A stretch of 64,000 bases of DNA. Source: a virus. Below the pieces are notes generated by a model. It made no database searches and was not told the origin of the DNA. It saw nothing but the letters and a program-made list of their open reading frames with translations. Made by a program: the position numbers and the translations under genes. The DNA lies in IMG/VR virus record IMGVR_UViG_3300045988_122441; one strand, 5' to 3'. Of this stretch, positions 1 through 64,000 are shown piece after piece. The first letter of the stretch is position 1. The number at the start of each line of letters is the position of its first letter.

Positions 1-1
1 T

Positions 2-208
2 GATAGAAACTGGGAAAAAGGAATGCCATTTTCAAGATATGTTGATTCAGCAAAGCGTCACTTAGACAAATACATAATGGGTATGACAGACGAAGATCAT
101 TTAGCTGCTGCTGCATGGAACATTTTTGCAATCATGCATCATCAGGAGCTTGGACAGACGGAGTTGGATGATATGCCACATTATGATTGTAAATATGAAC
201 ATGAATAA
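2..208 (+). CDS. 3' part of a gene cut by the window edge; DUF5664 / dATP-dGTP diphosphohydrolase N-domain-like helical protein
   Basis: Frame is open from nt 2 (DRNWEKGMPFSRYVDSAKRHLDKY..DEDHLAAAAWNIFAIMHH). The SAxRHL..DHLAAAxWN pattern matches my memory of that family. Stop at 206-208. Confidence 0.4.
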   Translation, partial: DRNWEKGMPFSRYVDSAKRHLDKYIMGMTDEDHLAAAAWNIFAIMHHQELGQTELDDMPHYDCKYEHE

Positions 209-218
209 GGAGAAAAAT

Positions 219-860
219 ATGCAGAGAAAAGAAACAAACTATTACGACATCGATGTTGATATTGACGAAACACTCTTAAAAATGGGTCTGGTAGATGACA
301 TCTTCTACGTGAGAGACCTTAAACAGAGAAAGCTGTTTCTGACAGCTAATGTAGATCAGTTCTCCATAGGCGATATCACAAAACATATCATGCAGTACAA
401 CGCAGAGGATAAGGGAGTTCCGGTAGAACAGCGACAGCCGATTCTTCTGTACGTGGCGTCCAATGGGGGGGATGTCGATGCCGGTTTCGAGCTGATCGAT
501 GCCATCCTTGCAAGCAAAACGCCTGTTTACACTATCAATCTGGGCTACCAGTACAGCATGGGATTCTTAATTGGACTGGCAGGTCATAAGAGATACGCTA
601 CACAGAATGCGAAATTCCTTATGCATGATGGTTCAAATCTCATCTGGAATTCTGGAACAAAAGCACAGGATCAGATGGAATTCCAGAAACGTGTAGAGCA
701 GAGAATCAAACAGTATGTAATTGCACATAGCAACGTCACAAGTGAAGAGTATGACAGCAAATTACGTGTTGAATGGTATCTGTTTGCTGACGAAGCGAAG
801 GAGAAAGGATTCTGTGACCACATCTTAGGTGTGGATTGCGATATGGATGAAATTGTGTAG
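219..860 (+). CDS. ClpP-family serine protease
   Basis: AAGGAG at 207-212, then ATG at 219. ClpP-like core: ILLYVASNGGDVDAGFELIDAI..TINLGYQYSMGFLIGLAG..FLMHDG (Ser and His motifs present). The ORF-track start at 126 overlaps the previous gene and is unlikely. Confidence 0.8.
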   Translation: MQRKETNYYDIDVDIDETLLKMGLVDDIFYVRDLKQRKLFLTANVDQFSIGDITKHIMQYNAEDKGVPVEQRQPILLYVASNGGDVDAGFELIDAILASKTPVYTINLGYQYSMGFLIGLAGHKRYATQNAKFLMHDGSNLIWNSGTKAQDQMEFQKRVEQRIKQYVIAHSNVTSEEYDSKLRVEWYLFADEAKEKGFCDHILGVDCDMDEIV

Positions 861-872
861 GAGGCTTGACAT

Positions 873-1703
873 ATGGACAAGGAATATCTTGGATTTAAGG
901 AACTCGTGATTACAGGGGAAGAGGCTAATGACCTCTTCAACCCTGAGTCTGAGAATACGTTCGGATGCCTGCAGAACGAATATTTGATTGCATCTGACGA
1001 ACATGGAAGCGCCATCGGCAAATTCAAATGCGATGGACATAAAGTTGTGAAGATTCCGTATAAGGCTATCGAAACAAGATTCGCAGGAAAAGTAAAGCCT
1101 AGAAATCCGCAACAGGAACTTGCTATTGATATGCTTTATGACGAGAACACAACAGTCAAAATTATTGCAGGAAAGTTTGGCACTGGTAAGGACTTCTTAA
1201 TGTGCTCTGCGGCAATCGATCTGCTTGAACATGATAAATTTGAAAAGATTGTGTATGTCAGAAACAATATCGAAGTGAAAAATTCTAAGCCAATCGGTCA
1301 TTTACCGGGTTCTTATAATGAAAAACTCTTACCATTTGCGATGCCTTTAGCCGACCATCTGGGAGGAGTAGACGGTCTGGAACTGATGATTGGTCACGGA
1401 AAGATTGAAATCGTTCACTTAGGATTTATCAGAGGTAGAGACATTAAGAACTCAATCATTATTTGTTCCGAAGCAGAGAACATGACAAAGGAGCATATAC
1501 AGTTACTTCTCGGAAGAGTCGGAGAGGGTTCCTCATTATGGATCAACGGAGATTTTAAACAGTGTGATGCAGATGTATTCAGAGAGAATAGCGGTCTGAT
1601 GATTGCTGTTGATAAGCTGAAAGGTCATCCAAGATTCGGATATGTGAAGCTTCTCAAGACAGAGCGAAGTGAAACTGCTGCTATGGCAGATTTGCTTGAT
1701 TAG
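873..1703 (+). CDS. phoH: PhoH-like ATPase
   Basis: P-loop GKFGTGKD. PhoH-type C-terminal block: IEIVHLGFIRGRDIKNSIIICSEAENMT..LLGRVGEGSSLWINGD. Confidence 0.75.
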   Translation: MDKEYLGFKELVITGEEANDLFNPESENTFGCLQNEYLIASDEHGSAIGKFKCDGHKVVKIPYKAIETRFAGKVKPRNPQQELAIDMLYDENTTVKIIAGKFGTGKDFLMCSAAIDLLEHDKFEKIVYVRNNIEVKNSKPIGHLPGSYNEKLLPFAMPLADHLGGVDGLELMIGHGKIEIVHLGFIRGRDIKNSIIICSEAENMTKEHIQLLLGRVGEGSSLWINGDFKQCDADVFRENSGLMIAVDKLKGHPRFGYVKLLKTERSETAAMADLLD

Positions 1704-1714
1704 GAGGTAACTGA

Positions 1715-3937
1715 ATGATTGTAATGAAGAGAGATGGTCGAGAAGACCAATATACAAAAACAAAGATACATACGGCGATTTGTAAAGCGATCGTCGAAGT
1801 CAACGGAGCAGGGGATACTTCCCTTGCTACCGTTATCACAAACCGTCTGGACTCAAGATATCGTAAGAGAAAGAGAACAATTTCTGTGGAAGAAATCCAG
1901 GATGATATCGAAACAGAACTGATGAAAGAGCAGGCGTTTGAAGTAGCTAAAGCGTATGTGAGATACAGATACAAACACGAAATGAAGCGTAACGGCAATG
2001 GGATTGACAGAAAAATTCTCACAATCGTAGATGGTGTAAATGAGGAAGTAATACAGGAAAACTCCAATAAGAATCCAACAATCTTATCTACCCAGAGAGA
2101 TTATATCGCAGGAGAAATCAGTAAGGATATCACAAGAAACACATTGCTTCCAAAAGACATTCAGCACGCTCATGACGAAGGGATTATCCATTTCCATGAT
2201 TCGGATTATTTCGTACAAAGAATGCATAACTGTTGCCTTGTAAACCTCGGAGATATGCTTCAGAACGGTACAGTAATATCTGATACGCTGATTGAAAAAC
2301 CACACAGCTTTTCTACTGCTTGTAATGTCGCCACTCAGGTTGTAGCACAGATTGCTTCAAATCAGTATGGTGGTCAGAGTATTTCGTTATCACATCTTGC
2401 GCCTTTCGTAGATGTAAGTAGAAGAAAAATTCGTAAGGATGTAGAGGAAGAAATTGCAGCTTGCAACGGAGACGTAAACAGTATCAATTCTATTGTAGAA
2501 AAGAGACTGAGAGAGGAAATCAAGCGTGGCGTACAGACAATTCAGTACCAGGTACTGACATTGATGACAACGAATGGTCAGACCCCATTTATCACTGTCT
2601 TTATGTATCTTGGAGAAGTAGAAGATGAACGAACCAAAGCTGATTTGGCAATGATCATTGAAGAGGTTGTACGCCAGAGATATCAAGGTGTTAAGAATGA
2701 AAAAGGCGCGTGGATTACTCCTGCATTCCCGAAACTGATTTATGTCCTTGAGGAAGACAACATTCGTGAAGATAGCGAATACTTCTATCTGACAAAATTA
2801 TGTGCAAAGTGTTCTGTGAAACGTCTTGTACCGGATTATATCTCTGAAAAGATGATGTTGCAGAATAAGATTGATGCGAATGGCGATGGTCATTGTTTCC
2901 CATGTATGGGATGCAGAAGCTTCCTGACTCCTTATCTTGATGAGAACAGAAAGCCTAAATATTACGGAAGATTCAATCAGGGTGTTGTTACAATTAATCT
3001 TCCAGATGTAGGACTTTCTGCTGTGAAAAAGATGGAGGGAATCACTTACGTTAATGACGAGCAATATCAGAAACGTAAGGAAGAAATTTTCTGGGAAATC
3101 TTTGAAGAGAGATTGGAGCTGTGCCATAGAGCACTGCGTCTTCGCCACGAAAGATTGCTCGGAACACTGTCGGATGCTTCTCCAATCCATTGGCAGAATG
3201 GTGGACTTGCAAGATTAAAGAAAGGTGAGACCATCGATAAGCTCCTATATGGTGGCTATTCCACGTTATCTCTCGGATATGCCGGATTGTATGAATGTGT
3301 TAAGGCAATGACCGGAAAGAGTCATACAGACGACGAAGCAAAACCGTTTGCACTTGCTATTATGCAGAAGATGAATGATAAATGTGCAGAGTGGAAAGCA
3401 GCAGAAAACATTGATTATTCATTATATGGGACTCCGATTGAGTCTACTACATATAAGTTTGCTAAATGCCTCCAGAAGCGTTTTGGAGTGATTGAAGGAA
3501 TCACGGATAGAAACTACATCACAAATAGTTACCATGTTCATGTGACAGAAAAAATCAATGCATTTGACAAACTCAGATTTGAATCAGAATTTCAGCTGTT
3601 AAGTCCTGGAGGAGCTATTTCATACATTGAAACTGCGAATCTGAGCAATAATGTCGAAGCGGCAATAAAGGTTATCCAGTACATCTACGACCACATCATG
3701 TATGCAGAATTGAACACGAAGTCTGATTTCTGTCAGGAGTGTGGATATGATGGAGAAATCCAGATCGTAGAGAACGAGGATGGAAAATATATCTGGGAAT
3801 GCCCGAATTGCGGAAATAGAGACAGAGCTAAGATGAATATCGCAAGAAGAACATGCGGTTATATCGGAGTTAATGACTTCAATCAGGGACGTACACAGGA
3901 AATCAAAGAAAGATATGTGCATTTAGGCGGTGAATAA
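1715..3937 (+). CDS. nrdD: anaerobic ribonucleoside-triphosphate reductase (class III)
   Basis: AGGAGG at 1702-1707. N-terminal ATP-cone (VMKRDGREDQYTKTKI). C-terminal Zn site (CQECGYDG..CPNCG) and glycyl-radical tail (RTCGYIG..RYVHLG). 740 aa. Confidence 0.9.
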   Translation: MIVMKRDGREDQYTKTKIHTAICKAIVEVNGAGDTSLATVITNRLDSRYRKRKRTISVEEIQDDIETELMKEQAFEVAKAYVRYRYKHEMKRNGNGIDRKILTIVDGVNEEVIQENSNKNPTILSTQRDYIAGEISKDITRNTLLPKDIQHAHDEGIIHFHDSDYFVQRMHNCCLVNLGDMLQNGTVISDTLIEKPHSFSTACNVATQVVAQIASNQYGGQSISLSHLAPFVDVSRRKIRKDVEEEIAACNGDVNSINSIVEKRLREEIKRGVQTIQYQVLTLMTTNGQTPFITVFMYLGEVEDERTKADLAMIIEEVVRQRYQGVKNEKGAWITPAFPKLIYVLEEDNIREDSEYFYLTKLCAKCSVKRLVPDYISEKMMLQNKIDANGDGHCFPCMGCRSFLTPYLDENRKPKYYGRFNQGVVTINLPDVGLSAVKKMEGITYVNDEQYQKRKEEIFWEIFEERLELCHRALRLRHERLLGTLSDASPIHWQNGGLARLKKGETIDKLLYGGYSTLSLGYAGLYECVKAMTGKSHTDDEAKPFALAIMQKMNDKCAEWKAAENIDYSLYGTPIESTTYKFAKCLQKRFGVIEGITDRNYITNSYHVHVTEKINAFDKLRFESEFQLLSPGGAISYIETANLSNNVEAAIKVIQYIYDHIMYAELNTKSDFCQECGYDGEIQIVENEDGKYIWECPNCGNRDRAKMNIARRTCGYIGVNDFNQGRTQEIKERYVHLGGE

Positions 3938-3939
3938 AG

Positions 3940-4452
3940 ATGTATTACGGCAAGATAAGAGATTGTGATATTGCGAATGGAAAAGGTGTGAGAGTGAGCT
4001 TGTTTGTATCTGGATGCAGAAATCATTGTAAGAACTGCTTTCAGCCAGAAACATGGAATTTTGATTACGGAACTCCATATACAGAAGAAACCGAAGAGTA
4101 CATTATCCAGTTATTATCAAAGCCGTATATTCAAGGTCTGACAATACTCGGAGGGGAGCCGTTTGAGCCAGAAAATCAACGTGGTTTAATACGACTCCTC
4201 AAAAGAGTCAAATCTGATTGTCCAGAAAAAGATATATGGTGCTATACCGGATATACTCTTGAACAAGCATTAACAGATGGAGCTTCTTGCAGATGTGAGG
4301 TTACAGATACATTCCTTTCAATGATAGATACATTGGTAGATGGACGATTTGTAGAGAAATTAAAAGACATCTCTTTAGAGTTTAGAGGCTCTTCAAATCA
4401 GCGAATAATTAGCATGAAAGAATGGAGAGAGCAGCATGAGCAGAAAGAATGA
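3940..4452 (+). CDS. nrdG: anaerobic RNR activating radical-SAM protein
   Basis: CxxxCxxC cluster (GCRNHCKNCF). Sits immediately downstream of nrdD. GGEPF motif present. Confidence 0.85.
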   Translation: MYYGKIRDCDIANGKGVRVSLFVSGCRNHCKNCFQPETWNFDYGTPYTEETEEYIIQLLSKPYIQGLTILGGEPFEPENQRGLIRLLKRVKSDCPEKDIWCYTGYTLEQALTDGASCRCEVTDTFLSMIDTLVDGRFVEKLKDISLEFRGSSNQRIISMKEWREQHEQKE

Positions 4453-4663
4453 ACTGAAAAGATCAATCGCATGGCATAGCATTAAATATGTTTTGACAGC
4501 AATATTTATGGTGCTTAATCTTCTCGGAATACTGCATTGGTATTGGGTGTGGATATTTTTCCCGATCCTGTTATCGCTGGGGATAAAGATACTGATATTA
4601 GTTGTACTTAGTTTCTTTGTTTGCGTATTACCGAGATGGACTGAGAGGTGGACGGAAGAATGA
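4436..4663 (+). CDS. small membrane protein, unknown function
   Basis: 75-aa ORF with two hydrophobic helices (VLTAIFMVLNLLGILHWYWVWIFFPILLSLGIKILILVVLSFFV). Overlaps both neighbouring genes in operon style. Confidence 0.5.
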   Translation: MSRKNELKRSIAWHSIKYVLTAIFMVLNLLGILHWYWVWIFFPILLSLGIKILILVVLSFFVCVLPRWTERWTEE

Positions 4664-5088
4664 GAAGATTATTTATTATGAGAAAAGATTTACATATGTC
4701 TACAGGAAAACTGCTTGCACAGGTAATGCACTGTGCCGAAGCATACTGGACTTCAAAGATTCGTAAGGGTAATTTATACCGAACAAACGATGGACAGTAT
4801 ATGGCGCAAATGACAATGCCTGTTGAAGTGTATACAGACTATGTATGCGGATCATTCACAAAGACAGTGTGTGAGGCAAAGAATAAGAACCAGTTGCTTA
4901 AAGCAAAAGCCATTGCAGATGAGTTGGGTCTTGTGGAAGACATTGATTATGGGTGTATTTATGATAACTGCCTTACAGAGCTTGAGCCAGAAGAAGATAA
5001 CGGCACAACACTTACTGGCATTTGGTTTTGTCCGTTAGATGATGAGATTGCTCACAAGATCAGTAAAAAATATCAATTATATAAATAG
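4660..5088 (+). CDS. peptidyl-tRNA hydrolase, PTH2 family-like
   Basis: Signature RKDLHMSTGKLLAQVMHCAE matches the PTH2 DLxMxxGKxxAQxxHA motif. C-terminal D..TE..G..T..G..P block is also present. GAGGTGG lies about 9 nt upstream of ATG 4660. Confidence 0.6.
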   Translation: MRRLFIMRKDLHMSTGKLLAQVMHCAEAYWTSKIRKGNLYRTNDGQYMAQMTMPVEVYTDYVCGSFTKTVCEAKNKNQLLKAKAIADELGLVEDIDYGCIYDNCLTELEPEEDNGTTLTGIWFCPLDDEIAHKISKKYQLYK

Positions 5089-5099
5089 GAGAGAAAATA

Positions 5100-5555
5100 A
5101 TGACAACAGTAAATATGAATGTAAAGAAATTAAATAATGATTCCATCGTACCTACAAAAGGCTCTGAATATGCGGCAGGACTTGATTTATACGCATATAT
5201 CGAATCCGGTGCGGTTGATATCCCGGCAGGATCGACAGTAAAAATCGGAACAGGTGTTGCAGCAGAAATTCCAGTAGGATGTTTTGGCGGTGTATTTGCG
5301 AGAAGCGGACTTGCTACAAAACGAGGATTAAGACCATCTAACTGTGTAGGTGTAGTTGATTCTGATTATCGTGGAGAAATCATCGTTGCCGTACATAATG
5401 ATTCGGATAAGTGCGAAACAATTCATCATGGAGATCGTATTGCTCAGTTGGTTATCATGCCGTACATTAGTGTTAGCCTACAGGAAGTTGAAGAGTTATC
5501 TGATACGGAACGTGGAGCTGGCGGGTTTGGTAGCACAGGAGTTTCGCTGTCATAA
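5100..5555 (+). CDS. dut: dUTP diphosphatase
   Basis: All dUTPase motifs present: AAGLDLYA, ARSGLA, GVVDSDYRGEI, GDRIAQLV, RGAGGFGSTG. Confidence 0.9.
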   Translation: MTTVNMNVKKLNNDSIVPTKGSEYAAGLDLYAYIESGAVDIPAGSTVKIGTGVAAEIPVGCFGGVFARSGLATKRGLRPSNCVGVVDSDYRGEIIVAVHNDSDKCETIHHGDRIAQLVIMPYISVSLQEVEELSDTERGAGGFGSTGVSLS

Positions 5556-5560
5556 TGCAA

Positions 5561-5590
5561 AGAGGTGGGCGTAAGCCTGCCTCTATTTTA
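5561..5590 (+). terminator. hairpin plus U-rich tail after dut
   Basis: AGAGGTGGG-cgtaag-CCTGCCTCT forms a 9-bp stem with two G-U pairs in plus sense, followed by ATTTTAT. Near-duplicate of the hairpin at 7485-7515. Confidence 0.5.
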
Positions 5591-5608
5591 TAAGGAGATA
5601 TTATACAT

Positions 5609-5797
5609 ATGGAGAAAATATTGATGAGCCTCAAAGAGGTATGTGAGTACACAGGGTGGGGAGAAACAAAGGTCAGAGAGATACTGAAAAGACCTAATAG
5701 TACGTTTACAGTGATACTTGGAAATAGACTGTATGTTAATAAGAAGAAATTCGATGAATACTTAGATAGATGCGCGAAATACCATATCCCTGTGTAA
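5609..5797 (+). CDS. excisionase-like / MerR-type HTH DNA-binding protein
   Basis: 62 aa. LKEVCEYTGWGETKVREILKRP is an HTH_17/Xis-like motif. Lies directly upstream of the integrase. Confidence 0.55.
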   Translation: MEKILMSLKEVCEYTGWGETKVREILKRPNSTFTVILGNRLYVNKKKFDEYLDRCAKYHIPV

Positions 5798-5829
5798 AAG
5801 TTTGCAGTTGTATTTTTGCGTAAAATAGT

Positions 5830-5852
5830 GTAATGTATATGTGTAAGTTGAT
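5830..5852. repeat. left copy of a 23-bp inverted repeat bracketing int
   Basis: GTAATGTATATGTGTAAGTTGAT. Its reverse complement occurs at 7462-7484 with one mismatch. Confidence 0.8.
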
Positions 5853-5877
5853 GCTGTAGTCAATATAGAAAGGAATA

Positions 5878-7080
5878 TTGATTATGGGAAGAGACTTAAA
5901 TGGTAAAGAACTGGGCAGAGGATTTAGTCAGAGAAAGGACGGTAGATACGAAGCCAGAGCCGTTATATGCGGCACAAAAATAGATATTTATGACATGAAT
6001 CTAGCAAAGCTGAAAAAGGAATTTGAAGCTGAGAAAGCTAGAGTGTTACGAGACGAAAAGAATGTAAGACCTAACGTCACGTTTGGAGAGTGGTATCAGG
6101 AATGGTTTGAAAAGTGTAAATCACCTCAGTTAAAATCTGATGTAAGCAGAAAGACGTATGACAGAAAAGTAAGAAATACCTACTGTAAAATTCTCGGAGA
6201 GAAACGAATGGAAAATATCTCTCAGATGAATATGCAGGCTGCTACAACAGAGTTGATTGAGAAAGGATATACAGACCGTTCTGTAAGAGAAGCTCTCGGA
6301 ATTGTGAACGAATGTATGGAGATTGCTATTGTAAACCACATCATCAATGTAAATCCATGCGTAGGAATTAAAATCCAGAATGCAAACGAGCGTAAAGAAA
6401 GAAGAGTTATGAAGCAGTGGGAACAGGACTTATTCTTGAACGAGGTCAAGGATAGATATTACTACGAAGCGTACAAGATTCTTCTTCTAACTGGAATGAG
6501 AATCGGAGAGTTCTCTGGGTTGCAATGGCGAGATGTTGACTTCGAGAATAAAGTCATCAATATTAATAGATCCATGCAGACCGCATATATTGACGGAAGA
6601 AAGATCGAGGAACTTACTACACCGAAAACAGCCAACTCATACAGAGCAATCCCGTTCTTTGGAGAAACAGAAGCTTGTTTGAAGAGCTGGAAGAAGAAGC
6701 AGGACGAGTATAAGAAACGTCTGGGTGACAGATGGAGAGCAAGACCTGAGTTAGGCGATCTTGTTTTTACAAGCACTGTAGGCTCGCCTGTGACTCGATA
6801 TGTCATTGTACATGACATAGACAAAGTAGTCCAGAACATCAATCTCAAAGAGATGACAAAGGCATTCAGAGAGCACAGAGAGCCAGTGATGTTTGAACAC
6901 TTACATCCACATGCTTTTCGCCACACATTTGCAACACGTTGTTTTGAAAAAGGGCTTGACCCATTGTTTGTACAGAGTATAATGGGACATGCCAATTATG
7001 CAACTACGGTGTCATATACACATATATTAGACGATTTGCGTCAGAAAGAGGTGCAGAAGGTTGGTAACTTCTTAGAGTAA
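5878..7080 (+). CDS. int: tyrosine integrase (phage integrase family)
   Basis: Catalytic block LHPHAFRHTFATR..GHANYATTVSYTHI. The upstream R is in LLLTGMRIGEF. An alternative ATG start is at 5884. Confidence 0.9.
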   Translation: MIMGRDLNGKELGRGFSQRKDGRYEARAVICGTKIDIYDMNLAKLKKEFEAEKARVLRDEKNVRPNVTFGEWYQEWFEKCKSPQLKSDVSRKTYDRKVRNTYCKILGEKRMENISQMNMQAATTELIEKGYTDRSVREALGIVNECMEIAIVNHIINVNPCVGIKIQNANERKERRVMKQWEQDLFLNEVKDRYYYEAYKILLLTGMRIGEFSGLQWRDVDFENKVININRSMQTAYIDGRKIEELTTPKTANSYRAIPFFGETEACLKSWKKKQDEYKKRLGDRWRARPELGDLVFTSTVGSPVTRYVIVHDIDKVVQNINLKEMTKAFREHREPVMFEHLHPHAFRHTFATRCFEKGLDPLFVQSIMGHANYATTVSYTHILDDLRQKEVQKVGNFLE

Positions 7081-7085
7081 GAGAG

Positions 7086-7445
7086 TTGCGTAAACCTTAC
7101 ATTGCGTCGAGATTGAAGAATCCGCGATACAGTAAGCTCGAAAAGAGTTGCGTAAAAGTTGCGTAGATAGCAGAATTTAATCTCCGTAAGCCCTTGAAAT
7201 ACAAGGAGTTAAGAAAATACTTCGCAATTCAGATGGGAATGTAAGTACCTCAGCAAACTAAATCGTATAAGCCTTATAATTACTTGAAATTCAATGACTT
7301 GCAGAAGGCTTGTGTCTAATATGTGGTTTGAGTAACTATCATAAAGTATCGTATTTTAAGGAAAAATATCATATGGTTTTGCGTCAAAGTTGAGTAGCGA
7401 ATTGCGTAAGATAAATTTTGATTATCTTCAGCGAAGTTTACGCAA
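7086..7445. repeat. cluster of TTGCGTAAA-type 9-mers (candidate integrase arm-type sites / attP region)
   Basis: TTGCGTAAA at 7086 and 7148. TTGCGTAGA at 7159, TTGCGTCGA at 7102, TTGCGTCAA at 7379, TTGCGTAAG at 7402. Inverted copy at 7437-7445. One more copy at 5816-5824 upstream of int. Confidence 0.5.
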
Positions 7446-7461
7446 AATGATGGGTTACAGT

Positions 7462-7484
7462 ATCAATTTACACATATACATTAC
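7462..7484. repeat. right copy of the 23-bp inverted repeat
   Basis: ATCAATTTACACATATACATTAC is the reverse complement of 5830-5852 (22/23). Confidence 0.8.
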
Positions 7485-7515
7485 GGGGTGGGTGAAAGCC
7501 TGCCCCTTTCTTTTT
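7485..7515 (+). terminator. rho-independent terminator for the plus-strand block
   Basis: GGGGTGGG-tgaaag-CCTGCCCC (8-bp stem, two G-U pairs in plus sense), followed by TTTCTTTTT. Confidence 0.65.
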
Positions 7516-7555
7516 GAGAAAAAGAAGGCAGACTGGTAAATCAAACCAGTCTGCC
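7516..7555 (-). terminator. rho-independent terminator ending the minus-strand late array
   Basis: Perfect 11-bp stem GGCAGACTGGT / ACCAGTCTGCC (7527-7537 / 7545-7555), followed on the minus strand by TTCTTTTTCTC. Confidence 0.75.
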
Positions 7556-7589
7556 TATATTTATATACACACTCACAATTTGTTACATA

Positions 7590-7880
7590 TTACTTTTCTG
7601 CTCTTAACAGCGTCACGTCGATATCGGAAGTATCGGTATCAGCGTCTGTGTTAGTGTATGCAGTAGCGTCAATCGTATAGTCAACGACTCTTACGATAAT
7701 GAAGTCGCTTTTAGCATACCCCTCTTCATTGAGCATCTTTTCAACTCTTTTATCCAAAGCTTCTTTGGAACCGAGTTCAAGCGGAATTACCTCACCGTCA
7801 ATATTTGTTGTCAAATATTTATACAGCGTTTCGTAGTTATCACGCTTAGCCTGAGCAATCATAATTCTATACATTCTCAA
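7590..7880 (-). CDS. hypothetical protein
   Basis: 96-aa ORF, last gene of the minus-strand array. No motif recognised. Confidence 0.5.
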   Translation of the reverse strand: MRMYRIMIAQAKRDNYETLYKYLTTNIDGEVIPLELGSKEALDKRVEKMLNEEGYAKSDFIIVRVVDYTIDATAYTNTDADTDTSDIDVTLLRAEK

Positions 7881-7891
7881 GCACCTCCTGT

Positions 7892-8419
7892 TTAATGCTT
7901 TGTCTTAGCTTTTGCGTTCTTCACGTATGTAGCAGTACCGTCAAATTTGTGCTTATACTGTTCCGGCGGCTGTTTCGGCAATGCACGTATTTCGTCCATA
8001 AGACCTTCCACGAATGAGTTGCCATGCTCATGCTGATAGATTAAGAATCTACGCTCTAAGCATTCCATAGAGTAGTCATCAATCCAGCCCTGCTCATATA
8101 CAAAGAAATGATGACGTTCTGTTACATAAGCTTTGATACTTTCCTTGTCAGACTCAATCAGCATAGTAATACTATCATTGATCTTGTCTACAGAATCATT
8201 TGTATCTTCCTTAGCTTCCTTCAGCTCGTCTACATCTTCTTTAATCGTGTCAATCTCTTCTCGTTCGTCATGGTCTTTATCATAGTATTTGCGGACACGA
8301 TCACAAGCCCAGTCGATAAAAGACACTACTCCCTTAACAGCAAGACACAGAATTACTGTGTACATGATAATATCTGTGGGAGAATAGTTTGTAAGTAATT
8401 TTTCCATATTTCCCTCCAA
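7892..8419 (-). CDS. hypothetical N-terminally membrane-anchored protein
   Basis: 175 aa. One N-terminal TM helix (IIMYTVILCLAVKGVVSFI), then an acidic coiled region. Confidence 0.5.
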   Translation of the reverse strand: MEGNMEKLLTNYSPTDIIMYTVILCLAVKGVVSFIDWACDRVRKYYDKDHDEREEIDTIKEDVDELKEAKEDTNDSVDKINDSITMLIESDKESIKAYVTERHHFFVYEQGWIDDYSMECLERRFLIYQHEHGNSFVEGLMDEIRALPKQPPEQYKHKFDGTATYVKNAKAKTKH

Positions 8420-8470
8420 AAGTTACATGCCGGAAATATGCAAGGGCGGAATGACCCGCCCGAACATAGA

Positions 8471-10069
8471 TTACAGTTTTACGCAGTAATCAAGAGAAAT
8501 CCATCCGGCTCCGGATTTCAGTTTTCCCCAGCCCTTAGTAGAGCCAGTTCCTGCTTTTTCCTCAACAATAGTGAAAGTTCCCTTTCCGGTGTATTTACCA
8601 GTAATAGGATAGTTTGTGCCAGCTCCAGAACGAATTCTGAGATCACTTGCGTCAACACGAACTTTGTACGGTACGTTGCTTGCAGCTGGTTTTGAGGAGG
8701 AACCAGATACGGTGGAACCAATCGTACAATAAGACGCATTTGCAAGGTAAATCCAGCCAGCACCAGACTTCAGTTTTCCCCATCCGTTGCTGAGAGCGGT
8801 AATTGTGAATACACCCTTGCCAGTCTGACCAACAATATCGCCGTTCGGTGTTTTTCTGATGTTCAAATCAGATACCAGAACATTGACTGTGAACGGAGTG
8901 TTCGGGAAGTTGGTGTTTGTCTTTGACGGGGTAGTAGTGCTTGTAGAACCAGAAGAGCTTCCTCCGGTAGATGTAGAGCCGCTTCCCAGCAATGCATTGA
9001 TACGATTTGCTAAATCACCGTATCTTGAATATAGCCAGTTACCAGGGCAACTCTTGTTCGCAAAGAAGCGATGAGCAGTCAGAACCATCTCATTGCTCTT
9101 TGGTTCGTATGCCAGAGCTGCTTCCTTACTGCCTTTCCAAACTACTTTGGTTTTGCCGTTTCTACGACAGATATCAGCGCAAAGCTTAATCAGTTTTTCG
9201 TAAACGACATCGTTCATTTCGTAAGGTTCTTTCATACCGCTTGCACACTCAATGGTGATTGCTCGCTGGTCGTTTGCATTACTGGATGAACACCAGCTAC
9301 GATTAGCCTCGTCCACGCATAACACAACTCGTCCATCTTTACCGATACCATAGTTACAGCTTGCCTGTACGGAAGAACTTGTAAAGCAGCTGCCGATAGA
9401 TTCAGCGGAGAGCTGTCCAACAACGCAATGCGGTGTTAATCTGTCGATTGAGTGAGTACGTCTGCCGCTGTGGTTAGGACTCTTTACCACACAATCTACA
9501 AGTGAACTGTTTGTGTAACCCATAGTCGTACCTCCTTCTGTCTGAGTTGTTTTTGAAGCAAATTTGTCGTAATATACCTGACCGTAGGATGCTCTGCGGC
9601 TCTGTACAGCAGAACTCTGGTCAGCAGGACGCTCATACTTTAAGAGCACAGCATTTGATGCCTGCAGAACGGAAGTAGCACTACGCAGTTCAGAGAGAAC
9701 AGTACCGTAGTTTTCACTCAGTTCCTTGTACATGAACTCAAGCTGCATCTCCAGATCACCAATAGATGTACCTTTAGACTGACAGAATGCAAGTAATGCC
9801 TGCTTTCTGCTCCAATAAGTCCACTGGCACAAACCATAGCCAGCACTGTCTCGTACAAAATTCTTGTATGATCCGTTATCGACTGCTGCCGTATAAGCCG
9901 CATCGGTATATCCGAGTTTCTTTTCAAATGAATTTTGCAGGTTGGTAGGGACTAATCCGCTTTCTGCGTAGATGTTTCCCATGAGACCTGCGGCTCCGTA
10001 TTTGCTCATTCCCTTGCCAATACAAAAGTTCCAGATGCGTTCTTCATTTGTCGTTCCTGTTAATGCCAT
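8471..10069 (-). CDS. modular endolysin: lysozyme-like domain + N-acetylmuramoyl-L-alanine amidase + two SH3b repeats
   Basis: N-terminus GAAGLMGNIYAESGL..CQWT (phage tail lysozyme-like). Middle HSIDRLTPHCVVG..AITIECA (amidase_2-like). Ser/Gly/Thr linker. Two repeats ending GWGKLKSGAGWI. Confidence 0.85.
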   Translation of the reverse strand: MALTGTTNEERIWNFCIGKGMSKYGAAGLMGNIYAESGLVPTNLQNSFEKKLGYTDAAYTAAVDNGSYKNFVRDSAGYGLCQWTYWSRKQALLAFCQSKGTSIGDLEMQLEFMYKELSENYGTVLSELRSATSVLQASNAVLLKYERPADQSSAVQSRRASYGQVYYDKFASKTTQTEGGTTMGYTNSSLVDCVVKSPNHSGRRTHSIDRLTPHCVVGQLSAESIGSCFTSSSVQASCNYGIGKDGRVVLCVDEANRSWCSSSNANDQRAITIECASGMKEPYEMNDVVYEKLIKLCADICRRNGKTKVVWKGSKEAALAYEPKSNEMVLTAHRFFANKSCPGNWLYSRYGDLANRINALLGSGSTSTGGSSSGSTSTTTPSKTNTNFPNTPFTVNVLVSDLNIRKTPNGDIVGQTGKGVFTITALSNGWGKLKSGAGWIYLANASYCTIGSTVSGSSSKPAASNVPYKVRVDASDLRIRSGAGTNYPITGKYTGKGTFTIVEEKAGTGSTKGWGKLKSGAGWISLDYCVKL

Positions 10070-10089
10070 AGAGAAATCAATCCCCTTTC

Positions 10090-10112
10090 GTAAATAATTT
10101 AATTAGCATGAC
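10090..10112 (-). promoter_or_regulatory. copy 1 of a conserved 23-nt motif (minus sense GTCATGCTAATTAAATTATTTAC); candidate phage promoter
   Basis: Lies 21 nt upstream of the endolysin ATG. Five further copies occur in the same orientation (see findings). Confidence 0.45.
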
Positions 10113-10134
10113 TGTCTAACAAGAAAGACGGGCT

Positions 10135-10530
10135 TTAATTCCCGTCCTTGCTAGTAGCTGCTGTATTTGTTTTTACAATTTCACGCAGAGTATCCAATGC
10201 AGAATCAATCTGCTCGTCAATCCATTCAATCAGAGCTTTCTGATCTACGACTTTAGAGAGAATAGGATATTCCTCATAGATCTGCTTGATTACCTGAGCA
10301 CGTTTGATAGAGCCTGCTTCGCTCCATTCCTGCCAGTCAACCTCTGCATCACTAATCATTTTCAGAATAGTTGTCTGAATCTGTTTCTTAGCGATTTCAA
10401 TCTTTTCATCCTGGCTCTTAGACATATAATCCTGAGTTTTCTTCACGATGCCGATGACAAGACCGATGCATACGAGAATGCTTGTCCAGTTATCGTTCAG
10501 GAGCTGTAAAAATTTCTGTAATCCTTCCAT
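10135..10530 (-). CDS. putative holin (LL-H-like: one N-terminal TM helix plus a helical tail)
   Basis: TM helix WTSILVCIGLVIGIV followed by a charged helical region. Sits just upstream of the endolysin. Confidence 0.5.
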   Translation of the reverse strand: MEGLQKFLQLLNDNWTSILVCIGLVIGIVKKTQDYMSKSQDEKIEIAKKQIQTTILKMISDAEVDWQEWSEAGSIKRAQVIKQIYEEYPILSKVVDQKALIEWIDEQIDSALDTLREIVKTNTAATSKDGN

Positions 10531-10536
10531 AATCTG

Positions 10537-10923
10537 TTACCCCTTTCCTGATTCTGAATTGCTTGTTATTTCCTGTTCTTTCATAGCAGTCTCATAGACT
10601 ATTCCACCTTCTGTGTTCTCAGCCTTTGACTTGCTGTAATATCCGAAGATAACAGGTGCGAGAGAAGCTACAATACCGAGCAGGGCATAAGCCTGAGATA
10701 AATCGCAGAGTCTGTGTGATTCATACATGAACCAGATAGCGATGCAGAAAACAAGAATAACCATAGCCCAGAGAACAAGCTTACTGTTGGAGATACTTCT
10801 GGACTTCTTCTGCCGACCTTTTGCTCGCTCAGCCTTGAGCTTTCTAAGGCGTGCCTTGCTTTCATTCTCATGCTTGATACGCAGCATCTCAGCGTTATAT
10901 TCTTTTTCACTGATATATCTCAT
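10537..10923 (-). CDS. two-TM membrane protein (possible holin/antiholin partner)
   Basis: Basic N-terminus, then LVLWAMVILVFCIAIWFMY and AYALLGIVASLAPVIFGYY. Located in the lysis neighbourhood. Confidence 0.45.
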   Translation of the reverse strand: MRYISEKEYNAEMLRIKHENESKARLRKLKAERAKGRQKKSRSISNSKLVLWAMVILVFCIAIWFMYESHRLCDLSQAYALLGIVASLAPVIFGYYSKSKAENTEGGIVYETAMKEQEITSNSESGKG

Positions 10924-11023
10924 TGTTTCACCACCTTTGCGGCACTATATATAGAGAAAGAAATGATGATGAAAACTATATATAGCATCTTAGCGTTTAT
11001 AAAACGTGAATTTGATATGCATA

Positions 11024-11383
11024 TTACTTTTCATCCGTATAGTAAATAGCTGCTGGTTTGATTGCAGTATCTGTTGCAACATACATATCCGAATCATTTA
11101 TCAGCATTCGCCTAAATACGGTGTATAAAAATGTTTCATCAATACCCGGCTGAGCAATAATCTTGTTTGCTCTTATGCCACGAGCTGCATCACTTGCATA
11201 GGCAAACCGAATCGTTGTCCCGTCTACCAGTTCAATCCAGCAGCCGCAACGTGACTTAATCATTTTGTTAATCATGTCATGCGGGTATGAGTCCAAAACC
11301 TTACTGAACATCTCATCTCTCCATTCAATGTCATGATATACAATCAAAATTCGTTGTCTTAATATTGTAGATAAATCGTTCAT
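11024..11383 (-). CDS. hypothetical protein
   Basis: 119-aa ORF whose start overlaps the stop of the upstream gene (ATGA-type coupling). No motif recognised. Confidence 0.5.
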   Translation of the reverse strand: MNDLSTILRQRILIVYHDIEWRDEMFSKVLDSYPHDMINKMIKSRCGCWIELVDGTTIRFAYASDAARGIRANKIIAQPGIDETFLYTVFRRMLINDSDMYVATDTAIKPAAIYYTDEK

Positions 11384-11823
11384 TTCTTCTCCTTAAATTT
11401 CCATCGATAATACGGCTTTTCTTCTCCAAAAAACCAGTAGCGTTCATAGTCATCAATCACAATCGCACACGCGGATAGTAATACCCACAACAGAGAGAAC
11501 GGCAGACAAATCTGACCAAGAATATTAAATGGCATATTTGAATAATCCCAGATGCCAAGTCCGAGCCACAAATTCAATATGCATCCAGATATGAATTCTC
11601 CAGTTGTTACAATGCACGATCCAATGATTGCTTGCAGCCAAATTGGTGTATCCATTGATAAGACTTCATTAATAAGTCCAATGCATACGCCGCATACACC
11701 TGCAAGAATGAACATACTGATATGGCTATATCCCCTCCACACGATTTCAATCACGTAGTAAATAGACCCCATCACAGTAAACAGCGACAGATATTTAAGG
11801 CATAATGATAGAGCCTTTTTCAT
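11380..11823 (-). CDS. multi-pass membrane protein (about 4 TM; possibly DUF1113-like)
   Basis: 147 aa and almost entirely hydrophobic helices. Family assignment is only a weak recollection. Confidence 0.5.
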   Translation of the reverse strand: MKKALSLCLKYLSLFTVMGSIYYVIEIVWRGYSHISMFILAGVCGVCIGLINEVLSMDTPIWLQAIIGSCIVTTGEFISGCILNLWLGLGIWDYSNMPFNILGQICLPFSLLWVLLSACAIVIDDYERYWFFGEEKPYYRWKFKEKK

Positions 11824-11870
11824 CGTACAACCTCCGTATGTATGCAGAGAGCCGGATAAACCGACTCAGT

Positions 11871-11893
11871 GCATATTATTTAATTAGCTTGAC
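11871..11893 (-). promoter_or_regulatory. copy 2 of the 23-nt motif
   Basis: Minus sense GTCAAGCTAATTAAATAATATGC, 47 nt upstream of ATG 11823. Confidence 0.4.
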
Positions 11894-11896
11894 ACA

Positions 11897-12451
11897 TTAA
11901 GCCTCTGCGTTTGCCTGAGAATACAGCATCTTCAGAACTTCAGACTGATAAGCCTCCGGAATGTCAACGCCGTACTCCACAGCACAAACATCATTGATAT
12001 CAGTCATGCTCTCGATATAGTCTCTCAGAGAGTTAAAGTATGTAGTCTGGAATTCAATGCAGTTCTCCATTGCTGTATTCAGAGCCACTACCTCATCCTT
12101 TGTGTAGAATTTACAAGACTCGCCATCTGCATGATACGGGAGAACCGTGATGCCAGCATTGGCTCTGTCATTCAGCTTAGAAATTTTCAGCTGGTCTGCA
12201 ACTTCAAGACTGAAGTGATGAGATTTCTTGTCAGACAGGGTGATGTCAAATCCCTGTGTGATAACTTCATTGCAGGCAACGCTCATCTCTGCAATCTTTG
12301 CAGCTTTTACATCGTCAATGTTATCGTTTGTTACAACACCGGATTTGATAAGCTGCTCCATAACAGCGCCCTTGATTTTATCTGGCACTGCATCGAATTC
12401 CTTTTCACCATTGTAAACAAGGTCTGTCCAAAAATTGATTAACTGAATCAT
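11897..12451 (-). CDS. hypothetical protein, tail-fibre-associated (DUF4376-like C-terminal half?)
   Basis: 184-aa ORF downstream of the fibre/DGR genes. The resemblance is recalled, not verified. Confidence 0.45.
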   Translation of the reverse strand: MIQLINFWTDLVYNGEKEFDAVPDKIKGAVMEQLIKSGVVTNDNIDDVKAAKIAEMSVACNEVITQGFDITLSDKKSHHFSLEVADQLKISKLNDRANAGITVLPYHADGESCKFYTKDEVVALNTAMENCIEFQTTYFNSLRDYIESMTDINDVCAVEYGVDIPEAYQSEVLKMLYSQANAEA

Positions 12452-12465
12452 ATAACACCCTCCTC

Positions 12466-12738
12466 TTAAATTAATGCGCTCAGCTCAATAATGCACTGTT
12501 TCATTTTTTCTGCTTCTGTCATTTCGCGGATAATGAATCTAGTATGACCATCCTCGCTCCAAATGTTTGTACAGGTCATATCCTTATAATCAACACCGCC
12601 AATATTTACACTGGATAAATTGGCATCAGACAGAATCTCAATATTAACTTCATCATCTGTGATGTAGTTGTTGCCATTCAGTGTAGCGTGAATCTCTGTT
12701 CCGTTTGCGAGGATAATATTGTAAATAGTATTTTCCAT
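12466..12738 (-). CDS. hypothetical small protein
   Basis: 90 aa. GGAGG lies 9 nt upstream of ATG 12738. The start overlaps the 3' tail of the RT gene by 86 nt. Confidence 0.5.
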   Translation of the reverse strand: MENTIYNIILANGTEIHATLNGNNYITDDEVNIEILSDANLSSVNIGGVDYKDMTCTNIWSEDGHTRFIIREMTEAEKMKQCIIELSALI

Positions 12739-13966
12739 CTATAAAACCTCCAAATAAGTCGTAGTAAAGAAGATTTAAGTTGTCACGTTGTATCTTACTC
12801 ATTAAGTATGCATGACCGCCAATCCAGGAACGAAACATATTCTCTATTTCTTCCTGTGTGCGTTCGCCTCTTTGTACTTTTCTACTCAATGCTTTGAGCT
12901 TACGTCTCATATCAACAATTCTCTGTGGGTTGATTTTCCTTATCACTCTTCCTGTATCAGTGAGAGAGTAGGATATCTGCAGAAAGCGATAGTAGTCTGA
13001 TAGCTTTACTATTCTTGTTTTCTTTCTGTTCAACGTCATTCCGAGTTCTGTTGCTTTAGCTGCAATCTTAGCTTCAAGTTCAATCAGATACTCTTTGCTC
13101 TGGGAAATCACATAGCTGTCATCCATATATCTGCCGTAGAATTTCTGACCTTCAACGATCTTGACGAAATTATCTATCTGAGTTGGATAGTATATGCCGA
13201 TAATCTGGGAACACTGATCTCCGATATTTACAGATTTCCTCATGAATTTCTCGCCTGTATGAGCAGATTTTGGAACGTTCAGTCTGTAGTCAGCAGAATT
13301 GAATGGCGTTTCCATACAATGTTCATATTCCTCGTCTGTCATATACGAGACATCAATCTTAAAATTATCGAATATTAAATCCAATAACCACAGCGAAAAT
13401 TCATCATGCACATGTTTTGCAATTTCTTGATAAGCAATATCATGCGGTATATTGTCATAGAATTTGCTGTAATCCATTAAAAGTATGTAGCCGTCATTCC
13501 CGTACAGCCGATAGTATTTGTGTAGATGCTCCTCGAATCTTTGTCTGCTAAAAGTAATTCCTTTCCCTTTCAGCGACGCTCCGTTATCATAAATTAGATA
13601 GGAGAGCAGACTCGGAGCCAAAATATTATCACAAAGAGAATGGCGGATAACCCTGTCAGACATCTGTAAACCTGTAATAGGTCGTGTTTTGCCACGCTCA
13701 CTGATAATAAACTCAGTAGAAGCTTTTGACTGATATGCCCTGTCTTTTAAAGCAGCTTTACTCTTAACGATATGTGGCAAGAAATTCATTTCATATTTCT
13801 GCACTTGAGGTTTCCAATCGGAATCTTTCTTTGCAGCCAAATATGCATGATAAAGTGAGTTTAAATTATATACAACATGACACCCATCTTCAAAATGTGT
13901 GTTTGTATCTGTCATTTCTTTCCAAAATATTTGACGTGTATAGCAATCAGTCGTAACGAATTGCAT
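12653..13966 (-). CDS. DGR reverse transcriptase
   Basis: RT motifs LLMDYSKFYDNIPHD, NIGDQCSQIIG (the DGR hallmark I/LGxxxSQ), YGRYMDDSYVIS (YMDD), LNRKKTRIV. Confidence 0.9.
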   Translation of the reverse strand: MQFVTTDCYTRQIFWKEMTDTNTHFEDGCHVVYNLNSLYHAYLAAKKDSDWKPQVQKYEMNFLPHIVKSKAALKDRAYQSKASTEFIISERGKTRPITGLQMSDRVIRHSLCDNILAPSLLSYLIYDNGASLKGKGITFSRQRFEEHLHKYYRLYGNDGYILLMDYSKFYDNIPHDIAYQEIAKHVHDEFSLWLLDLIFDNFKIDVSYMTDEEYEHCMETPFNSADYRLNVPKSAHTGEKFMRKSVNIGDQCSQIIGIYYPTQIDNFVKIVEGQKFYGRYMDDSYVISQSKEYLIELEAKIAAKATELGMTLNRKKTRIVKLSDYYRFLQISYSLTDTGRVIRKINPQRIVDMRRKLKALSRKVQRGERTQEEIENMFRSWIGGHAYLMSKIQRDNLNLLYYDLFGGFIDGKYYLQYYPRKRNRDSRYTEWQQLHHR

Positions 13967-14061
13967 CGCCTTTGTCTTTTAGCACATTCCTGTGCAAGGA
14001 CAATTTCTCCTTTCTTCGTTTCTTGTATCTGCATATAGCATAATTAAACAAGTGGAAGAAA

Positions 14062-14174
14062 TCGGACGAACGCCATTAGAATTAGACGCGTTGTTGTTGT
14101 TCGCATTGCCGTTGTTGTTCACATTACAGAAGTTAGTCGCAGACCTCACACCACGCAGCCAATAGTTGAAGCGA
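14062..14174 (-). repeat. DGR template repeat (TR)
   Basis: Minus sense GTCGCTTCAACTATTGGCTGCGTGG...AATGGCGTTCGTCCG, rich in AAC codons. Aligns to VR1 (offset exactly 800 nt) and to VR2. Lies 95 nt upstream of the RT start. Confidence 0.9.
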
Positions 14175-14216
14175 CAAACGGCGCAAAACATGCAGAAATT
14201 GCCCTGATTAGTTTCC

Positions 14217-14771
14217 TTATGCTGTCACAGATTCTTTCTCTCTGTCTAAAATGCTTTTACGAATTTTGTTGTCAGATTTTCTCCAACCTTTGATTAGCAC
14301 CTGTTCTTGCATAATCATATTTGTGATATTTTCATATTTCTCTATATTGACAGGCAGAGTAGTGATGATATACTGTAATTCCTGTATCAGGTTCTCGCAG
14401 TAACCAAGAGCTAAGTCCTGATGTATTCTTCGTTCATCACACTCACTAATGAATTGCGGACATATTTCATTAGCTAGAAAAATTTCATGTACCATATCAC
14501 GGGTAATTTGTATAATTGCTTTCTGCTCATCTGGTATAAACCATTCTACAAAAGCCTCGTATCGCTCTCTGCGTTTCTCTACGCCGCGATCATAACCATC
14601 TTTCTGTTTTTGACTCCACTTGTTGTATGCTTCCGGTTTTGGTCTTTCTTCATATTCCCTTAGTCCGAATTTTCTCAGAGCAAGGTCAGTTATAACCGTC
14701 CGAACTTTATACGCATGATGCTCAACCTCAAATGGTGATGGCTTTCTATTTGCTTTCAGTACCGACATCAT
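14217..14771 (-). CDS. avd: putative accessory variability determinant (Avd-like helical bundle protein)
   Basis: Occupies the canonical avd slot between target and TR. Basic and helical. The C-terminal half resembles four-helix-bundle Avd proteins (..LALGYCENLIQELQYII..IKGWRKS). At 184 aa it is longer than typical Avd. Confidence 0.5.
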   Translation of the reverse strand: MMSVLKANRKPSPFEVEHHAYKVRTVITDLALRKFGLREYEERPKPEAYNKWSQKQKDGYDRGVEKRRERYEAFVEWFIPDEQKAIIQITRDMVHEIFLANEICPQFISECDERRIHQDLALGYCENLIQELQYIITTLPVNIEKYENITNMIMQEQVLIKGWRKSDNKIRKSILDREKESVTA

Positions 14772-14785
14772 TTCCTCCGTATTAA

Positions 14786-14810
14786 CCCACCCACCCGGAG
14801 GTGGGATGGG
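14786..14810 (-). other. GC-rich hairpin downstream of VR1
   Basis: CCCACC-cgga-GGTGGG core with flanking imperfect extension, between the target stop (14844) and the avd start (14771). Could be a terminator and/or a DGR target-recognition hairpin. Confidence 0.4.
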
Positions 14811-14843
14811 ATTAAAGATATTGCATTGTATTTCTTGTCAATA

Positions 14844-15776
14844 TTAATTAACGAAGAAAAACGGACGAACGCCAAGAGAATTAGACGCGTCGTAGTTGCT
14901 CGCATCGCCGTAGCTGCCCACAAAACAGAAGCCAGTCGCAGACCCCACACCACGCAGCCAACAGGTGAAGCGACGGTGAATGTATTCAGGAGCGAGAGCG
15001 AACAGTGGGAACTGAGAGTTGATACATCCAACTTCGTAACCGCTATTAGCCCATACTTTTGTTCCGTATACCATTGTCTCGGACATCAGCTCAACTTTAC
15101 AGTCATACCAAGCCCATCCAGAAGCCTGTCCATCAGCAGTTGCGTTTGGCAGGATATCTCTGTAGGACATTACGTGAGAAGAACCGAAGTCATTCACGAT
15201 TTTCTGAGTAGCCTGTGCAAGGTTTGTAGTTCTCATATCAGAGTTTGCGTATGCTCCAGTAGTAACGTTGTTTGCAGCGCCTTCTGTATACTGACCGCTA
15301 TCTGTGTTATGCATCTGTGCATTGTACAGAGCAGAGTCAGGAACAAGGCACATGCAGTTACCGAGAGAAGACTTATCTCCAATCTGCTTTCCGAGGTTGA
15401 ATCCAGCAACTCGATATACAGTGCCGTTGATTGTCAGGTAATCACCTACAAACAGGTCGTCAAATGTACCTGCCTGAATAGCTTTTGACATAGCGGAGGT
15501 GTAGGAAGTACCTAAGTTCTTACCTCTGAAAATAGAGTTATGACCTCCTGCGTTGTTTCTTGCTGCACCTGTGTACAGCTCATTGATTGCGGCTGGGAGA
15601 GTTTTTGTACCCTGATCCAGACCATAAGTTTTGCTCATCAGCTTGTTAAGGGCGGCAGTGGAGAGATTTCCGAAAGTCACACCCTTAGTACCATTCGCAC
15701 CGTCAACTGGGAGTACATCAGTATCAGCAACAGAAGTAACAGCGGAAAGGTCTTTAATTCTTGTTGTATTTGCCAT
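14844..15776 (-). CDS. DGR target 1: tail-fibre / receptor-binding protein with a C-terminal C-type-lectin-fold variable region
   Basis: Fibre-like N-terminus (MANTTRIKDLSAVTSVADTDVLPVDG). C-terminus ..FTCWLRGVGSATGFCFVGSYGDASNYDASNSLGVRP is encoded by VR1. Confidence 0.85.
   Translation of the reverse strand: MANTTRIKDLSAVTSVADTDVLPVDGANGTKGVTFGNLSTAALNKLMSKTYGLDQGTKTLPAAINELYTGAARNNAGGHNSIFRGKNLGTSYTSAMSKAIQAGTFDDLFVGDYLTINGTVYRVAGFNLGKQIGDKSSLGNCMCLVPDSALYNAQMHNTDSGQYTEGAANNVTTGAYANSDMRTTNLAQATQKIVNDFGSSHVMSYRDILPNATADGQASGWAWYDCKVELMSETMVYGTKVWANSGYEVGCINSQFPLFALAPEYIHRRFTCWLRGVGSATGFCFVGSYGDASNYDASNSLGVRPFFFVN
14862..14974 (-). repeat. DGR variable repeat 1 (VR1)
   Basis: 113 nt. There are 17 differences from TR, all at TR adenines (17 of 29 A positions). 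The 84 non-A positions are all identical. Confidence 0.9.
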
Positions 15777-15791
15777 AGTATATTCCTCCTC

Positions 15792-17693
15792 TTATATACC
15801 TAATTTCTTTTCTAGTTTTTCTATACGGTCATTGAAATCCTGCATTTGCAGTTCGTCGTATAGCAATCTAACCAATAAAAAATGAGTATACTCAATGCAG
15901 TAATACTCATTTTCATCGTCTGGATTTAATTTTCGTGTGCCAAGCATCAGGAGTTTATCTTCAACTCCATGCCTAGCAAATGCATTTCGTAAATCTTGCG
16001 CCAGTATTCCGACACATAATTCCTCGTGGTCATAATCTGGTGCTGACATTCTAAACTGTACGAATCGGACTTCACCAACAGCCTGAATAATATTTCTTGC
16101 TATTGGTTCAATATCACGTTTCATACGTCTGTCTGATAGACTTCCACTCCATGTTCCATCAAGGAAGCCCTTTCCTGTTTGAGCCTTCACATGAACACCA
16201 TCTGATGCGGCATAAATGGAACCATTCTTTTGCTGAGTACCATTGTTGTTATAGTACCAGTCAGCCCATCCATAACCTCCTGATGTTGTTTCGTTCATTA
16301 ATTGAACACCTTTGAGGATACGCATCAACATAGCGCAGTCGATTCCGGCACGATTGGCTGTTTTACCGAAAGCAATACCATCACCACCAGCCTTATAGTC
16401 CATTGTTGCGAAGCCGTTTGATAATGTCATAGTGGCGACGGCTTCTTTCCCAGCTTTATCTCTGATGGTAAGTCTGATATCATATGCCTGCGTATCAGAC
16501 ACAGCAATTACACGGGTGTCACTCATATTTAATGAACTTGCGCTGATAGCAAGATTTGTCCATGCTGACTGACCTGCGATTCTATATTGCAGAACAGGAG
16601 TGATGGTATTGCCGGATATGCTACTTACAGAACCATTTGATACAATTTTCGCATGGTCTCCCGTATCGTCAGCTATGAAGTTACTTGTTGTACTTCCAGT
16701 TCCTCGTGATGCAGATATTTTCGCTGTAGGCAGGCTATAATCAGACACGGTAACTTTCATGGTTGCGGAGTTCGTCCTTCCACGACTATCTTTAGCGGTA
16801 ACTGTTATCGTTTTTTCTCCAGTTGATGTAAACGGGTCAAAAGTATACTCGGTTCCGCTTGAAGCAGTTTTGTCAGACATCCCGGTTACAGATATCTTGA
16901 GTGATGAAATAGTAGAGCTGTAGCTGCCAGATGCCGAGGGCTTAACCTTAACCCCAGATAGTAACTTCGCATAACATCCGAACGTGCTATTGGTGTTCGT
17001 GAGTGATGAGATGCTACATGACGGCTTCACACTTGCCGGGACATTGCATGTAAAAGATATGGACTTGCTTCCAATTTTGGTATTACCATTGTATGTATCG
17101 CAATATAATGTACCAACTCCTGAAGTGGCGTTTGGAACCATATGTGCCAGATCAAGAGGCGGAGTCCACGATACACTGGTGCTGGAAGATTTCGTGCATA
17201 TAGTGCCAGATTTTGTGCCGTATAAATATGTAATGGTGTGTGTAAAGCTTGTGCTTGCACGAGATACAGAAATTGTTCCGGCGCTGCCCATTGTAAGAGT
17301 TCCACACGAAATGGAAGATGCTCGTGGTATAACGTTAAGGGAGAATGTCTTGCTCTTACTTTTGTTGATAGCCCACTCATAAATACCAGCTTCAACAGAG
17401 ATGGAAAAAGACTTTGAACCATCGGCATTGTGATTCAATGTTTTGGAGCCACTACATATTTGTGTACCATTATATGCATCCGTGTGATGGCTGGAATCGC
17501 GATAAAATACCTGACTGCCATCAATTTTAATTCTAACCTCGCTGACTCGAACCCATCCAGAATATGAGCCGCTACCTTTGAGTGTCCATTTAATAGTGGA
17601 TTTGTTATTAGCTATATCCTGGGTTGCCGTCCAGCTCAGCGTGACACTGCGCTGTGAATATTCGCCAGTTGTCACGCTTCCGCTTAAAGCCAT
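15792..17693 (-). CDS. tail fibre protein with a C-terminal S74 intramolecular-chaperone domain
   Basis: N-terminus resembles DUF859 siphovirus proteins (SVTLSWTATQD..IKWTLKGSG). C-terminus SDRRMKRDIEPI..GILAQDL.. is typical of the endosialidase-chaperone (Peptidase_S74) domain. Confidence 0.7.
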   Translation of the reverse strand: MALSGSVTTGEYSQRSVTLSWTATQDIANNKSTIKWTLKGSGSYSGWVRVSEVRIKIDGSQVFYRDSSHHTDAYNGTQICSGSKTLNHNADGSKSFSISVEAGIYEWAINKSKSKTFSLNVIPRASSISCGTLTMGSAGTISVSRASTSFTHTITYLYGTKSGTICTKSSSTSVSWTPPLDLAHMVPNATSGVGTLYCDTYNGNTKIGSKSISFTCNVPASVKPSCSISSLTNTNSTFGCYAKLLSGVKVKPSASGSYSSTISSLKISVTGMSDKTASSGTEYTFDPFTSTGEKTITVTAKDSRGRTNSATMKVTVSDYSLPTAKISASRGTGSTTSNFIADDTGDHAKIVSNGSVSSISGNTITPVLQYRIAGQSAWTNLAISASSLNMSDTRVIAVSDTQAYDIRLTIRDKAGKEAVATMTLSNGFATMDYKAGGDGIAFGKTANRAGIDCAMLMRILKGVQLMNETTSGGYGWADWYYNNNGTQQKNGSIYAASDGVHVKAQTGKGFLDGTWSGSLSDRRMKRDIEPIARNIIQAVGEVRFVQFRMSAPDYDHEELCVGILAQDLRNAFARHGVEDKLLMLGTRKLNPDDENEYYCIEYTHFLLVRLLYDELQMQDFNDRIEKLEKKLGI

Positions 17694-17717
17694 ATATTTT
17701 CACCTCCAGTCTATTAA

Positions 17718-20700
17718 TTACCTGCCCCCTAAGTACCTAAATGACAGGTTGCCATTAGAACGGGGAATAAAAGCAAATTTGCCAAGCTGTAATCGTTCTA
17801 AGATTTCAGCATCAGTTACATATAGCTTATTGTTACTGAAGTATGCTACTTCGTCAGTACCCTGATAGAAGCTCAGTTTCTGTTCGCTTAACAGCATAGA
17901 CAGCTGCTTAGAGACATCCTGACTTGATATCTTTCTCGTGATACGCAAACCAGCATCTTCCATTGAGAAACACTCTGTTGTCTTCTCAATATCAACAATT
18001 TTGCCATTGATAGCATCGACCTGCACAATGTATGTGTTGATATCGGTTTGTACCCTATCAACTTGCTGTTGTGTAGTTACGCTGCTTTTACGAATTTCTT
18101 CGATACGTCCATCTTCACCCACCAAATCATCAAAGTCTTTACGATTGATGGTTACCTGGTTCAGAACGTCAGAAATAATTTCTCTTAACTCATCAGATAT
18201 ATCGCCAAGGTTTTTGTCTGTATAATTCAACAAATCCTCTGGGGCAGGATAATAGTCTGTAGGACGGTTTCCTTTCTCTAACTGAATGTAGTCAATAGCG
18301 TAGTAATCATTTCCATTCATATTGTCAGTGATACGCAGGACGTTGGAAAGATTTCCAACATTTCCAGTCGTCAATAGCTGACCAGACGATGTTGCAAAAT
18401 TGTAACGTGCGTCAGTAACTAGCTCGAATTCTGTATCCTCAAGCGTCAGAACTGTATATACCTTGTTCCATCCAGAAGACAACTGTATTTGCTGCATGTC
18501 TGTTGTCTGCATAACGCCATTGGCATTTGCAAGGCATACGTTAATAGTTGTATTCTGGCGGGAGTATACATTCATTGATACCGTGAGTTTAGTACCAATG
18601 GAGGCAGAAATTAGATTATCTGTGTATACTTCATAGTAAACAGCCTTAGCTGTATTAGATCCGGTTCCGGACTGAATCTTAATTACTTTTTTGGCTTCAA
18701 TCTCATCTTCAGTGATGCTATAAACACCATCGCTGCCATAATAATGACATCCTTCAAGCGCATCAGATTTCTTGAGCAAGTTTCTTGCACCAATCATCAT
18801 ATTTGCGCTATCTACCAGAATAGGAATAGTTTGGATATCGAGCAGGTTATTATCATTTGGAGCTTGACTGGCTTTATGCATTTCTACTGTATAGAACGTA
18901 GGCATATCAGCCTCTCCATAGATTGTGAATGACTGCTCGGCAACATTACCAGAAGAACTAAATACCTCTTCTGTTCGGTTGTCACTATATGTCTTTGTAA
19001 TGACAAAACGGCAAGGGTAGACCTCGCGATCACCATTGCCATCTCTGTAATATCCTCTAACTTTAACCGTATCCGGTGTGATGATGTTGTTTCCATCAAT
19101 CTTAACTGCGGATGTATCAACTTCAAGGAAATATGTTCTTCCTGTCACTCCGGTATCACCCTGTTTTGCATTTGTATACGTCACAGTTGAATTACCGTCT
19201 GAATAGTTGACAGTAGTTCTTGTCCAGAGAATCATACCGTCTGAAAGTTCTGGCATCTCATCTGACCATTTGTTTGTAACAAATATTCTCGAAGAATTGT
19301 CAACCAGTGATAATCCACCGCTAGTGATAAGCTCGACTGATTCTGGCGGGGTAGTGCTTTTCTCGGTTGTTGCGATATATTCTATTTTTGTAGAGGTAAT
19401 TGTAACATCAGCACCCTTGATAAGAGACCATGTGTACTTCGTAGGGTCTGTACTATCAGCCTCAATATTATCTGTGTACTGTCCGATATATTTTTTATCA
19501 GTACCAACAGTCGTGTTGAATCCGGTTTTTCCATCAGCTGAGTCTGCGTAAGCTATATGAACATAGCCATTCTCACCCGGCGTACCATTTTCACCGACGT
19601 ACTTAGACCACTTATACGCACTTGCGGCTGTTGGTGCGGTAGAAGTGGTTGTAGATGTAGTACCGATATATTTTGTTGCGCTTGAAGGTGTTGTGGTCAT
19701 TCCGCTACCATTTGCATCAGTAGCATATCTTATCCAGAGATAAGAGGATACACCGTCAAAGTAATCGACTCCTTTAACAGGCGTTTTACCATCAGCACCC
19801 TTGATAAGAGACCATGCATAATCTTTGTAGTTTCCGCTATCAGCCTGTACATTATCAGAGTACACACCAATATATGTTGCTCCGGTAAACTCGGATTTAG
19901 AGAATCCCTCTTTACCATCAGCACTCATAGCGTATGCGAAATGCACATAGCCGTTCTTGCCTGGAATACCGTCCTCGCCGTCTTTTCCTGCAAACTTAGA
20001 CCATGTATAGGAGTTTGCCGTGTCAGGGTCTTTGATGACATCATTCACGCAGATACCAATGTAGTCTGAAGGAACTTCTGATATCTGGCTATCTGTAGGA
20101 TTTGGATATGCGGAATATTTGATATGAACATAATTGCTTGAACCATCACGTCCATCACGTCCATTGATTCCGTCGATTCCATCCGTACCATCGATACCCT
20201 GTCTTGACACGCTATATGTTACCGTAGAATTTCCATCTGAGTAATTGACCGTAGTTCTCGTCCACAGATATGATCCTTCAATAACATTCGGAACTGTTGT
20301 GAGCCACTTATTTGTAGCCAGCTCGTTTCCATTATGGTCTACAATGATTTTTCCATCATTTGTCGCCATTGAGTTTGCGGATGGTGGGATAGTACCGCTG
20401 TCGCTCGGAATATACACAACCTCCGTGGAAACGATATACACACTTGTACCATCTTCTCCACGAATTTGTGACCAAGCATATTTTTTGTAGTCTGTACTAT
20501 CTTCTTTCACATTGTCGGTATAAACACCGATATGTGTAGCTCCTTCGTATTCGACTACACTGAAGTTCACACTACCATCTGCTGACTGAGCGTACGCAAA
20601 ATGCACATAACTATCTGCACCTGCTGTACCGTCCTTACCGTCTTTACCAGTAAATTTACTCCATGTATAAGAGCTTGCTGTTGTTGGGTCGTTCACGTTT

Positions 20701-23700
20701 TCATCGACGCAGATACCGATATATGTAGATGGAACTTCGGTCATTAATTCATCTGTTGGATTTGCGACCGGGCTGTATTTGATATGAATGTAGGATGATT
20801 TACCGTCTACGCCATCACGTCCCGGAAGACCTTGACCGCCATCAGCACCGGCTTTCAGTTTTGCAATTCGGAATTTCTTGCTGACAGATAACTTGTCCAT
20901 ATAGATTAAATCAAATACGACCTCACCAACACTTGTGGTTAAGTTCTTGATCGTGTATCTATGGTTTGTCTTGTCCCATTCACCTACAATCCCACTTGTG
21001 GCAGTGATTGTCCACTTCAGGTCAGATGATTTTGTGATATCCGTACTTCCAGAGAATACAAGCACATCTGTATAGCAATCAGTGAAATTGCCTCCGTTGC
21101 CATTAGAGTCGGTAGTGATACCGATGTATTCATTTGTAAGCTGTACCACGAGAGCAGCAGCTTCTTGCTTGATGGTCTTGTCAATATAAGAGCCAAGGTC
21201 ATCGCTGGTTGTCATTTGGATATGTCTACCGTTGATTTTGATATTTCCATCATCATCCACATACACATATTTTGTGTAAGAACCATCTTTGTTCTTACGC
21301 TGAAGTGTAAATAGATCCTTGTTCGTATCAGAAGCATCGGCAGTAATCGTCATACCATTCTGGTCAATCTTCACAGAGCCTGATGTATTGTAAATACCAA
21401 GCTCATTTCCAAGAATGATATTACCGACAATCTTATGTGCGATAATACCGTAGTCTTCTTTATATGTACCTGTCTCCGGGTCATAGTAAATATACTTACC
21501 AAGACCTGTTTTAACAGTTTTCCACCCATCGTTTGTGTAATAAAATCCATGATTGATAATCTTTGTCTGTTCTGCACTATAGTCGTCTCCGAATTCGTTC
21601 TTTTCTCTCATCAGGAGACCGGATTCATCAACAACCATATTCTGATTATCTGCAGCATTTACGATTCTTTTATTCGTAAGGTTCAGACCGTTCTCAACCA
21701 TGTCCATAATCTGCTTATTCGCATTATTTCCCTTATTAGCCTGATGCTGTACCATAGAGTATGATGTAGCCATAGATTGAGCCTGAGCCAGAATACTCTG
21801 TGTATCTGACATATAGTCCAGTCCATATGTGACATCTGAAAACTCTACATCGAGCTTATCAAGATTGTCGTAATCAATCTTATAAGAAGTCAGTCGAAGC
21901 TTATATACCACTCCGTCAATTTCGATGTGAACCCAGTTACCGACCTCGAAATTAACAAGAAGAGGAGAGAATGTTGCGTTGCCTTTTACAAGATAAAGCT
22001 GATCGTGAGTAATAATATGGACTCCATCCAACGTGACGATTGGAACCGGAGATTCTTCCACATCCTGCTCTTTAACCAGAAGGAAGTTGTTAAGGTTGCA
22101 ACTGATTGTATGCTGTAATGTTGCAGATTTTACGATTTCACGTTCGGCGTTTTTGATAAATTCTTTTGCCTGAGCAATCAGTTCTGTGTCTGATAACCCA
22201 TCAGAAATGAAATTGTCATTCTGGTATGTATCATCACGTCTGAAAGAACAGAACTCTACCCATAAAGTTTCCCCAAGGTAGCTTCGGAGATCAAGCTTGT
22301 TGGCAATAGCCTGACGCTGTTTCTCAATGTAATCCAGTACGCCATCTGGATTACTTCTTGTACCTCTAAGTTTCAGAACCTCTGCCTCACGTTCTCTTAA
22401 TTCATCCTGAATCCATACGCTTCTGTTGTAGTACGGTAAATACATAGATGCATACAATTCATTTTCAGGGTCAGCTACTCCCTGTTGAATTAAGATATCC
22501 AGACATCCACGAGCAATGCTCGCAAGGATATTGAGGTTATCCACGCTATAGAATGACAGTGCCTGTTTGAACTCGGACTCGCTCTTCTTAAACAGAGCAA
22601 CAGTTCCTGTAGCATCTACATCATTCTTTTTCATAGCCTTCTCAATCTGACATTTGATGAAGTCCGGTGTTGCGTCAGAAACGTATACGGTCAATACTGC
22701 AGATGTTGCCGTATCCTCTTCATCTGAATATCCAGTAAGAGTGACGGTTCCCTTCCACACCTTCGCTTCGTATGTGTTACACTTCGCTGTGATTCTATAC
22801 AAAGAAGTATCAATAAATACCTTCGCATAATTCTGTACAGCAGATGTAACAGTAGCAGAAGATGAGATCTCTGCATTCTGAATGCCAAGAGGAGATAAAG
22901 TATTTGTGGTGAGCTTTGCAAGCTCTTTTGCGGCAGTTGTCTTCTCACCATGCTCCGATGCTGGAGCCAGAGTGGTCTTTAATAAGCTATAGAAATTCAA
23001 TGCAGAATAATATACATCTGTCAACGCAGAGTATCCTACGATTGGATATTTTACATTTGTCAGAGTATCATCATACAGCTTGTATTTATTGATAAGAGCG
23101 TTATACTCAGAAATTACAGTAGATGGAATATCTATCTGTTTTTTAGTTGAGTACGACTCATATTCTGTGTCATAAGCTTTCAGCTTATCCTGTAAAGCCT
23201 GTGACATATCCGCACGAACAGAATCACTCAAATACCAAATATACTGACTGCCACTAGGATTGATATTACGAATCGTCGCAGTCATCAAATCATCGCCAGC
23301 AACGAGGCGGAAACAGTTTTTTACACTGTCCTTATTTGATGAATAGGTAATATCTCCGGCGAAATTCTCGTGACTGAGAAAAATGCCGCTGTCAGTGCCA
23401 TATCCGTAATTGATATTCGCAGAGCCACACTTCGGGCATACCTTTGTAGTGAATGAGCCACGTTCGCCACATTCCATACATCGGTCATTCAGATCATATA
23501 CAGAAATAGTTCTATGAATTTTGCCATCGTTATTCGTATATTCGCCATATTTAAAAAGGCATTCTACTTCATTTGCGATGTCATCAAATGCATCTTTTAT
23601 ACTCGAGCCGTCCCATGAAAATGTTCGTTGTAGATTTGCAATAGATGAATCTACATGTACAATAGTATAATGAGATGCTTTGTCTTTTAAAATTCTGTCC

Positions 23701-24167
23701 AGAGCAGATGCCTCTGGATTCTTTGGGTCATAGATAATCGTAGGAGAGTAGTCGTCTCTCGCAATATCATCTTCTGTGTTAATTTCAACACCATTCAATG
23801 TAAGCTGACCAAGCTCTGCTTCCTGTAAATGAATTCCTTGACAATGTTTGATTGTACAGTCATTCTCATCAACTTCTACAGAAAGCTCATACCACGGATT
23901 GAACGTAGACGTATCAAGATGTGGTATATACACCAGTCTGAAATCCCTGATATCATCCCATAACTGGCATTCAACACCATCGATCTCCTTATAAACATCA
24001 AAGGATATCTCAGCAGTTTCTACAAGTGCATTTGCATTCGTCAGTGATTGGACATTGTGAATAATTCCTTGTTTGGTTCCGCCACGATAAGAAAGAACGA
24101 GATCTGGTGTAATTGGCTGACCGTCAGGACTTATTTCAATAAGACCTCCATATAAAGAAGTATTCAC
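17718..24167 (-). CDS. very large tail tip / minor structural protein (Tal-like, 2149 aa) with collagen-like repeat modules
   Basis: Directly follows Dit. N-terminus is like phage minor structural proteins. Six internal modules are bounded by G-x-DG-x-DG triplets (see the repeat feature). Confidence 0.7.
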   Translation of the reverse strand: MNTSLYGGLIEISPDGQPITPDLVLSYRGGTKQGIIHNVQSLTNANALVETAEISFDVYKEIDGVECQLWDDIRDFRLVYIPHLDTSTFNPWYELSVEVDENDCTIKHCQGIHLQEAELGQLTLNGVEINTEDDIARDDYSPTIIYDPKNPEASALDRILKDKASHYTIVHVDSSIANLQRTFSWDGSSIKDAFDDIANEVECLFKYGEYTNNDGKIHRTISVYDLNDRCMECGERGSFTTKVCPKCGSANINYGYGTDSGIFLSHENFAGDITYSSNKDSVKNCFRLVAGDDLMTATIRNINPSGSQYIWYLSDSVRADMSQALQDKLKAYDTEYESYSTKKQIDIPSTVISEYNALINKYKLYDDTLTNVKYPIVGYSALTDVYYSALNFYSLLKTTLAPASEHGEKTTAAKELAKLTTNTLSPLGIQNAEISSSATVTSAVQNYAKVFIDTSLYRITAKCNTYEAKVWKGTVTLTGYSDEEDTATSAVLTVYVSDATPDFIKCQIEKAMKKNDVDATGTVALFKKSESEFKQALSFYSVDNLNILASIARGCLDILIQQGVADPENELYASMYLPYYNRSVWIQDELREREAEVLKLRGTRSNPDGVLDYIEKQRQAIANKLDLRSYLGETLWVEFCSFRRDDTYQNDNFISDGLSDTELIAQAKEFIKNAEREIVKSATLQHTISCNLNNFLLVKEQDVEESPVPIVTLDGVHIITHDQLYLVKGNATFSPLLVNFEVGNWVHIEIDGVVYKLRLTSYKIDYDNLDKLDVEFSDVTYGLDYMSDTQSILAQAQSMATSYSMVQHQANKGNNANKQIMDMVENGLNLTNKRIVNAADNQNMVVDESGLLMREKNEFGDDYSAEQTKIINHGFYYTNDGWKTVKTGLGKYIYYDPETGTYKEDYGIIAHKIVGNIILGNELGIYNTSGSVKIDQNGMTITADASDTNKDLFTLQRKNKDGSYTKYVYVDDDGNIKINGRHIQMTTSDDLGSYIDKTIKQEAAALVVQLTNEYIGITTDSNGNGGNFTDCYTDVLVFSGSTDITKSSDLKWTITATSGIVGEWDKTNHRYTIKNLTTSVGEVVFDLIYMDKLSVSKKFRIAKLKAGADGGQGLPGRDGVDGKSSYIHIKYSPVANPTDELMTEVPSTYIGICVDENVNDPTTASSYTWSKFTGKDGKDGTAGADSYVHFAYAQSADGSVNFSVVEYEGATHIGVYTDNVKEDSTDYKKYAWSQIRGEDGTSVYIVSTEVVYIPSDSGTIPPSANSMATNDGKIIVDHNGNELATNKWLTTVPNVIEGSYLWTRTTVNYSDGNSTVTYSVSRQGIDGTDGIDGINGRDGRDGSSNYVHIKYSAYPNPTDSQISEVPSDYIGICVNDVIKDPDTANSYTWSKFAGKDGEDGIPGKNGYVHFAYAMSADGKEGFSKSEFTGATYIGVYSDNVQADSGNYKDYAWSLIKGADGKTPVKGVDYFDGVSSYLWIRYATDANGSGMTTTPSSATKYIGTTSTTTSTAPTAASAYKWSKYVGENGTPGENGYVHIAYADSADGKTGFNTTVGTDKKYIGQYTDNIEADSTDPTKYTWSLIKGADVTITSTKIEYIATTEKSTTPPESVELITSGGLSLVDNSSRIFVTNKWSDEMPELSDGMILWTRTTVNYSDGNSTVTYTNAKQGDTGVTGRTYFLEVDTSAVKIDGNNIITPDTVKVRGYYRDGNGDREVYPCRFVITKTYSDNRTEEVFSSSGNVAEQSFTIYGEADMPTFYTVEMHKASQAPNDNNLLDIQTIPILVDSANMMIGARNLLKKSDALEGCHYYGSDGVYSITEDEIEAKKVIKIQSGTGSNTAKAVYYEVYTDNLISASIGTKLTVSMNVYSRQNTTINVCLANANGVMQTTDMQQIQLSSGWNKVYTVLTLEDTEFELVTDARYNFATSSGQLLTTGNVGNLSNVLRITDNMNGNDYYAIDYIQLEKGNRPTDYYPAPEDLLNYTDKNLGDISDELREIISDVLNQVTINRKDFDDLVGEDGRIEEIRKSSVTTQQQVDRVQTDINTYIVQVDAINGKIVDIEKTTECFSMEDAGLRITRKISSQDVSKQLSMLLSEQKLSFYQGTDEVAYFSNNKLYVTDAEILERLQLGKFAFIPRSNGNLSFRYLGGR
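19410..20850 (-). repeat. six tandem protein modules (about 70-100 aa each) inside the 2149-aa tail gene
   Basis: Recurring pattern (G-x-DG)n-..Y(V/I)H(F/I)(A/K)Y(A/S)..YIG(V/I)..(Y)(T/A/K)WS..(G)xDG. A duplication of about 1 kb is visible in the twin spurious plus ORFs starting MTVVLV at 19207 and 20245. Confidence 0.6.
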
Positions 24168-24961
24168 GCAATCACCACCTTCGCAATCGGATTATATGAA
24201 ATAGAGTATGTGCAAGGGAGATTAAACGTCAGTTTGTTTAATACATTGCCATACTCATTGTTGATTCGGATAAATTTGTAGTTAAAGTCATCTCCAAGTT
24301 CATGCGATTTATTACTTGATAAGATTTGCAGGAGATGAGTAAATGTGAGTGTTTCTCCAGAAGAGCATCCACGAACAACAGTTGTTCTGTTATCGAATCC
24401 GTTTGTGATTTTTAAATCACCTGCGGCTTTGAGAGTAATTGTGATGTCAGGGTAGATATATCCTTCATCATCACTTGTGTCACTGATACTCACAGTACCG
24501 TCCTTTGCTACTGATCCGCTGATATTTACCTTGTCTTTATATCCGAATGGTGCGGTAGCAGTAAAAGTTAAATTGAATCCGATGCAAGCAGAATCGGCAT
24601 GAACCTCTTCGACATTGAATGTTCCATTCCAGAAGATACCTTCGTAATCATCGCCACCAGCTCTGAATTCGGACGCAACTGGACTTTCCAGCCATCGCTT
24701 CAAAGCTGCAGCTTCCTTTGGCGTAACCGCAGTCCCGGCATTATTACCGAGTTTACATATTGACATTTCTGCAACAAATGCACCGTCATAAACCGAATAT
24801 ATAATCGGAAAATATCGACCGCCAAACATTGATATTGAAGTAAGTTCTCGCTGTGAATCTGTTGTTACGGCTCCGACAGAGCCAGAACCATCAAACTCGC
24901 AAAGCATGTAGCCATGGTCATTTAACGACTCTCCTCGAAAAGTAAAATCACATCTATCCAT
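24164..24961 (-). CDS. distal tail protein (Dit-like)
   Basis: 265 aa, located between the tape measure gene and the Tal-like gene, with a stop/start overlap to the next gene. Called from position and size only. Confidence 0.55.
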   Translation of the reverse strand: MDRCDFTFRGESLNDHGYMLCEFDGSGSVGAVTTDSQRELTSISMFGGRYFPIIYSVYDGAFVAEMSICKLGNNAGTAVTPKEAAALKRWLESPVASEFRAGGDDYEGIFWNGTFNVEEVHADSACIGFNLTFTATAPFGYKDKVNISGSVAKDGTVSISDTSDDEGYIYPDITITLKAAGDLKITNGFDNRTTVVRGCSSGETLTFTHLLQILSSNKSHELGDDFNYKFIRINNEYGNVLNKLTFNLPCTYSISYNPIAKVVIA

Positions 24962-24982
24962 ACGTCCTCCTCCTTTCGTAAT

Positions 24983-25285
24983 TTATACTTTGAACTGTCT
25001 ATTTAACTGATTAAATTTCTTTTCATATTCCTTGCGTATTTTGCGGACGGCAAATACAGCATCTTTATACTGTTTTCGATATTCAAGAGCTTCTTGAATT
25101 CTTGCATTCCACTCAGCACGTAAGGTATCCACGCTTCCGATAATCTGCTCATAGTGTTGATTCTTATCTGAAAGCTGTGCGTTTTCTGTACGCAAAGCTC
25201 TATTTTCATTTTTGAGTTTTTCGTTCTTTTCCTGTAGGCTTTTGATAGTGCGTTCCTGCATATCAATTTTTCTGTTTAAATTCAT
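24983..25285 (-). CDS. coiled-coil hypothetical protein
   Basis: GGAGG upstream of ATG 25285 (MNLNRKIDMQERTIKSLQEKNEKLKNENRAL...). The longer ORF-track start at 25345 overlaps the TMP end. Confidence 0.45.
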   Translation of the reverse strand: MNLNRKIDMQERTIKSLQEKNEKLKNENRALRTENAQLSDKNQHYEQIIGSVDTLRAEWNARIQEALEYRKQYKDAVFAVRKIRKEYEKKFNQLNRQFKV

Positions 25286-25338
25286 ATCCTTTTCCTCCAA
25301 TAGAAAGAGAGGCAACATAATAATTGCCTCTCTAGTTA

Positions 25339-28300
25339 CTACCACTGATATTTATTTTTCGAGAGCTTACTGCCACCAGATAACTGGTCAACAGTCATGG
25401 AACGAATCATCTTTTCAAATTTTCCGTCCTTACGCATCTGGTTCATAAAATCGTTGTAGTCTTGTACATGTTCTATCGGAATTGTTACCTGATAGGTGAT
25501 GTCTCCGATATTTGTTGTATCTTTTCCGGATATAGGCGCACTTACCTTAGCAAGCTGTGATAATACATTTGCAGCGCCCTCATCTCCTCCAAACAACTTG
25601 CTCAAAGGATTATTTCCATCAGCAATGCTTCTCATAGCATCTTTCAATGCAATGAAGTTCTGTGTGTCCTCTGGGTTTAGAACCATTTCTGGCTCTGTAG
25701 GAGAACCGTCAAGCCAAGCTACTCCGGTATAGTCGGCAAGACCACCTTTCTTGAATGCGCTGTAGTAATACTGGGATAATTTGCTCTTTCCGGTCTTTAC
25801 CCAGTAATTGTACAGATCACCATTGTTTGCATGAGCATTAATGTATTTCTGTACGGCAGCCGCATTAGAAGCACCAAACTTTGCTGTCAACCGCTTCTTT
25901 CTGTCAGGGTCATTTCCCCATCCAGACTTAGAGCCGTAAATCCAGATAGCTGCGGCAACACCACGTTTCACGTCCTCATTGAATTTTGGTTTCGTAGAGG
26001 TAGTCGTAGGTGTTTTTGGCGTGCTAGTAGATGTAGGCGGCTTCGCAGAAGTGTCTGTTTTGGTAGATGGAGTTGCAGAAGACACTGTCTTGTTAGCCTG
26101 ATTATCGCTTTCTTTGACCATAGCACCAATTTTGTATGCTATTTTTGTAATCACATCATTGACTGATGTAAGTTGTGTCAAGAAAGACTCTCCGTACTTT
26201 GTGATGATAGAGTATCCGCCACCCTCATTTGACCAAATGGACTTCATGGCAGCAGATAAATCATATCCAACTTTGTCGCTCTGTGTCTGTAACGTAGTGC
26301 TAATTGTTGCAGAGTTGGCATTGATTGTATCAATCATGTCAGAAATCAAAGCATCGATATTATCAAGACGTTCATTCAGAATTGCCTCGTACTCATCATA
26401 CAGATTATCAAGGAGCTTTTTCTGCTCACTGATATAGTGCTCATACTGCGTCTCCTCAAGGTCGTCCATAGCGTCAGCCAGGTCAACCTGAATCTTTTGT
26501 ATGGTAGCTCTAGTCTCTTCTGAATTATCACCGGAATATGCAGATAACTGTTTCTGCAGTTTAGCAATCTCTGATGACTGTTTTTCAATATCTTTCTGAT
26601 AATCATGTAGGTCTTTGGCGGTATCCATTGCCTCAGTGTATTTGTCAATCAAATCCTGTAAGGCATCAAGTTCTTTTTCGATACCATTAGCCACGAGGTC
26701 TTTAATTGCTTGCTTTTCATCCTCAGCCGCAATGATTGAATCACGCTGTGCCTCCAGTAATTCCTGGCGATGCTGTAACAGCGTTGTATTGTTTGGGTCT
26801 TTTGCAATCTCTGCATTTAACTTCTTCAATTCTTCTGCATACTTATCAGCCTGAGCCATGTATACATTGTAGTTTTGACCACGAAGACCTAGTGTTGCCA
26901 TACCAGTATCGGTAAATTTACCGTTATCAGTAAACAAATCAGTGTTCTCCATTAAGTCAATCATAAAGTTGGCTTCATCAGTAATATTACTGATCTGCTC
27001 TTGCAGATACTCAAACCGTTCCCACTTGATTTCTCGTATCGAATTATTGAATTCGATGACAGCGGTTTCAGACTTCTGAATAGATTCTTTTACCGAATTG
27101 ATATCGTTCTGCATGTCATACCATGCTTCACTGCCTTCTTTGATTTCTCCAGAATTTACAGCTTCTGACATTGCTTTTGTGAGAGAAGCAAGTTCCTTCT
27201 TCTGAATAGCAATATTCTGTTTTTCAACATTTCGCATAGCTTCATAGAATTTGGTACTTGCAAGATATCCGCGAGCTTCAAGGTTATCAATACCGTTGTC
27301 ATAGGTATTAGTCAGATGCTCCAACAGACTAAGTTGATTCTCAAAATCGTTTGAGAGATTATCAAATCTATCTTTATATAGGCTGGCAATTTCTTCATGC
27401 AATTCTGCGACGGCATCTTTTGCTTTAATTGCTTTCTCATAGAAATCTTGATAATCCTTAATCTTATCAGCAAGGTCTTCGTCTGTGACGGTTGTGATAT
27501 CAATAGAACCATTCTGAATCTTTTTGACCCAAGATTGATCCAGACCAAGCGAGTTGGCTTTCGCCATATATCCCTCGTATGCCTTGTTTTCTACATCAAT
27601 CTTCTTTGTAATAGCTGCCATTTCTTTGACGGTAGCTTTATTACGGGTGCTAAGAGTTTGGAATGCACTGTCGGCTGTTATCTTTAGCCGATCAATAGCC
27701 TCTGTAGCTCTATCGACAGCTATGGCAATAAGGTCAAATACTTCTTCAAATTCTTTTTCTTTGGTAGATGTAGAATTTGATTTTGATTTTGAACTTCCGC
27801 TAGACCTTGTCCTGGAACCGCCGGATGATTTAGAACCACTTGAACTCTTCTTAGAAGAAGATGGTTTTCTGCTTGTAGAAGAGGCACTCGGTTTATATGG
27901 CTTATAACCACCAGTGACCATTGCAGTACCGCTTACAAGGGCAGAAGCTCGTCCGGCAACATAGCCATTCTCCAACAGACTTTCTGTTTGTCTATGGTTG
28001 AATACAATAGCTCCAGCAGGTATATCTCTGAATTCAGCACCGTTGTCGCCAACTGTATACCACTTGCCTGTGCGTGGGTCTACGACGATTTCTCGTCCAA
28101 GTTCTCCAACAAGTGTACGTCCTCCTGGGGCAGTTCCCCAGTCGCCGCCCACTCTTGCAGTACCGCCCGCATGAGCAGTACCATTAACACTGACATCTCC
28201 AGTCTTCACGTAATTTACATATCTTGTGATAGTGCTAAATGAACCTGGAAGATTTGCTGTATCCGCAACATAATTAACTGTTCTGTTAATAGATGGGAAA

Positions 28301-31039
28301 GAGGTTGGCAATAAATCCGTCTTAGGGTCATAGATCACGTCGCATGTCTTAGACTCTGGATTGTACCCATCAATAGCGGAGGCATCTACTTTTGCCTGAA
28401 CATTAATTGTTTCTGCCGATAAATTTGCGATTGATGTCTGAATAGATTCTACGGACGTAGAGTCTATATTCAACTTCGCTTTAATATCTGGCGAAAGATT
28501 CTGAATTTCAGAAGCGAGAGAGTTTACCTGAGATTCAGCCTCGCTAGTGTCAGCACCTACTTTCTGCTTGATTTCCAGATCATTTGTGGCATTCTGGAAT
28601 TGCTGCAGAAGTGAGATTGCGTTGCTGACTTCGCCCTCAACCTGAGAAGCATCGACACGCATAACATCAGGCTGTGAAAGGAGCTGCTTCTGTGTAAGGC
28701 AATACTGAATAACAGCGTTGGCATTGTCAATGCTCGAAGCATCGACATCCGGTCTAGCTTTAATGCTATCCATCTCAGCAATCGTTGCATCGAGGGCATT
28801 GATCTGTTCCTCTGTTGTAGAAAGATCAGATACATCCATCTTAATTTTCAGATCGCTGTTGCCGTCTAACTGTCGTAACGATTCAGCAGCTTCATTGGCT
28901 TCTACAGCTAAATCACCTACTGTTTTAACTGCTTCGTCTCCCCAGTCAAATTCAGCACCTTTCAACTGTAATTCATCGAAAAATGCCTGGACAACACCAG
29001 AAGATAAGTTCAGTCCCTCTGCGAAGTCCTCCATCTTCTTGCCACCGAGGACTTTAAATCCGTCATCTTCGCTATATGACATCAGTCCGGCATCAACAGA
29101 TTTCTGAAGGAATTTATCAATATCAAGACCGTCAACAACTCCGTCGTCATCGAATCTCAGATACTGTTTGAAGTCCGACATATAGGACTCAATAGCACCG
29201 AGATCTTCACGATCAACAGAATCTGGTACGATGAAATCTACGGCAGCTTCAAATTTCTTTGAACCAAAGTTCCCATAGATATCAGAGTTCGCATCGTATG
29301 TATCACGAATTTGCTGTATAGCACTAACAGTATCATTCGCCATATCTCCATAATCAGAAGCACTCTGTGCATTTAACCAATGCTGGTAAGCACCAACAGC
29401 TTCCTGAATAGAAGCGGAGAGTAAGTCGTACTGAGCACATGTATCAGCAATAGCACTGTTTTCATCCAGTAAGGCATCTATTGAAGCCTGTATGCTGTCG
29501 GCTGTTTCGCCTTCTGCAAAACTTGCATCCCGTAACTGCTGACGATATTGTTCAATCTGTCGTGCGTTCTCAAGATATTGAGATTGTGCCAGTGCCTTGT
29601 TTGTGTTGTTGATAGCAACCTGTTCGTCTGCTTTGGCTTTAGCAATTTCTGCTACTTTATCCGCATTTAACTGCATTGTGCCATTGACATACTCAAGAGC
29701 ACTTCGATAATCTGCGAGTTCATCAGAATTGAAATCTTCTACGGATATAGACTTTCCGGTCATCTGACCGTTTAATACAGACTGTACTGCATCAATCTGA
29801 GATGTCAGCTCCTGCGTTGCTTTAGTTGTATCGTCTACGGCATTCTGAATTCTTTCTGCATTGGATACGACAGCCTCGCCCGCATCGTCCGTAGCTTCTG
29901 CACTGGAATTGATAAGATCTACGAAGTCGCTGATTGATAATCCGGCACCTTCAATGGCAGAAGCGAGTTCAGGATATTTTTCCTTTACATCGTCAACCGA
30001 TATACCAGCTCCGTCAGTAGCCTTTGCTAATTCTGTGAGTTCATCCTTAGCCTTCTTGTATTCATCGCTATTTAATATTTCATTAAATTGCATCTGTTTC
30101 CAAGCAGTAGGGTCTAATTCTGAGTAGATATAGGCAATCTGGTCATCAATCTGACTTAACACATCTGAAGCGCCGTCAACCTTTGCAAGTTCTTCTTCGG
30201 GGAGAGCTTTAAGCGTGTCTCTATATTCTGTAAGAAGTTTTACCTGATCCCAGATAGAATCTGTTAAATCCTGATTCAGATCGTCGTAATGTTGGATGTC
30301 TTCTTCCAACCATTTGATATCATTCTCATTTCCATCCTTCTGTGCTTTTGCAAGCTCATCCTTAGCTTCTTGCTTCAAAGCATCGAACTGTTTTATAGCT
30401 GCAAGCATAGAAGAAACATCAGTCGGCTCGACAGTAAGACCAGCATTATTCCCCGTCATCTGAGCATAATCTTGACGCTCTTTGGTTTGACTTGCACTGA
30501 TTTCATTTTTGAAATTCTTTTTATATGCTGAAACAGTATCTTCAGCAGCTTGTCTGGCTGCTTTATTTTCTTCTCTTTCAGCTAAGTCCTGCTGAATTAA
30601 CAGCTGTTCAGTAGCATCTTTGAGCTTCTGGAGTTCTGCCTCCTCCACAAATGTAAGATGTTCTTTACCAAGCAGCTCATCCATAGAAGCCTTTGTTGTG
30701 TCTAATTCTGAGTTGACACTTTCGAGATTAGACTGAGCTTCTTGATAAGCACTGTATGAATCACGCATCTTATCATTAGCTTCTGATGCAGATACATATG
30801 CCTTTGATATTGCGTAAATACCTGCGGCAACGGCAGCCGCAATAGCGACAATCGGTACAAGTGTTCCGGATAACGCAGCAGCTCCAGCAGATAATGTTCC
30901 GAATACGCCAGCTCCACTCGAAGCGGCTGCAGCCATCTTTGCAATCGCATCTCCTACACTACCGAAAGATAACTGTAGCGCCACGAATACATCTGATAAA
31001 GACTTTATTCCTCCGATGTCTTTAGTAACAGACAATAGA
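25339..31039 (-). CDS. tail tape measure protein, 3' exon (C-terminal ~1900 aa)
   Basis: Long coiled-coil sequence. N-terminal hydrophobic Ala/Gly-rich segment. TMP-type block GGDWGTAPGGRTLVGELGREIVVDP. No SD before the ORF-track ATG at 31056, so it probably needs splicing to the 5' exon. The 5' boundary is approximate. Confidence 0.7.
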
Positions 31040-32042
31040 CATGTCGGGTATTTCATGGTAAAATTGAATAAAATCTATGGGAGGTATATTTATGGCTTTG
31101 ATAAAATGTCCCGAGTGCGGACAAGATGTGTCTGATAAAGCAATACAATGCATCCATTGTGGATATCCTTTAAATATCCAGAAAGATAGTGCTTATGATA
31201 TTATCTATAATGGATTTGAAAATAATTCATTAAAATACAAGTATCAAGCAAATCTGATAGGATGTATAAGACAACTGCTGAAATTAGATTTAACAACTGC
31301 GAAAATGATTATTGACAACCCACCATATACTCTTTTCCATTCTGTATCAAAAGAACAGGCAGAATGGATTATTACAACATTAAAACCGTTTCAATGCAAT
31401 GTTACTGCAAACGAATCTAATAGCGATATTCAGTCAAATATTGAAATTGATTCTTATATGGCAAACGGATCAACATTGATATGCCCGCATTGTGGTTCTA
31501 ATGAAGTTATAACAGGTCAAAGAGGCTTTTCATTATTAACCGGATTTATAGGCAGTAATAAAACCATCAATAGATGTGGAAAATGCGGATATAAATGGGA
31601 ACCGTAATTTATGTCTTCTTATCGACGCTGACATATGCGTACCATGATTAGAGTGAGAGATAAGTTCTCACTACACGAGGACTATACATTAAAAGTCGCT
31701 ACACTAGGCAGTAGCGGCTCAAAGGGTGGGTAGTCTCTGAGGATGAAGCTGTGAGTCTTCGTCCGGCTGATGTCATCCTATCTGCAGAAATATCTGCGTA
31801 GCACTTAGGCTTACTATCACCATATGCCATCCAATCATTTGTTTCTGCCTTTCGCAACGTTCACGCTTATTGTTTCCAATTACGTTGTAGTATGATTGGT
31901 TTAACCAGTTTCCCAGCAATTACCCCTTTGTGTGATTTGTTTTAAAACGCTCACCCATAGCCTTGGCTCATATCTCCAAAATTGATATGTCCTTGACCAT
32001 GCCGACCTCTGTTACAGATAACCCATGATTTTGGGTCAAGCC
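31040..32042 (-). mobile_element. group I intron in the tape measure gene (catalytic core about 31950-31650; splice sites approximate)
   Basis: Read in minus sense. P-like AAUUGCUGGGAAA. Q-like GCCUAAGUGCUACGCAG. R-like UCAGAGACUAC. S-like GUAUAGUCC. Pairings seen: P3 CAAAGGG (31930-31924) / CCCUUUG (31726-31720); P5 CCAAUCAU / AUGAUUGG; P7 GACUA / UAGUC; P8 CGCUAC / GUAGCG; P9 AGUGAGA / UCUCACU. Confidence 0.7.
31092..31607 (+). CDS. double zinc-ribbon protein with a ribosomal L7/L12 C-terminal-like middle domain, encoded antisense within the intron
   Basis: GGGAGG at 31079-31084, then ATG 31092. CPECG..CIHCG and CPHCG..CGKCG ribbons. Middle segment LIGCIRQLLKLDLTTAKMIIDNPPYTLFHSVSKEQAEWIITTL resembles the L7/L12 CTD. 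Confidence 0.65.
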   Translation: MALIKCPECGQDVSDKAIQCIHCGYPLNIQKDSAYDIIYNGFENNSLKYKYQANLIGCIRQLLKLDLTTAKMIIDNPPYTLFHSVSKEQAEWIITTLKPFQCNVTANESNSDIQSNIEIDSYMANGSTLICPHCGSNEVITGQRGFSLLTGFIGSNKTINRCGKCGYKWEP

Positions 32043-33829
32043 ACGTTCTTGATAATTTTGGCTATTCCTAATCCTACAAGAATGGTCTTTAATGAACCAA
32101 ACGTGCTGATTACTTTATCAATAGCCTCTACAATACCTCTAAGAGCATCGACAGCTCCTTTTGTAAAGTCTGAGTCGAAAACGTCAGAAGAGAGTTCCTG
32201 AAATGCAGCTTTCAGCTCTCCAACTTTTGCCTTAGTGGTATCCATGTAAATATTGTTTGCTTCTGTTGCAGTTCCAGCAGAATCCATAGCACTTGCATAA
32301 GCACCGATAGCATCCTTGATATTAGTGATTGTAGACATAATACCTGATGTATTACGTGTACCACCAAGAATTTCTGCAACACGAGACTGGGATACATCTT
32401 CCATGTTGTCCCAAACTTCTGCAAGCTGTACGAAGATGTCATACATATCCTTATATGTGTTTTCATCTTTCATGATGTCAACGCCGGATAATGCCATGAT
32501 TTCTTCTCTATACTTAGACAGACCCTGAGCTAATCCGTCTGTCTCTTCACCCATTTCCTCAAGCTCTGTTGTAGCCCCTCGGATACGAGCACTTACTGTT
32601 TTCCACATTGTACCTGTGGTTTCAGCATTCTGAAGGGATGCGTTTGTTGCGGCGAACAAAGCAGCACTCTTCTCGAAGTCAGTTCCAGAAGCATGGAGTG
32701 CAGCACCACCTCGCTGAAACGCAGCCATAAGTTCCTCGGCTGAGATAGCGTATTCCTGACCTACCTTTACGAGCACATCTGATACGTGTTCTGCATCACT
32801 TGCATCCATTTCGTATCCCTTTATGATAGAAGTAATACCAGTTGTAGCAGTGTCCACGTCAGTGTTACCGACATTTGCCATGATATTTGCATATTTAGCC
32901 AAATTCGATGAATCGCTCATGTTGTATCCGAGTCGAGCAAATGTTTCGATAGATGATGCTACATCAGTTACACTCTGACCAAGCTCTTTTGCAAGAGAGA
33001 TGGACTTCGTAAGAAACGCTTCCATTTGAGAATCAGAGGCTCCAGTTACAATCTGGATCTGAGCCATAGCACTTTCGACTTCAACAGCAGCAGAGACCAT
33101 CTGTTTTACAGTTCTAATCGCATACATGATTGCCTGTGAAACCGTCAACCATGAAGAGAATTTTGAAGCCAGACCGGATATTCTGTCACCAAATGACTGT
33201 GTATTTTCTCCAGCTGTTCTGATAGCAGTTGATGCATCAGTTACAGTTGCTTTAATAGAGGCAAAACGCTCTTTGAACTGTTCAGCCGAAACAGATCCAT
33301 TCATTAACCCTGTTTTTAACGCTTCTAATGCAGTGATCTGGTCTTTAAGCGCAGAATAGCTTGTACTGGTATTACCGTTTCTTGCCGCAGTCCATTTCTG
33401 AGTATTTACAGTTACCTGTCCAAGAAGATTGTTTACTTTGGTCAAAGCATCTGTATGTTTCTTTGTGCCGACTGCAAAAGCATTTTCACTCGCTGCAGCC
33501 TGTTTTGTAGCATCGGCGGCTTTCCTTGTAGCATTGGCATTAGCATTTTTTGCCTGTGTGTTGGCATTGATAGCTGCGGTATCTTTTACCCATATTCCTG
33601 AATTGGTCTTTGTGTATCCACCTGCTAACTTTGCCGCATTTGCGCTCGATGCAGCCTTAGTCATAGATTCAATCTGCTGTCTCATAGAAGACAGGGACGA
33701 ATCATCAAATTTAAGTTTTATTTTCGGTGGATTAGCATTGACCTGAGAAACCAGACTGGTAATTCCCGCCTGAAATTCAGCATAGCTCAACGAAGTATCC
33801 ACGCCGACTGTCAGTAAAATGTCAGCCAT
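32036..33829 (-). CDS. tail tape measure protein, 5' exon (N-terminal ~595 aa)
   Basis: TP901-type TMP core (QIQIVTGASDSQMEAFLTKSISLAKELGQSVTDVASSIETFARLGY). The frame stops at UGA 32038-32036, exactly where the intron-like sequence begins. Confidence 0.75.
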   Translation of the reverse strand: MADILLTVGVDTSLSYAEFQAGITSLVSQVNANPPKIKLKFDDSSLSSMRQQIESMTKAASSANAAKLAGGYTKTNSGIWVKDTAAINANTQAKNANANATRKAADATKQAAASENAFAVGTKKHTDALTKVNNLLGQVTVNTQKWTAARNGNTSTSYSALKDQITALEALKTGLMNGSVSAEQFKERFASIKATVTDASTAIRTAGENTQSFGDRISGLASKFSSWLTVSQAIMYAIRTVKQMVSAAVEVESAMAQIQIVTGASDSQMEAFLTKSISLAKELGQSVTDVASSIETFARLGYNMSDSSNLAKYANIMANVGNTDVDTATTGITSIIKGYEMDASDAEHVSDVLVKVGQEYAISAEELMAAFQRGGAALHASGTDFEKSAALFAATNASLQNAETTGTMWKTVSARIRGATTELEEMGEETDGLAQGLSKYREEIMALSGVDIMKDENTYKDMYDIFVQLAEVWDNMEDVSQSRVAEILGGTRNTSGIMSTITNIKDAIGAYASAMDSAGTATEANNIYMDTTKAKVGELKAAFQELSSDVFDSDFTKGAVDALRGIVEAIDKVISTFGSLKTILVGLGIAKIIKNVA

Positions 33830-33911
33830 TTATTTATCTCACCGCCTTTTTGAATATAAAGAAAAGGACTGGCTTATACACCAATCCTTTCACTAAATGT
33901 TTACTATGTGT

Positions 33912-34460
33912 TTAAGAAAAATCACCGCTTACAGAAATGTCAATGACATTGTATTCGGATGCGTAACTTCCCATAAAACTGCTGACGGCATCATCTACGA
34001 AATGAGCACCCGGTATCACAGTTCTACTCCAAGTTTCTTGACCGTGCCATATACCATGAACACGATTCATTTCATGATCCACACCGTTATTTAACAGTGC
34101 GGCTAAATTACTAATACCTCCGTACTTACCAGGAACCAACGAAGGTCTGCTCAGGTTTCCAGTAAAGAAGATTTCAATCGTATATACATTTGCTCCAGCC
34201 GGAACAGCAGAAGAGTGGCTAAGCTCTGAAATTGCGGCAGCAGCTTCTGAGCTTATACCGGAACTGCTGATCGAGTTTCTAAGAACTTCTATGAACTTTT
34301 CAGCAGCTTCCTCTGGCGTATGTGTTTTACCTCCGGACTTTAAAGTTATGGTTCCAAGCATAACTTTAGCAACCGTACTGTTTACTTTTGCCTGACCAGC
34401 GCCGCTTCCCATATGAGCCTGTGCTTTCGCAAGTATGGAATCCATATTGATAGAAGCCAT
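33912..34460 (-). CDS. hypothetical protein in the tail-chaperone position
   Basis: 182 aa with its own AGGAG and ATG 34460, immediately after the stop of the upstream gene. No motif recognised. Confidence 0.5.
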   Translation of the reverse strand: MASINMDSILAKAQAHMGSGAGQAKVNSTVAKVMLGTITLKSGGKTHTPEEAAEKFIEVLRNSISSSGISSEAAAAISELSHSSAVPAGANVYTIEIFFTGNLSRPSLVPGKYGGISNLAALLNNGVDHEMNRVHGIWHGQETWSRTVIPGAHFVDDAVSSFMGSYASEYNVIDISVSGDFS

Positions 34461-34462
34461 AA

Positions 34463-35074
34463 TTATTTATCTCCTGTAGGCATCTGCACAACCTTTGAGT
34501 CTTTAGATTTGTCCATATATGCCTGTACGACTTTTCCTTCGTCTATATTTCCATCAGACATTGCATGGATAAGAGCTGCTAGATCATCTGGGTTCACTCC
34601 GGCATAGATCCCCGCAATCTGATTTACCAGATTTTCACACTCATCATTGATATGCTGCATCTGATTCATAACTGCCTGTATATTTGCCTGTGCAATATTA
34701 GAAACTTTATGCTCAATAGCATTGATAATTTCACCGAACTGACGACCCTCGATATGGTTCAGAACGGCATCTACAATATCTGAATTATAGATAACCGCAT
34801 ATCGTGTAGGTAAGTCTTCTGGCAGATTGAAGTTAGCGTACATCTCCAGTAAGCAGCTTTTGATTGCAAAGTCTTTAACTTCTGGCAGGTATTCGCCATC
34901 ATCACCGAAGCAAGTTTTTGTCACGTAGTCAACAAATTCCATCATGGTTTCCATCGAGAGAACTCTATTTACGACAACGCTCATGCCGTTCCACTCAAAT
35001 TCTGCAGTAGGTTCTGAAATTTTGTTTACAGCTTCGATCAGTGTAGACGCATCAATTCTATTTGCTTTTTCCAT
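34463..35074 (-). CDS. putative tail assembly chaperone
   Basis: Acidic ~200-aa protein upstream of the TMP. GGAGGAAGAAAATA precedes ATG 35074 (MEKANRID..). The ORF-track start at 35134 is less likely. Confidence 0.45.
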   Translation of the reverse strand: MEKANRIDASTLIEAVNKISEPTAEFEWNGMSVVVNRVLSMETMMEFVDYVTKTCFGDDGEYLPEVKDFAIKSCLLEMYANFNLPEDLPTRYAVIYNSDIVDAVLNHIEGRQFGEIINAIEHKVSNIAQANIQAVMNQMQHINDECENLVNQIAGIYAGVNPDDLAALIHAMSDGNIDEGKVVQAYMDKSKDSKVVQMPTGDK

Positions 35075-35546
35075 TATTTTCTTCCTCCATTTTCTCTTTT
35101 TGGGCTTCTCGCTTAGCCTTTCTTCGGATAGCACGTTGTTTCTTTACATATTCGTAAGAGCACCATCCTCCATCAATTCCTGAATAAGTCACCCATCTAT
35201 AATCTACGTCCGGGAATTTATACCAAAATAATTTCCTTTTGATATTTGCGACCGAATCCGGACATCCTTTTGTGTCAATAACGACCTCAGTTCCGTCCTT
35301 ATATACAATGAAAAAATCCGCAACGTAGGTAATTGGGTGAACGTTTTTGTCGTCGTGTTTGAACTTTGGTTGTAACTCATATGGTTTCTGAAGCTCAAAT
35401 CTTACCACATCGCCACTCTCCACTAGGGGGCAAAGTACATCACGATAATATTTCATTTCCAGTATGGAATCGAATACGATACCATCATAAGTACGATTTG
35501 AAGTGTCTTTATCGACATTGAATTTCGTTCTTGCGATAATAATCAC
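35058..35546 (-). CDS. DUF1064-family PD-(D/E)xK-like nuclease
   Basis: YDGIVFDSILEMKYYRDVL..GDVVRFELQKPYELQP..ITYVADFFIVYKDGTEVVIDTKG..IKRKLF matches the DUF1064 pattern (FDSxxE..Y..L / YxADF / xxDxKG). Confidence 0.65.
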   Translation of the reverse strand: MIIIARTKFNVDKDTSNRTYDGIVFDSILEMKYYRDVLCPLVESGDVVRFELQKPYELQPKFKHDDKNVHPITYVADFFIVYKDGTEVVIDTKGCPDSVANIKRKLFWYKFPDVDYRWVTYSGIDGGWCSYEYVKKQRAIRRKAKREAQKEKMEEENNGKSK

Positions 35547-35557
35547 CTCATGAAAAT

Positions 35558-35592
35558 AAGGCTACACCTTACAAAAAGATGTAGCCATGTGC
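35558..35592 (-). terminator. hairpin plus U-run
   Basis: GGCTACA / TGTAGCC stem. On the minus strand it is followed by TTATTTTC. Lies downstream of the 35605-35901 gene. Confidence 0.4.
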
Positions 35593-35604
35593 TATATGTA
35601 ATTG

Positions 35605-35901
35605 TTACTCAGTATCTTCCTCTTCGTCAAAATCGTCCTCGAACCAAGAATCTTCCCCGTCACATTCGTCGAGGTCACTATAGTCCGAAGACGATGGAGT
35701 AGGTTCGTTAAGTGGAACTACCGGCTCTGCATCATTCGCTCGTGATGCCTCAATCTCTGCAAGGTAAACACTACCATGCTCGGGGCAACACGCAACGTCC
35801 TGATACCGGAAGATACCTTCAATACGCCGAAGTGTGTGGCAGTATTCATACTCTTTACCACACACTTTGCAAATTCTAGTTGCTGTAGGCATTATTCCCA
35901 C
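35605..35901 (-). CDS. small zinc-ribbon protein with an acidic tail
   Basis: CKVCG..C..CCPEHG cysteine pattern. C-terminal Asp/Glu-rich tail. Confidence 0.5.
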   Translation of the reverse strand: MGIMPTATRICKVCGKEYEYCHTLRRIEGIFRYQDVACCPEHGSVYLAEIEASRANDAEPVVPLNEPTPSSSDYSDLDECDGEDSWFEDDFDEEEDTE

Positions 35902-35981
35902 CTTCCTAATTCCGTAAAGAGACTCTTAGCAGCCTCGTCTATAATTGTCTTGCTGTCATTCGTGAACAATGCCTGCGCTCT

Positions 35982-36773
35982 TCATTCAGCGTCTGCTGTA
36001 TTCACCCCGAACACAGTATATGTCCACAGGGAGCCGCCTGCGCCACAAGCTCCTGCCAGAGATTCAGCCTCAAAAGCGTGCGCTGTCTGGTTCTCACCCA
36101 TCTCCAGAGAGAACTCGCCAGAGAAGTCAGCCTTCGGGATAAAGAACTGAATTCTGTAAACATTGCCACATTTGTCTTCGCCAAGAGCATCGACATACAG
36201 TGTGCATTTTTCAGAATATACATCGCTTTCGTTGTTGAGCACGTCGGCTTTGATACGTCTCTTGTAGTAAACAACAACCTCTGTTCCATCCGCTACATCT
36301 GTATGGAAAGTGATAGCTTTTGATGCTGGCGCATATGCAAACTTACCAGCTGCAGCAGCAGATGCCTGTGTTAATTCCTGACTAAGACTACCGTCAGCAT
36401 TGCGAATGTACAGGGCTTCGATTTCTGCTCCTGTAGTTCCGACAGCTTTATAAAGAGTGGAAGCCTTACCGCTTGCGACGGTCAGATAGTCTGTCCACAT
36501 AACATCTGTAGCCTTAGACTCAAATTTTCCACCTGTCTGTGCTTCAAGCAGACCGCCGGATACGAGACCGTTTGTACCACTGATTGTTACTGCCTTATTA
36601 CGTTTCAGATTTGCAAGCTTACGTCCGCCCTTACCAGTAATCTCAGTAGAATCCTGAGTGTTAGCGATTGTCGCATTCTGAAGTTCATCAAGTGTGAATT
36701 TATAATTACCAGTAACGACATCAAAGGCTGTAATTGTTTCCAGACTTGTGATAGTGATATCTTTGATATTCAT
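35982..36773 (-). CDS. major tail (tube) protein
   Basis: 263 aa. First gene after the connector genes and upstream of the chaperone/TMP genes. Predicted beta-rich sequence. Called from position. Confidence 0.55.
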   Translation of the reverse strand: MNIKDITITSLETITAFDVVTGNYKFTLDELQNATIANTQDSTEITGKGGRKLANLKRNKAVTISGTNGLVSGGLLEAQTGGKFESKATDVMWTDYLTVASGKASTLYKAVGTTGAEIEALYIRNADGSLSQELTQASAAAAGKFAYAPASKAITFHTDVADGTEVVVYYKRRIKADVLNNESDVYSEKCTLYVDALGEDKCGNVYRIQFFIPKADFSGEFSLEMGENQTAHAFEAESLAGACGAGGSLWTYTVFGVNTADAE

Positions 36774-36795
36774 AATGTTCCTCCTATTGATTTAT

Positions 36796-37518
36796 TTAGT
36801 GAACAAGCCAGTTCAAATCTTTCTGGCTTAATTCTTTTGGATTTATTGTTCCGGTATAAATACCGTACATTCTGTTGTCATAATCAGTCTTTTTAATAAC
36901 CTGCCGAACACTTTCGTTGAATTGATAAATAGAAAGTTCTCTTGTCCCCTCAAAATCATATTTAAACTGTTCGGTATTGACCATTGCGATTATGAGAGAT
37001 TCCAACTGTGAGTCCTCTTTCCTGTCTTTATGTCGTTTGAGTTTCTCACGAGCACGTCTTAGCATATAGTCTTTGGCTTCATCATTGGCTGGTCGCCTGT
37101 GATTCTTTTCTAGGTGGTGCAATTTCCGCAACACAGAAGCCATCTGACTATGAATAGCTCTGTCAATCGTAATGTCGTGCTTTTCATCACGAATGACAAA
37201 TTTACCATTTTGCGGGCTGATTCCAATTTCAAAATCAGACAGATCCATATCTCCAAACACGAGGCTCAGAACATATTTGTCCATCTGTTTGATATTTTCA
37301 AAAAGCAGTACGAATAACTGCCAAGCATTGATGGTTGTAAAGTCAATACCTAAATCATCAAGCTGCACCATAAAATCAATCGGCATGGCTGTAATAGCGG
37401 ACACAACATTGTAATATGAGTCCTCATTATCCAACACCTGTCCAACTGTCGGTATGGAAATATGTATCGAATCATTGATTGCATAAGAATCACGATAAAG
37501 CAGATGTAATGCTGACAT
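36796..37518 (-). CDS. hypothetical structural-module protein
   Basis: 240-aa ORF in the head-tail joining region. No motif recognised. Confidence 0.45.
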   Translation of the reverse strand: MSALHLLYRDSYAINDSIHISIPTVGQVLDNEDSYYNVVSAITAMPIDFMVQLDDLGIDFTTINAWQLFVLLFENIKQMDKYVLSLVFGDMDLSDFEIGISPQNGKFVIRDEKHDITIDRAIHSQMASVLRKLHHLEKNHRRPANDEAKDYMLRRAREKLKRHKDRKEDSQLESLIIAMVNTEQFKYDFEGTRELSIYQFNESVRQVIKKTDYDNRMYGIYTGTINPKELSQKDLNWLVH

Positions 37519-38030
37519 TATCCTGTCTTACGATTAATAGGAGTCGGTTTCTTCGGATTGTATTGCATATTGAAATCCTTTGCATGGAATGTCATAAGCT
37601 TTCCGTTGAAGTCTGTCATTGGGGCAAACCTTTTTACCGCATATAGCTCAAGCTCACCAAGACCATATTTCCTACTTCCATTAATCGCTTTTGCGATTTC
37701 TACACAGAGCTTATCGGTTCTAACGCCACCTCCATTAGGAAGACGAAGCTTACTTCTGTGTGTAAATACCCATATATACAGAACTGGGTATAAGAACGTT
37801 TTATTTGCACTTGCCTCCTGAATGTCAACATCGAAGCAAATGAATGTTTTGCCGTGTTCAACAGTATCCGGGATATACTCACATGGAAATACCTGTGTAT
37901 ATGCCAATTTCGTAGCATCCTCAAACTTGATATCTGAATTAAGAAGAGATACGATATCCTTGTTTGTCAGAATGTCGCCCATTAGCTGATTTTTGTAGTC
38001 ATAAAATTCTTCTAACTGCATTACAGCCAC
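37518..38030 (-). CDS. putative tail completion / neck protein
   Basis: 170 aa, translationally coupled to its neighbours. Called from position only. Confidence 0.4.
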   Translation of the reverse strand: MAVMQLEEFYDYKNQLMGDILTNKDIVSLLNSDIKFEDATKLAYTQVFPCEYIPDTVEHGKTFICFDVDIQEASANKTFLYPVLYIWVFTHRSKLRLPNGGGVRTDKLCVEIAKAINGSRKYGLGELELYAVKRFAPMTDFNGKLMTFHAKDFNMQYNPKKPTPINRKTG

Positions 38031-38782
38031 CCCTTCTTTCCAGTATCTGATGCAGAACTGTCATCCTTATCATCTACGATATCTGATGTATTTTCTTTCG
38101 GGAAATGCAGATAATAATTTGCAATTCCTAACTCGAAGTTGTCATTATCTGTTGAAACAACCTCTTGTAGTACGAAAGAGTAAATACCATGACCGTTATA
38201 TGTTTTACCAACCTTTAATGGTTTGGTAAGAAGATAAGCATTCATCTCGGATGACTCTGGGTCATCTATAAGAAAGCGACAATTACGTGCAAATTTCACA
38301 GTGTAAGAATTACGAGCAATCGTCATCGCAATACGGGAGTCGCCTCTCGTTACAAAGAAATCTTTATCTTCATATTCTCCAGTCAGGTACTTTGTACCAT
38401 CCTCGATAACACACCATTGCTCATGTATCACATGATCTGAGTCGATCCATTTGAGTAAGAAATTGCATTGCAATAACTTAACTCTGGTTCGCAGCTCAGT
38501 ATTGGCATCTTTTTCTGTTATAAGCCAATGATTATCATCCCATTCTACAAGACCTCCACATGTAAAATCCTCTCCAGGAAGAGAGTGCATGATTTTTTCA
38601 TTTAAGTTATCAGAGTCATCTATAATAACCGAGCGTTCCTCACCATCAACTATCACATTGTGATATGATAAAGAATCCGGAAGCTTCTCTCTTAATCTAC
38701 GTGAAGTACGAAATAGAGCAGCCTCTCGCTTAGTCTTGCCTTGAGCACATACACGGCTCTCATATACATCCCAGATTCCCAT
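38021..38782 (-). CDS. hypothetical head-tail module protein
   Basis: 253 aa, overlapping start/stop with neighbours. Confidence 0.4.
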   Translation of the reverse strand: MGIWDVYESRVCAQGKTKREAALFRTSRRLREKLPDSLSYHNVIVDGEERSVIIDDSDNLNEKIMHSLPGEDFTCGGLVEWDDNHWLITEKDANTELRTRVKLLQCNFLLKWIDSDHVIHEQWCVIEDGTKYLTGEYEDKDFFVTRGDSRIAMTIARNSYTVKFARNCRFLIDDPESSEMNAYLLTKPLKVGKTYNGHGIYSFVLQEVVSTDNDNFELGIANYYLHFPKENTSDIVDDKDDSSASDTGKKGWL

Positions 38783-38784
38783 GC

Positions 38785-39126
38785 TTACACCTCCGCAACA
38801 GTAAAATACTCTTCAAGCTTATTGCATACAGAGATAGCATGAAAAACTTCGCGTCTTACATCGCTCACGGTGCAATCAGGTGTATCAATCAGATATTCCA
38901 AAATAGCCATGAGTGTGAGATAAGATGAATTTACTTTCAGCTCAGGAATCAATCCTTTACCTCCTATTAACTCGACACGCAAGCTACGCATATATGTCTG
39001 TAATGACTCTTCTCCATTTTCTCGCATAGGGAGAATCTTAAAAAATCGATTTACGAGATCGTGGAAATAATTCTTTACGAGATCATTCCGAACTACTTGT
39101 CCGGTAATCGTTACCACACCACTCAT
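38785..39126 (-). CDS. hypothetical head-tail connector-region protein
   Basis: 113 aa with a coupled stop/start. Confidence 0.4.
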   Translation of the reverse strand: MSGVVTITGQVVRNDLVKNYFHDLVNRFFKILPMRENGEESLQTYMRSLRVELIGGKGLIPELKVNSSYLTLMAILEYLIDTPDCTVSDVRREVFHAISVCNKLEEYFTVAEV

Positions 39127-39572
39127 AAGTGTAAGTCCGTCAGATCTCCAGTATTAAAGGAATACTCCCGAATCATCTGAGTGTAGTCCTTTTTTGCATC
39201 TGCATATGCGTTCCCTACACGCAAAAGCAGCTCAGCAGGAGAGTAGGTTGTGAAATCCTGCGTATTAATAGCATTTTCCAATAACTCCTGCTTGTACACG
39301 TATGGCTTTAGCCACTGTACGACCATTCCTTCTGAAACAATATCCGCAATTTCAGTTAAATCATCATCTGGAACGTCCACGTTGAACACTCTTGTTTCAT
39401 CGTCACCAGTGGTGGAAAAGTCATACTGACAAATTTTTCTAAATCCGCTGATTGCTCGTTTCATGTAACCAATAACAACACTGTCCCTTTGAGATTGTTC
39501 AAGAGAAAGTAAATCACGCTCAGTTACTTTTTCGAGAAAAGAGCCGATGAACACGTCGTAAGAAACGCTCAT
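39123..39572 (-). CDS. putative head-tail connector (gp6-like position)
   Basis: 149-aa acidic protein located shortly after the capsid gene. Confidence 0.4.
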   Translation of the reverse strand: MSVSYDVFIGSFLEKVTERDLLSLEQSQRDSVVIGYMKRAISGFRKICQYDFSTTGDDETRVFNVDVPDDDLTEIADIVSEGMVVQWLKPYVYKQELLENAINTQDFTTYSPAELLLRVGNAYADAKKDYTQMIREYSFNTGDLTDLHL

Positions 39573-39583
39573 ACGAAACCCTC

Positions 39584-40156
39584 CTATCTTTCAATCAGCT
39601 CAACTCCAAGAGACTCCTCTAATGCGGCAATCGCTTTATTGGAATCAATCTCCCCCTCAGCGATCAGAACTCTGGCACGGTAGGCTACAGATTTCTTCTG
39701 ACCGTCAGACATTCCTCCGATAATCTGAGAGATAGTTTCAGCATCTTTCTGGAAAATCTCGTCGAAATCTTCAATGCGTACTGCATTTCGATAGAATCGC
39801 TGTACGCCAAGATAATCTACGATCCAGTCCTCATCAAACATAAACCAGTTGTTTTCAAAGAATTTCTTATAAGAGTTCTTTGCGTTTTTCAGCTCTCTGA
39901 GTTCCATTTCCTGTTCAGCTCCGAATTGATCCCACACAAATCGTTCTCCTGTATGCTTGCTAACATATACCAGTCGTCCCTGAAAACCATTGCGAACAGT
40001 TACGTACTGTTCAGGGTCAATATCTTTTGGAACAATAGGTTTTACAGTTTTTTCAGCAGCTTTTCTAGTCCGAGTTTTTCTCTTTGGAGTTTCGGCAGCT
40101 ACGGATTCTGTAACTGCATTCTGTTCCACAACCTGAGTTTCAGTTTTAACTTCCAT
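39584..40156 (-). CDS. hypothetical protein with a basic N-terminal tail
   Basis: 190 aa, directly downstream of the capsid gene. Confidence 0.4.
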   Translation of the reverse strand: MEVKTETQVVEQNAVTESVAAETPKRKTRTRKAAEKTVKPIVPKDIDPEQYVTVRNGFQGRLVYVSKHTGERFVWDQFGAEQEMELRELKNAKNSYKKFFENNWFMFDEDWIVDYLGVQRFYRNAVRIEDFDEIFQKDAETISQIIGGMSDGQKKSVAYRARVLIAEGEIDSNKAIAALEESLGVELIER

Positions 40157-40217
40157 AAGTTACTCCTTCCGTTCATAAACGGGAGCCATTACAGCTCCCG
40201 TTGCATTCTTATTTCGA

Positions 40218-41234
40218 TTACGCATTCATTTCGTAACGACCAACACCAGCGTTACCACCAGCCAGGACGATACCCATTCCGTACTTCTCGCCGTACAGGT
40301 ACTCCTGTGTGAAGTCTGCGTTGCTCATCGGGTCGCCCATGAGAACGATAGGACTTCCTTCGTATACGACTTTAATCGGCTTGTCATCACCAGCGATGAT
40401 AGTGATAACATCGTCATCGAATACGAACTCAGTAGAACCTACTTTATGGCGCTGTGGAGCAGCTACTACAGGAGTTCCGTAGAACTTGCCATAGTATCCC
40501 ATATTGTAGAGATCGTCTTTAGCACCATCGTTCTGGATAGAAGCTTTCAGCTTACGCAGTGCTTTCTTTGTGCCGATGATTGTAGCCTGCTGTCCGTTAG
40601 CAGCTGCTTCAACATGAGAAATCAGGTCTAACAGCTCATCCTCGTCGTATGCACCTGCAACCGGGAAATATGTAGTACCGCCGAACTGGTCAGCAGTAGC
40701 ACCACTCCACAGAGTGTAGATATCATTCAGAAGTTTCTGACGGAAGGACTCGGATACTTTGTTGATAAAGTCGTTGAAATCAACACGACCTGCAAGTACA
40801 CGGTTCAGTTCCTCGTAAATTCTGACTGTCTTGAGAGAAGTCGGAATAGATGCCTCAGATACACCGCCGAGTCTCTGACGTCTGATACCCTGAGTACCAT
40901 CAGCTGCTTCAGAAACTACAAACAGGTTTCTATCCTCAACGAGGAAGATGTTCTTGTCACCTTCAGGAACATTACGGAAATCAACCAGAGCATTGAAATA
41001 TTCGTCGCCCTGAAGACCCTCAACAACAGTTCTGCTCAGTGTCTCCTCCAGAAGAGAGAACAGACCTGCACATTTACCGTCTCTGATTTTCTTGTAATCC
41101 AGAACGGTGCTTCCGCCATTAGCCTCGATCAGAGCCTGTCTAAGCAGCTCCTGAGACTGACCTACGGAATATTTTTCAACCTTGCCTTTGTAACCATCAA
41201 CAGCAAGTTTTACAATATCTTTAATTTCAGCCAT
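40218..41234 (-). CDS. major capsid protein
   Basis: 338 aa. Strong AAGGAGG and its own copy of the 23-nt motif. Follows the scaffold/protease-like gene. Called from size and position. Confidence 0.6.
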   Translation of the reverse strand: MAEIKDIVKLAVDGYKGKVEKYSVGQSQELLRQALIEANGGSTVLDYKKIRDGKCAGLFSLLEETLSRTVVEGLQGDEYFNALVDFRNVPEGDKNIFLVEDRNLFVVSEAADGTQGIRRQRLGGVSEASIPTSLKTVRIYEELNRVLAGRVDFNDFINKVSESFRQKLLNDIYTLWSGATADQFGGTTYFPVAGAYDEDELLDLISHVEAAANGQQATIIGTKKALRKLKASIQNDGAKDDLYNMGYYGKFYGTPVVAAPQRHKVGSTEFVFDDDVITIIAGDDKPIKVVYEGSPIVLMGDPMSNADFTQEYLYGEKYGMGIVLAGGNAGVGRYEMNA

Positions 41235-41250
41235 TATAAAAATCCTCCTT

Positions 41251-41273
41251 GTAAATTATTTAGTTAGCATGAC
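41251..41273 (-). promoter_or_regulatory. copy 3 of the 23-nt motif
   Basis: Minus sense GTCATGCTAACTAAATAATTTAC, abutting the capsid gene SD. Confidence 0.45.
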
Positions 41274-41284
41274 TGACGATTTTT

Positions 41285-41794
41285 TTAGTCAATCTTGATA
41301 ACGTAGTATGTATATCGACCAGCAATCTCAACATCGATAATCTTTCCAACAGTTGTCGCACCGGAAGTTGCGGATGCTGCAACATTCAGTTTTGTACCAG
41401 CTGCAAGCTCTACGATATTTCCCTTTGCAGGAGATGCGAGACCCGTCAGAGCTTCTTTAGTTACAGAGAACATATTTCCAGAATGGAGTCTATATCCTCT
41501 ACAAGCCTTACCAGCCGGGTTGATGAATTCATCCAGGTTGCGGAGTCTTTCATCATACGGTACTTCAGGAGCAGCGATCAGTACGACCTCTCGAATAGGT
41601 GTATCTTTTGCGACATCTTCTCCGAGGAATACCTCGCGCTCACCGTCCATAAGCTCAGAAGCTTTCAGGACACTTCCGTTTTCAATTTCGGTAGCAGTAG
41701 TTTTAGCTGTACCCATGTATTTAACAGACACCAGTTCACTACGAACATCAGTACCAGTCATGTTGTCTGTTCTAACAACGCCATATTTAGCCAT
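41285..41794 (-). CDS. hypothetical head protein (decoration/scaffold-adjacent)
   Basis: 169-aa ORF between the scaffold-like and capsid genes. Confidence 0.4.
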   Translation of the reverse strand: MAKYGVVRTDNMTGTDVRSELVSVKYMGTAKTTATEIENGSVLKASELMDGEREVFLGEDVAKDTPIREVVLIAAPEVPYDERLRNLDEFINPAGKACRGYRLHSGNMFSVTKEALTGLASPAKGNIVELAAGTKLNVAASATSGATTVGKIIDVEIAGRYTYYVIKID

Positions 41795-41808
41795 AAATTT
41801 TTACCTCC

Positions 41809-43383
41809 TTATTCTTTAGCAGAGAAGCCATACTCCTCAAAAAGACCGCCATAAGGCTGGTCTGCCTTGTTATTTTCTGGTGTTTCAATAGGCAGTTTAG
41901 GAGCCTTCTGACTGAAATTCATTTTAGTCTGTACTCCACGTCTACCACGAATTGCATAACATTTCTCCTCAAGAGCATCCAGTTCAAACTTCATGCAGTC
42001 AGCATCGCAATCTGTCTTCAGATTTTCAAATGCTTCTACACCTACAAGGTCTTCAAACTTAGCGAATACTTCTGCGATTTCAGATTTACGAGCTTTCTCC
42101 ATAGCAACTGTTTCTGTATCAGCTTTAAACTTACGAAGCTCCTCAAGCTCTGCCTCCATAGAAGTAATCGTTTCAGATGCGTTCTGGTATTTTGCTTCAA
42201 ACTCAGCAGAAGCAGCAGACTTGTCGGTAATTACCTGTTCCATCTGCTCGAATACCTGTGCAATAGGAGAAACCTGCTCGCCCTCATCAAAGTCAGCGAT
42301 TACATATTTCTTACGCTTTTTGTTCTCAAAATCGATTTCAATACTGTCTCCGTTTGTCTTATAAGAGAATCCATAGAGCAGCCAATCGGTTCTGTCCCAG
42401 CAGTAAATTTCCATAGCGTCAAAGTCACAATCTACAAAGAAATAGCGACTACATTCGCCCCATTCACACTGGATTTTCTCTGCATCGAGTGCTCGCATGA
42501 TTTCATCAACGACGTTACTTGTAAGGGCGAATTTATTTTTATCTGTATCAACCTCTGGGTCAGACTTTTTGTCAGCCTCTGTGATTGCTTTGAATTTTTC
42601 TTCAAGCTCCTCAACAGTAAAATCATCAATGGAGAAATCAAGAGTATTAACATCAATGCCATACTTTTCAATTAAATTCTGTTTATCCAATCCTTTACTT
42701 CCTCCTTCCATTGAGTATTTGTGTGAGTGTATATTGTCAGTCTCATCAGAGACAGTGACATCTTTTAAACTATCCTTTAGCTCAAGCATCATCTTAGAAA
42801 ATTCCTGTTTGAAATCCTGTTTTGAAAATGCAAGAGATGCAGATTCATAGCACGGTTCAACACCGATCAATGCAAATGCTGTAAACTCGAAATCCTTAAT
42901 ACAGTAAATCCCATTGATGGTTTCACCATCCTTGACGGTAATTTCCATGCTTTGAGCTGTAATTCCATCTTTTTTGATTTTTCTGTAAGCCTCCTGGCGC
43001 TTCCAGATCAGAACCTCGGCGCACAGATACTCGTTTACAGTACCGTCATCTTCTTCGACAGTTTCCCAGTATACTTTTGCTGTCTGTGGAACTACGCCAA
43101 TAGGCTGAGTTAGATTCACAAGAATCAAACTGCCGTCATCCTTGCGGACAAGTTCCATGTCATGACCACCGAGAGTATCAGTCTCTCTGTCGTAATTGCA
43201 TACAACCGGGCAGTTGTAAATCGTTTTGATGCAACTTTCAAATACATCTTTGGAAATAGAACTGCCATTTCGGTTATCTCCTGTATATGCAATGCGAAGA
43301 ATCCCGGAATCAAAAGAAGAGTTAATCTCGCATAAATCGGTTAAAGATGATGCGTATGTAAGATTTAAAATCTCTGTTTTCAT
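41809..43383 (-). CDS. putative prohead scaffold / protease fusion
   Basis: 524 aa. Globular N-terminal ~190 aa, then a long acidic coiled-coil. Lies between portal and capsid. No catalytic motif confirmed. Confidence 0.4.
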   Translation of the reverse strand: MKTEILNLTYASSLTDLCEINSSFDSGILRIAYTGDNRNGSSISKDVFESCIKTIYNCPVVCNYDRETDTLGGHDMELVRKDDGSLILVNLTQPIGVVPQTAKVYWETVEEDDGTVNEYLCAEVLIWKRQEAYRKIKKDGITAQSMEITVKDGETINGIYCIKDFEFTAFALIGVEPCYESASLAFSKQDFKQEFSKMMLELKDSLKDVTVSDETDNIHSHKYSMEGGSKGLDKQNLIEKYGIDVNTLDFSIDDFTVEELEEKFKAITEADKKSDPEVDTDKNKFALTSNVVDEIMRALDAEKIQCEWGECSRYFFVDCDFDAMEIYCWDRTDWLLYGFSYKTNGDSIEIDFENKKRKKYVIADFDEGEQVSPIAQVFEQMEQVITDKSAASAEFEAKYQNASETITSMEAELEELRKFKADTETVAMEKARKSEIAEVFAKFEDLVGVEAFENLKTDCDADCMKFELDALEEKCYAIRGRRGVQTKMNFSQKAPKLPIETPENNKADQPYGGLFEEYGFSAKE

Positions 43384-43428
43384 CTATAACCTCCGTAATA
43401 CAAAGACCCGCATGAGTAACCATGCGGG

Positions 43429-43605
43429 CTAAAAAGTTAAAATGTCTGAAAGAGCAAATGTTCCGTCATTCATGGAGAAACACAATTCCTCTTTATTTTT
43501 AAATACATACATTTTTTTGGTGTTGTCTGCTTTCAGTAATGTATATCCCTGAGATAGAAGTATATCTCTATCTGATTCACTAAAAGCATATATGAATTTT
43601 TTCAT
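43429..43605 (-). CDS. small hypothetical ORF (58 aa, below the ORF-track cut-off)
   Basis: Read by hand: MKKFIYAFSESDRDILLSQGYTLLKADNTKKMYVFKNKEELCFSMNDGTFALSDILTF. Fills the portal-scaffold gap. Confidence 0.35.
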   Translation of the reverse strand: MKKFIYAFSESDRDILLSQGYTLLKADNTKKMYVFKNKEELCFSMNDGTFALSDILTF

Positions 43606-43618
43606 GAATCATCACCGC

Positions 43619-45136
43619 CTATCCCCAATCAGAACTCTGCTCGGCGGATTGCTCTCCACTATCCGTCAAATCCGTTTCATCTGACTGTGGTCTGCCGCCT
43701 TCATCGGTTGGAGCATTACTGTCCGTAGATGTGGTATTGCCACTCATCTGAGTAGAACTCTGAATTGGTCTAAACATATCTTGCAGACCCATAACCTCTG
43801 TTTCAAGGAAACTCATAGCATCAAGTTCTGCCTGTCCAAGTCCCTGAGACGCTGCATACATTGCAATCGTAGGAAGTCCGTATGAAGCAGCTTTGAGATA
43901 TGCATCACCCATTTCTTTTCGGTTGTACGGAGATACATCCAGAAAAGTGACTTTAAAATTCTTTCCATAGCTTTGAGACTGTATAAATCTGTTCACAGCG
44001 TCTTCAATGCTTCGTACAATGCCGAATGTAAGACTTTGGTCGGCTTTTATTGATAATGAAAGAGCATTAGCAGATGCCTTTTCATTATTAAACAGAAGCG
44101 AAGATACACCAGCTGATGTGAAAATATTCTGCTCTGCATCTGCTATTGTATTTGTATCGCCAGTATTAGACTTCTCGAAGCCGATCTTCGTAATAGGCAT
44201 CGGAGTAAGGATGGAACCAACTTCTTCAGGAAGGACAGAATCTAAGTTCTGCCAGAATTCTTTTGCCTTGTTCAAATCAATACCCCAGTTGCCATCTTTA
44301 TCCATAGGAAGAGCCATTACAAGCATTGCATAGTTTTCCAATGCTGTTTTGGTTAATTTCAACTGCTTATAATCCTCAAGGTCATACAATTCTCTTAATA
44401 TACCGATGAACGGTGGTAGAGAATACGCCAGGATATCATTATTGACCTTAATTGCAAATGAAGTTGGAGAATCCAATTCAAGCCATCTTGATGTACGCTG
44501 TTTCTGGTAAACAGCGTATTTTGTCTTAAATTCCTGCGGATAAAACTCCAATAAAGCACTATGAGAATCAAAGTATGAGAAGTCAAAGGATACATTCAAT
44601 ACATTTCCTTCGATTGTGGATATAGCACAATAATCACTAGGCAGCTGTTGGATAGTGATATTATCATTTGTCACCCACATAGTTCCGTAGAATGTATCCT
44701 CTCGTAAGCAGACGGTTAGGATTTTCGGGAACTGAGTTTTAATGCTCATCGCAGACAGAGCATTTAATACCTTACGATAGTTTCTATTTATCGTTTTGGC
44801 GTTGGTAGATTTAGGGTCAATCTTATACGGAGACACTACATATGCTAAATCAGACAGACTTGCAAAATACTGAATGATTCTTCTAAAATGAGAAGATGCG
44901 CCATATATATATGTAACAGCATTACGAATCTGCTTTTCATATGTATATGGGTTAGCAAGATATCCCTGTACATCTTCTTTAGAATACAAAGAGAATGTAG
45001 GAGTAGTAGTGTTATTGTTTAGGTCTCTAGTAATTAATCTGTTAAGAACAGCAAATTTGCTAGAAATACCTATCATGCCGGAAAAATCTTTGACACTAGA
45101 ATCTCCAACTTGCTTTTGTTCTGCCATACAATCCAT
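43619..45136 (-). CDS. portal protein
   Basis: 505 aa, immediately downstream of and overlapping the large terminase. Acidic C-terminal tail. Confidence 0.6.
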   Translation of the reverse strand: MDCMAEQKQVGDSSVKDFSGMIGISSKFAVLNRLITRDLNNNTTTPTFSLYSKEDVQGYLANPYTYEKQIRNAVTYIYGASSHFRRIIQYFASLSDLAYVVSPYKIDPKSTNAKTINRNYRKVLNALSAMSIKTQFPKILTVCLREDTFYGTMWVTNDNITIQQLPSDYCAISTIEGNVLNVSFDFSYFDSHSALLEFYPQEFKTKYAVYQKQRTSRWLELDSPTSFAIKVNNDILAYSLPPFIGILRELYDLEDYKQLKLTKTALENYAMLVMALPMDKDGNWGIDLNKAKEFWQNLDSVLPEEVGSILTPMPITKIGFEKSNTGDTNTIADAEQNIFTSAGVSSLLFNNEKASANALSLSIKADQSLTFGIVRSIEDAVNRFIQSQSYGKNFKVTFLDVSPYNRKEMGDAYLKAASYGLPTIAMYAASQGLGQAELDAMSFLETEVMGLQDMFRPIQSSTQMSGNTTSTDSNAPTDEGGRPQSDETDLTDSGEQSAEQSSDWG

Positions 45137-46883
45137 TCACCGCCTTTCTTCTATAATTTGGAGCTTTAATGATAAACATATCGGATGCTCCATCACCGAT
45201 ATTCTGTCGCTTACTCATTTTGTTTTCAATTTGCATAGCAACATAGTAGTTATACGAAAGACTGGAATATCTATCTTTACGCATTCCAGCACGTTCTGTA
45301 ATTTTGATTTTTCCACCAGACTCTTCATATAAAAGCTTTGTAAGCTCATCTACGAGTAGAGTTGTGTGGATATACGGAAGCTGAAGTGACATTTTGTCTG
45401 AGTCAGAAAGTGAATTATATCCACGTATCTCTGCTAGGTATTTTTCAGCATCGTATTCTGTTGAGAGTAATCGCATTCGACCACTGCGGAATGCTTCCCT
45501 TAACATAAAAGCACAGTCTGAATTAAACTGAGCACTTGCCTTGATTGACCAAATAACCTTCTTTGCACCAATAACGGTACATCTTGAAGCCATCTCTGCA
45601 TTATTGCAACAAGACAATGCTGGGTATAGTTCTCCGGTATCTGGGTTGACCATATCCCTTGCTAAAGCATCATACACACCAAGACCGAGACCGTTTGTAT
45701 CCAGCACAATATAATCACATTTGTAATCTTCGTACAGTTTACGAATATATAGTGCCTGTTCATCAGTTCTCATTCCTTCGCAAGCATCCGCATATACAAT
45801 ATTGCTTGAATATCGACCAGCTCTCGAAGGCTTCATTTGGTTAATAAAGATAGCAGTAGCATCGTTATTGTTCTTTCTGCTTGACATTAATGCAATATCT
45901 GCAGAAAGGACTCTTATTTCACCATTATTCTTCTCCTGAATTCTGATGCTCTGGGAATTATTCAGTTTAGATGCAATTTCATCTGGTAACATTGGATATT
46001 TGATGGTTCTGTTTTTGGATATAGTAGGGAAGTCGAAAAATGCTCCGTCTTCAGAGCCATACCATAAAGCATCCATCTCCATACTCCATTTAATTTCGCT
46101 GAAATCACTTTCTGACATGTCATCAGCAACTGTTTCAGGGTCAAGCAATCCCTCTTCGATAGATAATTCATATGGGAATCCGCATACGAATTGATGTCTG
46201 TTCTCATCCTTCATAATTTCAAAGGTATCCATACACTTCGTATATGACCAATGATCTTTGAAATAAGCAGAAGATAGGTACATAGTTAAGTTCTTTTCTT
46301 TTGCGTACTCAATCTTTTTCTCAGCGTCTGTCAGTTCCTCGTATCTAGGCATACGTCTTAATGTAAGGAACTTTTTCAGAACAGTGTCGATCGTATCTTT
46401 TGAGATCAGTCGATACTCATCCAGTAGCAGCACATTACATCTGTTACCTCTGGCGTTATCAGAGGCTGTTACTACCTTGATGACGCTTGTATTGAAGAAT
46501 ACAATCTGTGCATTGGTTCCATTGATCTTCGATTGCTTGTCATCTATTTCAGCCCTCAATTCTTCTGATTGAGGCTTCAATTCAAGAAGTATCTTCTCAA
46601 GAACGTTGATAGCCTGTCCTCTGGTTCCGGACGCAATACAAATTTTTGTACCCGGATATAAGATGCATCTTACGACGCAGTAAATAGCACTGATGTATGT
46701 CTTACCAAGACCACGACAAGCAATTAATACAAACGTGGTACTCCAGAACATCATTGCAAGTAAGATTCGCTGAAATAGTCTTAACTGAATGTGTAAATAG
46801 TCTTCGGCAAACTTATCAGGATTGGCACGATAAAAGGCGCCCCATATAGCAGCGCCCTCCATGACAGATTCATATCTATCCAT
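45096..46883 (-). CDS. terL: terminase large subunit
   Basis: Walker A CRGLGKTY and Walker B VLLLDEY. C-terminal nuclease-sized domain. 595 aa. Confidence 0.85.
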   Translation of the reverse strand: MDRYESVMEGAAIWGAFYRANPDKFAEDYLHIQLRLFQRILLAMMFWSTTFVLIACRGLGKTYISAIYCVVRCILYPGTKICIASGTRGQAINVLEKILLELKPQSEELRAEIDDKQSKINGTNAQIVFFNTSVIKVVTASDNARGNRCNVLLLDEYRLISKDTIDTVLKKFLTLRRMPRYEELTDAEKKIEYAKEKNLTMYLSSAYFKDHWSYTKCMDTFEIMKDENRHQFVCGFPYELSIEEGLLDPETVADDMSESDFSEIKWSMEMDALWYGSEDGAFFDFPTISKNRTIKYPMLPDEIASKLNNSQSIRIQEKNNGEIRVLSADIALMSSRKNNNDATAIFINQMKPSRAGRYSSNIVYADACEGMRTDEQALYIRKLYEDYKCDYIVLDTNGLGLGVYDALARDMVNPDTGELYPALSCCNNAEMASRCTVIGAKKVIWSIKASAQFNSDCAFMLREAFRSGRMRLLSTEYDAEKYLAEIRGYNSLSDSDKMSLQLPYIHTTLLVDELTKLLYEESGGKIKITERAGMRKDRYSSLSYNYYVAMQIENKMSKRQNIGDGASDMFIIKAPNYRRKAVNGLYGRTKASWRF

Positions 46884-47911
46884 TATTCATCACCATCCTG
46901 ACTTTCTGAGTACGCATCGATCAATAAAGATTCATCGTCCTCATCTTCGTATTCAGGCTTTTCTACTCGAAGTCTATTAATTTCATCCTCATACAACCTG
47001 GTATATCCATTCTTTACACCGCACATTTTGCATATATGCCCCAGCCATGTGAACACGTATTTTTTAATGCGGTTGACATCCTGTAAAGATTTATCAATTT
47101 CAGGTAATGGACGTTTGTTCTCATACCTAAATAACCATACGCCAAGCGGAGTGTTAGCTATTGAAGCATCCAGTTCGTCAGATTTCTTTTGAGCTGGCTT
47201 GAGGTTTAAACTACCAATCAGTGTATTCAGTGAGTTTACGCTCTTGTCAATAGATTTTCCGGCAGCAGCGTCCTTCGATATACTTACTTCAAGATTGCAG
47301 AGCTGTCTCATTAACACGTCGCTACCGATATCATTTCCGCCAGCATCAGAGAAGGCATCTGGAAATTTTGAACTGTAATATTTGCGACGTTGTTCAAGCT
47401 GCTCATACATCTCTTTAGAATACCCAGTTCCCCAAAAGGCAATTACTTCTTGCGGGATATCCGGTTCATCGGCAGTATTTGACTCATCTGCCTCATCTGG
47501 TTCTATATCTTGTGGTTCTGCTGCAACCTGTGTAGTATCAAAAGACCACAGGATGCCCTCGTCGAGCAAAGTATCATCATAGCTTTTACCTGCACATGAG
47601 ACGCTATTGATACGAACAATATACTGTGTCATTAATGATCGCACAGAACTTTTCTTTACTACACTATCAAAAATACTTTCATTCCAGTATAAGTCTAGTT
47701 TACGGCATGTCTGTCTGACCGCCATTTTTGAGTCCTTACATTGTGCGAGATATTGACTATATATTTTGTCAATACACGATCTGCAATACGGGATGTACCC
47801 CAGACCTTTATATAGTTCTCCGTAACTTACAGGGAAAAATCCCTTTCTTTTGGAGTATCCAGTACCGCATGTGGGACAGATTACTTTATCTGTGTTCATT
47901 TCCAAAGCCAT
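46883..47911 (-). CDS. hypothetical protein in the small-terminase position (N-terminal zinc ribbon)
   Basis: CPTCG..CRSC. Acidic linkers. Directly upstream of and coupled to terL. Confidence 0.35.
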   Translation of the reverse strand: MALEMNTDKVICPTCGTGYSKRKGFFPVSYGELYKGLGYIPYCRSCIDKIYSQYLAQCKDSKMAVRQTCRKLDLYWNESIFDSVVKKSSVRSLMTQYIVRINSVSCAGKSYDDTLLDEGILWSFDTTQVAAEPQDIEPDEADESNTADEPDIPQEVIAFWGTGYSKEMYEQLEQRRKYYSSKFPDAFSDAGGNDIGSDVLMRQLCNLEVSISKDAAAGKSIDKSVNSLNTLIGSLNLKPAQKKSDELDASIANTPLGVWLFRYENKRPLPEIDKSLQDVNRIKKYVFTWLGHICKMCGVKNGYTRLYEDEINRLRVEKPEYEDEDDESLLIDAYSESQDGDE

Positions 47912-48375
47912 TATTCATCACCATCCTCTTCGTTAAAATCAGGTGATTCATAGCTGGATAGACGCTCAGCCAAAGAAAGTTCATACATTTTGGCACACAT
48001 CTTTAAATCCTTGCCAGATTCAAACTTTGGTACATACCTGCCAGAGACTTCAACATCTTCATGCGTGACTGGATGTTTATTAGTTCGCGGTTTTCTGTAG
48101 TTTAGAGAGAGAGTACCGAACCCTCTAATAGACACAGACTCACCTCGTTTTAAACTGTCACCAATAACCGCAAGGCAGGTGTCCATCATTGCCTCTACAT
48201 CGTCATATGTAAATAGAACACCTTTATCTGTTTTCTTGACAACAAAGTCTTTTGTATTTCCTTCGTCATCAGATATATGGAAAACCTGCTTTTGGGATGA
48301 GACAGGTTTCCGAATATTATTTTCTCGCATCACGTTTGCAATGCGACGGACTAATTCCTTTCTATTCATATTCAC
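47911..48375 (-). CDS. HU/IHF-family DNA-binding protein with an insertion
   Basis: MNRKELVRRIA.. and IRGFGTLSLNYRKPRTNKHPVTHEDVEVSGRYVPKFESGKDLK match the HU fold signature. Confidence 0.7.
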   Translation of the reverse strand: MNMNRKELVRRIANVMRENNIRKPVSSQKQVFHISDDEGNTKDFVVKKTDKGVLFTYDDVEAMMDTCLAVIGDSLKRGESVSIRGFGTLSLNYRKPRTNKHPVTHEDVEVSGRYVPKFESGKDLKMCAKMYELSLAERLSSYESPDFNEEDGDE

Positions 48376-48395
48376 AATCTCCTTTGTCTCTGTAT

Positions 48396-49424
48396 TTACA
48401 GGTCTCCCAAGCCTTTCTGCTCGGGCGCAACAATATCGCCATCTTTAAAGTACATTCCGATCTGTTCATCAGCATCAATGTCTTTGTACAACTGAACCAT
48501 ATCAGAAGACTCCCATGCGACAATACTCTGGATTACTCCGTCCGGGATTCCGGCTTTCGCAAGACTGGTGGTGAAATAATGTCGCAGGCTATGAATATAG
48601 GCTGGCTTGCCCGATAACCTTGAGAACGTATTTGACCAGCTATTAATGGTTGAGATCTGGATATGTTCTTCTGGATTCTTTGCATCGGGGAACAACCATT
48701 CGCTATCGCCATATTTGTCCAGACGACGATTGCGCCACATATCGAGATATGGGGTGAACTTCTTTGCAAGCGTGTAGCAGTTAATCATCTTGCCACCGCC
48801 TCTGCCTTTAGTTTTGATTGGAGCGCTTTTATACAAAGCCCCACCGCATACCAGTTTATCCTCATCAAAATCTGATATCTTGAATCTACATAATTCGGAT
48901 TTCCTTCTTCCACTGTACATTGCGAGAGCGAGATAGCAGGCTTTTTCATAATCCTTGCGCTCAACAAGCTTCTCCAACAACGCCTCAAGTTCAGAATCCT
49001 CCCATACTGTCTTTTCTCTGACAGGTCTATTCACCGGATTCTCTACTTTGTTGATAATATTTCTGAAATTAGGAAATTCATCATCCAATACGCTTTCAAT
49101 GAAATTGCTCATGGATGAGAGAGCAGCTTTCAACCTTCTGATTCTGGCTGGGCTATTCTCATTTGAATTTAAAAGCCAATTCTGATAAGCAACGATATTT
49201 CGTTTTGTCCAATTCACGAAGAATGTATTGTTGTTATGCTGTAAGCACCACACGAATGCAATCTGAATATCGTTTTCATATCCAGCAATAGTTGTTTCGC
49301 TTCTCTGGATTGAGCGAAGATAGTCCTTGAAGTCTTCAAGTAACTGTGTATTTTCTGGATTCACTTGCGCCAGCAGCTCTGGGCTAGTGATTGAGTTCAT
49401 TTTTGTCTTACGTCCCACGCGCAA
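48396..49424 (-). CDS. second tyrosine recombinase (XerC/D-like)
   Basis: N-terminal SAM-like domain. Catalytic ..RRKSEL.. and IHSLRHYFTTSLAKAGI..VQLY. The true start is probably GTG 49418 or ATG 49400. Confidence 0.85.
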   Translation of the reverse strand: MRVGRKTKMNSITSPELLAQVNPENTQLLEDFKDYLRSIQRSETTIAGYENDIQIAFVWCLQHNNNTFFVNWTKRNIVAYQNWLLNSNENSPARIRRLKAALSSMSNFIESVLDDEFPNFRNIINKVENPVNRPVREKTVWEDSELEALLEKLVERKDYEKACYLALAMYSGRRKSELCRFKISDFDEDKLVCGGALYKSAPIKTKGRGGGKMINCYTLAKKFTPYLDMWRNRRLDKYGDSEWLFPDAKNPEEHIQISTINSWSNTFSRLSGKPAYIHSLRHYFTTSLAKAGIPDGVIQSIVAWESSDMVQLYKDIDADEQIGMYFKDGDIVAPEQKGLGDL

Positions 49425-49449
49425 GTACCTCCTTTGTTATTATTTTGAA

Positions 49450-49532
49450 TGGGAAGTGATGGAGTCGAACCACCCGAGCCGTTAAGCAACTGATTTACAG
49501 TCAGCACCGCTACCTCTACGGGATAACTTCCC
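49450..49532 (-). tRNA. tRNA-Tyr(GUA): tRNA-Tyr (anticodon GUA), class II with a long variable arm
   Basis: Folded by hand. Acceptor GGGAAGU / ACUUCCC plus discriminator A. Anticodon stem GCUGA / UCAGU with loop CUGUAAA. 14-nt variable arm. T arm GGUGG-UUCGACU-CCAUC. CCA is not encoded. Confidence 0.85.
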
Positions 49533-49563
49533 AAATAAAAACCGGAGCATTTTACAGCTCCGG
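49533..49563 (-). terminator. rho-independent terminator
   Basis: CCGGAGC / GCTCCGG stem, followed on the minus strand by TTTTTATTT. Downstream of the phosphoesterase gene. Confidence 0.7.
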
Positions 49564-49572
49564 CTATGTCCG

Positions 49573-50778
49573 TTATGTAGTTTTTAAATCAATGTCATAA
49601 TGACACGCAATTCCAGTATCATCGCAGACGCATACCATCTGCTCAGGCGTACCATAGATTCTCTTCTGAACACAGAAGTCATCTACGCCCATGAAACTTC
49701 CAGCCATGACAGTTTTGATTCCCTGGATTGATTCGACACGATTATGATGCAGATGTCCTGACAGAATTGCATACACCGGCTTGCCTGCCAGCGTCTGTAA
49801 AGACTGTACTTTGGCGGCAGATCCGTCATAATCGCCATGAATGCCGAGATATGTCTTTCCTCGAATATCGACGGTATACATCGTTTCATCAATTTTGTCG
49901 TCCATGACGAATACATTCTTGAAATTCTGCAGTCTTGCCTTGATATACCACTCAACCAGATCATCTAAGCGTTCTGTATGCAGAGAGTTCTCTTTATTAG
50001 GAGAAATTCTACTATGATTACCAGCGACACTGATAAATGACACTGTGTTGAAATGTTTACTAAGTTCTGCTAAGAATGTAGATATCAGCTCCGATACACC
50101 TGTAATCTGCTGGATAACATTTTCCTTATTGGTAACAGCGATAGAATAGTGGATGTTTCCAGATATCAGATCGCCATTCGCCCATACAATGCAATTTTCG
50201 CTATTATGTCGTTTGCCAATTTCGATAATACGATCGAGGTAAGACCGCATCATCTCTACACAAATGTCAGAATTATAGACATTCCATGCGTTATGTACGT
50301 TTGCTCCATAATGGATATCATTCAGGCTTACCAACAGGTCATTATCAGAAGGTATAATATCATGTGGTTGATATTCAAGACCTTTCATATTGCCTTGCAG
50401 TATTGCATTAGTAAGAATTTCATTCAATTCTTCCTGTCTGGAGCGTACTCTAATGGAGCTGTTGAGAGCAACACGCTGATCGTACATTTTCTGCTTCTCT
50501 TTGCGTAACTCTAATATCTTTTCGTCGATTTCTGACATCATATTCTTATCACTAACAGCTGACAGATTCATGCTATCCATGAGTTCAAGCGTTTTTCGAC
50601 TGCCATACATCATACGTCTCGCAACATCACTCGAATAAGGTTGACCGTATACCTTTTCGGACAGTTCGACATAATCTACATCCGCAAGTGTACGATCAAC
50701 AAGCTTACCATAAATAAGTCGCTTATGATAATCCATAAGCGACTCTTGTGGTTGTCGTTCTATATTCATATTGAGCAC
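49573..50778 (-). CDS. calcineurin-like metallophosphoesterase (Mre11/SbcD-type motifs)
   Basis: Motifs NDIHYG, NGDLISG, AGNHSR, GIHGD, LSGHLHH. About 150 extra N-terminal residues. Confidence 0.7.
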   Translation of the reverse strand: MLNMNIERQPQESLMDYHKRLIYGKLVDRTLADVDYVELSEKVYGQPYSSDVARRMMYGSRKTLELMDSMNLSAVSDKNMMSEIDEKILELRKEKQKMYDQRVALNSSIRVRSRQEELNEILTNAILQGNMKGLEYQPHDIIPSDNDLLVSLNDIHYGANVHNAWNVYNSDICVEMMRSYLDRIIEIGKRHNSENCIVWANGDLISGNIHYSIAVTNKENVIQQITGVSELISTFLAELSKHFNTVSFISVAGNHSRISPNKENSLHTERLDDLVEWYIKARLQNFKNVFVMDDKIDETMYTVDIRGKTYLGIHGDYDGSAAKVQSLQTLAGKPVYAILSGHLHHNRVESIQGIKTVMAGSFMGVDDFCVQKRIYGTPEQMVCVCDDTGIACHYDIDLKTT

Positions 50779-50958
50779 CTACCCTTCGGCGCACACAGTA
50801 CACTCGTTACGGTATGCTTTAAGGAAAGCCATGATTCTGTCAGACTCTTCACAGAAATAATGATGTCTGCCAGATTTATGTTTCATGGTTCTACGGATAT
50901 GTGCATCTGGAAAACTTTTTAAAATTGCTTCCTTCTCAACCTTTGTTACTCTAACCAT
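50779..50958 (-). CDS. small hypothetical protein
   Basis: AAGGAG lies 7 nt upstream of ATG 50958 (MVRVTKVEKEAILKSF..). Confidence 0.45.
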   Translation of the reverse strand: MVRVTKVEKEAILKSFPDAHIRRTMKHKSGRHHYFCEESDRIMAFLKAYRNECTVCAEG

Positions 50959-51103
50959 TTCGATTCTCCTTCGACTCTTGTATTTATAGAACAATCACGT
51001 TCATATATTCCCTTCATACAAGCACCTCATCAAATACCTATATACGGTTGAGTATCAATACGATAAGAGTGGTAGCAAATTTATATCGTGCTAAAAAAAT
51101 AAT

Positions 51104-51889
51104 TTACACACCTAAATTTTTCCTTCGCATGATGTAGTTTACCCGCTGTTGAACGGCTATTTCTGTGGCGCACGCTTTGCAGAATTTCTGTTTCCGTCCT
51201 TTTTCTGGGTCTGTATATTTTACTGTAATACCGCAATTTTCGCATTCAAAGTACGGGTTACGTTTATGCTTTCTATATTTATATTTCATATACTGATACC
51301 CCAGATTGCGAAAATCTGATACCGATAAAGCAACAGGAGAGGAGCCATCTACGAAGCATACACGAACGTTTGTGTTATCAATACGCTTAGAGAATCGGAG
51401 TAACCCAGCATCTTTTAATACGCCGTATAATAAACATTGCCGTTTAATAGATGTATTAATATTTGCAAGAGCCATTATTTCATTATCCTTATTATTTACC
51501 CAGTAATCAGTCTCCGGTGATACAGCATACCAATATTTAGCAAGACACAGAAGAGTAAAGGCTAATCTCTCTAGCTGGACACCATCCAATGACTCGATAA
51601 GCTTCAGCTCATTCTCTGTAATATCGAGTTGGTCAATATCGACTGCTTCATATTTGAAAGCACTGGTTACTGCGTACTCAAGAGCTGCGTCCCATTTTGG
51701 GAGAGAAGCAAGTGGGTCGCATTGTAATAGGAAGATATCCAGTTTCTGACGTACTTCTTTTTTCTTTTCATACCCATTATCTATGTAATATCTCGCAATG
51801 CGACGCAATGTTTCAGATGGTTTCTTTCCAAGTGATTTGGACTGAATCATTTTTTCAGCCCAATCATTTTCTTTTAATACAATACTCAT
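51104..51889 (-). CDS. hypothetical protein with a C-terminal zinc finger
   Basis: 261 aa. CENCG..CKAC. Coupled to the upstream RNAP-like gene. Confidence 0.45.
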   Translation of the reverse strand: MSIVLKENDWAEKMIQSKSLGKKPSETLRRIARYYIDNGYEKKKEVRQKLDIFLLQCDPLASLPKWDAALEYAVTSAFKYEAVDIDQLDITENELKLIESLDGVQLERLAFTLLCLAKYWYAVSPETDYWVNNKDNEIMALANINTSIKRQCLLYGVLKDAGLLRFSKRIDNTNVRVCFVDGSSPVALSVSDFRNLGYQYMKYKYRKHKRNPYFECENCGITVKYTDPEKGRKQKFCKACATEIAVQQRVNYIMRRKNLGV

Positions 51890-54633
51890 TCGTTCACCTC
51901 TAATTTCTTTGATACTATTTTGAATCGTTCACCACAATACTCAATGTCACCATCTGCATCCAGTGTTGGGAAATTAACTGTGTGATTATGGTTTAATAAT
52001 AAATTATGTATAATTTCTGAGCCACACATATTCCAAGCAAATCTTTTGGATGAGCTTTTCTGGTAGCACAGATCCAGAACAATATTGCACAGAGCGGACT
52101 CATTCTGGCAGATAATATCACAGGATTTGCGGAACTCTGCATTCATTTCAGAAAGTTCTGTAAATGCGTCGTACTTGTCGATCTTTTCGCTCTGAGCAAA
52201 TACGGTATAGCTCTGCATTTTTTTGTTGTAGTCTTCATAAAGCTTTTTGATAGCCCTATATTGCGTGGTGGTATAATCCTCAGAAGCATTTTTCATAATC
52301 GTGTAATCAAACTTGATTTTGGAATTATGCTTTCTGATATACCCATCAAACTCTTGCTCGAATCGTTTGCATATTTTGTTCATGACACACTCGCCAGTAC
52401 CTACAGGCATCCGGTAGTCATAATATCTAAGAAAATCAGATTGCCGTTCTGTCAGCTCATCGGCAGGAACCATTCTCAACTCATCAACAGTCATCTGGAA
52501 TTCTCTCAGGCAGTTTCGATTCGTATTTTTTATGTATTGATTATATTGTTTCATGAGAGCTGGGTAGATATATCTCATAAAGTATGGCTTCTTGTCAGCA
52601 ACAATACTTCTATAGAAGTCCCTTAGTTCATCATCCTCGATTTTATTTGCAGCGTGTCTATCGTGCCATGTTCTCGGCATCGGCTTGCAAATAATTCCTT
52701 TCGCCTTGTCGATTGCATTCTGCTGATATAACTGACCGCATCTGATACGATAGGAGAGTGTGTCGTACTCAACACTTCCTTTTGGATAATGAGAACGAAC
52801 CTCGAACATTGATGTAATATAGTTTGTTGTCTGTCCGATGTCATTACCGAAGCTCTCAATATTGGAACGTACAAAATCGTCTTCAGTAGGAATTGTCTTA
52901 GCTGCCTTTCGCTGAGCGCACATAAGAGCCGGAAGCGGTTCTAACTTCTCAACGAGGATTCTATTGTCACTGAGCATGACCAAATCACCGTCAAAGTCCA
53001 TTCCGTTTAATGCAGCAGCTGCGGTGTCCCATGCGTTGAAAATCGTACAGGTCTTCATATGTTGATACCAATAATCAGCATCGGAGCTATGAACGGGATA
53101 TACCAAACGGATGTTATTGTGGCAGGTCATAGGCGCACGAAAACAAGCAAGCTTCTCTGAACCAAAATCTCTCCAGTATTTATTGTAGATTTCTCCAGAT
53201 TTCAACAGACCGGTTACTTCCAATCCAAACATGTTCTGGCAGAGTGCGTATGGATCACCAGACACTATAGAATAATTGCCATGAACTTTAAGTACGCCCA
53301 CTTTAGCTTCATCGATACGATTTTTGATAAGCTGGTATATTGCGTTTTGAACAAACGGGTCATCAATCATACGCTTATCAATCATAATTGCCTTTACAAA
53401 ATCATCATCCAGATTTTCAATATTGGACTCATTCATACCGATGCCTTTTAAAAACAGCAGTGTTTTACGCCAATCACCATGGAGAACGTCTTTGATTTCA
53501 TTCATAGTTGGGGCTATCAGTTCTTCAATCTCATCATCGGATAAATTGTAGCTCTGAATGAACTGATAGTTCAGTGAGTGCTCACTTTCCAATTCTTTTG
53601 GACAGGTCTTTGCGATTCCGAATGTGTATCCGTTGGATAATGAGTTTCGTACATACGCTTCGCAGCTATCATAACTATCCCAGAGCTTTACCATAGAAGT
53701 AGTGAGAATCAATTCTACATCACGCACATCGAAATCATTTCCCCACGCATCTTTGATAATGTATTTTCCTCCGGCAATCTTTTCTGCAAAATCTACATAA
53801 TCAAATGTGAAAGCCATTCCTTTTTCAAATGAGAAGCGGGTATTTGCTCCACTGATTGTATAGTCGAGTCCAAGCTCTTTGCTCCAACGCTCTGCGAGTG
53901 ATGGGAGCATCATTCCGAAACCATCTGATGCATCAAGATCAACCTTTTGCTGTTTCTGTAACTCCATTGTCGGTTCGCCATCGCATTCATCAGTCAGATA
54001 TACAATGTCAGAGAGGAACGAAGTCTCGCAGTCATTTACTACAGCGATTCCTTTCGGGAATGAAACTGGAGTAGAAGCACTACAGGTGAGAGCCTGATAC
54101 GCTTCGAGCTTTGCAGTAACCAGTTCTTTTTCTGGATTTCGTCCATTGGATATTCTGCGATGCAGTTCGTCAATAACCTTTTCGCTTACAAATACGATAG
54201 TGCTGTTCTTGATTCCACCATTGGTTCCGAGCAGGCGTCGATATTTTACGCCATTGATCTGAAAGCCTTTGCAGGCACGATAGTAGTCCTTTTCTTTGTC
54301 AATAATCAGAGTAACATAGTCTGCCTTATACTGAAGCTGATCCAAATCCTCATACAGTTTCTTAATGGCGTGTCTGTTTTTTACGCTGTTTGGAGCAGTT
54401 CTTAAACTGCGAATCTCTTCCTTGATTTTTTTAGCTTCAGCGTCTGCATCTGTGATGTCATTCAGATAATCAATCCAGCGCAATGTCTGGCTGTCCGCAA
54501 GAGATATCACTTCTTCATTCCTTCTTGCTTCCTCGATCGGGAGTGTTAGCCGCCAACGATGTTTACGAAGGCGGCTACTATGTAGCTTATAAATAAATTT
54601 TTGACAAGTAAGTTGCTTGCTAATTTTGAACAC
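51886..54633 (-). CDS. YonO-like single-subunit two-barrel RNA polymerase
   Basis: ACFRAPMTCHNNIRLV resembles the beta-prime NRAPTLH motif. LNGMDFDGDLVM resembles the universal NADFDGD metal-binding loop. 915 aa, similar in size to SPbeta YonO. GTG start with a weak SD. Confidence 0.65.
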   Translation of the reverse strand: MFKISKQLTCQKFIYKLHSSRLRKHRWRLTLPIEEARRNEEVISLADSQTLRWIDYLNDITDADAEAKKIKEEIRSLRTAPNSVKNRHAIKKLYEDLDQLQYKADYVTLIIDKEKDYYRACKGFQINGVKYRRLLGTNGGIKNSTIVFVSEKVIDELHRRISNGRNPEKELVTAKLEAYQALTCSASTPVSFPKGIAVVNDCETSFLSDIVYLTDECDGEPTMELQKQQKVDLDASDGFGMMLPSLAERWSKELGLDYTISGANTRFSFEKGMAFTFDYVDFAEKIAGGKYIIKDAWGNDFDVRDVELILTTSMVKLWDSYDSCEAYVRNSLSNGYTFGIAKTCPKELESEHSLNYQFIQSYNLSDDEIEELIAPTMNEIKDVLHGDWRKTLLFLKGIGMNESNIENLDDDFVKAIMIDKRMIDDPFVQNAIYQLIKNRIDEAKVGVLKVHGNYSIVSGDPYALCQNMFGLEVTGLLKSGEIYNKYWRDFGSEKLACFRAPMTCHNNIRLVYPVHSSDADYWYQHMKTCTIFNAWDTAAAALNGMDFDGDLVMLSDNRILVEKLEPLPALMCAQRKAAKTIPTEDDFVRSNIESFGNDIGQTTNYITSMFEVRSHYPKGSVEYDTLSYRIRCGQLYQQNAIDKAKGIICKPMPRTWHDRHAANKIEDDELRDFYRSIVADKKPYFMRYIYPALMKQYNQYIKNTNRNCLREFQMTVDELRMVPADELTERQSDFLRYYDYRMPVGTGECVMNKICKRFEQEFDGYIRKHNSKIKFDYTIMKNASEDYTTTQYRAIKKLYEDYNKKMQSYTVFAQSEKIDKYDAFTELSEMNAEFRKSCDIICQNESALCNIVLDLCYQKSSSKRFAWNMCGSEIIHNLLLNHNHTVNFPTLDADGDIEYCGERFKIVSKKLEVNE

Positions 54634-54643
54634 CTCATTTCAA

Positions 54644-54666
54644 GTAAATTATTTTATTAGCATGAT
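54644..54666 (-). promoter_or_regulatory. copy 4 of the 23-nt motif
   Basis: Minus sense ATCATGCTAATAAAATAATTTAC, ending 10 nt before the RNAP-like start codon. Confidence 0.4.
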
Positions 54667-54674
54667 TGCACAAA

Positions 54675-54902
54675 TCAATTATTGAACTCATTGATATACT
54701 CACGCCACGCACTTTCAAATTCTGATCGACCATCTTCGACTATTCGCTCTACGACATCATCTGTCAGTAAATCTCCATCAAGAGGATAGAAGTCCTCGCA
54801 TGGTGTTGCCTCGCTGCAGTTTTCTTTATATACACAGTTATTACATTTATGCTTCATTGATTGTATTTCCTCCCTGTACTGTTTCTTCAATCCAATTTTC
54901 AA
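54675..54902 (-). CDS. small Cys-rich hypothetical protein
   Basis: 75 aa with CNNC..C..C. Overlaps the end of the upstream ATPase gene. Confidence 0.4.
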   Translation of the reverse strand: MKIGLKKQYREEIQSMKHKCNNCVYKENCSEATPCEDFYPLDGDLLTDDVVERIVEDGRSEFESAWREYINEFNN

Positions 54903-56094
54903 GCAGATTCCTCATACGTCTGCTCGGTATGTATAAATATATTTCATCTCCATCCCGGATGGCTGATCGCCAGATCCACTGAACCATAATAGACAGAGCA
55001 TACATATCATCGTCAGCCTCTATGCCATGCTTGTGGTAAAATGTCTTTTCACCAACATTCATAAAGAGATTGACCAGATATATCATATAATGTCGGTTCC
55101 TATATTCGTTTGTCGCTTTCATATTAAATCGCAAGAATGACCTCGTATATCCTTTACCACTAATTTTGCATCGGCAGTCATTGAACGTACCCCACATTTT
55201 CTCACCGGCTGGAGCATTTCTCCAAATATTATTAATGCAGTTGTTGACATTATTCTTTAACTGTTCTACATTGTTTTCGTCTCTGCCAAACCAACTCATT
55301 GATAACGCATGATAGCTGTCACCGATATTGTTCATCCTATCATTATCCAGAATATGAATCATATCTTTTAAATGGCTGACATATTCCGGTGTATAGCCAG
55401 GGTAGTCACAGAATCGGTAGTGTCCTGACTCTGTTTTCTGGATACCAATATACTCATATGGAAGCTGGTACATCTCCAGAAAATGATGAAGCGATTGCCC
55501 TTTGAATATGTATGTCAGTATGATTACATCTTTGAATGCCGTGATTAACTCCGGTGGCAATACCCAATAAAAAAGATGTGTGCCAGCACTGTCTTCCATC
55601 TGAATTAACTGACGAACCTTTAAGAATTGCCGCAGCTCGTGATAAAGTCTTCCGTTATAATCTTCTTTGGCAAGATAGTAAGTATCCTCATCTCGAATAA
55701 TCAGCCCAGAGTCAATAGCTAATTGAATGTCATCCGGATGAAAATCATATTTCTCCAGAACATCTACGTTTTCATCAATGATGAGGCGATAGCCATATTC
55801 CCGGATGTCATCCAACATGTCCTCCGTATATCGCTTAAATGCTTGATGCGTGGTTGTGATATTCTTTCCTTGTTTAATAAGAGCAGCGGTATGCTCGCTT
55901 TTCTTAAATCCATACTCTTTTAGCTTGTCACTTGGTTCTACGAAATGCATTGACTTGCATCCATTCTTAATTCGTTCAGCTTCTTCCAAGTATGGTGTGA
56001 TGTATATGAACTTTTCTTCCTTATGTTCATTCATATACGTGATAGCAGCACTGGACTTGCCAGTACCCATGATTGCATCACAAACTTGGATCAT
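54847..56094 (-). CDS. P-loop NTPase (helicase-like)
   Basis: AGGAGG precedes ATG 56094. Walker A MGTGKSS, Walker B LIIDENV, TTHQAF motif. First gene of the leftward array. Confidence 0.55.
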   Translation of the reverse strand: MIQVCDAIMGTGKSSAAITYMNEHKEEKFIYITPYLEEAERIKNGCKSMHFVEPSDKLKEYGFKKSEHTAALIKQGKNITTTHQAFKRYTEDMLDDIREYGYRLIIDENVDVLEKYDFHPDDIQLAIDSGLIIRDEDTYYLAKEDYNGRLYHELRQFLKVRQLIQMEDSAGTHLFYWVLPPELITAFKDVIILTYIFKGQSLHHFLEMYQLPYEYIGIQKTESGHYRFCDYPGYTPEYVSHLKDMIHILDNDRMNNIGDSYHALSMSWFGRDENNVEQLKNNVNNCINNIWRNAPAGEKMWGTFNDCRCKISGKGYTRSFLRFNMKATNEYRNRHYMIYLVNLFMNVGEKTFYHKHGIEADDDMYALSIMVQWIWRSAIRDGDEIYLYIPSRRMRNLLENWIEETVQGGNTINEA

Positions 56095-56165
56095 TTTAAA
56101 CCTCCTTTTTACGATTTCTTTTTGTGATTTTACAACCTAAAAGTTGTAACTCATTTCTTAATCCG

Positions 56166-56178
56166 TTGATTATCAATG
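56166..56178. promoter_or_regulatory. palindromic operator-like site TTGATTATCAATG (copy 1)
   Basis: Identical 13-mer repeated at 56474-56486, inside the divergent control region. Confidence 0.4.
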
Positions 56179-56277
56179 TCTTACATGGGCGTTCCTAACA
56201 ACTATAGAAAAACACCATCTTTGCTTTTGATATAAGGCTGCTTGATAGAGCGTTAAATACACAGCGGATTCAACATT

Positions 56278-56300
56278 GTAAATAATTTAATTAGCTTTAC
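56278..56300 (-). promoter_or_regulatory. copy 5 of the 23-nt motif
   Basis: Minus sense GTAAAGCTAATTAAATTATTTAC, in the divergent control region. Confidence 0.4.
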
Positions 56301-56382
56301 AATCCAAAAATAAAATCTGCAATAAATAAGCAGATCATTTATTTAGCATTATTATACCATTGTTTGCATGGTATGTCAATAA

Positions 56383-56405
56383 GTAAATAATTTAATTAGC
56401 ATGTA
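56383..56405 (-). promoter_or_regulatory. copy 6 of the 23-nt motif
   Basis: Minus sense TACATGCTAATTAAATTATTTAC, in the divergent control region. Confidence 0.4.
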
Positions 56406-56473
56406 AAATGCAAGTAATTATTTTATAGGATCTGGTTCGCTGGTTACCGTCTTTTCTTATTGGATAGGTAATA

Positions 56474-56486
56474 TTGATTATCAATG
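56474..56486. promoter_or_regulatory. palindromic operator-like site TTGATTATCAATG (copy 2)
   Basis: Same 13-mer as 56166-56178. ATTGATTATCAAT is a perfect 13-bp palindrome. Confidence 0.4.
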
Positions 56487-56678
56487 AAGCATAAGAAAAT
56501 CCAATAACCAGCGGTGAGCCTATGTGAAAACAAGGCTGATTTTGGGAGTTTAAGCTGTATGTGGGAGATGAAGCGACTTCCTTACAATAGCAACAGACAG
56601 CAAGCAAAAATACCATAACTACCGCCCTATGTGATATAGTGTGAAAAGGGAACATAGATATATAGAATTGCAAATAGT

Positions 56679-56698
56679 TTTTCCTAGTGGGTTACGGT
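56679..56698 (+). promoter_or_regulatory. isolated copy of the 20-nt core TTTTCCTAGTGGGTTACGGT
   Basis: Identical to the core of each 59-bp tandem repeat at 58058-58234. Sits 27 nt upstream of the -35 box at 56725. Confidence 0.5.
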
Positions 56699-56724
56699 AA
56701 AGAATGAAACGTTATAAAATTAGC

Positions 56725-56753
56725 TTGACATTTCTATATATTCATGTTATGTT
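56725..56753 (+). promoter_or_regulatory. sigma-A-type promoter for the rightward gene block
   Basis: TTGACA (56725-56730), 17-nt spacer, TATGTT (56748-56753) preceded by TG. About 80 nt upstream of ATG 56835. Confidence 0.5.
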
Positions 56754-56834
56754 ATAGTTCCAAGCTACAAATTTACAAACAATCAAACAACCACAACCGC
56801 AACAGCGGAACACAAGAAAAGGAGACAAAGCGAA

Positions 56835-57989
56835 ATGACAAAACAGCAGACAGCAACAACAACCACAACAACAGCGTTTGAAACATTACTTGTAAACTTC
56901 TGTAACGAATACAGAAAAGACCGCAACAGCACAACTTTCACAGAAGTAGCAACAGACCTTGCAACAGCTATTGCATACTCAGTAATTAGAAAATGTCTTG
57001 ACCCACAAGCGAAAAGCGGAAAAACTAGCAACAGCGGTTGCAACCCTCAGTTAGAAGAAGTTAAAAGAAGCATTTACAGAGACACGAACACATTAAAGAA
57101 CATTGATTACAGTTGTGAAAAAGCATTCACAACAGTGTACAACGAAGATGGAGACAGACAGACAAAGACGTTAGACAGTGACTATAGATACGCATACAAC
57201 AAACTTACACAACAGACACTAGGGGATGGGATAGACCTTGTAAACACTGCTATCGTTTCACTTCTGGACGAATGCACAAAAGTAGACACGACAACAGAAA
57301 ATTTTCTTGAAACGGTGTACACCGTCCGCAAACTTAAAAAGAAAGTTTGGATTAAAGTGTCTGACAGCGTGAACGGATGGGAAACGGTGGAAACTTCCCC
57401 GATTCGTGAAGTATACAAGGCAGTTCGCCGCGAGGTTGCAAATAACCGTTCTTTAAATATTGATCCGTCGAATGGTTACCTGTACTTGGAAGATTTAGCA
57501 AAGGACGAAGAAAGCAACGAAGAAACAACCGTATATAGAAGATTAAACAAGTATACAGATCTAGCCGGAAACGTTACAGACTTTAATGGGGCGGTCAAAT
57601 TTGAAACTGTAGACAGTGGAAGCGTTGCGGACTATGACAAGATGACAGAAGCGTTAGAACTGACAGCACGACAGGCACAAGTATTACAGTTACGCATGTC
57701 GGGCTATGGTTGCGTTGCAATCGGTACATATTTAGGCGTTAAAGAAGAAAGTGTTAGAAGCGTATTACAGACAATACAGAAGAAAGCGGTTGAAAAACTT
57801 TCTTTACCGTCTTACCTTGTCGAAGCAATGACAGCACCAACAGCACCAAAAAGCAAATTGACAGACGAAGACAAGAAAGCAATTAGAAAAATGATTGAAG
57901 ACGGTCACACAATGAAATTTGTAGCAGACTTTTACAACGTTTCTAAAATGACAATTAGTAGAATTGTAAACGGACGCAAAGACAGATAA
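56835..57989 (+). CDS. sigma-factor-like / HTH transcription regulator
   Basis: AAGGAG precedes the ATG. Region-4-like HTH (LTARQAQVLQLRMSGYGCVAIGTYLGVKEESVRSVLQTIQKKA) plus a second C-terminal HTH (FVADFYNVSKMTISRIVNG). Confidence 0.5.
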   Translation: MTKQQTATTTTTTAFETLLVNFCNEYRKDRNSTTFTEVATDLATAIAYSVIRKCLDPQAKSGKTSNSGCNPQLEEVKRSIYRDTNTLKNIDYSCEKAFTTVYNEDGDRQTKTLDSDYRYAYNKLTQQTLGDGIDLVNTAIVSLLDECTKVDTTTENFLETVYTVRKLKKKVWIKVSDSVNGWETVETSPIREVYKAVRREVANNRSLNIDPSNGYLYLEDLAKDEESNEETTVYRRLNKYTDLAGNVTDFNGAVKFETVDSGSVADYDKMTEALELTARQAQVLQLRMSGYGCVAIGTYLGVKEESVRSVLQTIQKKAVEKLSLPSYLVEAMTAPTAPKSKLTDEDKKAIRKMIEDGHTMKFVADFYNVSKMTISRIVNGRKDR

Positions 57990-58001
57990 AGCAACAGTGA
58001 A

Positions 58002-58033
58002 AAGGGCGGAACACAACCGCCCTTTTTCTTTTT
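58002..58033 (+). terminator. rho-independent terminator
   Basis: AAGGGCGG-aacacaa-CCGCCCTT, followed by TTTCTTTTT. Confidence 0.8.
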
Positions 58034-58057
58034 GGATACAGTCCAAAACGTAACCCA

Positions 58058-58234
58058 CACGACAGCCGACAACTTCACAGGGGTTTTCCTAGTGGGTTAC
58101 GGTTGACAGTGTGGAACACGACAGCCGACAACTTCACAGGGGTTTTCCTAGTGGGTTACGGTTGACAGTGTGGAACACGACAGCCGACAACTTCACAGGG
58201 GTTTTCCTAGTGGGTTACGGTTGACAGTGTGGAA
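58058..58234 (+). repeat. three perfect tandem copies of a 59-bp unit
   Basis: Unit CACGACAGCCGACAACTTCACAGGGGTTTTCCTAGTGGGTTACGGTTGACAGTGTGGAA at 58058, 58117 and 58176. An inverted CGTAACCCAC lies at 58049-58058. Confidence 0.9.
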
Positions 58235-58239
58235 CACAA

Positions 58240-59040
58240 ACAAAAGACAGAGCGAAAAGGCTGAGAACTCAGAGAGTTCGCCTATGTCAGATGTGCGGTA
58301 TATAAATATGATCTGACATAGTACATAAACCGCCATGATTAATAAGTTTCTAAAGAAGAGTCTCTCTATATTGAGGGGCTTTTCTTTATGGGCTTATGTC
58401 CATACGACTGTGAGGTCTACCTGCTCACAGGTAATAAGTGCATATACCGGTATCTTTCGGGGTATCGTGAGGGCTACCTGTGTGATAGGAAATAAGTGAA
58501 CTATACCAGTTGAAGCGTTCAATATGGGAAATCCGGCAAAAGGACGCTATACAAATAGTTTCGGTGAGCCGACCTACCGACGGCTTTAGAATATCGGCAA
58601 AACTCTGCGGTTATCGTGGATTCCTTTAACCGATTTGAGGGAGTACATCTGCTATCAGATGCGTCGATGGTGCATGAGAGTTAGGCTCATGGTTTCGAGA
58701 TAGTGAAAATCCCCATAGTTCGGCAGTTCGTTAGATGTGAAACTTTGCCGCATAATCCTGAGTGCGTCAACATGAGGGATAGCAGGAAAAATCTGTTGAG
58801 GTTTCCAATCGTAGTGGTATCAGTACCCGAGGGTACATCGGCTATGTTCCGAGGAATTAAATGCCGGACTATTGCGGGATTTCCGATGCAGACGGAGTAT
58901 AGCGAAATAAAACTGAATATTAAGCGGAGTGTGCAAACATTCCGATAAACCTATATTGAGCGTCCGAGATTGTGTATATCGCATGGTTTCGGGCGTTCTC
59001 TTATGGGCTTATCCCATGTAACAAAGAAAATAGAGAATCC
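58240..59040 (+). ncRNA. candidate large structured non-coding RNA region (family unassigned)
   Basis: About 800 nt with only one weak GTG-started ORF. Appears more GC-rich than neighbouring DNA (by eye, not counted). Many hairpins. Two long stems (58356-58383, 58960-58996) pair fully only in plus sense because they need G-U pairs. An internal duplicated ~60-nt module is present. Confidence 0.4.
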
Positions 59041-59056
59041 AGGAGGAAAATCATTA

Positions 59057-59799
59057 TGGCAGAAAGTAAGAAAACAAAAGCAGAACTTCGTGAGACTGCT
59101 GAGGCTCTGTGCAGAGAGTATAACGACAATATTCAGAATGGGAATTTCCAGGAAACTACCAGACTGAACGACGAAATCGAGCAGGCGGTAAATGAGTATA
59201 CATCTATCGCAAAAGAAGAGTGCTTCGAGGCTCTCAAGGCAACTGAAAATCCTATGCTTGAGGCTGTAAAACAGCTGACATTCCCGACAATCCGTGCAAG
59301 AGATACAAAGCAGGGTGACGAAAAGATTCCGGTTAGGGTAATTGAGGATATCGAGAGACCTATCGACCTGCTGAAATTACATAAGGCAACTGAGGGTGGT
59401 ATCGGCGCAGACAAGAACTGGGCTTATAAGGTGGAGAAGCTGAACTTCCTGCTGACTGCTCAGAAAGCAAAGGATCTGGGTATCGACCCGAAAGAGGTAA
59501 ATGACAGCTTTGCTATGGCTGACATTTCTAAGGAAATCGACATGGGTAAGAATCCGACATCAAAGACAAACCTGCTGAAAACTCTGAACGTAGTTATTCA
59601 GGCTATGATCGGAGAGGAATATAAGGCGGTATCTCATGACGTGAACTTCCTGATGTCCGTATTTTCACGGAAAAATCGTGCGGCTTTAACTGTATCATGT
59701 GCAAACCACAAATATATGCGCCAGTATTGTGCGGAAATTTGTCACCGTATCGTAATGGGCGAGACTTACAAGATCGAGTTCCGCAAGATTCGTAAGTAA
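59057..59799 (+). CDS. hypothetical protein
   Basis: AGGAGG at 59041-59046, then ATG 59057 (MAESKKTKAELRE..). The ORF-track start at 58972 lies inside the structured region and is unlikely. Confidence 0.55.
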
Positions 59800-59810
59800 T
59801 CAGGGGATTT

Positions 59811-59867
59811 CCCACACTGATGAGCCGGAATAACGGCGAAACCGTCGGGAATCCGGCGGTCTGTGGG
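59811..59867 (+). ncRNA. hammerhead self-cleaving ribozyme (stem I open, type I topology)
   Basis: Stem I CCCACA / UGUGGG. Core CUGAUGA. Stem II GCCG-gaauaa-CGGC. GAAA. Stem III CCGUCGG-gaau-CCGGCGG. Then UC, with predicted cleavage after C59861. Every invariant core position is canonical. Confidence 0.85.
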
Positions 59868-59923
59868 TATTACACAAATAGCGAAAACCGATAGGTAAAA
59901 GCAGAAAGTGAGGCAATCAATCT

Positions 59924-60358
59924 ATGAGTGCAATGAGTATTGAGGAAATGCGGGAATATATGTCCCGTCCGGAGGGAAATTGTTGGGTAGGCGTGAGCAT
60001 GGCTAATGGCAATACAGCCATGGTTTCTCGCTACGGAATCACAGAGGAATTTATCTGTGAGTATGATGGGGAATCTTACGGTGATGAGATGGAAACTGAC
60101 GATCTGGACAAGGCTTTGAGATGGTTATGGAATCGCAAGGCAAATAAGGGTGGTATGAGTTTCTTGGTTTTCCGTCGGAGAGTTGAGCAGATGGTTAAAC
60201 GAGCTGGCGGTGGGATTTCTGTATCGTACAGAGCCGACCGGGAAAATGGCAGGCATATCGCAAGCTGCTCTGATGGTACAAAAATCATCGGTAGCACAAG
60301 CAGTTTAAAGGTTTCTGTTCGCTGGGGTTCCGGTCACGCAGCAGTGGCGGAATTGTAG
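59924..60358 (+). CDS. hypothetical protein
   Basis: 144-aa ORF after the ribozyme. No motif recognised. Confidence 0.5.
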   Translation: MSAMSIEEMREYMSRPEGNCWVGVSMANGNTAMVSRYGITEEFICEYDGESYGDEMETDDLDKALRWLWNRKANKGGMSFLVFRRRVEQMVKRAGGGISVSYRADRENGRHIASCSDGTKIIGSTSSLKVSVRWGSGHAAVAEL

Positions 60359-60384
60359 GCGGCTGTGAAAAGAGGTGTTTATGC

Positions 60385-60597
60385 GTGGGAAAAGCATATT
60401 TCACTATGCAGGAAATTCAGACATTAAAGCTGTATGAGTTGCCTACGAGGATTTATGAGGCAATTATCAGCGAGTTAGCACTTATCTTATGCGGTGGGGA
60501 AATCCTGCCGCTGATGTTACACGCAATAGTAGACAATGCAACATTAGCAGATTTAGATCAGTATGTAGATATCTATAAATTTGTGAAGATTATTTGA
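60385..60597 (+). CDS. small hypothetical protein
   Basis: 70 aa. GTG start 7 nt after AAGAGGTG. Confidence 0.4.
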   Translation: MGKAYFTMQEIQTLKLYELPTRIYEAIISELALILCGGEILPLMLHAIVDNATLADLDQYVDIYKFVKII

Positions 60598-60890
60598 TGA
60601 GGTTAATTATGCATTACACAGAATTTGATGAATGCGACGGAATGAGTCGCGAGGAATGGTTAGAATATCGCAGGGAAATCAGCAGAGAAGAACGAGAAGA
60701 AGAAGTTGAGCATCAAACGAAAATGATTTTTCAGAGGTTAATTGGAATTGGAATGCTCTTGCTTAGCGTTCTGATTTTCGTGGTCGCAAGCCATGCACAG
60801 GTAAGAGGTGACTTAGATGGTACTCCTCTTTTTATCACAGTACCATTGGGATTATACATGCTGTTCTCAAAAGAGTGCTGCATAGTTTAG
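60594..60890 (+). CDS. small membrane protein
   Basis: Acidic N-terminus and two hydrophobic helices (GIGMLLLSVLIFVVA; PLFITVPLGLYMLF). An alternative ATG start is at 60610. Confidence 0.45.
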   Translation: MMRLIMHYTEFDECDGMSREEWLEYRREISREEREEEVEHQTKMIFQRLIGIGMLLLSVLIFVVASHAQVRGDLDGTPLFITVPLGLYMLFSKECCIV

Positions 60891-60900
60891 GAGGTGCGCT

Positions 60901-61491
60901 ATGAAAGTATATAGAACTTCCGAGGTTTTAGCCGGAGGTAAATACGAGGTAGGCGATATCGTCAGTTACACAATGGAAGATGGCGAAGAAGTAGAGGCAT
61001 TAGCAGTAAAAGAGGAATTTGATAAACATGGGAATCTATGTATGGTATTCATACTTTTGGATTGTCTGAAAGAGGAATGCCGGATGAACCGTGATGATAC
61101 GAATGATGGAGGGTATGAGGAATCATATCTGAGAGAGCAACTCAGGACGGAATATCTTGAAAGATTTCCGGCATCATTGCGGTTGAATATGGTTCCGTTT
61201 GAAAACGGAGATCTGCTGAGAATCCCTACGGAACGTGAAGTTTTTGGAGAGAACAGATACGGTGAGGAAGAGCCGGATACGGTAGAACAATTCGAGGCGA
61301 TGAAAAAGAGAAGGAACCGTATGGCACTTGATGGGTCAAATGGTGGAACTCAGGCTTATTGGTTACAGAACAAACGTGTGAGGTCTGCGACTTACTTCTG
61401 TTGTGTGAACACCAACGGCTATGCGAACACCAACAACGCGTCTAATTCTCTTGGCGTTCGTCCGCTTTACAGAATCCGTAATTATCGGTAA
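60901..61491 (+). CDS. DGR target 2: small protein with a C-terminal C-type-lectin-fold variable region
   Basis: AGGAGG precedes ATG 60901. The C-terminus YWLQNKRVRSATYFCCVNTNGYANTNNASNSLGVRP is encoded by VR2. No signal peptide seen. Confidence 0.8.
   Translation: MKVYRTSEVLAGGKYEVGDIVSYTMEDGEEVEALAVKEEFDKHGNLCMVFILLDCLKEECRMNRDDTNDGGYEESYLREQLRTEYLERFPASLRLNMVPFENGDLLRIPTEREVFGENRYGEEEPDTVEQFEAMKKRRNRMALDGSNGGTQAYWLQNKRVRSATYFCCVNTNGYANTNNASNSLGVRPLYRIRNYR
61376..61464 (+). repeat. DGR variable repeat 2 (VR2), remote from the cassette
   Basis: 89 nt aligned to TR (14150-14062, minus sense). Eight differences, all at TR adenines. All non-A positions are identical, including the 3' GGCGTTCGTCCG. 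Confidence 0.85.
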
Positions 61492-61495
61492 TCTA

Positions 61496-61513
61496 GCCAC
61501 CATTTATGGTGGC
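61496..61513 (+). other. hairpin 5 nt after the target-2 stop
   Basis: GCCACCA-ttta-TGGTGGC, 32 nt downstream of the VR2 end. Possible DGR target-recognition hairpin or terminator stem. Confidence 0.4.
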
Positions 61514-61541
61514 GATTGGCTTTCAAAACGGAGGTGATCTG

Positions 61542-61691
61542 ATGGATTTAACGGTAAGGTTTTTGGTTGTAGAAACCAATACGGTAGTCGATAAAACATT
61601 TGATAACTACTTAGAATGCAAGCGGTTCGTTAATAAATGCAGGCATTCAAGAAAGATACAGTTGATATTTTACCCTACATTCAGGGATTAA
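61542..61691 (+). CDS. small hypothetical protein
   Basis: GGAGGTG lies 6 nt before ATG 61542. The ORF-track start at 61506 lies inside the hairpin. Confidence 0.4.
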   Translation: MDLTVRFLVVETNTVVDKTFDNYLECKRFVNKCRHSRKIQLIFYPTFRD

Positions 61692-61705
61692 GGAGAAATG
61701 GGAAT

Positions 61706-62209
61706 ATGTCAGAGAAAAAGAATAAAAAAAATTCAGTTGCACAGAGAATCATCATGGTTATTACGGCAGTTGTAATCGCGACATGTCTTGTGGGATTTAC
61801 AGCTACTCACGATAAATCTATACAGAATACATACGAATTCAACGGTGAGGAAATTACTGTTGATTATTCAGAAGCAGAAGAGTTCTTTTTAAAGGATTTT
61901 GAAAAAAGATATTACTTATATCGTCTGTATGATGCGAGCAATTTAACTGCGGATATATTAGAACACAGAAACGGAGATGTGATCGTCGAGAGATGCGTGG
62001 GAATTGTGACTGACGCAGAAACTGGCGATGGTATGATTTTAAACTCCGACCCGGATAGTTACTATATTTCGTACTCAAGGGTAGACGGAGTAAAAACCGG
62101 AACGGTAGTTGTGTCTTACATGGTGTATAGCACTACAGACAATTTTATTGACGGAATCGAAGAAAGATACGATTACGTGATATCGAGGGAATACGAACAG
62201 GAGGTATAA
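61706..62209 (+). CDS. N-terminally membrane-anchored hypothetical protein
   Basis: AAGGAG precedes ATG 61706 (MSEKKNKKNSVAQRIIMVITAVVIATCLVGF..). Confidence 0.5.
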   Translation: MSEKKNKKNSVAQRIIMVITAVVIATCLVGFTATHDKSIQNTYEFNGEEITVDYSEAEEFFLKDFEKRYYLYRLYDASNLTADILEHRNGDVIVERCVGIVTDAETGDGMILNSDPDSYYISYSRVDGVKTGTVVVSYMVYSTTDNFIDGIEERYDYVISREYEQEV

Positions 62210-62212
62210 GGT

Positions 62213-62494
62213 TTGATTAAAGAGGATATTATAACACAGATTGCAGCCGACACAATGACACGAAAAGTTCTTGTAGAGGAAGTTGTCAATTCTTTCTTAG
62301 ATAATATCGAGAAAGCTATGGTTAATGGTGACAATGTAATCATTAGAGGATTTGGTACATTTCAGACGACGGAAAGAAAAGCGAAAGTCGGAAGGAATAT
62401 CAAGGCTGGTATTCCGGTAAGAATTCCTGCTCACATTGAGCCTGTGTTTAAGCCGAGCGAGGCACTGAAGAAAAAAGTATACAGAGAGGTATAG
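62213..62494 (+). CDS. HU/IHF-family DNA-binding protein
   Basis: TTG start. ..IIRGFGTFQTTERKAKVGRNIKAGIPVRIPAHIEPVFKPSEALKKKV is a classic HU signature. Confidence 0.8.
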   Translation: MIKEDIITQIAADTMTRKVLVEEVVNSFLDNIEKAMVNGDNVIIRGFGTFQTTERKAKVGRNIKAGIPVRIPAHIEPVFKPSEALKKKVYREV

Positions 62495-62497
62495 TTT

Positions 62498-63109
62498 ATG
62501 CAGAGAATAGATGTAGAATCGTCCGAAATCTGGGATTACAGCCTAGAACATGAGGATGAATTATCAAAAAATCAGCATCTGATGGCTGAGAACGATGATT
62601 ATGGGATGGAAGTCTGGCTGACAATGGCTAACGGATCTCCGGAACTCATTGTTGAATGCGACGGTAATGAAATTTATCGAGAAGATATATTCAATGAGAA
62701 AGATGCAAAAAGGACAGCCGATCGGATATACGATGATTATTTAAGTATTAAAGCAATCGAAACAATGACGGATTCGGAAGATAAAACGGTTTATATCGAA
62801 GATGAATCCGAGGATGAGTATGACGATGAGCAGATGTTAATAGATGAAAGAGAGGAAGAAATTGATGCAGCTGTTAGAGATCTTGTGAATATTGTATCGG
62901 ATACAGGATGCTACAATCTGACAGATGAGGCTGTAGATGATTTAAAAGAACACTTTCTTGAGTATATGCATCGGAAATTGGGAATCAGTATCTACAGACC
63001 AATGTATCTTGAAGACGCAGACACTGGAGAGGATTACTTTACTGAGTATCCTTACGATGACATGGTTTTTGAAGACGATAATCCAATATACAAGCAGGAC
63101 AAAAATTAA
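62498..63109 (+). CDS. highly acidic hypothetical protein
   Basis: 203 aa with long Asp/Glu runs (SEDEYDDEQMLIDEREEEID). Confidence 0.5.
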   Translation: MQRIDVESSEIWDYSLEHEDELSKNQHLMAENDDYGMEVWLTMANGSPELIVECDGNEIYREDIFNEKDAKRTADRIYDDYLSIKAIETMTDSEDKTVYIEDESEDEYDDEQMLIDEREEEIDAAVRDLVNIVSDTGCYNLTDEAVDDLKEHFLEYMHRKLGISIYRPMYLEDADTGEDYFTEYPYDDMVFEDDNPIYKQDKN

Positions 63110-63158
63110 CCACAACAAGCCGACGATCTTTTCGTCGGTATGCTTACCTATGCTCGGC
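63108..63158 (+). repeat. 51-bp element, copy 1 (contains the hairpin CCGACGA-tctt-TCGTCGG)
   Basis: AACCACAACAAGCCGACGATCTTTTCGTCGGTATGCTTACCTATGCTCGGC is identical at 63950-64000. Confidence 0.85.
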
Positions 63159-63231
63159 TTCCGGGATGCCACCCAAGCGTAAGCGGATAACGCTAACGGA
63201 GTAAATATTAGAGAAAAAAGGAGAAATCATC

Positions 63232-63621
63232 ATGGCAAAAGTAAAAACAATGGGACAGGCAATCGTAGTAGTATCTGAGGTAAAACTGGAAGACATCAAG
63301 AAAATTCAGAAGTATCGTCCGGAGGCACTGGTTCTCAAAGGTGGCGAGGATAACAAAGAAGAAATCTTTAGAATCGGAATCGGTGACGGCAAGATCAATA
63401 CATACGGAGCTTCCTTCTGCGAGGAAACCCGTGATGATGAGAAGCTGGCGACCATTACCATGACAACAAACTACAATGGTGACGATATCAAAGGTTTCAT
63501 CGCTGATGAACTCGGCGGCGCTCTGACAAACCTCGGAAAACTGGAAAAGACACTCCCGGCAGTTCTGGATTCTATCGACAAGGAAAGAACAGCCATCATG
63601 GAAGGTATTACAATCGCCTAA
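63232..63621 (+). CDS. hypothetical protein
   Basis: AAGGAG precedes ATG 63232. 129 aa. Confidence 0.5.
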   Translation: MAKVKTMGQAIVVVSEVKLEDIKKIQKYRPEALVLKGGEDNKEEIFRIGIGDGKINTYGASFCEETRDDEKLATITMTTNYNGDDIKGFIADELGGALTNLGKLEKTLPAVLDSIDKERTAIMEGITIA

Positions 63622-63641
63622 TTCCGGCAGCTCTGGCTACC

Positions 63642-63672
63642 GCTTAACTGCGGTAGCCGGTTTTCAAAACAG
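63642..63672 (+). terminator. rho-independent terminator
   Basis: GGCTACCGC-ttaact-GCGGTAGCC, a perfect 9-bp stem, followed by GGTTTTC. Confidence 0.7.
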
Positions 63673-63719
63673 AATATGGTTCAAGTACATAGTTTTTAAG
63701 AAGAAAAGGAGATCAAACC

Positions 63720-63947
63720 ATGATTAAAGTTACAGTAGGAAATAACGTAAGAAGAAACAGCGTAATCGTAGACGAGCAGACAACTCTGAGAGCAGTTCTT
63801 GAGGACAATGACATTGATTACACAAAAGGAACAATGCATATGGACGGTTCCACACTGGAGCCGGGTGACCTGGATAAGACATTCGAGGAAATGGGGATCA
63901 AAGAGAAGACCTTCCTGCTGAATGTGGTAAAGGCAGACAATGCATAA
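63720..63947 (+). CDS. small hypothetical protein (possibly beta-grasp-like)
   Basis: AAGGAG precedes ATG 63720. 75 aa. Confidence 0.45.
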   Translation: MIKVTVGNNVRRNSVIVDEQTTLRAVLEDNDIDYTKGTMHMDGSTLEPGDLDKTFEEMGIKEKTFLLNVVKADNA

Positions 63948-63949
63948 TT

Positions 63950-64000
63950 AACCACAACAAGCCGACGATCTTTTCGTCGGTATGCTTACCTATGCTCGGC
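63950..64000 (+). repeat. 51-bp element, copy 2 (runs into the window edge)
   Basis: Identical to 63108-63158. Again starts at the stop codon of the preceding gene. Confidence 0.85.

What the first reader, a model, noticed from the sequence alone, without database searches (positions are those of the whole stretch)
59811..59867. Canonical hammerhead ribozyme in the spacer between two early genes
The plus strand reads CCCACA-CUGAUGA-GCCG(gaauaa)CGGC-GAAA-CCGUCGG(gaau)CCGGCGG-UC-UGUGGG. All invariant hammerhead positions are canonical: C3-A9, G10.1/C11.1, G12-A14, A15.1/U16.1 and H17=C. The three stems have 6, 4 and 7 bp. Stem I is the open stem. Cleavage after C59861 would sever the transcript 62 nt after the stop of the 59057-59799 gene and 62 nt before the next start codon. 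That uncouples the two mRNAs and leaves defined 2',3'-cyclic phosphate and 5'-OH ends.
Basis: partly seen in the sequence, partly recalled or inferred. Interest (0 to 1): 0.75.

Follow-up and report, generated by a model that had tools for sequence, protein, structure and literature searches.

The report
Type I hammerhead ribozyme between phage genes
The 57-nt stretch is a genuine, evolutionarily conserved self-cleaving hammerhead RNA motif sitting between two co-transcribed genes of a gut Clostridia phage; it is a well-supported new example of a kind of element already known to be common in phage genomes, whose exact benefit is still unproven.

Summary
Window 59811-59867 (+) reads exactly as reported. 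It has every invariant hammerhead core position and stems of 6, 4 and 7 bp, plus the A15.1-U16.1 pair. C17 is at 59861, 62 nt after the upstream stop and 62 nt before the next ATG. The only error is the upstream gene start, which is 59056, not 59057.

Chance is excluded. A relaxed type I descriptor hits 1 of 300 shuffled windows. In 24 distinct orthologous copies, 97.5% of cells pair and 11 of 17 pairs show compensatory changes (0 of 500 shuffles reach this).

The motif is part of a conserved phage module: RAGATH-16 RNA, a 247-aa protein of unknown fold, the hammerhead, then a small 'WGSGH' protein. A hammerhead follows the 247-aa gene in 33 of 56 viral loci and in about 8 of 15 MAG loci. Relatives also carry near-threshold twister-P1 and weak HDV-like matches at neighbouring gene junctions.

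No Rfam hammerhead model reaches its gathering score (best is HH9, 31.6 bits against 52).

The most likely role is co-transcriptional self-cleavage that separates the two mRNAs. Phage intergenic hammerheads have been described since 2011, so this is a new member of a known kind and of modest interest. Cleavage itself is untested.

The parts
59811..59867 (+). Complete type I hammerhead ribozyme motif (stem I open; stems II and III capped by loops)
   Evidence: Sequence. My own structural parse gives 6/4/7 bp. Rfam HH9 scores 31.6 bits, E = 4.4e-6 locally. The family covariance model R1 scores 68.7 bits, though the window is a seed sequence.
59811..59816 (+). Stem I, 5' strand (CCCACA); pairs with 59862-59867
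   Evidence: All six pairs are kept in all homologues. Changes seen include A-U to G-U, G-C and C-G.
59817..59823 (+). Catalytic core C3-A9 (CUGAUGA)
   Evidence: Invariant in orthologues except N7 (U to C in L168, L174, L180), which is the one free core position.
59824..59837 (+). Stem II (GCCG/CGGC, G10.1-C11.1) with hexaloop GAAUAA
   Evidence: Stem II covaries in relatives (GCCG, GUCGU, GUCUU, GCCU). The loop becomes GNRA (GUAA or GGAA) in the closest relatives.
59838..59841 (+). Core G12 A13 A14 plus A15.1
   Evidence: Invariant in all aligned copies.
59842..59859 (+). Stem III (CCGUCGG/CCGGCGG, 7 bp with one U.G) with loop GAAU
   Evidence: 5 of the 7 stem III pairs scored (6 of these 7 bp plus A15.1-U16.1; the loop-closing pair is not in the model) show compensatory changes among orthologues.
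59860..59862 (+). U16.1, C17 (59861) and N1.1 (59862). The predicted scissile bond lies between 59861 and 59862.
   Evidence: Position follows from the hammerhead numbering applied. H17 is C in 59 and A in 8 of 67 distinct family members, and never G (the descriptor itself excludes G).
59868..59871 (+). UAUU immediately 3' of stem I; candidate 4-bp pseudoknot partner of AAUA in loop II (59829-59832). Alternatively part of a 3-bp extension of stem I (59806-59808 with 59869-59871).
   Evidence: Complementarity of loop II to the 3' tail is enriched in the phage type I set: at least 5 bp in 24 of 145 copies against 11.2 +/- 2.8 after permutation. Orthologues have 5-7 bp (L133, L134, L160, L171). 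In the window it is only 4 bp and not significant on its own. The stem I extension was seen.
59056..59799 (+). Upstream gene A: 247-aa conserved phage protein of unknown function. Its mRNA would end in the ribozyme body.
   Evidence: Frame and start. More than 800 homologues, with no Pfam, PHROG or PDB hit. AlphaFold2 model at pLDDT 86 with no PDB fold match.
59924..60358 (+). Downstream gene B: 144-aa protein whose conserved C-terminal part carries a 'WGSGH' motif. Its mRNA would start with 5'-OH U59862.
   Evidence: Homologues follow the hammerhead in most related loci.
59908..59913 (+). Likely ribosome-binding site GUGAGG of gene B, retained on the 3' cleavage product
   Evidence: Read directly and invariant in the closest relatives. 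The assignment as an RBS is an inference.
58646..58718 (+). RAGATH-16 RNA motif in the leader of the same transcription unit, 337 nt upstream of gene A
   Evidence: 89.8 bits against a gathering score of 65.6. Found at the same relative position in most related loci.
57999..58027 (+). Strong intrinsic-terminator-like hairpin ending the preceding sigma/HTH-like gene. It marks the upstream boundary of the unit that contains the ribozyme.
   Evidence: 11-bp stem followed by a T-run.

Best explanation
This is a functional type I hammerhead self-cleaving ribozyme in the 124-nt spacer between two co-transcribed genes of a tailed phage of gut Clostridia.

Proposed mechanism:
- As the polycistronic RNA is made, the motif folds into the three-way junction.
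- The 2'-OH of C59861 attacks its 3' phosphate.
- The transcript is cut between 59861 and 59862.

Because the topology is type I, almost the whole ribozyme stays on the 3' end of the gene A mRNA. That includes stems II and III and a 2',3'-cyclic phosphate. The stop codon of gene A remains intact, 62 nt upstream of the cut.

The gene B mRNA begins with a 5'-OH and six nucleotides of former stem I. It keeps a 62-nt leader with its RBS. The two messages can then differ in lifetime and translation.

What is shown and what is inferred:
- Shown: the motif, its conservation under selection, its covariation, its position, and the presence of other ribozyme-class matches at neighbouring junctions in relatives.
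- Inferred: cleavage in vivo, the direction of any effect on expression, and the tertiary contact that would make cleavage fast at cellular Mg2+.
For: (1) All invariant positions and pairs next to the core are canonical.

(2) Chance is excluded. The Rfam hammerhead models match significantly, although below threshold.

(3) Orthology. A hammerhead lies 15-334 nt downstream of gene A homologues (39-100% identity), always on the gene strand. This holds in 33 of 56 viral loci and about 8 of 15 MAG loci.

(4) Covariation:
- 17 hand-checked sequences: 97.3% of cells paired, 12 of 18 pairs compensatory, 0 of 500 shuffles as good, and register slides drop to 30-57%.
- 24 distinct rows aligned to the covariance model: 97.5% paired, 11 of 17 pairs compensatory.
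- The only core variation is at N7.

(5) Family-wide placement between cistrons: a median of 2 nt after a stop codon and 37 nt before the next RBS and start.

(6) No terminator-like or promoter-like site lies between gene A and gene B. A strong terminator and a promoter-like site lie upstream of the unit.

(7) In relatives, twister-P1 matches (48-64 bits, just below the gathering score of 67.2) flank gene B or lie just upstream of RAGATH-16. Weaker HDV-like matches (about 610-680 nt upstream of gene A) occur in the loci that lack RAGATH-16. RAGATH-16, RAGATH-4 and RAGATH-36 mark the locus as the published 'ribozyme-associated' neighbourhood.

(8) Published proposal of exactly this role for prophage hammerheads: PMC3088659 and PMC6765202.
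Against: - No cleavage assay or transcript-end data exist for this locus.
- The motif fails every Rfam hammerhead gathering score (HH9 31.6 against 52; RAGATH-1-hammerhead 26 against 56.3).
- Stem I is only 6 bp, and no tertiary contact between stem I and loop II is established. The candidate pseudoknot is 4 bp and is absent from the GNRA-loop relatives. Cleavage could therefore be slow at about 1 mM Mg2+.
- An alternative hairpin is 2.1 kcal/mol more stable for the isolated 57-mer.
- About 40% of orthologous loci have no hammerhead at this junction, so it is dispensable for the module.
- The physiological consequence is unknown. In Firmicutes a 5'-OH end can be a target of RNase J1 rather than a protection (glmS precedent, from established knowledge). 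The sign of the effect on gene B cannot be predicted.
Confidence: 0.78

Rival explanations
1. The motif is a real hammerhead sequence but a neutral or selfish passenger. It spreads among phages by recombination, cleaves or not, and gives the phage no benefit in regulating genes A and B.
For: Its distribution is patchy. It is absent from about 40% of orthologous junctions, and its distance from gene A varies from 15 to 334 nt. Near-identical stem II and core sequences occur in at least 119 stretches on viral contigs in unrelated contexts, sometimes 3-4 copies per contig. The literature notes an association of ribozymes with selfish elements (PMC3088659).
Against: The core is invariant, and all three stems are kept by compensatory change over protein divergence down to 39% identity. 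This indicates purifying selection on the fold. Placement is consistent: on the gene strand, after the stop codon and before the RBS. Other ribozyme-class matches sit at neighbouring junctions.
Confidence: 0.12
2. The functional structure is the alternative long hairpin, in which 59824-59829 pairs with 59852-59857 and 59834-59838 pairs with 59843-59847. It would act as an RNase III or stability hairpin, or as a weak terminator, and the hammerhead resemblance would be incidental.
For: It is the minimum-free-energy fold of the isolated 57-mer, at -30.0 against -27.9 kcal/mol, z = -5.1.
Against: In orthologues the helix specific to this fold is paired in only 67.6% of cells, with compensatory change at only 1 of its 6 pairs. 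The apparent support comes from the shared stem I. There is no U-tract and no terminator-like call in 59800-59923. In longer contexts, stems II and III of the hammerhead are in the minimum-free-energy fold. This fold does not explain the invariant CUGANGA and GAAA.
Confidence: 0.03
3. The hammerhead works together with other processing elements to release an RNA with a 5'-OH at one end and a 2',3'-cyclic phosphate at the other. That RNA would then be ligated or circularised by a host RtcB-type ligase, or used as a non-coding RNA, rather than simply separating two mRNAs.
For: In the L137 clade, gene B is bracketed by the hammerhead and a twister-P1 match. These ends are the substrates of RtcB-type ligases (established knowledge). 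The idea was raised, but no product was detected, in PMC3088659.
Against: The window has only one ribozyme hit. Nothing was found after gene B or before RAGATH-16 at E <= 1. Perreault et al. found no spliced or circular product.
Confidence: 0.05

Closest known systems
Intergenic hammerhead ribozymes of bacteriophages and prophages (Perreault et al. 2011, PMC3088659; genomic neighbourhoods of Weinberg et al. 2015, cited from memory and from the reference list seen)
   Same: Canonical core. Located between phage genes on the coding strand. Ribozymes flank single genes or short gene blocks. Loop-tail pseudoknots act as the tertiary contact in many copies. Co-occurs with RAGATH motifs and twister.
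   Different: This particular copy and its gene A / gene B module were not found described in the searchable literature. Stem I is very short (6 bp; 4-7 bp in the family). All copies examined score below the Rfam gathering thresholds.
Rfam Hammerhead_HH9 (RF02275), the best-scoring Rfam model
   Same: Type I topology and an identical core; full-length alignment to the model.
   Different: As I recall, HH9 is a conserved intronic ribozyme of amniotes. Its extended stem I does not align here (mismatched pairs are flagged). The score is 31.6 bits against a gathering score of 52. The window copy is not a member of that subfamily.
Type-P1 twister ribozymes in the same phage module
   Same: In relatives, twister-P1 matches occupy neighbouring intercistronic positions: after gene B, or upstream of RAGATH-16. 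This implies the same job, which is cutting the polycistronic RNA.
   Different: A different fold and catalytic core. None is present in the window.
glmS ribozyme of Firmicutes (established knowledge: Collins et al. 2007, not read here)
   Same: Self-cleavage inside an mRNA leader produces a 5'-OH downstream fragment in a Gram-positive host, and the new end determines mRNA fate.
   Different: glmS needs a metabolite cofactor and down-regulates its gene through RNase J1. Here no ligand is implied, and the direction of the effect on gene B is unknown.
Schistosoma and satellite-type type I hammerheads
   Same: Stem I is open, and loop II is available for a tertiary contact.
   Different: Those use a bulge or internal loop in a long stem I. 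Here stem I is 6 bp, and the contact, if any, is a short pseudoknot between loop II and the 3' tail or a 3-bp stem extension.

Membership tests
Hammerhead ribozyme class | Conserved core nucleotides C3 U4 G5 A6 N7 G8 A9, G12 A13 A14, and H17 (not G) | tested here: met
   CUGAUGA at 59817-59823, GAA at 59838-59840, C17 at 59861. In orthologues only N7 varies.
Hammerhead ribozyme class | Three helices radiating from the core, with paired N1.1-N2.1, N10.1-N11.1 and A15.1-U16.1 | tested here: met
   U59862-A59816, G59824-C59837 and A59841-U59860 are paired. Stems are 6, 4 and 7 bp.
Hammerhead ribozyme class | Helices supported by compensatory changes in homologues | tested here: met
   97.3-97.5% of cells paired; 11-12 pairs with changes on both sides; 0 of 500 shuffles as good; register slides give 28-59%. 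The rival fold is not supported.
Hammerhead ribozyme class | Type I topology (stem I open; stems II and III closed by loops) | tested here: met
   Loop II is GAAUAA and loop III is GAAU. The 5' and 3' ends leave through stem I.
Hammerhead ribozyme class | Tertiary contact between stem I and loop II that gives fast cleavage at physiological Mg2+ | tested here: inconclusive
   AAUA (59829-59832) is complementary to UAUU (59868-59871). This type of contact is enriched in the family (24 of 145 with at least 5 bp against 11.2 +/- 2.8). In the window it is only 4 bp, and it is absent in the GNRA-loop relatives.
Hammerhead ribozyme class | Site-specific self-cleavage giving 2',3'-cyclic phosphate and 5'-OH ends | not testable with these tools
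   Needs in vitro transcription and cleavage, or end-specific RNA-seq.
Rfam hammerhead families (RF02275 HH9; RF03152 RAGATH-1-hammerhead; clan CL00010) | Bit score at or above the curated gathering score | tested here: not met
   HH9 scores 31.6 against 52. RAGATH-1-hammerhead scores 26 against 56.3. There is no hammerhead hit at gathering thresholds. Related type I copies in other loci also fail; only the type II copies in L079 pass.
Ribozyme-associated ('RAGATH') phage gene neighbourhood | A RAGATH motif or other self-cleaving ribozyme in the same gene block | tested here: met
   RAGATH-16 scores 89.8 bits against 65.6 at 58646-58718. RAGATH-4, RAGATH-36 and sub-threshold twister-P1 and HDV-like matches occur in orthologous loci.
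Intrinsic (Rho-independent) terminator | G+C-rich hairpin followed directly by a U-run | tested here: not met
   No terminator-like site in 59800-59923. The sequence after the hairpin is UCUGUGGGUAUUAC.
RAGATH-18 / IS607 TnpB guide RNA (reRNA) | Covariance-model score at or above gathering, and an adjacent tnpB gene | tested here: not met
   15.8 bits against 44.9, E = 4.8, at 59860-59907. The upstream protein has no TnpB or any other domain. The family identity comes from PMC11061315.

The most novel reading that the evidence does not exclude
The hammerhead may be one interchangeable unit of a dedicated 'mRNA individualisation' cassette in gut Clostridia phages.

The cassette begins after a terminator and a perfect 59-bp tandem repeat. 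Each small gene in it (gene A, gene B and so on) would be cut out of the primary transcript by whichever self-cleaving class happens to sit at the junction: hammerhead, twister-P1 or HDV-like.

On this reading, the still-uncharacterised RAGATH-16, RAGATH-4 and RAGATH-36 RNAs and the fold-orphan 247-aa protein are functional partners. RAGATH-16 might act as a processing or stability element, and gene A might encode an RNA-binding or end-handling protein. They would not be mere neighbours.
Probability: 0.2. Interest if true: 0.55.

Novelty: new member of a known kind. Interest (0 to 1): 0.3.

Why it matters
Self-cleaving ribozymes are abundant in phage genomes, yet no biological role has been demonstrated for them (PMC6765202).

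This locus offers a clean, genetically simple test case:
- one canonical hammerhead;
- a defined pair of flanking genes;
- natural 'knock-out' relatives that lack the ribozyme;
- relatives that carry matches to other ribozyme classes at neighbouring junctions.

It also shows that a large set of short-stem-I type I hammerheads in phage contigs falls below the Rfam thresholds. Routine annotation therefore under-counts them. As a discovery in itself it is incremental.

Tried and rejected
- Megablast of 58000-61000 against the GenBank phage collection gave no match, so no annotated relative was available.
- Pfam, PHROGs, PDB sequence search, an AlphaFold2 model and Foldseek for gene A gave no function. 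There were only two uncharacterised Siphoviridae fold matches.
- The RAGATH-18 lead at 59860-59907 was rejected as chance. RAGATH-18 is the guide RNA of IS607 TnpB, the match has E = 4.8, and no TnpB gene is present.
- The alternative long hairpin was rejected by the comparative test.
- A conserved structure in the 62-nt leader of gene B was not supported. RNAalifold gave -9.1 kcal/mol, with only one compensatory pair, in a small hairpin at about 59888-59897.
- A second ribozyme in the window was looked for and not found, either with Rfam at E <= 1 or with my own model R1.
- The literature searches found nothing on RAGATH-16 and no recent functional study of phage hammerheads. Weinberg et al. 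2015 is not in the held library.
- The GGUUUUY motif seen in hammerhead-less spacers is not enriched in the window overall: 18 occurrences against 16 expected. Three of the copies belong to the 59-bp tandem repeat.

Full report
**Observation**

In hammerhead numbering:
- C3-A9 is 59817-59823.
- G10.1-C11.1 is 59824/59837.
- G12-A14 is 59838-59840.
- A15.1-U16.1 is 59841/59860.
- C17 is 59861.
- N1.1-N2.1 is U59862-A59816.

Stems I, II and III have 6, 4 and 7 bp, and stem III includes one U.G pair. The upstream ORF ends with TAA at 59797-59799 and the next ORF starts with ATG at 59924. The predicted scissile bond (59861/59862) is therefore 62 nt from each, as stated.

The only slip is the start of the upstream gene. 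The frame and its homologues put the ATG at 59056 (MAESKK...), and 59057 is out of frame. Nothing longer than 38 codons overlaps the motif on either strand.

**Is it more than chance?**

- A structural descriptor for type I hammerheads finds this site and no other in the window. Loosened to stems of at least 4/3/3 bp, it hits only 1 of 300 dinucleotide-preserving shuffles.
- At Rfam gathering thresholds no hammerhead is reported.
- With E-value reporting, Hammerhead_HH9 aligns end to end at 31.6 bits (gathering score 52). E is 4.4e-6 in a 501-nt search and 5.6e-4 for the whole window. RAGATH-1-hammerhead scores 26 bits.
- The isolated 57-mer has a minimum-free-energy fold that is not the hammerhead. 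It is a long hairpin at -30.0 kcal/mol, against -27.9 kcal/mol for the hammerhead. With natural flanks, stems II and III are part of the optimum.

**Comparative evidence**

The window is a tailed phage. It encodes terminase, portal, tape measure, endolysin, integrase and NrdD. It has no close relative among deposited phage genomes.

Using the downstream protein I found six IMG/VR relatives. All carry the motif with an invariant core. In them loop II is GNRA (GUAA or GGAA), and one has an A-U to G-U change in stem I.

A pattern scan of viral contigs for the core plus this stem II returned at least 119 stretches of DNA. Of 131 matches, 96 parse as type I hammerheads, giving 67 distinct sequences. 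Stem I is only 4-7 bp, H17 is C in 59 and A in 8, and stems I and III are highly variable but always paired. These copies sit a median of 2 nt after the stop of an upstream ORF. They sit a median of 37 nt (interquartile range 30-61) before the next RBS and start.

The upstream gene A (247 aa) has more than 800 homologues and no Pfam, PHROG or PDB relative. Using an alignment of gene A, I collected 56 viral loci and 15 MAG loci at 39-100% identity. The MAGs are almost all gut Clostridia: Ruminococcus, Oscillospiraceae, Acutalibacteraceae, Roseburia and Tyzzerella.

A type I hammerhead lies 15-334 nt after gene A, on the gene strand, in 33 of 56 viral and about 8 of 15 MAG loci.

Covariation was measured in two ways:
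- On a MAFFT alignment of 17 distinct copies, the hammerhead structure pairs 97.3% of cells. Twelve of 18 pairs have changes on both sides, no shuffle of 500 does as well, and sliding the register drops pairing to 30-57%.
- On the alignment fitted to the covariance model (24 distinct rows), the figures are 97.5% paired and 11 of 17 pairs compensatory.

The only core position that varies is N7 (U to C), which is the one that is free to vary. The rival long hairpin fares poorly on the same alignment. Its specific helix is paired in 67.6% of cells, with compensatory change at only one of its six pairs.

**Context**

Gene A, the hammerhead and gene B are part of a conserved module.
- RAGATH-16 (89.8 bits against a gathering score of 65.6) lies at 58646-58718. 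It recurs at the same relative position in most related loci.
- RAGATH-4 sometimes lies between RAGATH-16 and gene A. RAGATH-36 lies about 1 kb downstream in one clade.
- In relatives, twister-P1 matches (48-64 bits, gathering score 67.2, E down to 2.5e-12) lie just after gene B or just upstream of RAGATH-16.
- Loci without RAGATH-16 have an HDV-like match about 610-680 nt upstream of gene A.

Several ribozyme classes therefore appear to occupy the intercistronic junctions of one module. This argues that RNA scission, not a particular sequence, is what is selected.

In the window the unit starts after a strong terminator (57999-58027) and a promoter-like site (58284-58312). No terminator-like or promoter-like site lies between gene A and gene B. 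The two genes are therefore most likely co-transcribed through the ribozyme.

**Mechanism, with its basis marked**

Shown:
- the motif;
- selection on its fold;
- its intercistronic placement.

Inferred from the established chemistry of the hammerhead class:
- Cleavage occurs 3' of C59861.
- This gives gene A mRNA a 3' end that carries stems II and III and a 2',3'-cyclic phosphate. Its stop codon stays intact 62 nt upstream, so ribosomes can terminate normally.
- Gene B mRNA gets a 5'-OH end, six nucleotides of former stem I and a 62-nt leader with its RBS (GUGAGG, 59908-59913).

Inferred more weakly:
- The purpose is to give the two messages different stability or translation. This was proposed for prophage hammerheads (PMC3088659; PMC6765202).
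- The direction of the effect cannot be predicted. In Firmicutes a 5'-OH end can recruit RNase J1 (glmS precedent, from my own knowledge).

Fast cleavage at cellular Mg2+ normally needs a contact between stem I and loop II. Several orthologues have an obvious 5-7 bp pseudoknot between loop II and the tail just 3' of stem I (L133, L134, L160/L164, L171). Such complementarity is enriched in the family: at least 5 bp in 24 of 145 copies against 11.2 +/- 2.8 after permutation.

The window has only AAUA (59829-59832) against UAUU (59868-59871). The alternative is a 3-bp extension of stem I across a U/UU internal loop. This point is open.

**Comparison with what is known, and verdict**

Intergenic hammerheads in phages and prophages were described in 2011. 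That work covered ribozymes flanking single genes, pseudoknot tertiary contacts and the mRNA-processing hypothesis (PMC3088659). The RAGATH motifs take their name from such neighbourhoods.

The element meets every sequence and structure criterion of the hammerhead class that can be tested here. It does not meet the gathering score of any Rfam hammerhead family and is not an HH9-subfamily member. Catalysis is untested.

I rate it a new member of a known kind. The label 'early' for the genes is without evidence. Interest is modest, at about 0.3. The most interesting residue is the module itself, which combines several ribozyme classes, three orphan RAGATH RNAs and a fold-orphan protein.

Gene A gave a confident AlphaFold2 model (pLDDT 86) with no PDB fold match. 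Only two uncharacterised siphovirus proteins matched it in BFVD.

Noticed in passing
window 58646-58718 (+): RAGATH-16 RNA (89.8 bits, gathering score 65.6) lies in the long non-coding leader (58238-59055) of the same unit. It recurs at the same relative position (roughly 340-500 nt) upstream of gene A homologues in most related loci. No function was found for it in the searchable literature.
   Followed up: partly
window 58057-58237 (+): A perfect 59-bp tandem repeat of 3.1 copies (TRF score 362). Each unit contains TTGACA and GGTTTTC. It lies directly after the terminator at 57999-58027 and before the promoter-like site at 58284-58312. Many related contigs end a few hundred nt upstream of gene A (gene A starts 40-1160 nt, mostly 440-860 nt, from the contig end), so this could be an assembly break point, a genome terminus, or iterons.
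   Followed up: partly
L157:3607-3671, L175:3595-3659 and 1875-1929; also L137-L167 clades: Type-P1 twister matches (48-64 bits, just under the gathering score of 67.2) lie after gene B or just upstream of RAGATH-16. In the L137 clade gene B is bracketed by a hammerhead and a twister match.
   Followed up: partly
L136:1817-1893, L147, L150:174-249, L170, L173: HDV-like matches (HDV-F-prausnitzii 32-35 bits against a gathering score of 44; CPEB3 25-28 bits) lie about 610-680 nt upstream of gene A. They occur exactly in the loci scanned with Rfam that lack RAGATH-16 (L173 was not scanned). This may indicate functional replacement.
   Followed up: no
window 59056-59799 (+): Gene A is a highly conserved 247-aa phage protein with more than 800 homologues and no Pfam, PHROG or PDB relative. 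A confident AlphaFold2 model (pLDDT 86, pTM 0.79) has no PDB fold match. It is an orphan fold tightly linked to ribozymes.
   Followed up: partly
window 59888-59897 (+) and 59862-59876: In the gene B leader, a small hairpin (A)CCGAUAGG(U) changes to (G)CCGUAUGG(C) in relatives, which is one compensatory pair. The 5' end of the cleavage product could form UGUG...CACA. Overall support for a leader structure is weak.
   Followed up: partly
window 63120-63138 and 63962-63980 (-): An identical hairpin plus tail (CCGACGAAAAGATCGTCGG CTTGTTGTGG) occurs twice, 842 nt apart.
   Followed up: no
window 12653-13966 (-): A reverse-transcriptase gene (phrog_1423, E = 1.9e-60) lies next to the tail-fibre region. 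This may be a diversity-generating retroelement.
   Followed up: no
L131:3230-3420, L132:1390-1670: The spacers between genes A and B that lack a hammerhead are long (about 200-285 nt) and rich in repeated GGUUUUY motifs. The same motif flanks many hammerheads in other clades. It may be a protein-binding or pause signal.
   Followed up: partly
L007-L125 (viral contigs), e.g. L030, L079: None of the short-stem-I type I hammerheads examined passes an Rfam gathering threshold; only type II copies do. Some contigs carry 3-4 copies, one after each of several consecutive small genes.
   Followed up: partly

Follow-up and report, generated by a model that had tools for sequence, protein, structure and literature searches.

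The DGR cassette and the two variable repeats

The window, which is the whole stretch of 64,000 nucleotides that was analysed (IMG/VR virus record IMGVR_UViG_3300045988_122441), carries on its minus strand a canonical DGR cassette, composed of a 310-aa target gene with a variable repeat (VR1), a 184-aa Avd-like ORF, an A-rich template repeat (TR) and a reverse transcriptase (RT) gene. A second variable repeat (VR2) is located at the 3' end of a plus-strand gene for a 196-aa protein, 47.2 kb from TR; the distance from the edge of the cassette to the start of this gene is 45.1 kb. The features at the two sites are as follows.

60901-61491, plus strand: 196-aa second-target gene, from the ORF call; the product is soluble and acidic, with a DUF6273 domain
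61376-61464, plus strand: VR2, variable repeat of 89 nt, codons 159-188 of this gene; 8/8 TR mismatches at adenines, together with population hypervariability
14063-14175, minus strand: TR, from the alignment; VR1 matches the whole of it and VR2 only 14063-14151
14862-14974, minus strand: VR1, with 17 TR mismatches in 113 nt, 17/17 at adenines
12653-13966, minus strand: DGR reverse transcriptase (RVT_1 at 4.5e-15; IGDQCSQ and YMDD motifs)
14217-14771, minus strand: Avd-like accessory ORF, 184 aa, assigned from its position only, between target 1 and TR
14844-15776, minus strand: adjacent target 1, 310 aa, the last gene of the tail module, following tail genes of 633, 2149 and 1905 aa

TR lies between the Avd-like ORF and the RT gene, and it is found directly upstream of RT both in the window and in 5/5 close relatives examined (L010-L014). 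The motif [ILV]GxxxSQ is a hallmark of DGR RTs, and the cassette RT has IGDQCSQ. This RT has 187 relatives in IMG/VR; its true start may be M18 at 13915, as the relatives align from residues 14-31. The Avd-like ORF gave no significant family match in Pfam, NCBIfam or PHROG, and a syntenic counterpart of it is present in L004.

The earlier note had described VR2 as a copy of the 3' 89 nt of TR with eight mismatches, all of them at adenines. Ungapped alignment of VR2 (61376-61464) with TR (14151-14063) bears this out: over 89 nt there are 8 mismatches, 8/8 on TR adenines. Of the 89 nt, 26 are A, and eight mismatches scattered at random would all coincide with A with a probability of 2.2e-5. For VR1, a 117-nt comparison that includes the base after the 3' motif gave 18 mismatches, 18/18 at A, with a random placement probability of 1.3e-13. 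A BLAST search with the 3' end of the 196-aa gene likewise returned two minus-strand partners, at 90% and 85% identity. The three repeats also share an identical 3' end, as had been claimed: GGCGTTCGTCCG occurs in exactly three copies in the window, at 14063-14074 (minus), 14862-14873 (minus) and 61453-61464 (plus), where the chance expectation is 0.02. The base 3' of this motif is A in TR, C in VR2 and T in VR1. A VR2 longer by 4 nt (ATTT/CTTT) was considered and ruled out; because the Leu189 codon is invariant in 121 relatives, the mutagenised segment of VR2 ends at 61464, the end given in the note.

The adenines of the VR2-matching TR segment (n = 26) are placed at codon position 1 in 14 cases, at position 2 in 12 and at position 3 in none. 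Besides 12 AAY codons, the segment contains one AGG and one ACT, which corresponds to about 1.6e15 possible protein variants. In this genome, 8 of the 26 possible changes have occurred in VR2 and 17-18 in VR1. At the last variable AAT codon, VR1 and VR2 do have CTT (Leu) in common, as the note had observed.

Three candidate cis elements were located around the repeats.

61453-61464, plus strand: GC-rich invariant 3' end GGCGTTCGTCCG, at the IMH position; common to TR, VR1 and VR2, and encoding an invariant G-V-R-P
61496-61513, plus strand: hairpin GCCACCA-TTTA-TGGTGGC, 32 nt downstream of VR2, from folding
14786-14810, minus strand: hairpin downstream of VR1, CCCA-T-CCCACC TCCG GGTGGG-TGGG, from folding (z = -3.6)

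It can be seen that a GC-rich hairpin with a 4-nt loop follows VR1 as well as VR2, and that none follows TR. The stem of the VR2 hairpin is identical in all close relatives; this hairpin is also listed as terminator-like, with a poor T tail and a weak score. The L004 hairpins that follow VR1 and VR2 are nearly identical and stand at the same offset, one compensatory pair being different, and this compensatory change favours a common recognition element over two unrelated terminators. The VR2 hairpin is a candidate for a DGR target-recognition stem-loop or for a weak terminator. The VR1 hairpin is conserved in L011 and L012 and absent after three VR1-type copies in other contigs. VR1-type repeats at L101 1159, L102 1319 and L104 5038 have neither the downstream CCCACC hairpin nor an Avd-like start, which suggests that in these contigs the cassette may have been rearranged or lost and the target retained.

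Variation of the 196-aa protein among relatives

No relatives were retrieved from GenBank phage DNA with either the VR2 region or the cassette as query, and the relatives used here were taken from the protein database and IMG/VR. The protein database holds 749 relatives of the 196-aa protein, the best 120 of which are all 196 aa long and 90-97% identical. Variability was measured on a set of 121 near-identical 196-aa sequences of metagenomic origin. At the 12 TR-AAY codons the entropy was 2.4-3.1 bits, whereas residues 1-158 had a mean of 0.07 bits, and no column outside the AAY, AGG and ACT sites exceeded 1.25 bits. In the relatives, the AGG site gives R, G or W and the ACT site T, A, P or S, which are the outcomes of A-only change. 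Residues that NNY codons are unable to encode (K, E, Q, M and W) were found at 0/1,452 AAY-site positions, whereas outside these sites their share is 24%.

All VR haplotypes in the set were distinct (121/121), and 27 sequences with an identical backbone carried 27 different VRs. The VR thus changes where the backbone stays the same, and diversification in this lineage is faster than ordinary mutation. The same variability pattern was obtained with fifteen members of one 90%-identity cluster of 763 members. On a 114.8-kb IMG/VR contig, in which the distance from RT to the VR2 gene is about 47 kb as in the window, VR2 differs from its own TR at 17/93 positions, 17/17 of them adenines. Invariance of VR2 among relatives and divergence at random positions had been named in the note as findings that would speak against diversification. 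What is observed is a VR2 that is hypervariable, only at TR-adenine codons, with differences that are A-only in the window and 17/17 at adenines in the relative.

Residue usage was then compared between the variable sites and found to differ strongly from one site to another (p = 2e-12 and 2e-29). Hydrophobic or aromatic residues account for 93% at site 184 and 75% at site 168, and Tyr is enriched at several sites. Because usage differs so strongly from site to site, this pattern indicates that the 196-aa protein is functional and under position-specific selection. Selection is also the best explanation for the CTT that VR1 and VR2 have in common, given the hydrophobic preference at site 184; of the two origins that the note had left side by side for this codon, selection or recent copying, it is the first that is favoured.

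Dozens of independent assemblies that contain the VR2 gene end as contigs of about 4.92-4.94 kb. These recurrent ends suggest assembly breaks at the same flanking repeats or hypervariable sites.

The protein, its family and its surroundings

The 196-aa protein matches Pfam DUF6273 (PF19789) at 38.5 bits, against a gathering threshold of 23.5, over aa 112-189 and profile positions 91-167 of 172, and PHROG 21980 at 5.7e-19 over aa 48-190. Besides DUF6273, no further domain was recognisable. The maximal 19-residue hydropathy is 0.8 and the pI 5.0, and the protein contains no signal peptide, TM segment or N-terminal anchoring domain; the note's description of a protein lacking both a signal peptide and a fibre-like N-terminus is thus confirmed. 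Similarity between the 196-aa protein and the 310-aa target is confined to the VR of 37-39 aa, the VR1 and VR2 peptides being 51% identical over 39 aa.

An AlphaFold model built from the 121 near-identical sequences reached a pLDDT of 41. With a diverse alignment of 111 sequences from a profile search, the pTM was 0.65 and the pLDDT 63 overall, the N-terminal half being confident and residues 119-184 falling below 50. Foldseek comparison of the model with PDB gave nothing significant, only weak Tudor/BAH-like matches around residues 20-52 (E >= 0.24), and a profile search of PDB sequences with the 196-aa protein family gave no match. Against BFVD, DUF6273-annotated phage proteins were retrieved with E down to 5e-7. 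DUF6273 has been reported as a C-type-lectin fold (Baykov et al. 2023, PMC10743442). Because residues 119-184 were modelled below 50 pLDDT and no PDB match was obtained, the C-type-lectin fold is here taken from the literature.

The Mtd protein of phage BPP-1 is a 381-aa trimeric tail-fibre tip with an N-terminal beta-prism and a beta-sandwich, and its gene is adjacent to the cassette. Comparison of Mtd with the 196-aa protein gave no sequence or fold match. The marks of an Mtd-like receptor-binding fibre protein, namely an N-terminal beta-prism/beta-sandwich that serves trimerisation and fibre attachment and a gene within the tail module, are not seen in the 196-aa protein: DUF6273 is its only recognisable domain, no PDB sequence or fold matches it, and the gene lies in a divergent non-structural module.

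The minus-strand module of the window (7.6-56.7 kb) includes terminase, portal, tape measure, large tail proteins, target 1, the DGR and an endolysin. From about 56.8 kb a divergent plus-strand module begins, with a sigma/HTH-like gene, a RAGATH-16 RNA, small ORFs, the VR2 gene and an HU-like gene; in relative L155 this module goes on into RNase H, ThiF/E1-like and retron-type RT genes. The gene was said in the earlier note to sit on the strand opposite to the cassette, among small early genes of non-structural appearance. Its strand and neighbours are as described, while the term "early" follows from gene order only.

A gene of this type was located in a non-structural module in 5/5 phage contexts examined. 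In L004 it directly follows a serine integrase and a repressor/cro-like pair and precedes nuclease-like and helicase genes; this homologue is 53% identical, and its VR mismatches fall 12/12 at adenines of a TR 6.7 kb away. In Roseburia phage Shimadzu, orf43 stands between a methyltransferase and Erf/SSB, and in Fontainebleau and a near-identical prophage the family gene is placed between DNA polymerase A and a VapE-like primase/helicase. In L094/L095 (3499-9514), a family member lies downstream of an NAD-salvage cluster (nicotinamidase-like, NAMPT/NAPRTase, NADAR and NAD synthase genes) and adjoins a sigma-70 region-4 protein.

The family comprises at least 3,446 clusters of soluble proteins of about 190 aa with a DUF6273 domain, and it occurs in prophages of Lachnospiraceae and Oscillospiraceae. 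Motifs common to the Shimadzu-orf43-like family are MVPFENGDLLRIP, RRNR, YWLQN and GVRP. A TR was present within 10 kb of the family gene in 1/49 genomic loci, so that a distant cassette, or none, is the rule in the family; this census covers nearby TRs only and is no measure of the fraction of the family that are DGR targets. At about 14/49 genomic loci (L126, L128, L130, L131, L137-L139, L146 and L149 among them), a second VR-like copy, not A-rich, is found 0.5-2.4 kb from the family gene, which suggests that tandem VR-bearing genes may be present there. A 274-aa member (P0160; family cluster, n = 20) has a C-terminal DUF3850 fusion (PF12961, 1.3e-21). Two others, P0121 (385 aa) and P0122 (389 aa), have roughly double the normal length, as if the domain had been duplicated in tandem.

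The closest published counterpart is Shimadzu orf43, a homologue with 31% identity at 93% query cover (tblastn E = 2e-14). Like the 196-aa protein, orf43 is small, its function is unknown, and its C-terminal VR matches a TR between avd and RT; it too is non-adjacent to the cassette, in a replication module, and its partner VR1 likewise lies in a tail gene. Virion sequencing of Shimadzu showed that both VRs are diversified, VR2 being in orf43 (Cornuault et al., bioRxiv 10.1101/575076), and the match of the orf43 VR to the Shimadzu TR was reproduced here. The two phages differ in that VR2 of Shimadzu is about 14 kb off on the same strand of a 45-kb myovirus, whereas here it is 47 kb off on the opposite strand of a phage of about 115 kb. 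By its sequence homology, its C-terminal VR and its gene neighbourhood, the 196-aa protein is a further member of the Shimadzu-orf43-like small targets in non-structural modules. The remote second target of the window is thus an arrangement already published for a homologue, and as a single instance it adds little.

A survey of prophage DGRs lists cases in which one target adjoins the cassette and the other does not, the RT being no more than 50 kb away in nearly all of them (Wu et al. 2018, PMC5758913); the 196-aa family and its conserved position were not characterised there, and a distance of 47 kb comes close to the upper limit reported. In Toutatisvirus, with phage Lelie, whose host is Faecalibacterium, one DGR serves two DUF6273 targets; the second VR is 17,480 nt from TR, C-terminal in a DUF6273 protein encoded by a core gene of unknown function (10.1101/2024.10.15.618418; PMC11792537). 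Two-target DUF6273 DGRs have also been described for CP11, as for Lelie, and for nd4 and nd12. Since a single-sequence tblastn search with the 196-aa protein gave no match in the Toutatisvirus/Lelie phages, the small target of those phages probably belongs to another DUF6273 subfamily. The target2 genes of nd4 and nd12, proposed as Mtd-like receptor binders (Baykov et al. 2023, PMC10743442), form part of the DGR cassette and adjoin tail genes, in contrast to the 196-aa gene, which is remote from the cassette and in a non-structural module. The two most recent DUF6273 papers do not treat the subfamily of the 196-aa protein.

What the protein does can be approached from its address. No export signal or anchoring domain is present, and in every context examined the neighbours are regulatory, replication or auxiliary-metabolism genes. 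For these reasons, we give about an even chance to the 196-aa protein being a diversifiable ligand-binding module that would act inside the infected cell and not on the virion. It is also quite conceivable, though we do not lean towards it, that this true DGR target acts outside the cell, as an adhesin for receptors or glycans (Mtd-like or tentaclin-like), either associated with the virion or released on lysis, whose gene happens to be located off the structural module. The phage DGR targets characterised so far are mostly receptor-binding or decoration virion proteins, and DUF6273 targets are read in the same way in the literature (PMC10743442; 10.1101/2024.10.15.618418; 10.64898/2026.05.08.723808). 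The Tyr-rich, position-specific residue usage resembles a binding surface, and the VR, hence possibly the class of ligand, is common to the 196-aa protein and the fibre-like target 1. Several features speak against this reading: signal peptide, TM segment and N-terminal anchoring domain are all lacking, no similarity to Mtd or to any solved structure was found, and in 5/5 contexts the gene belongs to a module for regulation, replication or auxiliary metabolism, in L004 directly following the cro-like gene.

The intracellular reading may be extended, more tentatively still, to the family: the small DUF6273 proteins could possibly be hypervariable binders that are made early and act in the cytoplasm, where they might, for instance, inhibit or sense host defence or takeover targets, a proposal that we consider somewhat doubtful. 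If true, they would be the first DGR-diversified intracellular phage proteins, and one TR would serve two arms races, adsorption through the fibre and an intracellular conflict through the 196-aa protein. A conserved non-structural address combined with the lack of an export signal offers a testable alternative to the default receptor-binding reading. The value lies at the level of the family, a large one in phages of gut Clostridia whose members are usually more than 10 kb from any TR.

Source of VR2 diversity

In our judgement, VR2 is very probably a true second target, on which the one DGR of the window acts in trans. The basis consists of the A-only mismatches, the hypervariability in the population, the position-specific selection and the homology to an experimentally diversified target. 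The two targets show no detectable similarity beyond the VR of about 38 aa, from which it follows that VR2 is not a duplicated gene fragment; they are unrelated genes that are kept alike by the common TR.

The system is presumably still active in this particular genome. It seems improbable that VR2 is here a relic, once diversified, with the target or the cassette now inactive. Such a state would fit the small number of changes in VR2, only 8/26 of those possible and fewer than in VR1, and VR states do vary, a near-naive, almost all-Asn VR being present in one distant family member. Against this, the RT ORF and TR are intact, as are the GC-rich 3' end and the hairpin, and relatives with identical backbones carry different VRs. 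The almost all-Asn VR (NFANVNNNGNTNYNNASNSNGVRP) belongs to the 185-aa copy of two family paralogues in the L144 prophage (9998-10555 and 6981-7670). The paralogues differ 17/17 at adenines of this 185-aa copy, and because all 17 differences fall at its adenines its VR is regarded as near-naive and TR-like.

A second RT has to be considered as well. In the close relative L155, a 379-aa RVT_1 protein is encoded at 11137-12276, about 8 kb downstream of the VR2 gene, a site that would be about 5 kb past the 3' end of the window. It matches PADLOC RT_II-A at 2.6e-47, and the NCBIfam retron St85 family at 9.4e-50, which is under the curated cut-off of that model. Its position just beyond the window would make it a nearer retroelement for VR2 than the distant cassette. 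We consider it very improbable that it serves VR2, since it is retron-type with QGTPLSP and YADD and without the DGR motif [ILV]GxxxSQ, where the cassette RT has IGDQCSQ and YMDD. Moreover, no TR-like copy was found in the 13.3-kb L155 locus, and in full-length relatives, two of about 115 kb, there are exactly three copies of the repeat 3' end, namely TR, VR1 and one remote VR. As the nearby RT is retron-type and without a TR, the cassette RT is the only plausible enzyme for VR2. The suggestion of the earlier note that one RT diversifies both a fibre-like target and an unrelated protein is therefore supported, the single DGR RT being the only candidate.

A model without any retroelement, in which a fragment of the gene was recently duplicated or converted and then diverged in the ordinary way, would account for the 51% identity of the VR1 and VR2 peptides over 39 aa but is refuted by the A-restriction and the population data: every TR mismatch is at an adenine (P = 2e-5 for VR2, 1e-13 for VR1), variation among relatives is limited to NNY-encodable residues at TR-A codons, and the VR1 and VR2 genes show no similarity beyond the VR, so that it has practically no chance of being correct.

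The BPP-1 DGR provides the template for such systems, with TR, Avd, RT, A-specific mutagenesis of AAY codons, a GC-rich 3' element and a downstream hairpin. For diversification of VR2 by the cassette in trans, the following pathway may be proposed after Bordetella phage BPP-1. TR would be transcribed from the cassette at about 14 kb, and the DGR RT (12653-13966), probably together with the Avd-like protein, would convert the TR transcript into cDNA with misincorporation opposite adenines. The cDNA would then be exchanged for the matching 89-nt segment in the 3' end of the 196-aa gene, which lies on the other strand at a distance of 47 kb; the GC-rich end GGCGTTCGTCCG, identical in TR and VR2, would direct homing, perhaps with the help of the downstream hairpin. 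The roles of the GC-rich end and of the hairpins as cis elements are putative and assigned by analogy. As a result, the 12 AAY codons, the one AGG and the one ACT codon at the C-terminus of this small DUF6273 protein would be rewritten.

Some further observations concern the L155 locus and other parts of the window. The second RT of L155 is preceded by RNase H-like and ThiF/E1-like genes and flanked by three elements of about 200 nt, which start with AATGA(A/T)AT..., form hairpins and end with ACATACATTAGATTG; these elements may be ncRNA repeats. In the window, the Rfam RAGATH-16 RNA (RF03047) was detected at 58646-58718 on the plus strand with 89.8 bits, against a gathering score of 65.6, inside a non-coding gap of about 1 kb (58.0-58.97 kb) of the plus-strand module, upstream of a 275-aa ORF. 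An identical 19-nt hairpin, CCGACGATCTTTTCGTCGG, follows two plus-strand genes, at 63120-63138 and 63962-63980, and the surrounding stretch of 55-63 nt is duplicated with it. On the minus strand, a tyrosine-recombinase/integrase-like gene (48396-49424; PHROG 1, 1.6e-36) lies between an exonuclease gene and the terminase region, outside any recognisable lysogeny module.
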